A stretch of 64,000 nt of DNA from contig NC_090598.1 of NCBI RefSeq assembly GCF_000497125.1, positions 1,612,001-1,676,000 of the forward strand. The letters are read 5' to 3'. The notes below the pieces were generated by a model that saw only the letters and a program-made list of their open reading frames with translations, did no database searches and was not told where the DNA came from. This DNA comes from Spironucleus salmonicida (lineage: Eukaryota). Below, one piece after another: positions 1 to 64,000 of this stretch (the stretch's first letter is position 1; each line of letters opens with the position of its first letter). The position numbers were made by a program, and so were the translations under genes.

Positions 1-332
1 TATTTTTTCTATTCTTTAATAATCTGGAAATTTTTTCTTCATGTAATCAAAATATTTTTATTTAAGTGAATTCTTTTCAAATTATTACTTATTCTCAATA
101 AATAGACTCAGCTCTGTCTTTGTATCTCTAGATTTCATTTTTTCTAAAAATTCTCTACCTTTTTTTGAATTCATTTATTAAATAATTTATATAATTATTT
201 TTATTTATTTATCTATATACCCAGAATATCAAAATTTAGTATTATATAAACCTATACATAGTTGAATAAAATTTAATACAACTTAATTTTATATCTAATA
301 ACATTAAATTAGAGTTATTTCATTTATTTAAA

Positions 333-1286
333 ATGGGTATCATGGCTTTTGATACTAAATTCTCTGGGATGAGATTCTTTTAGCAAAATTTATAGCATGC
401 TGTACCTTTTGTTCACTCAGGGGTGTTAATAGTCACATTTTCTATTATATCTGCCTTTCTTTTAGGTCTAGGCTCATTTTTATTAACGGAATCTAATACC
501 ATATTATATGAGGAATTACTACATTAGAATTCACCTACATAAAAATAATAGCATCTAAATTTAGAAAACCTAGATCCGAACAAACCATTATATATTTACT
601 ACAAAGTGAATGATTTTCATTAATGTGTTCGTTCTTATGTTCTCGGATATAGTTGGTCCTAAATAACACATGAAACTTCAATATCAGATTTGAAACTTAA
701 TTATAATTGCTTAACGGCTTAATCTCAGGCTGACATTGTGGATTATCCATGTGGAATTTAGTATAGAACAATTAACAAAGACTCTTATTCTTTAAAAAAA
801 TCAGATGGAACAACAATTGATATTCAAAGAACTAACATAACTCTACCTTCTGACCGGGAGACTAATTTATATTTCGGACCAGCCTTCAAATCTTTTGATT
901 TTTAATCTTAATTGAATGTAGCAGGAATAACTTGGGAAGATGTCGCAAATTGGATGCGTCCCTCCACTTTTACAAATGCTATTAAATTATACGGTGTAAT
1001 TACTCCTGCCATATTGTAAACTCTTAGAGATGAGTAAATAATTTTTTATTCTATTGGTGAACACAAAGATTCTCGTGAAGTGTTTTCCGAATAAAGATCT
1101 ATTATTTTTAGTTAAATTGGTATTATGGCTGGCAAAAAAGAAACACTTTAACTTAGCTATTACTGCTGGTTTGTGGGCTTTGTTACTGGAGTTTTCTCTA
1201 TTGTTTTTTCTATTATATTAGGAATGTGTGGAGCAAGGGGAAGAAAATATAAGGAAATTAGAAGTAAATATTCTCTTAAAATCTGA
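333..1286 (+). CDS. CDC50/LEM3 family protein (P4-ATPase flippase beta subunit), 317 aa
   Basis: With TAA/TAG=Gln, ATG 333 to TGA 1284-1286. RFFQQNL, an N-terminal TM, YIYYKVNDFHQCVRSYV, YPCG, NWMRPSTF..KLYG, C-terminal TM. Confidence 0.85.
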
Positions 1287-1491
1287 TTTATCTTGTATTC
1301 TCTTATAAACCTAGTTACTTATACACTTATATAGTGGACTATAAACAATTGTATTAAACAACCAGAAAATTAATTTAAAATATTAACTTGTATTTAAGAT
1401 CAATTAAATAATTACTTTGATTTATATTAATGTTTTAAAGATAACGTTAATATTAAATTTATAATATATTATTTATATTATTTGATAAGAA

Positions 1492-2508
1492 ATGGGATTG
1501 ATCTCAATTGATGCGAAAGCAGCTAATCAACGTTTTTTCCAGTAAACTCTCCATCACTGTATACCAATATCACATCCTGGTATTGTTATTATAGTACTTT
1601 CGATTTTTGGTGGCTTTTTGGTTGTGATAGGGGGATTTTTTTATCAATAGGCACTTGGTTTATCCTATATCGAAGTGGAGCATACAAATTCTAATACACC
1701 CCAGGAACACTAATTTACATTAGATAACTTTAACCCTAATCAGCTCGTTCATGTGTATTATAGAGTTCCGAATTTCTTTTAAAATATCAGATCTTATGTC
1801 CAATCATTTTCGTTAGATCAACTAAAGGCTAAAAATACTATGCTATAAGCGAAAGTAAATGAAGATTGTGATAAACCGACCACTGCCAAACCTATAGTGT
1901 AATATCCATGCGGAATGCAATTTAAATCTATGAACAGAGATACCTACTCCTTTAAGTATCAAAATAGTACTCAAATCGTCCTAAACAAGGATAATATAGC
2001 ATTTCCAGGTGATATAAAGCAAAATACCCTCTTTGGCGTTGCATTTAAGCGGTTTGATTTTGCCTAACACTTTGGAGTCCCCACAATGACGTGGCAAGAT
2101 GTTGCAAATTGGATGCGACCATCAGCGTTTTCTTCGGCTCAGAAGTATTATGGTGCAATGAAATTAGATAATAATAAGTTGATTTTAATTTCGAATGGGT
2201 CACATATGAATGGAACTTTGGTTTTTTCTGAAAAGCGAATTATCATAGTGGCCCAGCTTTCTAGCCTTGGTGGGAAGGCAGAAACCGCCGCAACTTCGAT
2301 TTGCTGCATGGTTACTGGGTGCATATCGGCGGTTTCAGCCTTAGTTTTCGCAATTATTGCGAGCATTAAAGGGCCCAGAAGTAAGAAATACGAGACAGAA
2401 ATAGACAAATTACGTGTAATTACAAACTCTAGCATACAAATTGAAGAAATCGAGAAGGTATAAGAGGCGAGAGTTTAATAAGTTAAAAGACAGTTGGGAA
2501 TTAAGTGA
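1492..2508 (+). CDS. CDC50/LEM3 family protein, tandem paralogue, 338 aa
   Basis: RFFQQTL, VYYRVPNFFQNIRSYVQS, YPCG, NWMRPSAFS..KYYG, EKRIII, C-terminal TM. Contains track ORF 2086..2463. Stop lies in AGTGA. Confidence 0.85.
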
Positions 2509-2920
2509 TGAATGTTATAGTTATGTTTACACTTGACTAAGAGTAATATAGAAGAAGATCTACTGGTAAATTACAGATATTTGTATAGATTTCAATTAAA
2601 TGTAAAAAATTGCATTGTCTAAATTGAATGATAATGCTAATGGTATAATTTTATTTGCACTATTCGCAATAAATATTTAAAAAGTAGTAATATAGATTAG
2701 TTCTGTAAAGGGTTTTATTTATGAATAATCTTTGTGAAATATGTAATTGTTTGAGCCACAAATATTTTATTTATATGAATCCTAAAATATTAGGCAAGTA
2801 AATTGAAATTCATGATCAAATTTACCACTATTTTAGCATATATTATAGATTTTGTAAATTAACTTTGATTTTTCCATGTAATTTACGTCAAAAAATAATA
2901 GTATTAAAAACATCAATTAA

Positions 2921-3610
2921 TCATTTCATCTTCTACAGTTTCCCTGAAAAATTGCCAGCCTATAATTTTAACGAAATTTCTTCTATTAATTCTCCATATT
3001 TGCTTAGCTATAAAGGACCTGGGCTGTCTTCGCCGACCCACTGTTTGATCCCTTCAATTGCATCTTTAGCAGCTGCCTCCCCAATTTCTTTAAGCTTTAT
3101 TCTAATCTTCTATACTGCAGCTAATCTGCGTTCTATTGACACACGCTCTCTACCAATAACTTGTGCAGATGTTTAAAATGTCTCTAATATCTCAAAAACT
3201 TAGTCAAAATTATTTTCATTAATAATTTATTTAGTATCAGGAATTAAGCAGTGTGCGCATTAGATAATTGCTTTAAATATATCCAAGGTTGCAAGCTGAG
3301 CAGTTGTCTCTTTTAGTCTGCCATTAAATAAAAAAGAATTATTGACTATCAAATATAAATGATAAAACAATGACCCCAAATTAGGATATGCGTTTTTATC
3401 TAATGATCGCTTGATTTATTTAAAAGAAATAGGTCTTGAAATTTTTTCTTCATAATATTTTTTAAATACCTAGTCATAAAGCGGAGATTCTGCTATTGGA
3501 GTTAGAAAGATTTCATAGTAATCTTTCTTAGTTAAGCTTTATATTTTAGTTAAAATATCTTTTCCTTATTAAGTTATATGGCAGTCAAAATAAGATTAAA
3601 GTTAATTCAT
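2921..3610 (-). CDS. bromodomain-like protein, 229 aa
   Basis: IFLTPI...YYEEKISRPISFKQIKRSLDKNAY...LYLIVNNSFLFN fits the bromodomain pattern (F..PV..Y...I..PMDL..I...L....Y...LI..N...FN). Confidence 0.6.
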
Positions 3611-3654
3611 TTAAAACTTTATTTTACTAATTTTATTATATAATAATATAAATC

Positions 3655-5028
3655 TCACTTAACCATCATCAAGCCAACCTTGCTCAATATAACATCTACA
3701 TCATATTCATCACCAATTAACTCTAAGTCTTATGCTTCAATTGACAAATATACTTTCTTTTCAATACACATTCCATTTGGTCTTTTTATTTCAAATAATA
3801 ATGATACTAATCCTTAAAGAATGCTCCTTTAGCTTTAAAACATGGATTTACACATTAACCAGGTTTTAAATATAAATCCAAAGCCATCTCTAACACCATC
3901 AATATCTTTGATAAATCTTTTTAAATCATTATCGTAAAATTCTACGTTATTATATTTAACTTATTTGTAATTATGGATTTTATCATGGAAATATGGTTTA
4001 ATAAAATGTCTAAACCATTATAAAATATCATGAAAAGTTTTGAAATCTCTACTAGAAGGAAATGCCCATTACATTATCTTAACAACTACATCACACGCAC
4101 CAACTGCCTATACATAAAATTCTTTTTCAGTATAAACATGAAGTCTTCCGATTATCATCAAGTTGAAATAACTCATAAACTGTTATTTGTTAACTTCTAC
4201 AATACTAAATAACTATTACTCAGCAGTTGCCAATATCAACTGAAATGTACCTTCTACAACAGGGATTCCTACTATATTACTTAATTATAGCACAATATTT
4301 TAAAGAATAGCTAAACAGTTAGTTCCACATCGCATACCTTATGGAGTGAAATAAAATTATACGATTTTTGAAAATGCAAGAAGTTCTGATTCCTATAATT
4401 ATATCTCACAACCAAGAGGCGATACGAAATTAAATAATAACTATCCAGCATTTTAACGTTTAATAATATAATTCAAATTCTCTAATAATGTTTAATCTTT
4501 TCCAGAAGCGATTGTCGCAGCTTGCTGAAGTTGGGCAAAAATACTTTCAAGTTTCGATAATACATCAGAAAATGGTTCTTCTTATACTTATATTGCGCCA
4601 AAAAGTTAATTTTATAATTTCGCAATCTCAAAAGAAATATCTCCCAAGCCAGTTAGCTCCTTATACTTACTTGTAAATTAGAACGATTAAGCTGATATTA
4701 AAAGAGGCTCGTTATCGGCGTTTAGATATCGTCTTAGTGAAGCTAAAAATTATAGAATTGACATAGCCTGTAACAATAGCTAGGATGAGGATGCTTTTGG
4801 ATCTAAAGGAGCTGATGAATAGTGTTCATATACAATTTACAGCTATTGAAATGTAATCTTAGATAAACCTGGAAAGTCTGCATGATAGATCTTTAATTCT
4901 AATGTACTTAGTGTTGGAAGTTGAAGTAGATGATTCAGTGTTTTAATTACTTATGAGCATTATTAAAACGTTGTGAGCAAAGTGGCAGGCTTTAGTTCAT
5001 TATTAAAATGTTAAATAAATGGATGCAT
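3655..5028 (-). CDS. hypothetical protein, ~457 aa
   Basis: ATG 5028 is in frame with TGA 3655-3657, which sits in AAGTGA. No family recognised. Confidence 0.65.
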
Positions 5029-5414
5029 TATTTAGGATTTTTATTAATTTTTATATAAGTTATATAATAATAAGATTTTTAAACATATAGTATTAAACTG
5101 TTTAGACTGGTAAAAATTAAAAAACGGAATGTACGTTACTATATTATGTATTATTAATTAAAACCTCGTTTTCCATCAGTAATTAATAATGAATTATATG
5201 TTTAAAATTAAACTATATACTATTATATATTTAGTCTTTATCGTAGAAAAATTATATGACAACTTTCCTGTGTCGTAATTCTGAGTAAATGAATATAATT
5301 GGAATAATATAGTATATTTCAGAAAATGTTATTTACTCTGATTATTATGTAATAATAATACATTTTTAAATATATATTAATATTATAACTGATTCTTTCC
5401 ACCACTTTAAAATA

Positions 5415-6611
<1,197 letters not shown>

Positions 6612-6654
6612 ACCTTTTATTTATTATATAAAATTATACCTATCATAATTAAAA

Positions 6655-8586
6655 ATGGCAGATTATTCATCATCGTCTGATATGGACTAGAAATTATTAA
6701 TTCCTCCAAAACCAGAGAAAAATATCGCAAAGGTTAAAAAAGATAAACCATTGCTTAATTAGTTTGAGATTTTTACTTAAAGAGATCAAATATTAATATC
6801 AACTATTAAAACAACTTAATTACTCAGCTAAATTAAATATGCTAAGAAACAAAGAGATAACGCTAATGTTATAGATGATTAAATTTCTAAATTAGACCCA
6901 ACTAAGTTTGTAGATGATATTATTGCAGAAAATAGACGACTTAAAAAAATAAACTAATGGCTTCCTAGTGAAGAAACGCTAGAAAAGTTAAGACAAGAAG
7001 AAAAAATAACCGAATAATAATTAGGATAATTAATCGGTAAGTCGATGACATAATTTGAGGCTGAATAAGTGGTAACAATAGAAGATAAAGAAGTAGATGG
7101 AATGTCCCCTTTAGGCGCAAGAATATTGTAAGGAAAAATGCCATTATCTGAAATATAGTCTATAACAAAGGATAGGTAGGCTGATTTAAATGCTATTGAT
7201 TTAGGGGATGATGTTGTTAACTATAGCAAAGTTTATTAAACTTAAGACTAATATGCATAATATTTGCCGTAGTACGAATAATAATAAGAAGTTAACTTAA
7301 AATAAAAAGTATAACAATAAGTAGTAGAATAAATTATGTCAGGCCTTCCAGCTTCTCTGTTGGTTTAACTTAATATATCACTTATACGATAAACTCTTTT
7401 TTACACTACATTTATCTAATTTTCTGATTTAGAAAATGTAGTCAAAGTTGTAGTATCTGGTGAAAATGATTTAAATTAGTATTTATTGAATAAATAGTTT
7501 CATTAATCTGATTTTTATCAAAGTGTTTATTTAAATTATCCTAATCATAGACCTGCAAAAAATTTTATAGATATTTAATCAAATTTTAATATTACATATA
7601 GTATGCAAGCAGAATAAATAATAGAAAATATCGATAACTTTGAAACAACAATACAACCACAAGACATATTTACTAATGAATATTTATCATAATTTTCATT
7701 ATAGTATGGTTAACTTTTTGAGAAACGATTATAGTAATGTGAGTAAGATTTATATATACACCGTTAGTATTAAATTGATTCTGTTAACTAAATACTAAAA
7801 AGAGATTATTAATTTGAGCAATAAGCTAATAAGTAGGCCAGTTTATAGGAGAAATAAATTCTTAAAATGGGTGGCGCAAAATAAACATAATTAGTTAGAG
7901 AACTGGAGCTGTTAAGCAGAGTTAATGATCTAGAAAGTTTTTAAAAGAAAATTGGCAATGGATAGTTTCTATTAGATTTTTATTTAGGTGCAGAGAATTA
8001 AATTTTAGCAGAAAGTGCAGTTGATATATTAGCAACATTAACACTTTTCACTCATCCAAATGAAAATTTAGATTGGGCTAATAATGAAATTTTGGATGAT
8101 TTTTTAGTTGAGTAAGAAATTGAACTCGTATCAGAACCTCCTGATCCTATCTAAAGTAATGAATTTTTTGAATAGTATATTACAGAATAACTACAAACTG
8201 GGCATACTATATAATCTGAAGAATTAAAAATATTATTCGAGGCACTTAAAACAGATATAAATGAACAAATGGTTGTATTTGAAGAAGTTTATAACTCTCA
8301 TGAAAGTATTAATAGGATTATTAGTTCATATAAATTATTGTTAGAACATTAATAGTTGTTTAATAAAATAATTTAAGAGTTAGAGATCATGAAAAAAACT
8401 CACACTTCATAAAATATGATGAATATTTATTTACAAAATATAAATAAGTCTATTGAAGAAATCTATAAATAAAAGGCAAAATTTAATTTATAATAAAATA
8501 TACCTACATATGTAACTATTTAAACATTGCAACCTGACGATTATTATAAATCAATATTAGAAAAAATAACTTCTCTTAAACCATGA
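6655..8586 (+). CDS. hypothetical Q/E-rich coiled-coil protein, 643 aa
   Basis: Open frame from ATG 6655 to TGA 8584-8586 in the alternative code. Confidence 0.75.
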
Positions 8587-8589
8587 TCA

Positions 8590-10605
8590 TCAGAGATAAA
8601 TATTATTCTTTAATCTATACTAATTTTCTCCTTCATAATTTTCTAATGAAATTCGTATACAATGTTGTATTTCTTCAGCATATTAATGATAATCCATTAA
8701 AACTTCCATCAATTCATTATTTGTAAATGGAGTGTTTGCATCGCGTTTTTACTTACCAAATTTTAATATCCTTCCTAGTATCATGTCAATTGGAGGTGGA
8801 AAAAAACTATCTGTTATAAAGGGTTATCTGTCCAATAAATCGCTTGCAAGCTTATCAAAATCAAAGGCAAAAGTATTTTAGATTTATTTATTTGCCAATA
8901 AAGATACCTGCTCGGTTTTAATAGTAGATTTTTCTTCAAACTTTCTAATTTAAATATCTCTCATTGGACAATAATAAGCAAACACTGAACCCATTTTTGT
9001 TTTTATTTATTCAAATGCATTTTCTAATATTCTATCAGCCATAATCTACTTTAACTATTATCTATCGATAATAACTTCTTCTACTGTACCTGCCGCTGCA
9101 AATCTATAAATATTTGTTTTTCGCTGTTACCCTATTCTCCACACCCGCTATGACGCCTAAGAATCAATAGCAGGATTCCATGAAGGTTATGTTATAATAA
9201 CGTGATTAGCTGACGTGAGATTAAGTCCGATACCTCCGACACGAGGGGTTGAAAGCAGAATCTAAATTTATTGTTAATTAAAAGATTCAACTATGTACTT
9301 TCTATCTTGTTATGATGTAGTTCCTGTCATTAAATGGTAAGTCAGACCGAGTTTGTAAATTATTTCTTCTAAAATTAATAAGAATTTAATAGAGGGGGCA
9401 AAAATAATTAGTTTATCAATTGAAATATCAAACTCCGTTTATTCTAACTCATTAAATTCTTCTTCACTAATTTCACAATCAAATACTTAGATTCTTTGTC
9501 TTATATCTATTAAATGATTAAGAACTTATCCACCGTTCTTAATTTTAAATATATCGCAAATTTTTTATACAATCCATACAATCTTATTAGAATGTGCACA
9601 ATCGAAAATGAGTTAATTATTATCTATATACGGATAATCACAAACCTAAGATAATTATTATATTACATAAAAAGCAGTTTTCTTAGCTATTATTTTGCTT
9701 TATAATAATTACTTATAACATTGCTCCTATTGTACGCTTAACTTAAAAAGAATAGTTTGATCATCCTTTGGTGGTAGTTCCAATCCAACTTGTCTTTTTA
9801 ATCTTCTTAAAATAGCAGGGTTAACAATTCCTTATAGCTATTTTGCAGCAGCAGCACCCGACTTTATTGCCTATATTTTTTTGCTTCCGATTTATAATTT
9901 AATAGGGTCGACATATCTCTCATAAAATATCTCCTATGAAGGGAGACCCGGTATATTTAGAAAATTAAATATCGCATAAAGCTCTTCATATGTGTTTTAA
10001 ATTGGAGTGCCAGATAATCCAATCCGAAATTTTGCTTTGAGCAATTACAATGCAGCATACCGTTGAGTTTGAACATTTCTTAAATAATGAACCTCATCAC
10101 TAATTAAGATGTCAAAACTAAAATTAGATAATATTTTTATATTTATAACCGCTAAGTCATAAGAAATAATCATTATTCCTTCCTTAAAAGAAGCTAAGTC
10201 CGAATATTTTTTAATATGGCTGATATTGTATTTCAAGTTCCAAAAGCCTGACATTTAGATCCACTGATAGCATAATGTAGGTGGAGCTAAAATAAGAACT
10301 GATTTAATAGAGACATTATTTAAAAAATTTATAACTTGAACTGTTTTTCCTAAACCTGGTTCATCAGCCAATAAACAATTTTATTTATATTGAAACTTAT
10401 TTAAAAGCCACGTTATACCTTGTTTTTGAAATTACTTAAGGCGTTGGTCATATAGATTACAATCAGCAATGTCATACGTAGATGTTATCTTATGTTTTTA
10501 TAATTATATTATTTCATCTATAGTATCTTATATTAATAATCTATCTTTTAGTGACGTAGTTGTTACTAATTACTACTAAAGATACTTAATTTTTTCTTAT
10601 GACAT
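8590..10605 (-). CDS. SNF2-family helicase/translocase, RAD26/ERCC6-like, 671 aa
   Basis: LLADEPGLGKTVQ, DEVH, SGTPIQN, RVGGIGLNLTSANHVII, WNPAIDSQASQRVWRIGQ, GTVEEVIIDRQ. Confidence 0.9.
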
Positions 10606-10724
10606 TTTGCATGATAAAAATAATATTTATTGTATATAATAATGATATCTAATAAGAATTAATAACTATAAATTCTTGTATTTACTTTATTATTATATTA
10701 TTATATTATTATTAAAAAGGACAA

Positions 10725-10733
10725 TCCGCAAAT
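10725..10733 (+). promoter_or_regulatory. candidate upstream element TCCGCAAAT (CFAP58)
   Basis: Lies 12 nt before ATG 10746. The same 9-mer is upstream of IQUB. Confidence 0.4.
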
Positions 10734-10745
10734 TCTTTCCATCAA

Positions 10746-13430
10746 ATGGCAGATAATCCTCCTTCACAACCTACTCTGGATGAGAAACAATTGTTAGCAT
10801 ACGATTTAGCTATCGATGAAGCAGCTTATGCTGTTATTGAGCGTGATTTTCATGAAATCATATCAGAATTAATTGGTGATAATTCTATGGATGACTTTCG
10901 TGCTCATTATGAAAAACTACATGGTGCACTTCGCAAGTCCCATGAAAATGAAAAAGTTCTTGTCGCCCGTGTCCGCGAACTTGCATAGTAGCTTAGCATT
11001 AATTAGTAAAAAATTAAAACGGCACTTAGATTAACCAAAGAGGACCAATAAACAATAGCGGCACTGAAAGCTGAGGTTGATAAAGCTTGGGAAGTTGTAA
11101 AGTAAGGACGTGAAAAAGAAGGTCAGAACTAATAAGAAATTAGTAATTTATAACTTTAAGTATAAAATTTAAGAAGTATGATAGACTCTAGTACAAAAGG
11201 AGGTAACGTTGGAATTTCGGAAGAATCATCACTTGAGGATTTAAGCAGAGCTAGAGATGTTCTTAATCAATAATTAATGGAAGCGCAAAAAAGTTATAGG
11301 GCGTAAGCTGAAGATTTGAGATTATCATAGGATAAAGTTAAAAATATGTAGGATGACAAAATCAGCAATGAGGTTCGTATTAGAAACCTCAAAGATTAAT
11401 TAAATCAAGCCAGATTAGAAATGCAGAATCACGAAAAGCAAAAAACAGCAGTTGAAAACAATCTTACTGAATTACGTGTGCGTTGTGATAAATTAGAAAA
11501 AGAAGCTATTGTTAAAGACCAAGAAATTGATGAATTAAAGGCATAATATTCTCATAGCTAGGATAATTTGAAAAAAGAATAAGATAAGCTATCTAATGCA
11601 TAAAAAGAGTATTAATAACTTAATGACAGGTTAGTTAAAGCCAAACAAGATTCTAATGAATTATCTCGCCAAATTACTAATACAAAATAGTAAAATTCTG
11701 AGAAAGAGACTTAAATTTAAATGTATATGTAAGAATAGGCTTAAGCAAGATAAATGCAAAATAATTTAAATAGATAGCTACAAACTGCCCAATAAAGAAT
11801 CGAATCTCTTGATATATAGAAACGTAATTAAGAAGAAAAGAATGAGTTATTACGATAAAAAGCTACTGATTTAGAGCATTAGATTTCATAACTACGATCT
11901 GCAAACAATTCAGTGTAAAAAGATGCTGATTCTTTAAAAAGAGAACATTAAGTAGTTACGAAATAACTTTAAGTAGCTGAAGTAACTGTTGCAGATAAAT
12001 AGGATTTATTATTTTAATAAGAAGGCCAACAACGAATTTTCGAATCAGAAATAGCGGCATTTAGAGCGGAGGCCTAAAAACAAAGAAATATTATTTTCTA
12101 GCTTGAAAAAGAAAGAGAATAATACTCACATTAAGCTACCGAAATGCACTAAAAATATTAGCAAGCTCTATAAGAATTGAAAATGCGTGAACTATCTATT
12201 TAAGATTTATAAAAACGTGTTACTGATGCAGATGCAAAATTACGTTAAAAGCAATCTCTATATGAATAAGTTCGTGCAGATAGAAATCTTTATTCGAAGA
12301 ACTTAGTTGAAGCATAAGATGAAATATCTGAGTTACGTAGATAATTTAGGGTTATGTCGCATGTTATAGATCAATTAAAACAAGAAATATAATCTAAAGA
12401 TACTTCTTTAGTTCGTGAACATTTTGCACTTAAATCCTGCTAAAAGGAAAAGGATTCTATTGTATAGGATTTAGAAAGGGTCAGATAGAATTTGAGAGAA
12501 TCAGAACTTACTGTTGGATTCTAAGTTTAAGAAATTGCAAAGCTTAATCATATTATTAGCGAGGCCGATGTTGAAAGATAAAGATAATTAAAAGAGTATA
12601 AAATTGTAATATCTGAGCGAGATATCCTTGGAACACAGTTAATTCGGAGAAATGATGAACTTTCTTTATTGTACGAAAAGGTTAGAATTCATTAAGCTAC
12701 ATTGGCAAAGGGCGAGAAACAATATAACTAAAGAATTGATGAGATTCGTTTACTTAGATCTAAAGTGACTGATCTTAGAAGATAGATAGTTCAACTAAGA
12801 AGATAGGCGGCTGCTATTGAGCCATATAAAAAGGAGTTATTGCGTCTTTAAAAAGAATTACTAGACGAACGTGCTAAAACTCGCGCATTAACATAAGAAC
12901 TATAATCTCCAATGAATGTACATCGTTGGAGATAGTTAGAAGGCTCTGATCCATAGTAATTTGAGTTAATCAAGAAAGTTAAACATTTATAAAAACGTTT
13001 GATTGAAAAAACTGAAGAAGTTTCTTAGAAGTAAATGGAAATAGAGGAAAAAGAACGTCTGTATAATGCTCTGAAAAAGGCTCTTAATAGATAACCTGGA
13101 CCTGAAGTATTACAGAAATTAAATCATTATTAAGATTAGTTAAAACAAAAATCTCGCTAACTATCATCAGTATCTGCTGAATTAGTTATGTTTTAAGCTC
13201 AGTCTGCAGAATATCGTGGAGAAATTGAAAAATTAACTAAGGAATTACAAGAAGTAAAGAGGAAGTACTTTGTATATAAGCGTAAAGAATTTGATGAGAT
13301 GAGTAGACGTGCTGAGTAATAATGGGAAGAAGCTGGTGGATTCATTGCTCCTAATGAAACAGCAGGAACAGGCCCCAGATTTGTTGGTGGTGGTTTCGCC
13401 GTTCATTAAAATTAAGAAGAAGAGCAATGA
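10746..13430 (+). CDS. CFAP58: cilia- and flagella-associated protein 58 (CCDC147/FAP189 family), 894 aa
   Basis: Long coiled coil with YEQVRADRNLYSKNLVEAQDEI, ERDILGTQLIRRNDELSLLYEK, PMNVHRWRQLEGSDP and C-terminal RFVGGGF. Confidence 0.85.
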
Positions 13431-13473
13431 ACACATTTATTTTATATAATAGTATAATATATTTTTAAGTTAA

Positions 13474-14169
13474 ATGGGAGGATCGCTCTCATAACCACGA
13501 TCTGAGCTTAGAACAGAAATTATATCAGAATTTGTGAAATATGTTTATTAACATCCATAAAACCCTACTATAAGCCTTAAATAGCTGTTAGAAGGTTCTA
13601 AGCGGGTTTCAGTTTCTTATGACCTAGCACACTTACCATTGCTATACTTTATAGATGAAGATAAGGATGGACGGTTTAGTTTAGCTGATATTTTTAATAT
13701 TTAGTCTTTTTAACTATAAATTGATCACACAGATGCAGCTAAAGCATTAAAGGCGCATTCAACATTATATCTAAGAAGAAATCCTCTGGATTTTGTCAAA
13801 TGGTTTGGCTAACTAGCAATTGAAATAAATGGTGAAAAGTTACAAAATTCTGTCAGAACAATTAATGAAAATGCAGTACTAGTTTTATATGACTTACTGT
13901 AGGTATAAATCACGAGATTATCAACAGAAGAGTTTATAAGTAACTTATAAACTGCTGCGTAGCAAATAGGCCTAACACAAACAGTAGGAATTCCAATCTT
14001 AGTTATTTAAAATTTTGCATAAAGTATATTGAATGGTCTTGTTAATTTATATAAAGAAATATTAAATGAAGATGTCAATTAGTCGTTTTAGCGCGCATTT
14101 AAATTTGAATAGCTGAAAGAGGAATACTTTGAGTAGATTGGTAAATGTGTGGAAGAGGATGACGAATGA
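13474..14169 (+). CDS. EF-hand-like protein with possible N-myristoylation, 231 aa
   Basis: Starts MGGSLS; EF-loop-like DEDKDGRFSLAD. Confidence 0.6.
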
Positions 14170-14303
14170 GGGAAATATGTTGTTATGAACTAATAATAAG
14201 TGAAATATATTACTTTAAACTATATACTATTTATTTGTGATTTGTATAAACAGCTAAACTTAAACAATTATTAATACTAGTGAATTGCTTTTCATTTTAC
14301 TAA

Positions 14304-15710
14304 ATGCCACCAAAACCAACTCATACCGTCACAGGAGTTGATTCTAATACTACTATCACCATTGACTATAGCACTTGTATGGGATGTGGTATGTGTGGAC
14401 GTATCTGCTCAGATAGCCAGTTAGTTGGTGCTTTCAAAGCATCTGCCCCAAAACAACCCCCACAAGTAATTTCTAAGTCTGGAGATTCGTCTGGAAATAC
14501 AGATACAACCCGCATTAAGTTAGATTCATCTAACTGTATTGGTTGTGGTTAGTGCATTACAGTTTGTGGGTTTGGATCCATATACCCTACTTCTAGAGTT
14601 AGTGAAATTTGGGAAGCTAAATAAGCTGGTAAAAAATTAATAGCAGTTTTAGCTCCTGCTACAAGAGTTGGATTGTCAGAATCTATGGGTTAAGAACCGG
14701 GAACAACTTGTGAGGCTTAATTAATTAAAAGTCTTCGTGACATTGGGTTTGATTATATATTTGACAATCTCTGGGGTGCTGATGCTACGACTATTGAAGA
14801 CGCAAAAGAGGCTATTTATGCAAAAGAAAAAGGTATTGGACCAGTATTTACTTCTTGTTGCCCAGCTTGGATTAATGTTGTAGAAAACAAATATCCTTCT
14901 CTTATTCCTAAAATATCAACATCACGATCTCCTCATGGTATTATTTGCTCAACTATTAAAAAACATTGGGTAAAAGAAATAGGCTTAAATGCAGAGGATA
15001 TTTGCGTTGTTGGGTTCATGCCATGCACTGCTAAAAAGGATGAAGCTTTAAGATAGGAACTTATGACTAATGGTGTTGCTGATTGTGATATATCAGTTAC
15101 AACACGTGAAATGGCGGATATTTTCAAGAATAGAAAATTTATATTTAGCATTGAACATGAATAAGAGCTAAAAGATACTAAAGAAGGTTAATTTGATGCG
15201 CCATTTAATAATTACTCAGGCTCAGCTTATATTTTTGGCAAAACTGCTGGTGTTACTGAGGCAGTGTTGCGTTTTATTTGTTCCTTGAAGAATGTACCAT
15301 GTGATATGGCTTAAGCAAAAGTTGAAACTCTCTTCACTCATAAAGACAATGTATAGACTGTTAAAGTTTTTGAAATGAATATTCGTGGCGAAATTTACCG
15401 TGCTGCTGTTGCTCATGGTGGTGTTGCAGTGGATGAATTAGTTAAACTAGTGGAATCTGGATCTTTAAAATGCGATATTTGTGAAATAATGATGTGTCCT
15501 CTAGGATGCTAGAATGGTGGTGGGTAACCTAGATAAATGAAGAAGCCCCTACTTACAAAACGTGCCGATGCATTAGATGAACATGATAAAGCAAGTGTTT
15601 ATTCTGATTGTGAAAGTAATAAAGCTCTTCATGATTATATGGATAAATATATGCCAACAGAACATAATGTTCATGAGGTATTCCATACATATTTTACAGC
15701 TAAAAAATGA
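14304..15710 (+). CDS. [FeFe]-hydrogenase (2x[4Fe-4S] ferredoxin domain plus H-cluster domain), 468 aa
   Basis: CMGCGMCGRIC and CIGCGQCITVC; H-cluster motifs FTSCCPAW, MPCTAKKDE and EIMMCPLGCQNGGGQP; C-terminal HTYFT. Confidence 0.95.
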
Positions 15711-17009
15711 TCATTTTGGAAAATATTTTATAATCATATCATTTTCATTTCTTTATCTTATTCTTTAAATTCTAGATAGATTACTAGAATTATTTATATC
15801 TTAAATATTAAAATTAACTGGTTTTATCATTGATATTTCAAAAATAATTAAAGATTTTACTGTGAGATTATTGGTAAAATCAAGATTCTATTGAGTTTAT
15901 ATTTCTTATTTATTAAATCTCAAATTACTTTTTGGTGTAATTTTTTAATATTAAGGTGAGGTTTATTTTTTATTTTATTTAGCCACTATACCATTTCTTT
16001 ATTTAATAATTAATAAACTATTTAAATCAATATCACTTTGATCTTAATTTAAACTGTTTTTACTAATTATAGATGCGTCACATGATTTTTAGTGTCTATC
16101 CCAAGGAAGTAATAAATTATTCTTATCAAAGCTATTATTCATCCCTTTTGAGAAATTCAATAAATCTGCTTCAAATTACTCATCTTTATATTAGTTTCTC
16201 AATTCTAATACTGATTTTTACCGTAGCATTTCCTAAGTTTTATTCTATATTCTTTATGATACATTAATTTTACAATATTTACCTTATTTTTATACTTATT
16301 TTTATAAGTTTTCGTTTAATTACTATTAGCGCATATTTTACTATTTCTTTTGTTTAATCATTAGTTAAATTTGTTCATTATCTATAAATTGTGAAGATAT
16401 TCTGCAGCTTGAGTCCTAAGTCTCTATATATCCCTTATCGTCAATTAACTATGTCTCATACATTTAATGTAAGTATCCAATATCTATATAAAATAATATA
16501 TTAAAAAATAAGTTCCTACTATAAAAATTTCACTGCCTTGCTGCTTACTATCTTAATTTTGCAGCTGCTTCAATAAGGTCAAGTTTAAGAGTCTCAAAAT
16601 CTTCTCTTTAACCTCCTTCTGATAGTAATTCGGTGAGTTAATTCCATACATTATAATCACCAAGTAAGTCTTAGAAGACTTATGAAGATACCTCAACAAG
16701 AGCTGATTAACTAATAGCTAAAGACCCTGAAATTTCTTCGTCTTATTAAATTTCTGTACTACATAAAACCTCATCTAATCCATCTAAATTTTCTGTAAAT
16801 AAAATTGACGTATCTAATTTTTCTGCTTAAAGGCAATGGTCAAGAATTTTAAAAGCTGTCTCGTCACTGATATTTAAAGATTAAGCTAACACGGGAATTA
16901 AGGATTATGCATAAAAATATTTATTAGAGTCAATTAAAACCCTACAAAGTGAATAAAATGATGCAAATTCCAGATCTCTATAACGGCGTGCTGCTTACAA
17001 TGTGTTCAT
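15711..17009 (-). CDS. hypothetical protein with weak ENT-domain-like N-terminus, 432 aa
   Basis: ATG 17009 is in frame with TGA 15711-15713. N-terminus RRYRDLEFASFYSLCRVL...LIPVLAQSLNISDE. Confidence 0.6.
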
Positions 17010-17116
17010 TATATTTTAGTGAACCGAATGTAAAATTAATTTATATATAATGAAAATACTATTTATTATTATTACGATTTATATATAATTAAGATATTAA
17101 ATATTGATAGTAAAAT

Positions 17117-17536
17117 ATGCCTACTCTCAGTAAGGAAGATATAGTATCTACAATAACAGCTGCAGTTATGTTAGAGTATGAAGAATATCTAGAGACATAT
17201 GGAAATTAGTCAGTATTATCAAATGACTTAAGGAATCTTTCTCATGATATCAGTAACGAAATGAGCAACTTTAGTATTCGAAGTGTAGAATTTTAATAAT
17301 TTTCTGATATAAGTTATATAGATGGTGAGCTAAGCATATAACTGGATGACTAAAATAAATAAGGTGTTCAGGAAATTGATAAAATTTTAGGTATTGATAT
17401 ACCTAAAATTGATCCTGAAATATTATAAATTGAAGAAAAACTAATCAAATGGACTAGAATATAGGCTAAAGATATTATTAAATAACTTATTGAGGATTAA
17501 GGTGAAGCCAATAATGATAGTTTTGAAATTAGCTGA
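17117..17536 (+). CDS. hypothetical acidic protein, 139 aa
   Basis: Open frame ATG to TGA between AT-rich spacers. Confidence 0.65.
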
Positions 17537-17596
17537 GAATTATTTATATAATATTATATAATTAAAATTGTTTTATTTGTAAATTTTGAAATTACA

Positions 17597-18307
17597 ATGA
17601 ATCCTTAATAATATAAATCTTTAAAATAACGTTAATCAGAGTAATAATAACCTCGAACTTCACGGCCTCCTCCTACAGAAAACTGGGATACATATAAGTA
17701 AGATCATACAAAATATAAATTGACTTAAGCTGAAATTGAGTCTAGGAAATAATAACGTGCACCACAATAAAGAGGCAATGAACCTCTATTATCAAGGAAG
17801 GATTTTCAATCCAAATATTTAGATAAAATGTATGATAACTAATATTCAGACCCACATGAACGTAAAATAAAACGTGAATTAGATAATCTATTAAAAGATA
17901 CTAAGAAAGATAGAGAAACTGAAGGGACCACGCCTATGGAAATTTAAAGAGAGTTAGATGATTTAAGACAAAAAGTGGCTGAGCTTACAGCATCTGCTGA
18001 ACCAAAAAGTGTAAGTATAGCACCATAAGTCATAACATAAGATAGGAGAAGTTCTGAATAATTTAAATCTATTAGTTTGGATCCAGTTTTATTAAATAGT
18101 GTCACTAAAGCAGCAGATAAGGTGAATAGTCTTATGATAAAACAAACAGATTTAGACAAATTAGTGAATTAGCTGAAAGTAGAAAATATCCAATTAAAGT
18201 AAGATATTGATGATATTAAATTAACAAGAGAAAAAAGAAAAGAGATTGACGAAGGAATAGAAACAATTTGTCTTGATGAAGTATTGGAAAAATTGAAATT
18301 TATTTGA
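17597..18307 (+). CDS. hypothetical coiled-coil protein with SPICE1-like N-terminal motif, 236 aa
   Basis: ENWDTYKQDHTKYKLTQAEIESRK followed by coiled coil. Confidence 0.65.
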
Positions 18308-18340
18308 GTAATATATTATTTCTTTTTATTTATAAGAAAA

Positions 18341-19228
18341 ATGAGGATATTATATAATTTTCTTCATATTGATTTGTAAAAATAAGTTGACAACATAGTT
18401 AACGCAATAGAAAAAAAGAAAACTTATATTTAGATGTAATTATTTGTTAATCATTATAATTAAGTTATGCACGTTATTAAAAATGATCTACCACAATACT
18501 GGTTTTGTACAATTGAAGCTTTATATTGCAAAAAAAATCAAATTGTTAATAATTTGAGATTCCAATATGAATAGGAAAATAATATACAATTATTTGATAG
18601 CTGGATTGATACATTTAATGTAGATAAAGATTGTTCAACTTTATAATTTTAGGATTTCATTTTTGATAAATTAAAAATATAATATGAGAAGTAAATAATC
18701 CCTAATATGATGAGATTATATTAATAAAAATATGGATCTTGTGCAACTATTGCTAGGTTAATAAAGTTTATTCTAGATAAAAATGAAATCCCATCACTAA
18801 TAGTCTACCATACTGATGGAACTCACTGCCTAAATTAAGTTATACTTTAAAATAAATTTATAATATTTGATTATTTTTACTCTGTTAATAAAAAGGTACT
18901 TTCCTACTAAAAAGAAGCTGAATTCGATATTACTATTGAGGATACTAAAGTATACACAGATATATGTAATCAGTTATCTGTTTCTTCTAATATATCAACA
19001 TTATAAGGCATCATAACGTGTATTTAATATTTTATCAAGGGATTAAAGACTCAAAACATAATTTATTAAAACTTTTCTTTCGAAATTCTTAGCATATTAT
19101 TTAATAAGGATATTCAATTTATAGAGAGATCTATAATTGATAAATTTATTGGAATTTGTAAACTGACTATTGAAATTTAATAAGAAAATGAAATCATTAA
19201 TATTCTTACTATTATTTAGTATATATGA
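18341..19228 (+). CDS. transglutaminase-like (papain-fold) domain protein, 295 aa
   Basis: GSCATIARLIKFILDKNEIPSLIVYHTDGTHCLNQVILQNKFIIFD has the Cys-His-Asp triad spacing of transglutaminase-like cores. Confidence 0.65.
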
Positions 19229-19239
19229 TATTATTTTTA

Positions 19240-19509
19240 ATGTAAAAATACATATTATAAACATAAAATACTCTACTTAGGATTACATCGTCTTTAGAAT
19301 CTATAAAATATTAAACTTTATAATAAAAATAACCTGGATTTGCGATGAAATTTAGAGTTTTATAAGGTAGATCATTAATTTTAGAACAACTAAAATAATA
19401 ATTGAACCACATCAATAATATGGATGACTTAGCTAAACTCTAAGTATAAATTAAGTTATTTAAGACTTAAATTTTAGGTAATGGTAAGTAATTTATTGAT
19501 AAAATATGA
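19240..19509 (+). CDS. small hypothetical protein, 89 aa
   Basis: ATG-TGA frame filling the gap between two genes. No motif. Confidence 0.45.
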
Positions 19510-19519
19510 AATGAATAAA

Positions 19520-20692
19520 TCAGTCTTCACTATTATCAGTTTTATTCTTTACTGCATAAACTTTCTCCTTGACATATTTTTATTCACAATTATAAACATC
19601 TCTCTATAATTAATCGCTAACATCTGTCAGCTCAAGCTTAAAGTTTGTATCTTCTATTAAAGAATCCACTTAATTCTGGACTATAGCACTAGATTCATTA
19701 AAGCTATTTATTTGATTCTCTTATTAAATTATATTAACAATAATTTCCATAGCATTATGGTCACTAAGTTTAGTTAAAAATATATGCTCGCCGATATTAA
19801 GTTTCATTGTAAATACTTTGCCTTAGCAAGTTATATTTTTAGTTAAAGCATAATCTAATCGCATACAGGTAACGCAATCATCTGCTGGAGATAAATAATC
19901 ATCTTATTATATGATTTTACCATATTTTATGTCACAGTCTCGAAATGTTATAGGTGGCATATTATCATACTGTTTCAGCATTAAATCTGAAAATTCATTA
20001 AAAAGATTCATCATTTAACTATATTATTTACTGGGTTAGTTAAATCCTAAACTAGGTTAATCATTGTGATAAAATTAATCATATTCACCAGTGATTATAT
20101 TAAATCCATGTTATACTCTTTTTTATTCTAATACAGCCATCCCTTTCTTAACAAATTAAGAGCTGAAATAATCTATATTTAAATCACCTAATAATATAAC
20201 TTTTTAATAATTTTTAGTGAAATCATGAATTTCTTTTAACTGACTCAGCTAAACTTAAGAATTTGCGTTCTTTGCATCTTTCGCATAATCAGCTTATAGA
20301 TGTGTATTTACAATTAATATGTCGTTGACTAATATATATTGGTACCCTTTTGCAGTAAATTTATCAAAATTACAACCTTTAATACTAAACTTTTGCTAAC
20401 CAAATTCTTCAATTTATATTTTTGAAAAAATTGCTAAACCACCTGAAATTGGAGTTACACACGATTTTTTTGGTCCAAATATGTTAAAACTGAACCCATT
20501 TTACTCCATTTATTAAATAAATGACTCAATCATTTTTCGATTTAATAACGAGTTGAAGAGTTCTTATAGACAAACAATATCATAATTTTTTACTCTGTCA
20601 ATTAAAACTTATAATCTAACTGTGCGGAAATCTTTTTAATTTATTTTAAAAGGCTTTGGTCTGCAAAATATATTTATTGAAAAGATTTTCAT
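19520..20692 (-). CDS. endonuclease/exonuclease/phosphatase family, neutral sphingomyelinase-like, 390 aa
   Basis: MKIFSINIFCRP, YDIVCLQELF, SGGLAIFSK, DKFTAKG, NTHLQA, GDLNI, SDH. Confidence 0.85.
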
Positions 20693-20749
20693 TTTATTTA
20701 ATTTTTATATCAAATATAAGTTTTATATAACTTTATATTTTCAAAAATT

Positions 20750-22417
20750 ATGAATGACTTTAACAAAACTGCAGAAGATTTATTGATGTCTTAGTTTTTA
20801 TAATAACGAAATAATTAGCAGATATCTGATGATTAAAAATTCCTTATGTCTCAATTTTAAAGAATACAAGCATCTAAACTAGAATAGCAAGTTTAATATC
20901 ATAATAATGAAAAGATTGCCACATTCAATAAAACACCCTCACCAAAGAAATTATCAGGCAATGAATAATTTTAACCATTTTCTCCATCCAATGATTTTGA
21001 TTAAACTAATGATTTCGATGAGTCTGCTATAAGTAATTCTACGCCAAAATTACTGTCATAAGATCCACCAAAATCGGTATAGAGGAATACTACAGTAAAA
21101 GAGGTTAAAGATATTTTATAATTACTAGGAATAGATCATAAAGAAAATGCACAATAAAATTTGTAGATATAAGATGAATAAATTTTAAAAATTGTGAATA
21201 TAGTAACTTAGTAAAGTACAAATACTATTATTAATGAGTTTAAATAATTATAAAAATAAATGGAATTAATTTAAACAAAACCAAATTAAGCTGTAGTAAA
21301 AGAATCTTATGATGAAAAATAAATTAAGTACTCAATTAGTAATATACAATCATAGTTAGTGGATTTAAAGAAAGATATTAACAGTAAATATGATGAAAGA
21401 ATATTAATGCAACTACTTAAGCTAAATTCTCCACAGATAGTAGCCTAAAAATAATGGTAGCAAAAAGAAACAGTTGAGGATAATAACCTAAATACTATTC
21501 AATAAACATAGTAAGAATATAAATCCGATGCATCTGTGAAAAGTATATTTATTGATTAGAAAAGTAAAAATCAGATTATGACTGAAATAGAAACAGAAAA
21601 TATAGAGTCACAGAAAAGTATATAACAGATAAAAAGGCTTAAATAATAAATTTAACGAGAGGATCATCTAAAACATAGAAAAGAAAGACCTAAAGAAGCA
21701 TTAAAACTCAAAAAATAACATGGAGATAAAATTAATGTTATCCATTACGTTCAGGAAGTGGAACGAAAATCACATAAATTAGAAAGAAGTTCATCTAACA
21801 TAAAAGAAAAATAAATAAAACATAAATCTAGAGAAACTCTCATTATTAATGATTTAGAAAGGACTTGTTAACTAAAAATGAGAGATGTAGGAATTTAATA
21901 ATTTTAATAGAAGTCTAATGATTATAAAATTGTTTAGGTGAAACAATTGTAAGATTAACCAAGAAAATCATAAATTTAGCAATAGACGTCATTATATTAA
22001 TAGACATCTCCATAGCAAACATAAACAAATGTATAATTTTCTGAAAATAAATCTTTAGCCTATTAGGAAAATCTGAATAAACCTAATCATAATAATTAGT
22101 AAAGATAGCAATAATAATAATTTAATCCTTTAATAATATCAACTGTTAAGAATTTCTCAAAATTAAATGTCTAACCAATATAAAATACTTAGTCTACGCC
22201 TCAAATTACTTCCTTTGGTGAGATTTATCCAAATTATGATAAAGATACTGCATAAAAGTATGAAAAGGATGGCCATGGTATAGGAGCATGGGAAAATTCT
22301 GCATATTCAAACTGGAATTTATCATCTTTATATAAATCTGAATTTTCTGATATGTCAGAAGGTGAAATGAGGCAAAATTTTGCCCATGTCACAAAATTTC
22401 CAATAAAGCATCAGTGA
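20750..22417 (+). CDS. hypothetical Gln-rich protein, 555 aa
   Basis: Open frame ending in CAGTGA; low complexity. Confidence 0.75.
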
Positions 22418-22426
22418 AAAATTATT

Positions 22427-24673
22427 TCATTAAAGGCCAAAGCCTTCACAAAACTAAATAGTTAGAATCAGTTTTTACTATAATATTTCATAAGATGAAT
22501 ATTCCGGAATCATAAGGATGCCGAAACAAGTATGACTAGTAGGCAATCTTTCATCTCCGTCTCCATTTTTATGAATTTCGAATTTTGTTTTTGCAAGTCC
22601 TCCTGCCGGAGCTCTTCTTGAACCAAATACAAAAGCACAAAAGTCACTTTTCTATTGATTTGTAAATTGTGATGTAATATCCCAAAAATTTTAAATTAAC
22701 ACAGAGGATGAAGAATAAGGTGCCTGATATTTAGCTATTTTTTTAAGTGCCTCAAAGTTTAATATTTCTTCTCCACAAAGTGCAGAATATAAATCTTATG
22801 CTGAAAGCAAGGATACTGAGGCAGAATCTGTTATTTAATTGAATCCTTATTACAAAGCATCAAATTATTTTTAAATAGATGTATTAAGTTCATACTCTAC
22901 TCTTAACTTGATAAAATTTTATTTATTTTCTTATGAAACTAACTCAAATGCATTCTCTTTAAGAGAAATTTCAATCAATGACTCGTTACTCTCTTCTCTT
23001 ACTATAAAATCAATTAAAAAAATTTAATCTAAATTCTCATCTTGATATTAATCTATCTACTTAATTGACTAATAAAGCTAAGAGTCCAAATCTCGCAAAT
23101 CTTCAAAAACTGTTTCTTGATTTAATAATTTTTTGTAAAAGAAAAATGGGAAATGATTATAAATTATAACACCATTTATTAAGGCTAAGCCTAAAATAAC
23201 ACCTACTATATAGTAATATAAGAAAAGTTCTTCATCTTCTAGCCCAGGAAATTTATTAATATAATAAATATTATCTTCTGGGTATAACTTGAATAGATTA
23301 AATTTCTCATCAAATAACTACTCAGTAAGTAGCTAAAAGAATTCATTGCTTAATCCTCCTGCATCAATACCTTCTTCTCCCTCAAAAACTACTTTAATTG
23401 GTAATCTTAATAAAGCTCTAGCATCAAATGAAGTATAATCTTTATGTCTAGTCTATATATAATCAATTGTATCTTCTACTATTTTACTTCTTCTCACTGT
23501 AATTTTTGATAAATGAGGTAATTAAAAAGTAATATCATATTTTATTATTTGCATTTTTGTACCAGGGTTTAAAATAAATGGATATTATAATAGAGTAAAC
23601 ATGTCAACAGAATATTAAATATTTTCTCGTTGGCGAATCATTAGTTAAATAGGTATTGGTAATATTTCTAAATTTGTATAATCTAAGCTATGTCGCTTTT
23701 GAAGCCAAAAATCTGTATCTGGTGTAATATTATAACTATTTGAATTAATGTAATCGTTATACATTAATTTTATTATTCTTTTAATTTCATTATCATAGTC
23801 TGTAATAGAAATTTTACTCAATAGTTTATATATAAATTAAAGTGTTGATAGAACACTAATAACTTCTTATTTGAAAGGTAATAAATCGATAATGCTAACA
23901 TTATGTCTTGGCCTATCTGCAACTGATAATTTAATAGAAATATAATGATTACATGCATAAATGACTGAATCTAAACTAGAAAGGTTGCCCATATTTATGA
24001 ATTCTTATTCTAATATATTTTAAAAATCTACTAAATTATCTTCTTTTGTGTTTTGTAATACTTTAGAAATGAAAAGTATTGGTTAATGATTTCTTAGTAA
24101 TAAACATTCGGGAAGTCTAAATATTTTATGTAATACACACGGGGAAATAGATATTTTATCCTCCATAGAATATTAAATATTTTCGATAAACATATAATCT
24201 AGCAAAACTTGAATAAAATCTGTAAACTAACCTTTCATCTCTACTATTTTTGATTCTCCTAGAAAAGGTATAAACTGATCTCTTTCCGTTTTCAGTAATG
24301 TAATGAAAAATTATTAGTTAAAATTAATATCACCAAGAAAGTATTCCAAATTTTAGCCGTTTTATATATTTCCAGTAATTGATTATTATATTAAATTTAA
24401 ATCTGCATTTAATGATATGTGAACTTCATTTATTGGTGGAGCTACCCAAGCATCTTATATAGATTGATGTTGGTTTAGTGCCTTAAAAATTCCAGAAAGC
24501 CTCATTAAAGATGGAAAACAAAGTGCAATTCGTCCTACTTTATTAACAGCATCCTTTGCATGATGTGAAATACCACTTACTTCTTAGTAGCTTTAGCTAG
24601 ATTTGCAATATGGATTACTACAGAATTATTATTAGCATCCATATTGTAGTTACTATTCTACTAACAATTCCAT
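22427..24673 (-). CDS. HECT E3 ubiquitin ligase with N-terminal AZUL-like zinc finger (UBE3A/E6AP-like), 748 aa
   Basis: N-terminal [22 protein letters not shown] motifs [17 protein letters not shown] and catalytic [11 protein letters not shown]; ends CEGFGLQ. Confidence 0.9.
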
Positions 24674-24713
24674 AATTAAAAAGTATAATATCTATAATAA
24701 TATATAATATTAC

Positions 24714-26051
24714 TCACTTAATTAGAAGACCTTTCTATCTTTTAACTAGATAATCTTTCAACGCTTTATCTACTTTTTTTTCTGTTTACTCTATCTTATC
24801 ATATTTTTTGACATAGTAATCTTTTAACTATCTGTTGATTGTAGGTTCAAATTCCCTGTCCGGCTCAATCATATAAAGAGGATCTGTTCCAGCTACTTTT
24901 TTATAATATTTCGCCTTTTCTTATTAATCAAATTTTTATTTTGCTCTCTATTAACTTTACGAATTAACTTACTTTTCAAATTCAATAAAAACATCATTTG
25001 ATGACTAAATAGCAGTAAATTTTGTACAACTATCCTTAATAATCTATTAATATTAAACAGCATCCCTATTTTTCGACTACACTCTTTACTTCTAATTTCT
25101 AATTGTAGTCTGTGGCTACTACTTAATCCTACTTTCATTAATAATCGATGATCTAGGTACAGTTTTTAATTAGTTAATAATAAGATTGCTTTTTAATGGT
25201 TAGTTATACTACTGTAGTGTTATAGATTTAATATTAAAATTCTTGGTCTATGTTTCCAATTTCTCTAACGCAGATAGAATATCGTTATCAGATTCTAAAT
25301 CTAAATCATTTAAACCTAATTAAACTTCAGCTAGATTATCAATTTAAGCCTTTTATTATTATTACTCGATAAAACTGATTCCAATTGTAACAGATTTTCT
25401 TTTTAAATCAACTGGTTTTTATTTTATTGGAGAATTTTGAGGTTTTCTTGTTTATGCTGAAGATGATCTAAATCTTTTGAAATAATGTGAATTGTCAAAT
25501 ACATCATCATGGGGTGCCTTGTAAATATTCTCAGATAATTTTTTAGCTGAATTGTCCAATTACTATTGCTTAAATAAGTCAAAATTAGTAGGGTAAGATT
25601 ACTATATATTATTTGCAAGTAGTTTTTGCTTATTTGCTTAACTTGAAGAACCCACAGAAGATGCTCGAGCAAACACTGTAGAAGACACAGGTCTCTTTTT
25701 TTTCTAAGCTATAGCATTAGGTACTAATTATATGTCATACATTTTTTATTATTGCAAATATTATAATTTCTGATCTTATAGTTGTTGTTTAAGTTTTTGT
25801 GTTTCGACGTAACTATTACCTTATTTTTAACTTATAGATTATGAACGCCCAATTATATGAGGTTTTTAATTAATGTTTTGTTTAATTTATGGTTTTTGTT
25901 AAACTAATTGATTTTATTGTTTAATTTGGACAACTGCCAAAGATTAGTTAAATCCAGGTTAAATAATATTTTTATTTTATAATTAAAATGATATTTATGG
26001 TCTTCCTTTTGTCATATAAGATGCCTAAGAAATTGATCTTTATGTTTTCAT
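24714..26051 (-). CDS. hypothetical Gln-rich protein, 445 aa
   Basis: ATG 26051 is in frame with TGA 24714-24716 (AAGTGA). Confidence 0.7.
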
Positions 26052-27280
26052 TTTTACAAAAATATTGCGGAATTATTATTATATTATATAAAATTTGTAT
26101 ATATCATTAAAATTTAATTACTGTCAAATTTTGTATACTTATATTGATTAATCTATTCTTACTCGTTGTCCTTACTATACTTGGCCTTCACAAAGCCCTC
26201 GTCTTCGGTGCTAAGCTGGGTGAAGAAGTTAGCGACATATCCGGTGCTCAGAGGACCTATCATAACAGGGTGGGTTCGGTTTGGCAATATCTGCTGCTGC
26301 ACTGCATGACATTTGAGAGCACCGAACCTGATGCCGTTCCTCTGCGTCACCACGAAGTTGCCCACCTCCTCGAGCGCGGGAAGTGTCTCTGCAAAAACAG
26401 ATACTGGGGCTCCCGAGTTGGCAATGGGAATGAAGGCCTTCACCGCGGGGAGGGGGCGCGATTTAGCGGCGATGATGATGCTGTCGAAGGCAAATTTCTT
26501 ATCGGAGAAGTCCGCATAACAGAGCATGGGTACTAGGTCTGCCTTCTGCACATTATGCAGCTTCCCGTCCACTATGCACAGCCTGCTCACGCGGCCCAGG
26601 GCGGTGCCGTTAACCCCGTAGTATGCCAGTCTTCTCTCTACCCAGAAGATAAAGTCGAGGTCCAGCTCCTTGGTGATTGTGTCGCTAGTGATCATCGGCA
26701 CCTCGCTTGTGAATATCTGCTTGCTGTTGGGGTCTGGAAACACGCCCAAGTTGTCCAAGAACTGGTCGTCCTGGCTCAAGAACCGCCACAGGTTGCAGTG
26801 GAATACCACCGGCGTGGTGGGCCATCTAGCGCCGTCCTCGTGAGCAGCCCTATGGGGTAGCAGGTTGCAGTCGATCAGGGTGTCCTTCAGCTAGCTGGCG
26901 GAGTGGTCTCCTGCGCACAGCACACTACTCTGAGAGTTGTGTGGGATGTTCGAGTTTTTGATAAAGTCGACGAATAGCTGCTTAATGTTAGCCTGGAGAT
27001 CGCGCAACTTCACCGCGTCAAACTCGCTCCCAATGAGCTTGATGAGATCAACACACTCCTACTCGAAGTCGCACTTGACGTTTTGCTTTAAGGGGTCTAT
27101 CTGAAGCTTCTCGCATACCGCACCTACCACGACGCCATCGAACTTGTGAAGTGATTTAGATTTTGCAAACTTGAAGAAAATGAAATCAATAAATTTGCAC
27201 AAATAATATTTTTAATAAAATTTGATTGCCAATCCAAAATCAATAACGTATAATTATATAATAATTATGTTATTATTCAT
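26048..27280 (-). pseudogene. 5'-truncated or chimeric TRM6 duplicate (pseudogene or new chimeric ORF)
   Basis: The TRM6 frame stays open into unrelated flanks. In-frame ATGs at 27280 and 27445; first TGA at 26048-26050. Lacks the ~150-aa TRM6 N-terminus. Confidence 0.55.
26164..27142 (-). repeat. 979-bp GC-rich duplicated segment, copy 1 (3' two-thirds of TRM6)
   Basis: Matches 42410..43388 at offset 16246. The only differences seen are 3 nt inside 26921..26943. Confidence 0.95.
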
Positions 27281-27485
27281 AATACATTTAAACAGGTTTT
27301 AAGAAGCATATTTGAACACTAGTGGAATTGGGATATAAATATATTTTTGATGTTTTAAATATATTAATAATATTAATTAGTAGGGATAAAAGATTTTACA
27401 ACAACAATAATCTATTATAATAAAATATAATGCAAATAATTTCATATTATATTGTATAAAATAATATAATATCAGGTATAAAATA

Positions 27486-27989
27486 ATGAGCAAACGTGCA
27501 AGAAAATCTAATTGGTCTTAAGAAGAAAATGATCTATTCATTACTGCATTGCAGTAGTATGGTAGATAAAATTACTAACAAATCCATCAATTTTTATGTG
27601 ATAACTATGATAATTTTGATAGGGATGTGAAAGAAGTAAAGAAAAAAGTATATAATTTTTTATAGGATAACATTTTATAATAAATTTAGCAAGATATTCA
27701 TTTATAAGTAGGTTATTCATTACTATGCACTTATAAGTAAAGAAATCCTATTAGTGGTGAATCTGATATGAATCTGCGGCATTTAATTCAATTTTTAAAC
27801 ACAGATTATTCTACATTAATGACAAACTACTAAAAGCTAAGAACTAAAATGGACAATTTTGAGAAAATATTAAACACTATATTGCATATTTGCAATGATA
27901 TTAATATAGACCCTTGGGATTTTGGATAGGTTCTGGAAGACCAGACTTATATTAGAATCTTAGAATCTTTTTATTAATCAATTTAATGA
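27486..27989 (+). CDS. Myb/SANT-domain protein, 167 aa
   Basis: RKSNWSQEENDLFITALQQYGRQNYQQI...RDVKEVKKKYYN. Confidence 0.8.
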
Positions 27990-28033
27990 TATTTTGGGTT
28001 ATTATATTATTGTCTTAATATATTTTTATATTA

Positions 28034-28996
28034 ATGAATGAAAAGCAATCATATCAATCAGCTATTTTTCTGGCCACTTAATCTATAGAAAATTTCGAAG
28101 GATATTTCAAGAATATTCCTGACATTGAATAAGCGATACATTCTATGTTTAATATTTCAGAAAACTAAAACGAATCTATTTCGGATATCTTTCTGAGCTC
28201 TAAATAAAAATCGACCATGCTTCAGTCCAGTCTTGATAATTCGTTTTCTATTAAAACATAGAAGCTGCATATAGAGCTTCCTACAAGCATCCCATCTTCG
28301 CCGTTTGTATCCACTCCAAAATTACTAGATTTTGACTCACAGTTGTCAGCTACATTTTCATACTAAAAGGCAAGCCCAACTGGCATCAGACTTGGATCTC
28401 CTGCCCGAAAGCTTGCTCGTAACGCGAATCTACGTCAGGAGGTCGATAATGCGACACGCCAGATTCACGTTAGTGGGCTGCAGCGACAAATCGAGTAGCT
28501 TAAGGTTTAAATGATTTAAATTAAATCTAATATTACCAAAAAAGATTAGGCCCTCGAACTTCTCAAAGTGCAGGGTTAGACAATTAAAAAACAGGGTGTA
28601 AGATAATCAGAAAATTGTAATAAATAGCAAGAGTAGATGAACAAGCAAATGAATGTGGTTAAGAAATTAGAAGAAATGCGAAACCATATTCATCATACGA
28701 TTTGTTCACTTGGAAATTCACACCCAGAGTATACTGTTTTTGTAAAAGGAAAGTGGATATATGACTAAGCTTAGTCACTTTTTTCTTAACTTTTGGATAT
28801 ATGTGATTCTAAAATTTACGATGCATCAAAATTTGCTTGTTTAAATATGCAGCAGCAAGTTTTGGAAGTTTAAGCTGATATTGAGCCACATTTGTATAAA
28901 AATTAATAACTGAGAGATGATTTTAGCCAGAAAGAGCAATTACTACAGGAACTAAAATTACAATATCATAACTGTATAATGAATCAATATAAATGA
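28034..28996 (+). CDS. hypothetical protein (Ser/Pro-rich middle, coiled-coil C-terminus), 320 aa
   Basis: Open frame ATG to TGA in the alternative code. Confidence 0.7.
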
Positions 28997-29005
28997 ACGA
29001 ATTTT

Positions 29006-29959
29006 TCACTTCCCAGTTAGTAATAAATCTCCATTTTAAAGTTACCTTACATCTATTTCCTTCTATTTATAATTATTCAATATTTACATGAAAATTTAGT
29101 TTTTATTTTCAGTAATTTCTGAAAATTTCATACTCTCTCCTTTATTTATTACAAATTAATCATTTAAATTAGTTGAAAATGCTAATGGATTATCAATAGT
29201 ATCAAGGGACTAGAAATTATCTTAAATACTATCATTATCTTCATATTACGAATTCTAAATAATCATACTTAAAAATTCTTCTTCAATTTACTCACTGATT
29301 TACTCAATATATTTTTACCAGTTGCAATCGTGAAGGATATTGGGTTCTTTTGGTTCTAGCGTTAAGTTTAAAAAATTTTGATTTTAAAAATCTAATTATA
29401 TTATTATTTTATCATCAAATTAAAGTTTCGTAGATATTTATTTTTTCTTTATAACTGTAAATCCAGATTCAGTTACTTAATCATCTGTAAGCTATAATTT
29501 GGAAATTTGTTGGTCAAATAAATCTTGCCCATGACGGGCAATCATATCATGATCAACTAATTCATTATTTTAATCAATATCCATTGATGGTAATTCAAAA
29601 TTATAAATCTCTTCAATATCATGTCCTTATCTAATTTCATCATCTGAAACTATAACTTCTGAAAGCTCATTAGTTAGAAGGATATCTAATGCTTCAAATT
29701 CTTTATGTAAGAACACAGTTTTATTTTAAATAGATTTGCTTAATGATATATTAACATCTGGCAATGAAAGGCGTTTTCCAGGCGAGACTTTGGAAAGAGG
29801 AGTTTTAGGCATATCTGTTGATGAAATGAATTTAGCAAATAATCTTGATGATAATTCATGCTATTTTATCCCAGCTCCTAATAGTGCGAGTAATTATTAT
29901 AACGCTAGTTATTAATTATTTTTAAGATCGGATAATATTTATTGAAGATTATTATTCAT
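29006..29959 (-). CDS. hypothetical protein, 317 aa
   Basis: ATG 29959 is in frame with TGA 29006-29008 (AAGTGAA). Confidence 0.7.
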
Positions 29960-30062
29960 TTGCAATTATAATTTTTTTAATATACAATATAATAATTATT
30001 TGTGATTAGAGTATGTATTTATAAATTAATATATAAATTAGTAATATGTTTTCTCCGCTTAA

Positions 30063-32216
30063 ATGTAAGCCAAATTACTATTATAGTAAAATGAAGATGC
30101 TAACGTAATTAACAATAAAATTCTACAAAAATATGATAATAAACTGTTTAATAATATTATTGTCGTGCCGAAGGAGAAAGTGGACCCCGCCGAGGTTGAA
30201 ATAGCGATTGGTGGGGAGCAGCGCGCCGACTATGAACATGCAGAGGAGAAAGACGCATGGCACACAGAAGATAACCTCCCAAACGTCATTGTCGTGCCGA
30301 AGGAGAAAGTGGACCCCGCCGAGGTTGAAATAGCGATTGGTGGGGAGCAGCGCGCCGACTATGAACATGCAGAGGAGAAAGACGCATGGCACACAGAAGA
30401 TAACCTCCCAAACGTCATTGTCGTGCCGAAGGAGAAAGTGGACCCCGCCGAGGTTGAAATAGCGATTGGTGGGGAGCAGCGCGCCGACTATGAACATGCA
30501 GAGGAGAAAGACGCATGGCACACAGAAGATAACCTCCCAAACGTCATTGTCGTGCCGAAGGAGAAAGTGGACCCCGCCGAGGTTGAAATAGCGATTGGTG
30601 GGGAGCAGCGCGCCGACTATGAACATGCAGAGGAGAAAGACGCATGGCACACAGAAGATAACCTCCCAAACGTCATTGTCGTGCCGAAGGAGAAAGTGGA
30701 CCCCGCCGAGGTTGAAATAGCGATTGGTGGGGAGCAGCGCGCCGACTATGAACATGCAGAGGAGAAAGACGCATGGCACACAGAAGATAACCTCCCAAAC
30801 GTCATTGTCGTGCCGAAGGAGAAAGTGGACCCCGCCGAGGTTGAAATAGCGATTGGTGGGGAGCAGCGCGCCGACTATGAACATGCAGAGGAGAAAGACG
30901 CATGGCACACAGAAGATAACCTCCCAAACGTCATTGTCGTGCCGAAGGAGAAAGTGGACCCCGCCGAGGTTGAAATAGCGATTGGTGGGGAGCAGCGCGC
31001 CGACTATGAACATGCAGAGGAGAAAGACGCATGGCACACAGAAGATAACCTCCCAAACGTCATTGTCGTGCCGAAGGAGAAAGTGGACCCCGCCGAGGTT
31101 GAAATAGCGATTGGTGGGGAGCAGCGCGCCGACTATGAACATGCAGAGGAGAAAGACGCATGGCACACAGAAGATAACCTCCCAAACGTCATTGTCGTGC
31201 CGAAGGAGAAAGTGGACCCCGCCGAGGTTGAAATAGCGATTGGTGGGGAGCAGCGCGCCGACTATGAACATGCAGAGGAGAAAGACGCATGGCACACAGA
31301 AGATAACCTCCCAAACGTCATTGTCGTGCCGTCAACTTAAGTTGACGGCGACGACATAGATTGTATTAATAGGTATTAAAATATTGAGGTTTATGATTCT
31401 ATAAGTATTGACAGTAACCATTGTTAAAATATAGATTTCAATTATTAAAATATATTTGAATAAGAAAATGCTGATTTTTAAGTAAAGACCATAATCAACT
31501 AAAGTCCGTCAGTCAATTTATCTTAAAATTAGAACTCTCTATAATTTGAAGTTGAATATATTTAGTAATTCTAGACGGCTATTAATGATGAAGATTTAGT
31601 CGATACAAATTTAGAAGATTTAGATGATGCTGTATTACGAACATAGTCACAGTCTTCTAAATTATAAGTATCTTACATATCTACTTAATAAAGAAAGTAA
31701 ACATTATCGTAATCATTGAGACCTTCTTATTAAGTTAAGTATGCTAAAATATCACCAGCAAGATATTAGTTACATGAAATAGTTACAAGAAAACATGCTA
31801 AAAAAACAATAGATGATCAAGATTTATTATTAAAAGAGCTTTAAAAAGAATTATAGACACCAAAGAATTAGACACGCAGAGTATAATTTTTAGATATTAG
31901 TGATAAGAATCATGCATTAGCGGAAGAATTAGTACCAAAGGTAAATTTTTAAGATAGATATGCTTATATCATTGAAGGAGATAAAATATTTTAAAAAAAG
32001 AAGAGACATGCTGAAATTGAGAGATAAATAAGGAAGAAAGATTATTAAAGTAGTCATTAAAGTAATTATTGTAGATAAAATATTAGTTCAAATAATGTTT
32101 CTACTGATGCAAATGGATATTAATATTTACAAGTTAGTAAGCTTGTTAGAGAGATAATTAATGCTCCATTAATAGTCCCAAAAGGAAAAACTTAAGATGA
32201 ATGTGTAGGAGAGTGA
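30063..32216 (+). CDS. hypothetical protein with nine 43-aa acidic repeats, 717 aa
   Basis: ATG 30063 is in frame with track ORF 30165..31340, reads through TAA(Gln) and stops at GAGTGA 32214-32216. Confidence 0.8.
30159..31331 (+). repeat. coding tandem repeat, 129-bp unit x ~9.1, GC-rich
   Basis: ATTGTCGTGCCG recurs every 129 bp (30159, 30288 ... 31320). Units appear identical and encode IVVPKEKVDPAEVEIAIGGEQRADYEHAEEKDAWHTEDNLPNV. Confidence 0.97.
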
Positions 32217-32266
32217 ATATATTATTATGATATTATATTATGTTATTATCAAAATTTTGTATTAAA

Positions 32267-34408
32267 ATGTAACAAGTTGTCGACGAAGATTGGATACCAG
32301 ATCCCGAAGAAATTTAAGACTATGCTGAGTATATTGGTATTGATGTTGCTAATGAAAAACATTTATTATGGATAGCGGAGGAAGGCCTAAAAGCTCCTCT
32401 ACCTGATAATTGGATAGCGGCCAAGACCGATGATGGTGATGTCTACTATTAAAATACAAAGACAAAAGAATCTTCTTGGGATCATCCATGTGATTCATTA
32501 TATTAAGAGAAGGTGATAGAATAAAGAAAGAAAGGTAGTCAAGTAAAGCCTTAGTAATCTAAAGTTCAAGATATTAAAAAAGATGAAGTAAAGCAAGTAT
32601 AATCATAAAAACCGATAGTAGCTGAGATTCCACCTTTCAATATCATATAAAGAAATAGAGCTCCTTCGCCTGAGTCAAAAATTGGATTTATTGATGCTCC
32701 TGAAGTAGATATGGAAAATATTAAATATTCAGCAAACTCTGTTGCAACTAATTTACAAATAGATTTTTCTAATGAAATTTTGAAGATTACAAATGCCCAT
32801 GCTGAAGAAATTAAGATAATTTTAAAGTAGTAATCTAATGAAATTTCTTAGCTTAATAGAGATCATTAATAGAAAATATAGCAATTGGAAAATGATAATA
32901 CAAGAGAAGTAAGATAGATTAGAAATAAACACGATGAAGAAATAATGTCTTTGAAAAAATAACTTAATTAAGAGTGGATAGAAGTTTAGCATGAAGTTAG
33001 GAAAACATAGTTTTAAGACCATGGATAACCAGATATTTACAACTAGGAGTTAGCAAAAAGTCAAACATTAATTGCAGCATAAAAAATTTAAGTAGCAGAT
33101 GCCGATAAATAAGTATCTGATAAAAAAAGAGAATTGGGACAATTATAACTAGATATTGAACAGCTCACTGATCGGATAACATACGCCACAGATTAAAAAA
33201 CTAGATTGATATAAGAACTTGAGTAGTTAAGTCATGAGAATATGTAAACTAAATAAAAATTGAATTAACAAGTCGATGAAAAAATGAAAAAATTATAATA
33301 AAATTAAACAAGTTCTAACAATAATGTTTATGATGTATCTAGCTAAGAAAATATTAGATTAAAAAGACAGATATAGGAGATTTATGATGCTTATGAGAAA
33401 TTAAAAAATAAAGTAAAAACAGGACATCAACCATCAGATTAAGGCACTAACAATAAATTGTAATCTTATATTTCTGTTGATGCATTTTCTTAATTAGCAA
33501 ATACAATCATTTACACACTACCAGATCCTTTTAGAACGCGACTATTATTTATGAAATATATAGTTTTGTTATTATCTAATGGATTGAGTTCTATAAAACA
33601 TTAAATAGATTTGTAAATTAAATCCATTGAAGCTAAAAGATCTTCATTTACAGCTGAATAATAGCTCTATTAACATTCAGAAGACAAAAATATTTTATAG
33701 AAATTATATAAATAAAGAAAATAAATTGATACAGATTCTTAAATTGTAAATTAAAAAGTTAATGATTTTAGGAAATCTCAAGAATTTTTAAAGCAATATC
33801 GTTCATTTTTGAATTCAGCTGTTAAATTTATAAGCATATTATCTAAAGGCTCATAAATTATAGAGTTATGTACAGAGTTTTATCAATAGACATCAACATC
33901 ATCATTTACAGAATTATTTAACTTTGCTGTTGATGGAGAAGAAGCTTGGATATTTCCTCCTTTATAGTAAATTGATCAAACAAGTAGAATTGAACCATAA
34001 CTTGAAAATATTAGAAATTAGGTTATATCTCTTTTATCAAATGAAGACAAGCGTACATTATAAGTTATTTCAGATAGTATGATTAGTTGTAAAATTTCAT
34101 CTAATTTAGAAAACTCTAGTATATTTGGTATAATTTCATCATTTGCTGATTCTAGTAATATTAATATTGAATACATTAATACTAAATATATGCTATATAA
34201 GTATTAAGAAGTTCCTGAGATATTAGCTAATATTGGGATTAAATAAGGTATTTTCTCAACAAAATAAGAGAATAACAATTAAGTATGTTCACAGGATAAT
34301 AAATTAATAAATAAAACTGAACAGTTGTCAAATTAACATCTTCTTATAGATTAAGTTGTGCGATAAAATGATGAATGGTTAAATACTTTTAAGAAAACAA
34401 TGAAATGA
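32267..34408 (+). CDS. CEP164: CEP164-like centriolar distal-appendage protein (WW domain plus coiled coil), 713 aa
   Basis: PDPEEIQDYAEYIGIDVANEKHLLWIAEEGLKAPLPDNW...GDVYYQNTKTKESSWDHPCD is the CEP164 N-terminal module. Confidence 0.85.
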
Positions 34409-34442
34409 GTTATTATATTATATTTTTATATTTGTTATTAAA

Positions 34443-35453
34443 ATGTCTTATCATGAACCATTTTTATTTAGATTTAATAAGCACATCATATAAGTTGATA
34501 ATTTCACTATCCAAATTAAAAATACTATTAAATTTTTAACACACTATCACACTGATCACTTTCAAGGGATAAATTTAAACGATCATGTTTATTGTTCTTA
34601 AATAACAGCTCAGTTGTTGCTTGCTAACAAAAAAGCTAAGCCAATAATTCTTAATTCCCCAATTGATTTAAATGGATTATTAATTACTCCAATATCAGCA
34701 AACCATTGTCCAGGCTCAGTAATGTTTTTATTTGAAGAATTATAAACACGAAAGATAGTTCTATTTACAGGAGACTTTAAATATGATTTGAATTAAAGTT
34801 TATGCATATGCTGGGGGATATTACAAGGCCTTATTGATATTTTAATTTTAGATACTACTTATATTTAGTAAAAATAATTTATTTCGTAATAGTATGCCAT
34901 TATACAGGGAGTTAATTATTTAAGATAACATTTTAACCATGATAATGATAAAATACTTTTTAATTCTTATATTGTAGGAAAGGAGAGGATATTATTGGCA
35001 ATTGCATCTGCCCTAGATATTAAATTTTATGCAACAAATAAAAAAAGAAATTAATCACTGAAAATAATTTTTTCTGACAAATTTTCAGATTTTTTCACTG
35101 AGGAGGATAATAATTTGGGGACTATAATCATTGCAAAATCAGATTCCTAGAAAAAATAATATTTCTCTAAATATTCGAAATTTAATAAAATTTTTATGAT
35201 TGAACCCACAGGATGGGTTAAAAAATTTACAACTTATCAGGATAAAAATTATCCATAAATTATTCATATTCATATACCATATACTGAGCATTGTGATAGT
35301 CAAGAGTTAAAAAATTTTGTAAATATGATTAAACCTAAATAGATTATTAGTATATTAGCTAAAAATATGTACCATAATAATAAAATTATTTAATAGTTAT
35401 CTACATAGTCTTATTAAAGTGCATCAATTTCATCTTCTATCAATTATATTTGA
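34443..35453 (+). CDS. SNM1/PSO2-like DNA cross-link repair nuclease (MBL/beta-CASP), 336 aa
   Basis: FLTHYHTDHFQG, ANHCPGSVMFLF, TGDFK, LDTTY, YIVGKER, PTGW, IPYTEHC. Confidence 0.9.
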
Positions 35454-35530
35454 ATATCGTATACCAAATTTTTAGTTAGCACTGTTAAACTCCTAGATTT
35501 AATTATATTATAATATTCTCAATTATACTA

Positions 35531-36952
35531 TCACTTTTCTAAATTCAAACAAAAGAATAACCCTAACATTGAAAATATAATACAGCAACTATAAGATATT
35601 TATACTCCAAAAATAAGAATGTGTAATATATTTCCTATTTGATTATTTTTTTCGGTTTATTTTGAATAAATTTATTCTGCTAATTGTTATAAAGCAAGTG
35701 ATAGCGCCATTCCTATAGATAATGATAATTTATTAAAATAACTTAAACATGAAGCGACTATTGATTTATGTTCTATTTAAGTTTTTAAAGTATTATGACT
35801 CATAATAGCAAGCTATATTTGCAAATAATATAGTGAACTTAATATATGAAGAATTTCAATTAGCCAAATTTAACAATAATATTTCAAGGAAATAACACTT
35901 ATTACTTGATTAATTAATAAAAGACTTGATCCACAGAGTATTATACATTTAAGTTAATAACGTTTAACTATTTTTGAAATAATCTGAGCCAACGCCAAAT
36001 TTATAATCTTATTTATAGAAATTAATATACCATTTTCTATTATTGTTAGCTAAAAAATTTATCTCCATATAATAGGATATTAAAAAAATTCAGCAGCTAT
36101 TGAAACAGACAGTAAAAATTATATAAACACAAAAGAATATTTTTTAATAAAATATTAAATTGAAAACAAATTATTAGATGAGTTCTAATATAATTATATA
36201 AATACAATGATAGAGAGTGTGCCTAATACAATTATTACCAATGATACTAACATATATTGAATTTTATTTAATAAAGTTAATCCTGATATAAATAGAGTTG
36301 TTCCTAGTGGAATAAAAAGTAATATATGCTAATTTGTGACTTCCAATTTATTATATGTTATTTTCTAAGCTATCAATAATGTAACATAAATTGTGTGTAT
36401 TATACTAACTGAAGATATTGTCAAATAAATATACTAAAGTCCATAGTATTAAAGAATAAAAGGAAAGAGTAGACTTGATATTATTTCACTTGCAGAAAGG
36501 ATAGTTACGGAAAAAGTTATAGCCTTCGGAATAAACTGAATGTCTATTAAATTTCTAATTAATGGAGTTGTGCCTACTAGTAAAAACGATGAGCTTATAC
36601 CCTGAATAATTCTTAGTACGATAATTATTAAAAAATTTGAATTAAAAATTGTGCATAGGATCATAGATATACATAAAACCCATGTACTAAATAAATATAG
36701 GGTCTATACTCCAAATACTTACTAAAAACTATTAAAATATACTGTAAAGCTACATATACTTATAATATCTATATGCTATAGTAATTAAATTTAATTTAAC
36801 GAAACTTCATAATACTTTGCGATAAAAATTGAATTGTTGATGAAGCAATTTTGAATAACTAGAAAATATATTTGTGGAGGTGCTATAATAAGCAATGCTG
36901 TCAATATAGGGCTTGTTCGTAATGTTTATAAATATTTGCGTTAAAAATTCAT
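35531..36952 (-). CDS. major facilitator superfamily transporter, 473 aa
   Basis: Many hydrophobic helices; IIVLRIIQGISSS (MFS motif B-like); ASCLSYFNKLSLSIGMAL near the C-terminus. Contains track ORF 36449..36664. Confidence 0.75.
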
Positions 36953-37052
36953 TTAAAAGAGTCATACTAATATATTTTATACTAAACATATATTTAACTT
37001 TCAAATAAAATTATAATTCTTATATAATAATAAATAAGGTATATGTTAACTA

Positions 37053-39536
37053 ATGTTTGAAGTATCAAAATATGTTAAACAATTGGGCAACTTTTAGTCA
37101 ATTGAATCACTTGATTAATTTCTATACGAGTAACATGAAAAGACATAGATTCAGTAAAATCTCAATTAACAAATTAATTAAAATCTTATTAATTTCTAAC
37201 TCTTATACTCATCTCGTGAACAAATTACCTAACTGCATCCATAATTTAAAAACTAAAATTTTTCTATAGTTAGCGAAAAACTGTAGTCATTAAATTAAAT
37301 TTAGGATTAATTTAAATCCTTTGAAATATAAGAATAAAAATTATAAAGTAATTTAAGTGAAACAAATGCAGATAAAGAGCTATCTAGCATTCTTGACTAT
37401 GACATCAATTTAGCTGTAAAGTTAATTCTTAAATATGAAAATAACTTGGACGAATAGGTTTAATTATCATTGAAAATCGCCAAAACTAAATTTTTTGCTT
37501 AAAATAATATTATGCCACTCTGTTTATTTCAGTAATTACTTAAATCTAAATCACCTTTCACTGAATTTAACGAATTACTTACTAAGAGTCTAAATAATTT
37601 ACGTGCTTTTAGTTTTGAGGAGAATTAATTTTTAAAATAAATGTAGTAACTTGACTAAGTACTGATTGATGAAAATCATCTGAAAATTGTATAATAAATG
37701 TTATTTATTGAGATATATATTGGAGAGATAATTATTATTTTGTTAATAATTCGTTAACTTACCAAGTAATATGTTGAACTTATGGAAACTATAATGTAGA
37801 AAAAATTTGTTAACCTTGACGATATTATATCTTCATTAACATAGTAATTTGACTTAGAAAGCTTTGAATAAATTAATAGAACTAGCTTCAGTGGTATATT
37901 CTTTAATAGTTATTAGTTTAATTAAAAAATTTAAACATAAATCAATATGTTTAAGGATATGTTTGCAAAGTAATATTTTAATATATTAAATATTTTGTAA
38001 ATTATAATTAATAATACAGATTAGTTAAATATTGATTAAGCAAATAAAGTATAATTTTAGCTTTCAACCTAAGCTATTCTTTAATATTTATTAGATTTTA
38101 TAGTACCGTTTATATAATAGGATGATTTAATCTTAAATGAATTTATGCTGTTAAATTTGTGTAAAATTAATTAATTTATTTGTTAAAATAGTAGGTATTA
38201 TATTATATTCAAAACCTAGATCGAGGAACTGTAATAAAAAGTAATAAATAAAATTGCAATTCAAACATCTAATATCATCATAGCATCTTCATATTTTTAT
38301 TACTAATTTCCTTAGTTATCAATTAATGATATCAAAAATATAAACATGAATCAGATAGATTTCATATACTTATTATAGATTTAAAAACTATAAAAGACAT
38401 CTGATTTATCTATATAAGTTTAATTTTTAATCATTGGTATTGAGTAATTAGCAAAATTTTCTGAATCCTGTAATAATATGTAGTCAAATAATGTTTATAC
38501 CTTGCTATAATAATCATACGTTAGCATTTTTAACATTTTTTTAGTGTAAGTAGAAATAATTGTTTAGCATTACCATTTGTATCATAGTTAGCTTAGAATA
38601 GCTTACGATATTAATTAAAAAAACATAATATAAAACATAATTGATTTAAATTTTTCAAAATCATATATACCTAAAGAATCATTATTTTTTAAGATAATTT
38701 TAGTTGATTTAGAAATACTTTTTACCTTTGTTTTTCCACTAACATGCATAATTTATTGTTAAGCATTTAATTTAAGAATTAAATAGTAATTTTAGTCTTA
38801 TTACTAATAATTTGCTAATTTTTAAATCTAAGATATTATATAACATTTTCTAACTATAACTTAAAATTTCTTCAAATCTACAGAGTTTATACCTAGCAAA
38901 TAAATTTCAAGCCTTATGGGTTAATAAGTCAATAATTTATTTTTAGCAAATCAGGGTTAGTTCAATTAACAGTCTTTGATTTAACCATATGACGAAATTT
39001 ATAATACGTCTCTAGTAATATTGACCAAATAATTTGAGTATACAACATTATAGGTAAGCATAATGCATTCTAATAGTGTTATATTAAAATTAGGAGACTT
39101 TACAAGATCATTTGTAAAAAGAGTTAAATAGACTCCAGATTTAACTGTATCTAATAGATAATTTTCTAATTTTACTAGTATATTTTCTTAATTACATGAA
39201 GGACTCACAAAAGAGGTTGAACGTTGGATAGGGTTACGGGATTTAACTATAATAATTAATCAAATTTCTGGTTTTAAGTTTACTAACTAAAATGATTTAT
39301 CATCAGCGATTACAGGTAATATCCCAATAGGTCCATGGTCAGAACCATAGATTGTTGTTTTTGAAATAATAATCGGTGTTTTATGTAATATTTATTCGTT
39401 TGAGAGTACTCTTCATTGTCTTGTAAAAAGAGACAATGGGAGAATAGAGTAATATAATCCTGAAATTATTAACAAGTAGATATGCATACTAATAATATAA
39501 GAAATAGTTAAATATCTTAAAGGATTTTAAGAGTGA
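37053..39536 (+). CDS. large helical hypothetical protein, possibly a CATCHR tether (COG/exocyst/GARP-like), 827 aa
   Basis: ATG 37053 is in frame with GAGTGA 39534-39536. N-terminal coiled coil (LNQQINQNLINFQLLYSSREQI). The family guess is weak. Confidence 0.6.
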
Positions 39537-39570
39537 AATAAATATTAAAATTATATACTAGTAAAATCAA

Positions 39571-39584
39571 TATATTCCACTTTA
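39571..39584 (+). promoter_or_regulatory. candidate upstream element TATATTCCACTTTA (zinc-knuckle gene)
   Basis: Lies 3 nt before ATG 39588. The same 14-mer is upstream of TRM6. Confidence 0.45.
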
Positions 39585-39587
39585 AAT

Positions 39588-40283
39588 ATGAGTTTTTCAG
39601 AAGACGAAATATTAGTTCCTTAAGTCGTTCCTTATATGTCTGAAACTGATGATTTACCTATTTAAAAATAGTTTTACGCACATAAGACTAGATATTTTGA
39701 TTTATGTCGCCTGTGTAATGGTAATCATTCAGAATAACGATGCCCATTACGTTCTGCATTGAAATGCTATCTATGTGGCGAGGCTCATCCTATCCATAAA
39801 TGTAGTTTAAATTAGTAATGCCCAATTTGTTTGCAAAATAAAAAAAAGTGTCATTGTGGTTTTCCTAAATAAATTTCTTCTTTAAGGACATTTGTTCCTA
39901 GATGTTGGAAATGTGATGGTGGGCACCCGGCTATTTTATGTCCATATTAAGGTGTAAGTTTGTGTTGTTCTTGTGGTGGTAGGCATGATTTAAAGGATTG
40001 TAAGAAACGGGATATTATAGGATATGTTGAGCTTAAATAAAATGAGATTAGACTACTTAGCAATCAATATAACATGAAGAGAGGAGGGGGAGGAAATTTT
40101 GATAATTCGTTCACAAGAGGAAATACTAGATTCTAAGAGCCTCCATAGAAGTATATTTTATAAAAAGATGCAACTTCAAATTTTTAATAATATGTGTAAA
40201 GCTAAAAGTCAAATAAATAAACAGGGGGATAACATCAAGTCAAAATTAGTTAAAATTAATATTAAAAAAGGGTGTAAAAGTGA
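39588..40283 (+). CDS. multi-CCHC zinc-knuckle protein, Air1/2/ZCCHC7-like, 231 aa
   Basis: RYF followed by CRLCNGNHSEQRC, CYLCGEAHPIHKC, CWKCDGGHPAILC and CCSCGGRHDLKDC; RGG-containing tail. Confidence 0.7.
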
Positions 40284-40290
40284 TAAATCA

Positions 40291-42258
40291 TCATTTCATA
40301 GAAGCAAAGTCATATGCTTTAACATAGTCTTTAATCATAATCTTCCAATCTATCTCGTGAGAATTTCTAGTCATGGTATTTCTAAGCTAAATACGTTCAT
40401 ACATATTCAATTTAAGATAATCGATAATTATTTCATAAAGCTGTTGAGTCTACTAAACTTTAGTCAAGTTTTATCTGTCTAAAACCTAAACACCATAATG
40501 GCAATTCAGCCATTTTTATGATTTCATTTTTTAAAAATCCTCCTGAGAGACATTCATCAACATTGCCTATTAAAGAGAAGGAACAGATTGAGAATGTAAT
40601 TAACTCTCAATCTGTTTTTAAGATTCCGATTTAGTAACATCTAAGTTTTAAATAAATGAACCGAAACCTTAAGTAGAAGATACAATTGATGCAGTACCAT
40701 TACAAATGCATTCTGGAACCTTATAAGAGAATGGCTTATATAGCCCTGCAAATACCCCAATATGAGCACCACGAACAAATTCTTTAAAGTCAAGACCAAT
40801 AACAGAGGTAGTAGTTAATTTTTCAGGTATCCATATAATTTTCGCATAATCATCTATTGCGTTATTGATTCCAGCTTATTGCAATTTTTTAAGTAAGGGA
40901 TGAGTATCTTCTATCTCATGTGTAACTATCGGTGCATTAGCTCTTAATGTAGCCAAAGACTATTAAATATTTTAAATGAGTAGTAACTCTTTATTGTCAC
41001 ATAGATCTTTCATTTTAATATCATTAAAACTTGTTTTGTTAGTTTTGCATATACTTCTTATTAGATTCGCATGAATTTATTTTTTAACTTTTGCTAATTA
41101 TTCTTCTGCCTCTTTCATTAGACTAGTCTTCCTTAGCATTTCGATATTGAGACCTTTATGCTTAGCTTCGTGCAGTATAAGACAAATAACAGATCTCCCT
41201 TTCAACTATGGATACTATTCTATAAATTATGGATCTTTTACCTACTTATTTAAAAGAGCTATAGCATCTATAAATAATTCAAAACCATCGTTCTCATAAT
41301 CTTTGCCTGCTGTAAATACTATGGAGGTTCTATCAAGATTTACTTACCCATAAAATGCTGTCTTAACGAATTTCATAATTTATTATTTAGTAAACTTATG
41401 TGTAAAGTTCAATTAAGTATCATCTAGCTCGCCTTTTTATGCCAGTGAATCTATGCCAGTATATAGATAAATTTCTGGGCGTTTTCCATAAATTTTATCA
41501 CATTCTGCTGTGAGAGATTATGTAATTGCAGTAAATAAGTTGGTTGTAGTAATTAATTATTTTTCAATAATTAATTCTTTATAAACACCAGCCTTTTTAG
41601 CTTCTAAACTAGGATCTAAACTATTATTTTTCTGATATTGCTTACCCAAACAAGATTCATGTATAGTATACATAAATTTAACTCTATTTTTATCAAAAGC
41701 AGAAATAGAATGATTAACTATAGAAAATGCAGAGGTTTAGCTTTAGAATAAAAGCTAGAATAATCCTGATTGCCAATCATGATAATGAATTATAACTTTT
41801 TCAGCATTTTTGCAATGATAAAGTGCAAAAAAGCTGCAAAAAGCCCATGATAAAGCAGATGAAACCACTTCGGTATCATCAAACTTAATTTAATTATTCA
41901 TAATAATGTTCAGTTATTTTTGAACAATATCCAATAAAGAAGTGTCTGCTTATGGCAGCATGATAACTGGTGCCATATTTGCTGATATCCAGTGACCATA
42001 GAGAACGCTCTGATGAGGAAGCTTAAAAATATTTTCAAAATTAAGTAATAATTAGTCCCAATAGTGCTCTCTTTTATTAATAAACTGGTTAGAGCACTTC
42101 ACATCTAATTGGTCTTTATAAAAACCAATCATTAAATAGTGGTCCCCTAGTAAGCTGACGATCTCTTGTGCTTTAGTTTTTAGTGTACGGTGAATGTTAT
42201 AGTTTATGTCAAAAATAACATCATGTGATACCTCCAAAATAAATTTAGATAGGTCCAT
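40291..42258 (-). CDS. GT3-family glycogen synthase homologue with degenerate active-site motifs, 655 aa
   Basis: ILEVSHDV...TLKTKA, HYHDWQSG, FTAGKDYENDG, LDFKEFVRGAHIGVF, ECICNG..SIVSSTQGFG, IDWK. Confidence 0.85.
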
Positions 42259-42383
42259 TTGTTGGAATGGTGATTTAGTTTCGCTTAATATAATATTATT
42301 ATATATTATTATTCTAGTATAAAGGATTAGTTACTAAGACTTAAAACTAAGGTGAAATTAAAAGAAATATAAAAATATCGCAA

Positions 42384-43844
42384 TCATCTTACTTTTTTCT
42401 ACCTTCCTCCGTTGTCCTTACTATACTTGGCCTTCACAAAGCCCTCGTCTTCGGTGCTAAGCTGGGTGAAGAAGTTAGCGACATATCCGGTGCTCAGAGG
42501 ACCTATCATAACAGGGTGGGTTCGGTTTGGCAATATCTGCTGCTGCACTGCATGACATTTGAGAGCACCGAACCTGATGCCGTTCCTCTGCGTCACCACG
42601 AAGTTGCCCACCTCCTCGAGCGCGGGAAGTGTCTCTGCAAAAACAGATACTGGGGCTCCCGAGTTGGCAATGGGAATGAAGGCCTTCACCGCGGGGAGGG
42701 GGCGCGATTTAGCGGCGATGATGATGCTGTCGAAGGCAAATTTCTTATCGGAGAAGTCCGCATAACAGAGCATGGGTACTAGGTCTGCCTTCTGCACATT
42801 ATGCAGCTTCCCGTCCACTATGCACAGCCTGCTCACGCGGCCCAGGGCGGTGCCGTTAACCCCGTAGTATGCCAGTCTTCTCTCTACCCAGAAGATAAAG
42901 TCGAGGTCCAGCTCCTTGGTGATTGTGTCGCTAGTGATCATCGGCACCTCGCTTGTGAATATCTGCTTGCTGTTGGGGTCTGGAAACACGCCCAAGTTGT
43001 CCAAGAACTGGTCGTCCTGGCTCAAGAACCGCCACAGGTTGCAGTGGAATACCACCGGCGTGGTGGGCCATCTAGCGCCGTCCTCGTGAGCAGCCCTATG
43101 GGGTAGCAGGTTGCAGTCGATCAGGGTGTCCTTCAGCTAGCTGGCGGAGTGGTCTCCTGCGCACAGCACACAACTCTCAGAGTAGTGTGGGATGTTCGAG
43201 TTTTTGATAAAGTCGACGAATAGCTGCTTAATGTTAGCCTGGAGATCGCGCAACTTCACCGCGTCAAACTCGCTCCCAATGAGCTTGATGAGATCAACAC
43301 ACTCCTACTCGAAGTCGCACTTGACGTTTTGCTTTAAGGGGTCTATCTGAAGCTTCTCGCATACCGCACCTACCACGACGCCATCGAAATCATCAAATAC
43401 TAATATTTTTGAACGATTTTATACTCTAGATACTGCAGTTTACTCTAATAGCACTGCTAAAGATTCCGAATTGAGTAAAAATTAATTCTTTTATGTTGAA
43501 TTAGTAAATTTATAGTCAGTTAATAAACGTGGAGAAGAAATTTAAATTCTGACATGATTGGCTTGTTTTGACCTAGATTTTTATTATTTTTTCAATGTAT
43601 TAAGATCGTCCGTAGTATTCACTGAAGAATGTTGAAAATAGTCGGATGTTAAATAGTCATCAATTAGCTCAAATGGTGTGATTTAACAACATTAACCTGA
43701 AGGAAGATTAAGGATAGATTTCGTATCAATTTAAACAGAATTTAAAGATATAGGCTTATTTGGATCTACTTTCGTTAAATATGATGAATCATTTTTAAAA
43801 TCCAATAAAACAGTATCAAATGGAGATATGTGGAAATTCGACAT
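42384..43844 (-). CDS. TRM6: tRNA m1A58 methyltransferase non-catalytic subunit (Trm6/Gcd10), 486 aa
   Basis: SESLAVLLEQTAV...SKILVFDDFDGVVVGAVCEKL; FDSIIIAAKSRP...GAPVSVF; QQQILPNRTHPVMIGPLSTGYV, compare the Gcd10 signature YQVLPxRTHPxM...GGY. Confidence 0.85.
42410..43388 (-). repeat. 979-bp GC-rich duplicated segment, copy 2 (inside the intact TRM6)
   Basis: Matches 26164..27142. Confidence 0.95.
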
Positions 43845-43859
43845 TATTAAAATGGTAAA

Positions 43860-43873
43860 TAAAGTGGAATATA
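43860..43873 (-). promoter_or_regulatory. candidate upstream element TATATTCCACTTTA (TRM6)
   Basis: Reverse complement of TAAAGTGGAATATA, 15 nt upstream of ATG 43844. Confidence 0.45.
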
Positions 43874-43907
43874 GTATATTAATAAATAAAAATAATCCCT
43901 ATATTAA

Positions 43908-44705
43908 TCACTGGATTTTTATAAATTGAATTACTTAATTTATCATATCTAAGACTACCGTAGTAGGTAAAACTAGGCTAGGATTAATATAAAAATTGTT
44001 CTTGATATCTTTTTACCATTTAATAAAACTTATATAGGAAAGGAATTCGCAGTCTCCAAACAATGTTTCTATCTCTTATTATTATCTTTATATTGTTCTT
44101 ATAGACTGATCTTTTTTATAAGTAGTATAAGATTTTATTATAGACTCTGATTTTGAAAGTTTTGATATATAAGAAATTTAGTTAATATCTTAGATTTCTA
44201 TTGTTGCTTGCTGAGATAATTATAATTTTTCTGATTTAAATAGATTTTAGAGTCTATTAAAAAATACTTATCTTCCAGCTTTTATAGCTTAAACAAAGAT
44301 AAGCCTATACTAACTTTATTCCATTGATTTAAAATTTAACTATTTTACTACTTTTGATGTTGGGACAATATTCTAAACTATACCTGACTAAATAAAAGCT
44401 TTATCTTAAATTTATAACCTAGAAATTATAGATTTAGGTGGGTCTTAATTTTTAACGCATGCTTTTTAAAATCCCTTAATAAGCGAAAATACTGAGTCGT
44501 CTTCAACTTATTCATCTTATTTCAACATATTCATAAATACTTATCTTGTTGAGTATTTTTCTGGAAATTCAGTAGTTTGTCTTCCATTTGATAATTTTAC
44601 ATTACAAAAAGTTACTGATAATGGTTTAGAAGGCTTGCATGCAATTTATGTTTCCATATGACTAGATTATTAATAAACATATAATTATGTATAGATTGTT
44701 TTCAT
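43908..44705 (-). CDS. hypothetical protein, 265 aa
   Basis: ATG 44705 to CAGTGA at 43908-43910, with no in-frame TGA found between. Confidence 0.65.
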
Positions 44706-45220
44706 AAATAAAAATATTCATTTGTATAGAAAAAGAAAATTTAGTGCATTAACTCTAATATGCTGTATAATTGCATGAACAGCTTTAGTATTAAATCTAA
44801 TTAGGGTAAAAACTATACTTATATTCTAATTAAAAGTATGATGTTATAATTAGAAAACAATCTAATAAAGCAAAAATGTTAATACCAAATGCTAATTAAA
44901 TACTCAGTTTTTATTATTTTAAACGTCATAAATAATATATTTATACATAATTATATTGAAGTTTAGTTATAAATTATTATTTATAGTAGGGAATTAGGAT
45001 TAATTGAAGCATAAATAAATATTTTTAGAAAAAACTTTAATATTTATTAAAACAAATATATTGCACTACTGGAGAAAAAGTATTATTGTTAAATTATCTA
45101 GACTATAAATATAGTAATTTTACAGTCCTTTTTTAGCCATAATACTTGTTTAATTTATTTCTTGTCAGCTACCAACATGTAATTTAATAATTATATTAAT
45201 AACACTATTCTATAAATATA

Positions 45221-45292
45221 GCCTTCTTAGCTTAGTGGTAGAGTGCTTCACTCGTAATGAAGAGGTCACGAGTTCGAATCTCGTAGAGGGCT
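45221..45292 (+). tRNA. tRNA-Thr (anticodon CGT)
   Basis: Acceptor GCCTTCT/AGAGGGC, D-arm TAGCTTAGTGGTAGAG, anticodon arm CTTCA-CT-CGT-AA-TGAAG, T-arm ACGAG-TTCGAAT-CTCGT. No encoded CCA. Confidence 0.95.
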
Positions 45293-45384
45293 ATTTAATT
45301 CTTTTTAAATTTTCTAGATAATATTTTTAATATTAATATTAACATGTATTATATAATTAATATAACTATTAAAAATACATAAAT

Positions 45385-46215
45385 ATGAAACCACCATCCC
45401 ATCCATCCACACCCTTAATACCAATATTAAATTTTGCTAAAATTTCAGCATATACTCCTCCAACTAGATAATCACTATCCGCAAGAACCACAATAAATTC
45501 TCCATCAAAAAAAATCTGCAGAACATCATCCCCTTCTAAGGCTCTCAGAAATGCATCTATTTCACACTCTTTAGGATTAGATATATACCATTTTAACAAT
45601 TTTTAATCTTAAAAAGCTAATATGGCTGTATTATCAGCAAGATGGTATAGGGATGATAAGTAGATTAGTAATGAATTTTCGAATCTATGTAATATCACAC
45701 CTAAGAAAAGACCTACATTATTAGTTAACTAATTATAATTATATGTGTAGCCTATAACTTCAATCAGAGCGCCTTAAATAAAAATGGTTACTAAAGGTGA
45801 GTATCATATTATATTTGTGTAAGCTTGCCATAATAATGGAAGATTACGCTTTTTATTGTTATTGTAAGAAAATTTTCAATAATGTAAAATACATTAAACA
45901 AATAAGTCAAAAATCACAGAATCTATGATAAATAGGGTGGAGTTTGTATCACAACAAACATAAAATAAAGGGATTCTATAATAAAACAATTAAATTTAGT
46001 AAAATTTAGCATTTTAGTACTTATAAAGATATAAATCAGATATACACTTATTATTTTCTTATTAGGCAGAACATCTTATTAATTATCTAGGGTTTTTAAA
46101 ATGGTAAAATGGTCACGCTAATATATTCTAAGTTTTTATCAATGAAAAAATACCCACTTAATAATTATTACTCTAAACATAAAATGCAATTCTTTTTCTT
46201 AAGACTTATTAGTGA
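45385..46215 (+). CDS. hypothetical protein with Pro/Ser-rich N-terminus, 276 aa
   Basis: ATG 45385 is in frame with TAGTGA 46213-46215. Confidence 0.6.
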
Positions 46216-46395
46216 TAAATTATTAAGGTCACTGACTTTTTTATATATAAAATTTTTGTATGTAAATATGCAAATCAGAATTAGGTAATTATGATTATGA
46301 ATTCCTTTAATTCTAAAATTGTTGATATAAATTTTTTAGACTTTTAAAATTTATTATTTAATAGATAATATATGATATAAATATAGATTCTAGAA

Positions 46396-47976
46396 ATGTC
46401 CATTTCAAGATGGTTTATAGCAGCAGATTCAGGAGACTCCTCTTTCATTCGAGACAATGTATAAAGTTTTTAAAACTCAAGAGATTCCTAAGGAAATACC
46501 GCCTTGATCAGAGCAGCTTTTGCAGGTCATACGAATTTGTGTCATTTATTATCCTGTGAGTAATCCCATAAAAATAATCAAGGACGGACTGCGCTAATGC
46601 AGTCAATTTTTTCATCTCATTCTGCACAAATTATACCTATATTAAATTCTGAATTTGGTCTTAAAGATGTTTTAGGGTAAACAGCCCTAATGTTAGCCGC
46701 TTAAATTGGCAATATGGCAGCCATACAAAATCTAATAAGTAGCGAATCTACACTTTTCGACATGAAATAGCGCACCGCCTTAATGCACGCTGCATCGTTT
46801 TCCCAAATTGAAGCTGTATAATTTCTATGCGAAAGGGAGCGAAACTCGTAGGATATTAATGGTATGACTGCACTAATGTTTGCAGCATCAAAAAAGTCTT
46901 TTTAAACTGTATAAATTTTGGCGAATTTCGAAGCAAAAATAAAAAATAAAAAGGGTGAAACTGCTCTAGCAATTGCAGTTTTGAGCAGTTCCAGTCAGGA
47001 AATTATTTAATTTTTGGGATAGATCGAAGGGGATATAAAAATTGATGGTGTAAAAATTGATGACTTTGCATCTGAAAATAATAAAGGTAAAAATGGTCTT
47101 GAAGAAGTTATTGCAAAATAGAGAGAGTAAAACTAAATCAAAGACTAACTTAAACTAATTCAAGAACGAAATAATGGACTGAGTAATAAAATGGAATAAC
47201 AAGTGATATTAAAGCTTCAGAATGAAAATTCAGTGCAAATTTTGAGATTAAATGAATAAATTGCAGGTTTTGAGAATAAATTATCGCAAGTTCGTGGTCA
47301 ATAGATTAATCCACTTATAGGTTCTAGACTAGACAGTATAAACGAATTAATTGAAAGTAATAATCTAAGCAACCAGAATTAAATTAAGAAATTATAAAGT
47401 ATCATAAACGAAATAAAGTTATAAATAAGCGAAGTCTCCACAGAATTTTACGATATACGCGGAAATGTAACATTATTAGGGTAATAAAATAAATAAATTA
47501 ATACTATTTTAGAATAATTAACTAGTGAAAAACATTATAAATAATCTTCTTATAAGGATAATAATTCAAATAAAAATACAAAATAATAATTATTAGAAAC
47601 GACTATATAGTAATAATAATAAGTTATTGTTAGTTTATATGCAGATGTAGACGTAATTAAATAAGACAATCACTATATTAAGTAATAGTTACAGTAAATA
47701 GTATAAGGAAATAATAATAATAATTCATAGAATGGAATCAACAATATTGAACTCTCCAAGTAAGTTGAAGAGAACATAAACTTAATGAATATGTTGGTGA
47801 AAAATCAATAAAGAGATAGTTTAGATTCTGTTATATAGTAAATTGGAACACTTAAAGTAGATACTATTGGCATTAAAAATTAGATTGATTTTTTGAAAGA
47901 TCATGATTACGATGGTAGAATTAACTTGCTAGAAAAATAAATCTCGATGCTGTAGAATTACATTTTCAAACAATGA
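46396..47976 (+). CDS. ankyrin-repeat plus coiled-coil protein (diplomonad 'protein 21.1' type), 526 aa
   Basis: WFIAADSGD, then repeated GNTALIRAA / GRTALMQS / GQTALMLAA / RTALMHAA / GMTALMFAA / GETALAIA, then coiled coil. Confidence 0.9.
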
Positions 47977-48014
47977 GTATTATTAATATTATATATTATT
48001 AATTATTATTGCAT

Positions 48015-48023
48015 TCCGCAAAT
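48015..48023 (+). promoter_or_regulatory. candidate upstream element TCCGCAAAT (IQUB)
   Basis: Lies 6 nt before ATG 48030. Confidence 0.4.
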
Positions 48024-48029
48024 ATTTTA

Positions 48030-49607
48030 ATGTCAGTTAACGAAGAAATGGATATTAATAACGATTATCAGACTATCAGCTTAGATCAATAGGAATAAGA
48101 ACCTCAGGTTTCTTTAAGTGCCTAGCCTAAAGGCCCACCTTAACCGCTCCCATAAACGTCACTACTGTGTAAACATTATGAAACAAATGATGAGGAGTTT
48201 TTTGATGCAGCAATCTAAACTCTACAGACAAGAATTTTTAACAGGACCAAAAAGATTATTGCAGCACTGCAAGGTGGCACCTATTTTGAACGAGAAAAAG
48301 TATCATATTAAACACAAACTGCAGCATTTCATAACGAGTATCAGCAGTCCTCACGGGAGGCCAGTATCCAGCCGTTCAATCCTATCCTTTACGGCTCAGA
48401 TAAAATCAAAGGTGAGTACACGCTTTATGCGAACCCTGCCAGATATGAGACAGCGGACCAATTTTTTGTAAGAAGAGAGTCCGCTGTGAAGCTTATTTAG
48501 TCGTGCTGGCGAAAATACAAAGCTTAAAAATACTGTTAGATTTTAATCCAAGAGAGGGACGAGAAAATTGCTGTTTAGCAGTAAGAGGAGCTCACAATTG
48601 CAGCTCAAAAGGAGAAAGAAAGACAGTATCAGCTCAAACGCCGTGTGCAACCGAGGACAAAAGCTGACTTCGATCTTCTATATTAGGAAGTTGCGACGTG
48701 GGTTAGACAGCAGAAGTTCTCTATAGACCAAGCAAATTTGATCCCAGAAGCGAGGCAGTCGGCACTAGAGTTGCTGGTCTAAAAGGAATCGAGATTGATT
48801 TAAAACATTGAAGCATTGAAAAGGCAAACAAATATAATTCTTAGACAGGATAAAATAGTAAATTTTTTCAAAAAAATTTCTGAGCCTCGTAGGTGGTAAT
48901 TGTGGGATGGAAGTTTTGCTGCTGTCCATACACCTTATACATTAAGGGCTTAGTCATTAAGGAACATATATTATGCTTTAGAACAAAAGAACATCACATT
49001 AGATTAGAGACTTGATATCTTGTTGTAGACGAAATTTATTCTAAAAGAGTTTGATTGTGAATTAACTCGTAATGCTGTTAGGCTTATTGATGAGGAAGCA
49101 GACCTCTTATCTAGAAACCGGCCAGCTAATTCTATGGAGATGTTGAGAAAGCGTATTTTAGAACACTTTTTAGATTTCTGTGAATCTCCAGAATTTAATC
49201 CTGGAGTACTTACATTAGTTAAAGATAGCTCAGATTTAATATTCAGACCTAATACTCTTCCCGTTGTGGACAAAAAGAAGCTAAACCCAATTAAAAAAGA
49301 GCAGATGAATAGGCTTAAATAAACTTAAATAAGAAAAGCTGTGTATTCATAATTGGATCAAACTAAAGAAAAAATTAACATGATAGAAGTTTTAGGAGAA
49401 TTAGGTGGTATGTAGTAGTATAATTAAGACTTAGATGCTGACTGTTAAGTTGATGAACCAGGACTTTTCTTAAATATTCTTCCTGATGAGGTTTTTGCGA
49501 CAGATGGATATAGAATAATGCCATAAGAATGTGAAATATAAAATGAATAATCCTTTTAAAATGATGATGGAATAGGTGAAGAGATTAAAATGGACGATTT
49601 ACAGTGA
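48030..49607 (+). CDS. IQUB: IQUB/FAP253-like radial-spoke protein, 525 aa
   Basis: IQSCWRKY IQ-like motif, PRTKADFDLLYQEVATW, RLDILLQTK..LKEFDCELTR...LIDEEADLLSR, LRKRILEHFLDFCESPEFNP. Confidence 0.85.
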
Positions 49608-49619
49608 GATTTTAATTAG

Positions 49620-51218
49620 TCATTCATATTTTTCGTCTGGGTCTCCTATAGTCTCTATCCACTGTGGAACATCAGCTGGCGGCCATACCATTTCCACACC
49701 CATAACATCAAGTTACAATATTTCAACATCAGCACCAATAAAGTCACGTAAATTTGGGAAAGTACGACCAAAATCACCATGAACGAATTCTTTAATATAA
49801 GCTCCAGCAGATGCCAATATATCAATAGTAAAAAAATTTCCTTTTTAAGCAGTAGTAGCTATTTTAAATATGGTCTTAGCTCTATTCATAAGGCTACGAC
49901 GGTGTAATACCCGTATTGGTGTTTTTTACACTAGATTAAGATTTTCGATATGAATATTGTCTATGATTTTGTTAGCGCAGCATACAGCACGATATTTTTT
50001 CTATTTTTCTTATCCCCCAGAATAGAGAGCTACCATTAATTTGTCTTTAAATTTTTCATAAATTGCAAGCTATTAGTTATAGATACGAATGAAATTTTAT
50101 TTACCTAATTCTTAATCGATTTCAATAGATATTTTTATCCAATCTAATCTACAAGCATTTTTAGCCTACTATAATTCTGCAATAAATGGACGTCCATTCC
50201 CCAACATTCTAACATCAATATCCTCTCTTCCTGCAGCATGAAATACAAATTTATCAAAGTCTACATATTTTCTAAATATTGGTTCTAATATAGTATTCAT
50301 TGCATAAGGTAATGATTGAATATCTTAATCTTCATCAGATTCTTACTTTTCATCACCAGTTTATGCGATACCTCTTTGTAACTTTAAATATCGTCCAGTT
50401 ATATATACAGGATCTCTATCTATATTAAACTGAAAATCAATAACAGGTTCAACTTCTGGAGGTTAACACATTTACTTTAATATATTGATATTATATCCAT
50501 CTTTAGAGATTATTCGTGAAACTTCTGCATCTAACCCTATATCTGCTTCTGCGCCTTACCTTATTTCTTTAGATCTTATTCGTCTTAATGATTTTGGTAG
50601 TTAAGACAATTATTATTAAGTCCATTTTATTTATTAAGTAGATTTAAGTGTAATTTCACATCTGAAATATGATAGGTAATGTACAGGTACATCTAAACTT
50701 TTACTTAAATATGGTCCTAATATAAATTTTGCAGCTTTTTTAATTGGAATTACACTAAGCATTATTTTTTTGAATGAAGTATCTTCAAAATTTTCCTTGC
50801 GCTTAATATATTTATCCTCGCTTTATGTATAAACTTTATAATTCATCTATATTAACTAATGCTTATATATAGCATCATTAAGCAAATAATAAGGTGGTAT
50901 AGTCACATTTAGTAAATATTAATTATACTCAAAACCTGATGTTAAAATGTAAGTTGACAGTTTTTCTCTAAACTTTATATTAGATAACGCTGGTAAAATG
51001 TTATGGCATGATACACAGAAATTACATATAGTAAACTTTTTTGTCACTGATATAAAATCATTTTATAGTTCATCTGTATTTTTAGTAAAATGTGATATTG
51101 ATTACACATTTAAAAATCGTAATACACAATATGCACAGGCAGTTTACGAAATATATTCAATTTGGGTAATAACATCATCATAATTTGCAGAAAATATTGT
51201 TTTAAAATATTCATTCAT
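49620..51218 (-). CDS. PUS10: tRNA pseudouridine synthase Pus10, 532 aa
   Basis: N-terminal CAYCVLRF; GRYLK; FHAAGREDIDVRMLGNGRPF; QKTPIRVLHRRS; AGAYIKEFVHGDFGRT. Confidence 0.95.
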
Positions 51219-51284
51219 ATAGGAAAGTAAAGTGAAAAGAGTAAAGTATAATATTAATATAACATTTGCATCATAAATTTTAAA

Positions 51285-51911
51285 ATGAATCCTCTAGATT
51301 TTATGAATCCTTTTTCAGGGTAGATTAAATAATTTGAAAAAGCTGCATCAGATATTTAAAAGTCTTAATTTTATGAAGTTTTTTACCCATTTTTCAATGT
51401 AACACCGATATCACTCATTCGTAGACTATCATTACTATTTATGCCCATGTTTTCATATCCAAAGCGTTCTGCTGGGCTAGAGTTAGACTTATATTTACCA
51501 CTACTGTCATATTTTTTGTCGGTTTTATTATTTGGTACTAAGTAAACTCTTGAAATTTAATAATTTGACTTCAGTTACGTTACTAAAAGAGCATTGTTGA
51601 TAATGTTAGTATGGGTGGGGTTTACCATGATTTACTTTTTAATATTTCAATCAGCATAATTATAAATAACAATTTTAGAAATTGCTTCTATCTTAGGATA
51701 TTCTATAACTTTATCTCTCCTTGATTTCCCAATTATAAAGTTTTATGCATTTATTTCAACAGCTGTACATGCGGTGAAAGAAGGTGTAAGAATTGTAAAG
51801 AAGGCATAAGACTCTGCATTAGTGGATGCAAAATAAATTACAATGTGGAATTGGATAGTTATGTCATTTATCATTAGCTCAATTATATTTTGCTGGTTAT
51901 GTATGTGGTGA
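51285..51911 (+). CDS. YIF1: YIF1/Hrf1-family ER-Golgi membrane protein, 208 aa
   Basis: PFFNVTPISLIRRLSLLFMP, LDLYLPLLSYF, several TMs. Confidence 0.7.
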
Positions 51912-52760
51912 TTCAATTGTTTTAATATAATTTTCAATTGTATTAATGGATTGTCCAAGCGAAAAATATCTGTTCTCAAAAAATATTTTATCTTTAATAA
52001 CTCGATAGCAATAAATTGGGCCAGATTAAAAGGTTTCTTATACTGAAAGTATTGTATTAGTCAAAAGATTTACTATTTCAACTTATTTAACATAACCATC
52101 TTAATTAATACCTCCAATAATAACAACAAAGAATTTTTATATAACTGCTACAGCAAAAAACGCTCTTTCTACTAGTTATATCTATAGTGAAGCAGTTTCT
52201 GGATATATTATATAACTAAGTTTATTAAATTCAAGAGAGTTTTAGGATTTACTATTTAATAAATTATTTAAATCTTTAAGTGATGTCTATGTAGTTGATA
52301 CACCACCAAATGAAACTAACATAGATGAAATTGAGATTATCTAATTTCCAATTATATTTACTGATGGATTAATTTTAATATAATTATTCAGAACATCATA
52401 AATTATGAGTTATGAAGATGGTAGTAATATCGAACCGTAGGCTTATAATCCACCTTGAACATAAACAATGCTGTATCTTTCTGATAAAGCTGGAAACAAA
52501 AGAGGAATCGGCAATTTAAATAGAATATTACTATTTTCTAGAATTTAGCTATGAATATTTTATAGCTTTGAAATTTTATGTAAATTATATTCGGTAGTTA
52601 CACCTAAAGAAATAATATTATTCTACTATATATGAAATTAATTATGAAATTAATGTTTATATGGTATTGGCTAAGTAAATCGATCTGCTATTAAAAACTT
52701 AGGAATCTTTTCACAAAGTATAAACTTTTATTTATCCTTAATAATAGGGATCATATTCAT
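51879..52760 (-). CDS. Kelch-repeat-like protein, 293 aa
   Basis: IVYVQGG...LIIYD; LVSFGG; RAFFAVAVIQKFFVVIIGGINQDGYVKQVEIVN. No in-frame TGA until 51879-51881. Confidence 0.7.
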
Positions 52761-52857
52761 AAACTATATTTTTATTATATAATATTCATATTATACACAT
52801 ATAAATTTTAGTAAATATAATAAACTTACAAATATATATAATAAATTTTTATTAAAA

Positions 52858-53181
52858 ATGGAGCTTTAGCAACATTAGCAACAGTCAGCGGCCTTTATGG
52901 AAGAATGCGAAAAATTAAAAGATGATATTGAAGATTCTGTTTAAAAATATGATGAAATGCATAAAAATATTCATAAGTTTGAAAAGAAATTAGTTCAATT
53001 AAGGGCAAATGCGCAAAATGCAGTTGTAACCAAGATGCAAGGTAAGATGTGCTTAGTAGTAAATAAGTCAAACTCTCTTATTTTTTAATTCTCGCTTTTC
53101 TTAAATATTGTCCTTGTTGGTGTATTGGTAATTCTTGGTATTTATACGGTATTTAATTAAGCAGAAAGCTATTACACATGA
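52858..53181 (+). CDS. small coiled-coil protein with C-terminal TM (SNARE-like, tail-anchored), 107 aa
   Basis: Heptad-rich N-terminus, then FSLFLNIVLVGVLVILGIYTVF close to the stop. Confidence 0.6.
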
Positions 53182-53197
53182 TACTTTTATATTTCAC

Positions 53198-54280
53198 TCA
53201 TAATTAAGTAAAGAAATACTAACCATACTATTCACAAATAATAAATACATCTTAATCATACGTTAACAACTAAATAATAATAAAATTATCAGCACTTAGT
53301 ATAATATTTTTTAATGTTAACTACATCTTTACACTCTGGGACTCTTTATTTCTGATAAGGTCATCAATCAAGTCAGTAAAATGAGAAAATAAGAATTTCT
53401 CAATTTGATTCAATGAAATTAAACCATCAAAATAATTTAAGGCAGAATTTAATAAATGTGCAAATAGCTATTTTCGATCATTTAAACTTTGATACATTTA
53501 TATATACGAAATTCGATTACGTAATAATTATCTTTTATAAAAATCTAGTAATTAAAGCTCCTAGTTAGTATAACTTGATTATTAAATATTTGTTATATGT
53601 TGTAATTCACAGAATTATATTTATTTTTAATTATAAAAAAGTAAATACTGTTGATAAATTATACATAACCGCTCATCAATCTGTAGAAGTCTGGTTTATT
53701 TATTTAACAGATTATATGAATAAACTATATTTTAATTTTTAAATAATATCAAATTATCTACTATTGATAATATTTACTACATGTCAACATTATGCACCTC
53801 GATAATATTAAACTGAGGTAAATACACGCTTAGCTACCTGTTCTCAATTCGAGCAAAAATGTTTTCAGAAATTTTGATTGGCCATACTTTTTAAACCTAT
53901 ATTACTTCTCCAGTCGTAAAATTAATTTAATATACGTCTTTAAATGATTAGATTTAAACTATTAGATGTTCTATAAAAATAATTCTGCTTTCATTAAAAA
54001 TAGAAAAATTAGTTAATTTTATTACAAATACAATTTATGATGGCACACTATAAGCAATTATTTTAGAGTTAGTTAAAATATAAATAAAACGTTCATGAAA
54101 TATTGCTGAAATTCCATCATTATACTCTAACAACTAAATTGACTATATATTTTCACATATCTCCGAGTATAGTAAATGTTTATATTTTACTAATTTATTA
54201 TTCTCCACTGAATAAATATAACAATCGTCTTTGCAGATAAATAAGGGATTGCCTAAATACCTTACTTAGGTACATATCAT
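53198..54280 (-). CDS. hypothetical protein, 360 aa
   Basis: Frame checked free of TGA from ATG 54280 to 53198-53200. No family recognised. Confidence 0.6.
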
Positions 54281-54318
54281 CAATATAAATATATAGTGTT
54301 TTATTATATAATATACAA

Positions 54319-54903
54319 TCATTGCATATAAGAAGTTTCCAAACCTTCTTAACCAGTTAAGTCATTGAAAGCCTACTACATCAAATCTTAAGTGCAAGAT
54401 ATAAAAATAACTTCTTCTTAGATACTAACACTGTAATCTTTTTAAATTTCCCTAATAATAAAAGAATAACTCTATTTTAAGCATTATAGCGCTCTTTTCT
54501 CATAACCATCAGGTGGTAAAAATCTATGTTTTTCTAATCTCTTCAATAACATACAAATACGGGCTAAAGAATTTTTATCTTAAAAAACTAAATCTGATTC
54601 CCACTCTTCAATTAACTAAACTGAATCCGTATTATAAGGATTTTTCAACTTAGATATATTCAAATCTTCTTTCTTTAGTTAACTATTAGCTACAAGTATA
54701 ACATCTGAAATAAATTAACTTTAGCAAACAAATAATGGAGTATCAAATTATAATGACTATGATTAATCTGCTTTTTAAGAAAAATATGACAAAATATCAT
54801 GATAAACCGGGTTACTATTTCCTAGTCTTCTTGTTGATGATCTAGCAGACCCATTTGTATTAATTGAAGACTATGGAGATGCTGAGTCATAGTAAAAATT
54901 CAT
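54319..54903 (-). CDS. hypothetical protein, 194 aa
   Basis: Open frame ATG 54903 to TGA 54319-54321. Confidence 0.65.
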
Positions 54904-54954
54904 TTATGATATGCAATATATTACTATCCAATAATAATCATAAAATAAAATACT

Positions 54955-55563
54955 TCAGTTCCAGGGGTCTGCAAATCCTATTATAACACATTAACCATTA
55001 ATTAACTTATCTCTTATTTTACCATACTCAATCAATCGTTATACACCTTATTGTATGATATCATCATCAATATGCCCAGGTTCTAGAAACCTGCAAAATA
55101 CCTTAAATTTGTTTATTATTTCTAAAATTTATGATTTTGCATTAATAAAATCTTCCTCTACAAATGAATGCATATCAAATGACACTCGTTCTTAAATATT
55201 AGACAATACATCTTTCATAACAGTTTACTAAACTCTACCAATCTACTCAGCAAGAATTTTCTCATTGGATGATAAATTTTACTAATAAAACAAGGCTAAC
55301 CTCTCTATTTTTTCTATTCTAGCATTAATATATATTGACAATAACTAAACAATTCTGTTAGAATTAAATTAGTTTTACGGATTTTGTGGCAGATTTTTAG
55401 CAAAATTAAGTACTGCATCAATATAATTAGTATAAGGTAAAATCTCTGGACATGAAACCTCATTAGTTATTATTGAAATAAGTGCTTAATAATTTTCTTC
55501 TGAGGGTGTATAAGGCTAAATCGATTCATCAGATGACTCGTTTGACGACGATGGAAGGTTCAT
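54955..55563 (-). CDS. SLD5: GINS complex subunit Sld5 (GINS4)-like, 202 aa
   Basis: LISIITNEVSCPEILPY, RIVQLLSIYINARIEKIE, LSSNE; B-domain KVFCRF...IEYGKIRDKLINGQCVII. Confidence 0.7.
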
Positions 55564-55642
55564 TTATAGATAGTTATAAATAAATAAATAAATAATAATT
55601 CTTATTTAATAAAATTAAATTTTATTAATCATAAACCTAAAA

Positions 55643-56002
55643 TCACTCATCTACGGCATCTAATAGTATAAGTTGTTATGCGCCATGTATACTTTGCTCT
55701 GCATCAGTCTCCCTAGTTGAAGTCAGCCTATAAGATTAATATGTTGATTTTCGTATGTTCAAATTATTAAAAGACATCTCGTTGGGAGTGGTAGGTCTGT
55801 CTCTCTATTGAGTTTAAGCTAGTTTCTAAAATTCTTCTTCTAATGTATTATTCTAATCTTATATAATATGTTATTTGGCTCCTTGTTATAATATGATTGG
55901 TTAAACTTTATTTAATTCTAACTTACTATTACTATTTAAAACATGTTAAACTGGCTTGATATTATCTACTTCATCTAAAATAATATTTCCTCCACAACCC
56001 AT
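55643..56002 (-). CDS. small protein with N-terminal dual-acylation motif, 119 aa
   Basis: Starts MGCGG; stop lies in GAGTGA. Confidence 0.65.
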
Positions 56003-56667
56003 TATTTAAAGGAATTAAGAGTATATTATATATTATAGTTAACTAATTATCAAAATAAAATGACAATATTTATATATAATATAAAAAATATGAAATTATT
56101 TACTTATTATAGAGAATTAGTAAATTTAATGACTATTAAACTTATAAATATATTATTTTAAATTTGTAAAGTATTTATTTATTTTCTACTTACAGTTTGG
56201 TATATTTCCTTGGTAAAATTGTAAGGTATTACTTAAATTTGAAAGCTATAAATAATGCTAAAGTAATACTTGAAAACTTCAGTAAATTTAAATAAATTAA
56301 TTTCTCCAAGCACATTAATAATATAAAATATTGTTAAGTTTCAGGATTAGATCCAACTTCATAATAAATGAGTAGGAAGTTATTTTTAATTAAACAGTAA
56401 CTATTAATAATTATGTGTAAATTAACTATTATGTTGATTATAAATTCAAAACAGTTCTAATAAACTACACAATGTTACGATCTTAAAACTTAGATCATAT
56501 TTTAGTTATTTAGAACATAAGTTAAATGAAGCACTATATTATTAGTTTAATAATTTCTTAATATTTGCTGTAATGAGGTAGTAATCAATAAATAATCATT
56601 AATCTAAGTTAAGTTTACCATTTGTACATTATCTGTAATTATAAAAATGTAAATTCTATTTTAAACT

Positions 56668-56982
<315 letters not shown>

Positions 56983-56992
56983 TATTTGCAAA

Positions 56993-59900
56993 ATGAAAAG
57001 TAAGTCTATGATAAAATTATTAGATCCTAATTAATAAATTTCTGTAGAGAAGCTTAATAAATTCATAGAAAAATTGAAATAAAAATGCTATCTTTTATTG
57101 AATATTCTTCCATAATAAACAGAAGCAAAAAAATTATTTATTCACATTGATTAAACTTAATGTGACATTAAAATTAAAACAATATGGTTTATGGATGTAT
57201 TATGTCTATTATTTAGGGTTATATCTAAAGAAAAATCTATTACTGATATATACTCGTTATATAATATTCCGAACGATATATAAGATTTTTTCAAAATATA
57301 TCATGGTTTGCGAATTAAAGATTAATAGATGTATGAACTTACTAGATAAGCGATTGGTATCCCATAAAAGAAAATAAGAGACTTTGAATCTATTTCTTAA
57401 GCTGAATTTATGTTGTTAATCCTAGAATAATTTGCAGATTAATATTATTCTAAGAAACGAAAAAAGACATCTATAAAATTATTAGATGAACAAAATTTAC
57501 AATTAAATGACTAGATATAAAGCATTTACGAAATGTCTAAATATACAACAAATATTACCTCCTTCTAGTCATCTTAAGAAAACTTTCTTAATAAGAATAC
57601 TCACAAATGTAATAAAGATATGCATGTATTGTGTTAAGTAAAGGCATTAAACAAATATTAAACTTAATTTTAGTTTAAAAATCAACAATTTTAGTTGTTT
57701 GAAGATAAATTTAATTTTTAACTAGACTCATTAGAGGAAATATTTAACAAATAAAATTAACTTATGTAATATTAATTATAGAATGAATCTGAATTATAAC
57801 TTATTTTTCAGGATAATATTAGTTTGCTCTAAAAAGATTTAATAATAGATCACGATAATTTATTATTGCATCAAAATATTTTGTTATTATAATAATAAAA
57901 TGCTAATTTGTATTTAAAAATTAAAAGTTTAGAGCAAACAATTTCAACACTTAAACATGAATCTACTCATAATAATTAAAAAAGTATTATTAAATAAGAT
58001 ATATAAAACAACTAGCAATCTATTCAAAAAGAAACTATAATTAGTAATAAAAACATCGATATTAATATTTTTGGTATTAGAGCTTAATCATCTATTTAAT
58101 AAATAATAACAGACCATTTATCTTCTTTAAGTGATATGACTGAAGATAGTATTAACGATTTACCAATATAAAAAGCTGATATATAATTTTACTTATCTAA
58201 AACTAAATAAAATATTAAGGAATCATAGTCTTAAGTACTGTTATACTCATAAGAGCTCTCTGATATTAAAATATAAAATTAAGAGTAGCCATTGAATACA
58301 ATTTGTACTTTACATGAATAATCATTTGGAAATCTTATATAAAATATTTCAACAACGGATTCTTATATTTATAATGAAGAAATGGATTCCATGGCAACTC
58401 AGCAAAAGTAAGCAGTATAACATAGGCATTATTAAAATATCCTCAATTCTCCTTTTAAAGAAGTAAAAGATATTAATAACAGAATAATTTAATTCAGATC
58501 CACCCACGAGAGGGGAGATGAATCATGCAGATCCACCCACGAGAGGTAAGATGAACCTGGCAGATCCACCCACGAGTGGTAAGATGAACCTGGCAGATCC
58601 ACCCACGAGTGGTAAGATGAACCTGGCAGATCCACCCACGAGAGGTAAGATGAACCTGGCAGATCCACCCACGAGTGGTAAGATGAACCTGGCAGATCCA
58701 CCCACGAGTGGTAAGATGAACCTGGCAGATCCACCCACGAGAGGTAAGATGAACCTGGCAGATCCACCCACGAGTGGTAAGATGAACCTGGCAGATCCAC
58801 CCACGAGTGGTAAGATGAACCTGGCAGATCCACCCACGAGTGGTAAGATGAACCTGGCAGATCCACCCACGAGTGGTAAGATGAATCATGCAGATCCACC
58901 CACGAAAGGTAAGATGAACCTGGCAGATCCACCCACGAGTGGTAAGATGAACCTGGCAGATCCACCCACGAGTGGTAAGATGAACCTGGCAGATCCACCC
59001 ACGAGTGGTAAGATGAATCATGCAGATCCACCCACGAAAGGTAAGATGAACCTGGCAGATCCACCCACGAGTGGTAAGATGAACCTGGCAGATCCACCCA
59101 CGAAAGGTAAGATGAATCATGCAGATCCACCCACGAGTGGTAAGATGAATCATGCAGATCCACCCACGAAAGGTAAGATGAACCTGGCAGATCCACCCAC
59201 GAGTGGTAAGATGAACCTGGCAGATCCACCCACGAGAGGGGAGATGAATCATGCAGATCCACCCACGAGAGGTAAGATGAACCTGGCAGATCCACCCACG
59301 AGAGGGGAGATGAATCATGCAGATCCACCCACGAGTGGTAAGATGAACCTGGCAGATCCACCCACGAGTGGTAAGATGAACCTGGCAGATCCACCCACGA
59401 GAGGGGAGATGAATCATGCAGATCCACCCACGAGAGGTAAGATGAATCATGCAGACCCACCCACGAGTGGTAAGATGAACCTGGCAGATCCACCCACGAG
59501 AGGGGAGATGAATCATGCAGATCCACCCACGAGAGGTAAGATGAATCATGCAGATCCACCCACGAGTGGTAAGATGAACCTGGCAGATCCACCCACGAGA
59601 GGGGAGATGAATCATGCAGATCCACCCACGAGTGGTAAGATGAACCTGGCAGATCCACCCACGAGAGGTAAGATGAATCATGCAGATCCACCCACGAAAG
59701 GTAAGATGAATCATGCAGATCCACCCACGAGTGGTAAGATGAATCATGCAGATCCACCCACGAAAGGTAAGACGAATCATAAGCATAGACAAATAAGTTA
59801 CTTTTATCATAAAGATTTAAATTTTAAAATTATATTACAAATTTTAAGTAAGAATCTAATAGATAATACTAAGATTTGTACAATAATTTTAAGAAGTTCA

Positions 59901-60556
59901 AGGATTTTGCTTAGTCAAAGCTAGTCAAGGCAAAATAAATGTACATTTCCGCATTTGAGACTAGCTAAAAATCATAGCATATTTGTTCCAGTTTGCTACT
60001 TGAAAATAGCCAGCAAAATAACTAAGTACTTGGATATATCATGAAAATTTAAGATCTTAATTTTCAGATATAATAAATTTCCGCAGATTAATAGCTTTTA
60101 GAATAAGCATTTAGACATGCATTATCAGCATATAAAGTGTAAAATATATAAAATTAGGAATAAAAATACTACATTTCCGTATCAGTTTAAGCTGGTGATC
60201 ATTTAGCTTTTCATGAGGACTCATATGATGTTCTAGGTGGTATTATTACCAAATAATAAAAGTTAATTCAATTTGATTAAACAACTAATACTAATTTTGA
60301 AAATTTCTAGGGCTAAAAACTAGATAATAATATTATTTATAGTTTTAACCAATTACTAGAGAAATATGAAGAATTAAATAAGGTTAATAAACTATAATAA
60401 TAACTAATTAGTATTTAATAATAATTAACTTAAGAGAAATGTAAATCACTAAGGTTTTAACAATAATCTAATGTATATAAATCAGAATTATATAATAGTT
60501 AGATAAAATTATCTGATATGGATTAATCTGGTTTAAAGTTAAGTTATGTAAAGTGA
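56993..60556 (+). CDS. large Gln-rich hypothetical protein with 39 x 11-aa internal repeats, ~1187 aa
   Basis: ATG 56993 to AAGTGAA 60554-60556. This frame reads the array as RSTHE(W/R)(Q/G)DE(PG/SC) and continues on both sides. Confidence 0.75.
58496..59779 (+). repeat. coding minisatellite, 33-bp unit x ~39, GC-rich
   Basis: AGATCCACCCACGA(G/A)(T/A)GG(TA/GG)AGATGAA(CCTGGC/TCATGC). First unit at 58496, last at 59750. Confidence 0.97.
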
Positions 60557-60589
60557 ATAATAATATTTATAATTATATTATTAATATAT

Positions 60590-62014
60590 TCAATATTAAT
60601 CTCCGTCTAAACTAAGCCTCAAATCTTTTATTTCATGTTTATCACAATAAGTATCAATTGAAGTTTCTGATATACTTACATCCTAAATGTCATAGTCTAG
60701 ACAGCTATCTTAATTAATATTTAATAAACTGGTGCTAAAATCTGTGGTAATTGTCTACAATTCCTTATGTTAATTAAATATTAATTGAGTTTAATCAATT
60801 AGATTAATAATAATTTGCTATTTTCCTTCATCACACAAATAGCGCCAATCCTCAATATTTAATTGTTTAACATTATTTTGAATACTAGCATACTTTTTGC
60901 ATCTTTAACAAAATTTTTTAAACAAATATCCACAATTACATTTTAATATAACAAATTCCTAATATTTCGCCTTAAAATATGCAGATAAAAAATTATCAGC
61001 ATCTTATTCTAATTTAAATATAAGTTTTAATTTATCACATGTTATTTCTTTCTTCTTAGATCTAATAATATTTAACTTATTTAAACATAAACTAATATCT
61101 AGTTTTATTTTGCAATATGATGTTAAAATTATCTCTTATTTTTTTTTAAATGGCTCTTTCTTAAGAATACAGTTAAATAAGACTCGTTCTCCTGGTTCTA
61201 GCTTATTATAATAATTAGTTGTCCAAATTCTTTCTTAAAGATTTTATGAGAACAAATTATTTTAATCCCCTAACTTTAATTCCATTGATTCTTATATATA
61301 TGGGATATTTAATTAAGTCATATTGATTTTAGAACAATTAAATAATGGATCTTTTAAAGCATGTTTAAAATTAATAATTATTTCTGACTAATTAGGATAT
61401 ATTAGTGAATCAATAAATTATTAAAGTTATTAATCTTAAATAATGAATTTTTTATCGAACTATCCAGTTAACATAAATATTAATATTCCAGTTATTGCAT
61501 AGATATCAATAATCTAAGCCTAACAACGAGCTATAGGTTAATATAATAAATTACCTACTAGATTATTTTCAGTATTATGTTTTTAACAGTATGATCCAAA
61601 ATCACAAAGTTTAAAATATCCATTTCTAGATAATATAAAATTTTATGGTTTGATATCCCGGTGTGCTAGCCCTTATTTATGTAAGTACTAAACACATCTA
61701 AGTAATTGTGAAAATATCTTAGATGCATTTGATTATGAAAGTGGCCCAAATATATTTATAAATTAGAATAAGTCACAAATACCTAGTTCTAATAATAACT
61801 AAGTGTCAGTTGACCCAATACGATTTACAAAAAATTGAGGATTATTATTTGTTTTGTAAAAAAGTATTTCATTATTTACTTCTGGTTCATTAATCATATG
61901 TTTGAAATCCTTAATAGCTATAATATATTTGCTAAATATTAAGGCAGAATATATTTTGCTAAAAGATCCTTACCCAATTTAAGTGATTATTGTAATAAAT
62001 GATTTTAAATTCAT
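60590..62014 (-). CDS. divergent Ser/Thr kinase, possibly PDK1-like (PH-like C-terminus), 474 aa
   Basis: IGQGSFSKIY, IAIK, HRDIKPQN, LCDFGS, VGNLLYQP (no APE), DIYA. The subfamily is an inference. Confidence 0.8.
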
Positions 62015-62880
62015 TTTAAAAGTATATAATTAATATACATAGTAAAGCTATATAATATTAGTATTAGTAGTTTCAATTTCGAAGTTTCACTTTCTATGAA
62101 TTTCTAGACTAAATCCAGAGTAAATATATTGTTTTATTTATAATTAGGATTAACATTTTTAAGCATCTAATATTTGTTTTAATGGTTTCGTACTATGAAT
62201 AAATTTGTATTAATATACATAATTAAAATTTACTATATAATATCTTTATAATTTACGCTGCATAATACTTCTAGATCTTATAAAACTTCTAGGAGTGGAA
62301 TACGGAATAGTAGCTCTATTAATAAACAAGCATAAATTCATAACTTTGTTAATGATAAAATTCAATTAAATTTAAGTGAAATAAATTTCTAGTGGATTAT
62401 ATTACATTAGGCTTATAATTAAAAGTTATATTTAACGACATAATTATGTAATAGTTACTACCTATAAATCCAAAGAAAACACATACTCATTACTTATTAT
62501 AGCATATTTTCATAAAAATAATTGCTTAAATCTAATAATATTATATAATACGTGTAGTTTCATAAATAATATGCCAAGCAATATATAAATATAATTTTAT
62601 AACTATATTTAGTCTTATTAACTTATTAGTTGCTTTATATAATCATAATTTTATATGATTCAGAAATATTTTTATTGTTTATAATAAATTATGTAAAGTA
62701 TAAACAATGGTGATTCTGTTTATTATTTATATAGTGTTCTACTATTTTATTTAAATTTATGTACTAAACTTAAAAATAAATTACATCTGATGAGAATGAA
62801 ATCTATATGTTATAAAAATACTATTATTTAAGTATAAATTGTTGTATTTATATGCTTACAAATCTTATATAAAAATTTGA

Positions 62881-63678
62881 TCACTAAAATTAGTTAAGTT
62901 AACGCTCTAAACCATAAACCAAGCAACTATAGCTAAGTAATTTTTTTAAAAAAACTTCTAGATCTATAAGCTCATTATCAGACTGACCCTCAAATTCATT
63001 GACTGGAAGGCAATTATCATATTAAAAAGCACAAGAGATATAATTATCATCAATAAGTATAGTATTTTTAAGATCTCTTCCTAGAACTCTAAGATCTTTA
63101 ATATATGCTCCTTTTAAGTGTGTACATGCGGCTCGAGATAATGCTTATAGCGGTTATTTAATAAATTATTATATATACGTGACTCTATTTCTAACATATT
63201 AATTTTCTCCAGCACTCCAAATTATAATCTCAAAGTATTTATCTAGAAATATAAGAAATTCAGGCAAGAAATTGCGGTACGAAGTATATAATCCATCACT
63301 ATATTAGATATTAATACATGAGGTATTTTAAGGCAAGCTAGTTGAATATAAAATTGTTTTATCTAGATCTAATACAATAGTTGGATGCTTCATTAATTAT
63401 GGCGAAAGTAATGGCGTAATTCTATGGATTTATTTAATTTTAATGAACTTATTCGTAAATAGTGCTCTGTATTTTAAGATTGTTTCTTATTGTTATGATT
63501 TAGTTGGCTTTTAAATCTCTAAATAGCTATATACCATTTTATAATATTTATCCTTATTTTTAATATTCATTATTTATTTAAATCTATCTTATTGAAGTAT
63601 AGTATTTGAATTGTCTGATGGGGATTCATTATCCCTAAATAATATTAGTTCCTTGAACCTTAATTATTTTTTATTCAT
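62881..63678 (-). CDS. FCP1/SCP-like (NIF domain) HAD phosphatase, 265 aa
   Basis: PTIVLDLDKTIL, FEIIIWSAG, YIKDLRVLGRDLKNTILIDDN, NCLPVNEFEGQSDNEL. Confidence 0.9.
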
Positions 63679-63732
63679 TTTATATAAGTATATTAATATA
63701 TATAATTAATAATCTATCTACATTCTAAATCA

Positions 63733-64000
63733 ATGTAGCTTACAGAAATTGCCACAATTCCGCCCGGGGCATAACTATGGTCTCCGTCAGTCATGACAAC
63801 GACTTAAAAATTTTTTATTTATGCATCAACTCATTCAATTTATATTTACTAGAGATCTCCTATTATTATTTTCGTTCGGGCTATTTCTTTGAATAATGCT
63901 ATTATTTGTGCTATGACTGCAAATGAAAAACATATTGTTGCTGCTGGAAATGATAAAAAAGTTTATTTTTATGATATTTAAACTTTTGAACCTATCAGAG
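63733..64000 (+). CDS. WD40-repeat protein, WDR17-like, 5' part only (runs off the window)
   Basis: IPPGAQLWSPSVMTTTQKFFIYASTHSIYIYQ resembles the WDR17 N-terminus; IVAAGNDKKVYFYD is a WD-type strand. Confidence 0.6.

Follow-up and report, generated by a model that had tools for sequence, protein, structure and literature searches.

The TRM6 gene of Spironucleus salmonicida, a fish parasite with an AT-rich genome, turns from AT-rich to GC-rich at the point where its single-copy 5' part meets a part that is also present, almost unchanged, 16 kb away. The best reading of this pattern, and one that we consider probable, is that the two segments were duplicated long ago and have been kept alike by ectopic gene conversion biased toward GC, which is also the likely mechanism for the TRM6 pair itself. 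GC steps at the ends of repeats are a general pattern in this genome, and a well-supported one. The window that we analysed is a stretch of 64,000 nucleotides (NC_090598.1, positions 1,612,001 to 1,676,000), and coordinates below refer to it.

RESULTS

TRM6 and its truncated second copy

TRM6/Gcd10, the non-catalytic subunit of the tRNA m1A58 methyltransferase, is encoded on the minus strand at 42384..43844 (copy A, the parent copy) as an uninterrupted ORF of 486 aa under NCBI translation table 6. Its membership in the TRM6/Gcd10 family follows from a match to the Gcd10p domain (E = 1e-9) and from full-length alignment to the Giardia and Hexamita TRM6 proteins. The closest orthologues found share ~30% protein identity with it, and its basic C terminus resembles theirs. 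Three parts can be distinguished, all on the minus strand: a single-copy 5' part (43389..43844, codons 1-152), a duplicated part (42410..43388, codons 153-478) and a single-copy 3' end with the final codons and the TGA stop (42384..42409). Around 43550-43660 (codons about 62-98) the 5' part is much shorter than in six aligned orthologues and is without most of one conserved segment seen in those proteins. A glycogen synthase gene (40291-42279) adjoins TRM6.

The second copy of the duplicated part, copy B, lies at 26164..27142 on the minus strand. It is a direct repeat 16,246 bp from copy A, and both gene ends are missing from it. The 979 bp shared by 42410-43388 and 26164-27142 align with 3 mismatches and no gaps, and a focused genome search found these two copies and no others in the whole genome. 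The pair thus supplies the near-identical non-allelic partner expected for a tract of GC-biased ectopic gene conversion. Copy B sits within a 410-aa ORF (26048-27280, P0003). The ends of this ORF bear no relation to TRM6, it has no Pfam match, and the flanks of copy B carry no residual likeness to TRM6 above that of shuffled sequence. Judged from its sequence, copy B is probably a truncated, dead fragment of TRM6. It was also the sole find of a word-index protein search with TRM6. A processed retrocopy was considered and rejected: copy B ends 26 bp short of the gene end and has no A-tail, erosion being possible.

All 3 mismatches between the copies are accounted for by a 13-bp micro-inversion between 5-bp inverted repeats (43172..43184, corresponding to 26926-26938 in copy B), so that the copies differ by no point substitution. 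The mismatches are A/T or G/C swaps, and the protein differs at three residues. Because the inversion creates no AT:GC mismatch, a GC bias would be blind to it.

The compositional step coincides with the end of homology

The earlier note had described TRM6 as a single ORF with an AT-rich 5' part and a GC-rich shared part, and measurement bears this out: the GC content is 0.272 in 43389-43844 and 0.543 in the shared part. As it had also stated, the gain falls mostly on third codon positions. GC3s rises from 26/151 (0.17) in the single-copy part to 230/320 (0.72) in the duplicated part (Fisher p = 7e-30), GC1 rises from 0.32 to 0.55 and GC2 only from 0.32 to 0.36. At four-fold sites the GC content is 0.19 in the single-copy part and 0.66 in the duplicated part of TRM6, against a background of 0.14 in 16 genes of the window, so that neutral sites of the shared interval are richer in GC than both the flanks and the unshared part of the gene. 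C and G are both higher in each of the four-fold boxes, and the rise is tied to no particular context. Glutamine codons change in the same way, TAA giving way to the alternatives: the 5' part has 10 TAA and 2 CAA, and the duplicated part has 0 TAA, 2 TAG, 1 CAA and 12 CAG. The effect may reach the protein: the GARP/FYMINK ratio is 2.5-fold higher in the duplicated part of TRM6, and it also rises 1.0- to 2.0-fold in six orthologues.

When GC3 is followed along TRM6, the maximum-likelihood change point falls at codon 152 (2-lnL support interval 151-155), and homology ends between codons 152 and 153. Each of the four homology ends of copies A and B has a change point, fitted at the nucleotide level, at a distance of 2 to 11 bp. 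The claim that composition switches at both breakpoints thus stands on the codon-152 side; the side at 42410 is uninformative alone, as the gene ends 26 bp further on. Conserved TRM6 motifs continue through the step in copy A. Within the duplicated part, GC3s is 69/107 toward the ends and 80/104 in the centre (p = 0.051), and the G:C counts by quarter of the repeat are 63:66, 71:67, 75:65 and 57:67, with no flip from a C excess on the left to a G excess on the right.

The size of the shift is considerable. Relative to the background of 0.14, ~72 of 139 four-fold sites must have become GC, yet the copies are without a point substitution. The odds of GC are shifted about 12-fold in TRM6 and about 200-fold in the richest genes, and four-fold GC reaches 0.97-1.0 in several duplicated genes of the same genome.

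Neither an assembly artefact nor a foreign piece is apparent

The earlier note had pointed to an assembly artefact or a foreign origin of the GC-rich part as ways in which its reading might fail, and we saw no sign of either. In two short-read DNA runs of one sample, both of which may be the source of the assembly itself, the repeat appears as a collapsed contig of exactly 979 bp, with depths of 15.8 and 24.7 against 10.3-11.6 for the flank contigs. Of the four junctions, three have a listed contig; the left one of copy B has none in either run, which is what an artefact has in its favour. Two further runs, guessed to be RNA, yielded contigs for the flanks of copy A and none for a copy B junction, and are uninformative on copy B. 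An artefact would, moreover, leave the GC step in copy A unexplained.

Trees of the two parts of TRM6, built from 12 sequences drawn from 35 orthologue hits or the TRM6 query, both group the gene with the Hexamita-side orthologues P0005 and P0007, with 99% support for the 5' part and 82% for the GC-rich part. This placement and the use of table 6 mark the organism as a hexamitine diplomonad. An approximately unbiased (AU) test rejects a Giardia-like grouping for the 5' part (p = 0.002) and keeps it for the GC-rich part (p = 0.136), a point for a foreign piece. Against a foreign piece, the GC-rich part contains two in-frame TAG-Gln codons, and we found in it neither a discordant phylogeny nor the standard code. 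An assembly artefact and a foreign origin are both unlikely, and by its sequence TRM6 is native on both sides of the step.

GC-rich and AT-rich repeats elsewhere in the window

Two coding tandem arrays are GC-rich, as had been reported before: GC is 0.51-0.55 inside them and 0.19-0.25 outside. The first, of a 129-bp unit in 9.1 identical copies, occupies 30159..31331 on the plus strand, with a GC3s of 0.60 against 0.16 in the rest of its ORF. The second, of a 33-bp unit in 38.8 copies, occupies 58495..59776 on the plus strand, at a GC of about 0.53 and with steps at both ends. All 18 window bins with a GC of at least 0.5 lie within a repeat. A counter-example to the rule that a repeat gives GC is a third array, absent from the earlier note, namely a perfect (TAA)105 microsatellite at 56669..56982 (plus strand) with no G or C. 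It amounts to about 105 Gln in the ORF 56573-60556 if the start of that ORF is real, and may be intergenic.

Variants of the 33-bp unit occur as linked blocks in irregular alternation along the array, which holds 33 TAA codons in one frame. The 129-bp array terminates in a near-perfect palindrome (31322-31356); together with the micro-inversion in TRM6, this suggests that template switching is active in these repeats.

Among the single genes, GC3s is 0.20 in CDC50a, 0.32 in CDC50b and 0.15-0.22 in most others of the window. The description of the CDC50 paralogues as AT-rich therefore fits CDC50a; CDC50b is somewhat raised. An FeFe-hydrogenase gene (14304-15710) has old AT-rich paralogues on C5 and C8. 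GC3 is intermediate (about 0.3-0.5) in three stretches for which no partner was found: 48333-48843, 27986-28996 and 1492-2508. The first of these lies in an IQUB-like gene (48333..48843, plus strand), where GC3 is 0.42-0.55 per 60 codons. The three are possible relics of lost duplicates.

GC-rich duplicates elsewhere in the genome

The genome was sampled in 72 spaced 10-kb stretches (712 kb), with 12 extensions and with partner loci from searches. A 200-bp bin was counted as partnered if it was covered completely by a match, within the 72-stretch sample, that had at least 98% identity and was at least 300 bp long. The 185 partnered bins have a mean GC of 0.49 (109 at 0.45 or above, 54 between and 22 below 0.30), and the 3323 bins without an in-sample partner have a mean of 0.34; 676 of the latter reach 0.45, their partners having been sought mostly within the sample only. 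Genome searches with 10-kb queries missed adjacent partners (L015/L116 and L021/L120 were found only later), and a "no partner" from such queries is weaker than one from the focused searches with TRM6 and L024.

At repeat ends, the composition changes abruptly. Among 36 hand-picked ends, which are non-independent in that both copies of pairs were counted and loci were partly picked for GC islands, 26 show a GC step of at least 0.2, and at 25 of these 26 the change point lies within 25 bp. Eight of the other ten ends are AT-rich inside and two are GC-rich outside. A layout like that of TRM6 recurs in a long gene at L032, in which GC3s is 0.71 in 96 duplicated codons and 0.24 in the other 1096. 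The duplicate (L032 4974-6661/L045, C7) is an inverted partial copy of the 5' end of this gene together with two small genes, whose GC3 is 0.98-0.99. Coding calls at these other loci come from ORF lists judged by eye, as a crude gene caller missed many genes. Among duplicates, GC3 forms a continuum from 0.27 to 0.99. Duplicates that are rich in GC are so in their non-coding DNA as well (L021, about 6070-6400), so that codon selection is not the cause.

Two tandem arrays at other loci were also seen: at least 11 identical 660-bp units with a GC of 0.58 (L024 from 9899 onward, and L048-L053, on C5), and an unrelated 660-bp coding array with a GC of 0.42 (L027/L082). A GC island without a partner in a focused genome search comprises the gene for V-ATPase subunit d and its upstream DNA (L024 5800-7600, C5), with a GC3 of about 0.7-0.8.

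Identity persists in parts of old pairs, and recent copies are AT-rich

The L004 paralogues are a mosaic. Their first 137 codons are diverged (the proteins share 58% identity, and differences at 17 of 33 four-fold sites amount to about 1.1 substitutions per four-fold site after correction) and have GC3s values of 0.26 and 0.32. The next 220 codons are identical in DNA, with a GC3s of 0.73, and the following 117 are identical with a GC3s of 0.28; we assume that this last stretch recently joined the conversion tract. The paralogues (L004 1-1461 and 3281-4739, with L076, C1) are arranged head to head with diverged N-termini, beyond which about 4 kb of L004/L076 is near-identical and a roughly 900-bp AT-rich dip separates two GC-rich tracts. 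At L014 and L054/L055 as well, identical windows are GC-richer and diverged windows GC-poorer; L079 has no such mosaic. Four paralogue pairs pooled gave rho = -0.31 (58 windows, p = 0.018). Parts of old duplicates at L004, L014 and L054/L055 are thus kept identical by conversion. At TRM6, tests of the flanks gave no diverged shoulder (p = 0.73 and 0.11). By analogy, the TRM6 pair, whose GC3s equals that of the L004 core, may be about as old.

Large near-perfect duplicates that contain AT-rich DNA are found at L021/L120, L070/L071, L065/L067, the left part of L038/L073 and L006/L042, as expected of young copies. One of them (L021 1-5883/L120 1818-7700, C4) is an adjacent direct duplicate of 5883 bp at 99.97% identity that includes very AT-rich DNA, and is either a recent duplication or an assembly duplication. 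The statement in the earlier note that any near-identical partner brings GC therefore fails: GC stays under 0.30 in 22 of the 185 partnered bins, and young duplicates are AT-rich. Its core, an old pair homogenised by conversion and driven to GC, remains the best explanation and is backed by mosaics of the L004 type, by the AT-rich recent duplicates and, less clearly, by minority variants in repeats that are mostly GC-to-AT.

Minority variants in repeats are mostly A/T

Because TRM6 has two copies only, the allele spectrum was taken from six overlapping alignments of 3-6 copies at other loci. The L020, L035 and 33-bp arrays were excluded, their variants being linked blocks. Of 248 informative AT/GC sites in all, 156 have A/T as the rarer allele, the ratios of A/T to G/C per set being 3:0, 4:0, 71:33, 35:19, 32:31 and 11:9. 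Here 71:33 counts singletons of six copies, with intermediate classes of 53:53 and 62 excluded, and 11:9 counts singletons of five copies, with an intermediate class of 8:8 excluded. In the two GC-rich three-copy sets, the minority allele is A/T at 7 of 7 sites; the excess is missing in one set (32:31) and weak in another (11:9). New repeat variants would thus run AT-ward, and the GC richness of repeats would call for a bias in fixation. An excess of the same sign would also arise from decay in progress.

DISCUSSION

How duplication would drive a gene to GC

We infer from these patterns the conversion between the two TRM6 copies, their age and the bias in repair. The duplication of a 979-bp piece of TRM6, to a site 16 kb away, would be ancient; by analogy with the L004 pair, the age would correspond very roughly to one substitution per four-fold site between copies. 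The copies would since have served as mutual templates in homologous-recombination repair, by ectopic, mostly intrachromosomal gene conversion. Conversion would be confined to the shared homology, so that its effects would end at the homology ends. AT:GC mismatches in heteroduplex would go mostly to GC; AT-to-GC mutations would thereby reach both copies, and the far commoner GC-to-AT mutations would be removed. Purifying selection on copy A would filter the outcome, leaving a gain that is mainly synonymous and includes the change of TAA to CAG. A crossover between the two direct repeats would remove 16 kb of genes, so that selection may favour non-crossover outcomes.

Breaks are probably repaired here mainly by homologous recombination, because metamonads are without nonhomologous end joining (NHEJ) and parasitic diplomonads without a-EJ (PMC8516963). 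According to the supplements of that study, as far as available, S. salmonicida has Msh2, Mlh1 and UNG but not OGG1 or MutY, and diplomonads are without Msh3. Counting against conversion, a dead 1-kb copy must persist for long in a compact genome, and partnerless GC islands exist (the V-ATPase d island of L024 and the IQUB stretch). The 117 identical L004 codons with a GC3s of 0.28 and the AT-rich partnered bins also speak against it, unless they came under conversion recently.

The strength of the effect calls for more than an ordinary bias. In a toy two-locus model (N 100, conversion 0.05, bias 0.7), GC settled at 0.32 when chromosomes exchanged nothing, at 0.43 with Nr 1 and at 0.97 with Nr 10. 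For a clonal lineage, a bias of 0.7 as in mammals thus leads to only about 0.3 GC, and an extra ingredient is needed. We tentatively suggest, as a possibility that falls short of being probable, that the free sites of local duplicates are driven to about 100% GC by a force much stronger than the repair biases known so far, through either near-deterministic repair or cryptic sexual or parasexual exchange.

Other readings of the pattern

An unlikely alternative reverses cause and effect: a GC island, made for example at a break or recombination hotspot by allelic GC-biased conversion, came first and was recently copied whole, so that the pair is young. One event separates the TRM6 copies, TRM6 has no diverged shoulder, GC islands without a partner exist and recent duplications do transport old islands (L021/L120), all as this account would have it. 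It also requires the end of the duplication to meet the edge of the island within about 15 bp, a coincidence that recurs at 25 of 26 steps, whereas the ends of the recent duplications that we observed ignore island edges and take in AT-rich DNA. In L004, furthermore, identity is retained in part of an old pair.

Quite unlikely is a mutagenesis directed toward GC and triggered by repeats (a reverse RIP, or error-prone homology-directed synthesis), coupled to unbiased homogenisation, which would place the bias in mutation and not in fixation. It would explain the very sharp edges and the four-fold GC of 0.97-1.0, which is hard to reach by ordinary repair bias in a clonal organism. The minority variants of repeats, however, are mostly GC-to-AT (156/248; 7/7), where a GC-ward input would give the reverse; C and G are both up in all four-fold boxes, with no one context favoured; and large recent duplicates are unaffected.

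We consider it very unlikely that a GC-rich ancestor's composition was retained, single-copy DNA having drifted to AT while biased conversion held old duplicates at the ancestral GC. Giardia has 49% GC (PMC3916229), a loss in the S. barkhanus lineage was allowed as an alternative (PMC2874811), and the minority-allele pattern fits equally. Yet 14 S. salmonicida genes have GC3s above 75% and all of their S. barkhanus orthologues fall under this mark, in the part of PMC2874811 available to us; the highest values, near 1.0, are above those that the accessible part of PMC1805757 reports for Giardia; the continuum of duplicate GC3 from 0.27 to 0.99 is easier to read as differing ages; and retention still requires biased conversion. 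That the assembly is at fault, or that TRM6 took up a GC-rich piece of foreign DNA by recombination, is highly improbable given the contigs, trees and codons described above.

Relation to known systems

GC-biased gene conversion is already known from mammals and plastids, and the correlation between duplicates and GC in S. salmonicida is already published. What we describe is a known process, unusually strong (four-fold GC from 0.14 to 0.66, and up to 0.97-1.0) and with base-pair-sharp edges. In the mammalian pairs BMP8A/B, DDX19A/B and TUBG1/2, as in TRM6, the part of the gene homogenised by a paralogue has a higher GC3 than the unconverted part, which was attributed to biased gene conversion (Carson and Scherer 2009, PMC2720389). 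As presented in the accessible text of that study, both partners of these pairs are genes, whereas the partner of TRM6 is a truncated, apparently dead fragment, and GC3s in TRM6, unlike in those pairs, leaps from 0.17 to 0.72 within a few codons. In human non-allelic conversion too, converted parts are GC-richer than matched unconverted parts (48.9% vs 39.6% GC, with a bias of 67%; Harpak et al., 10.1101/135152), compared with 54% vs 27% and an odds shift of about 12-fold in TRM6. The arms of primate X palindromes are alike in undergoing intrachromosomal conversion, with more than 99% identity and raised GC (46% vs 41%), and former arm sequence has an intermediate GC, as do the partnerless islands here (Jackson et al. 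2021, PMC8981503); the TRM6 repeat is direct and 1 kb long, not palindromic, and its effect is several times larger. The reported shifts in human non-allelic conversion (10.1101/135152) and primate palindromes (PMC8981503) are of 5-10 GC points. Plastid inverted repeats are likewise reported to undergo intrachromosomal GC-biased conversion (PMC5010901).

In S. salmonicida, sharp GC shifts and genes of high GC3s were left unexplained in 2007 and 2010 (PMC1805757, PMC2874811), and duplicated regions were reported in 2022 to have 44.7% GC against 30.7%, gene conversion being invoked, in the text available, only for the expansion of surface-protein families (PMC9509377). The available parts of these three papers give no GC edge at a homology end, no intragenic step and no biased conversion as a cause. 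The term "gene conversion" is absent from the main text of PMC3916229, and diplomonads are absent from the accessible part of PMC5635611. In searches that covered mainly open-access journals and the main texts of the Spironucleus papers, we found no published link of Spironucleus GC islands to biased gene conversion.

Implications

Our reading offers a concrete cause for the GC islands of S. salmonicida, unexplained since 2007 and 2010, and TRM6 serves it as a rare internal control: one gene, two regimes and one sharp border. High GC3 and the loss of TAA-Gln codons would in this genome be a mark of duplication and not of lateral transfer or expression. Copy B is listed as a 410-aa protein in public collections, yet it is fragment-like.

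The size of the effect bears on recombination between homologues in diplomonads. If repair is near-deterministic, at 12:1 for TRM6 and about 200:1 for the richest genes, it would represent a novel mode of repair, in a lineage without NHEJ, Msh3, OGG1 and MutY. If exchange is the missing ingredient, the GC islands would be a record of cryptic sexual or parasexual exchange. In either case, the conversion history of every duplicate could be read from it as from a base-pair-resolved clock, and a dead gene fragment would be able to rewrite the codons of a housekeeping gene.
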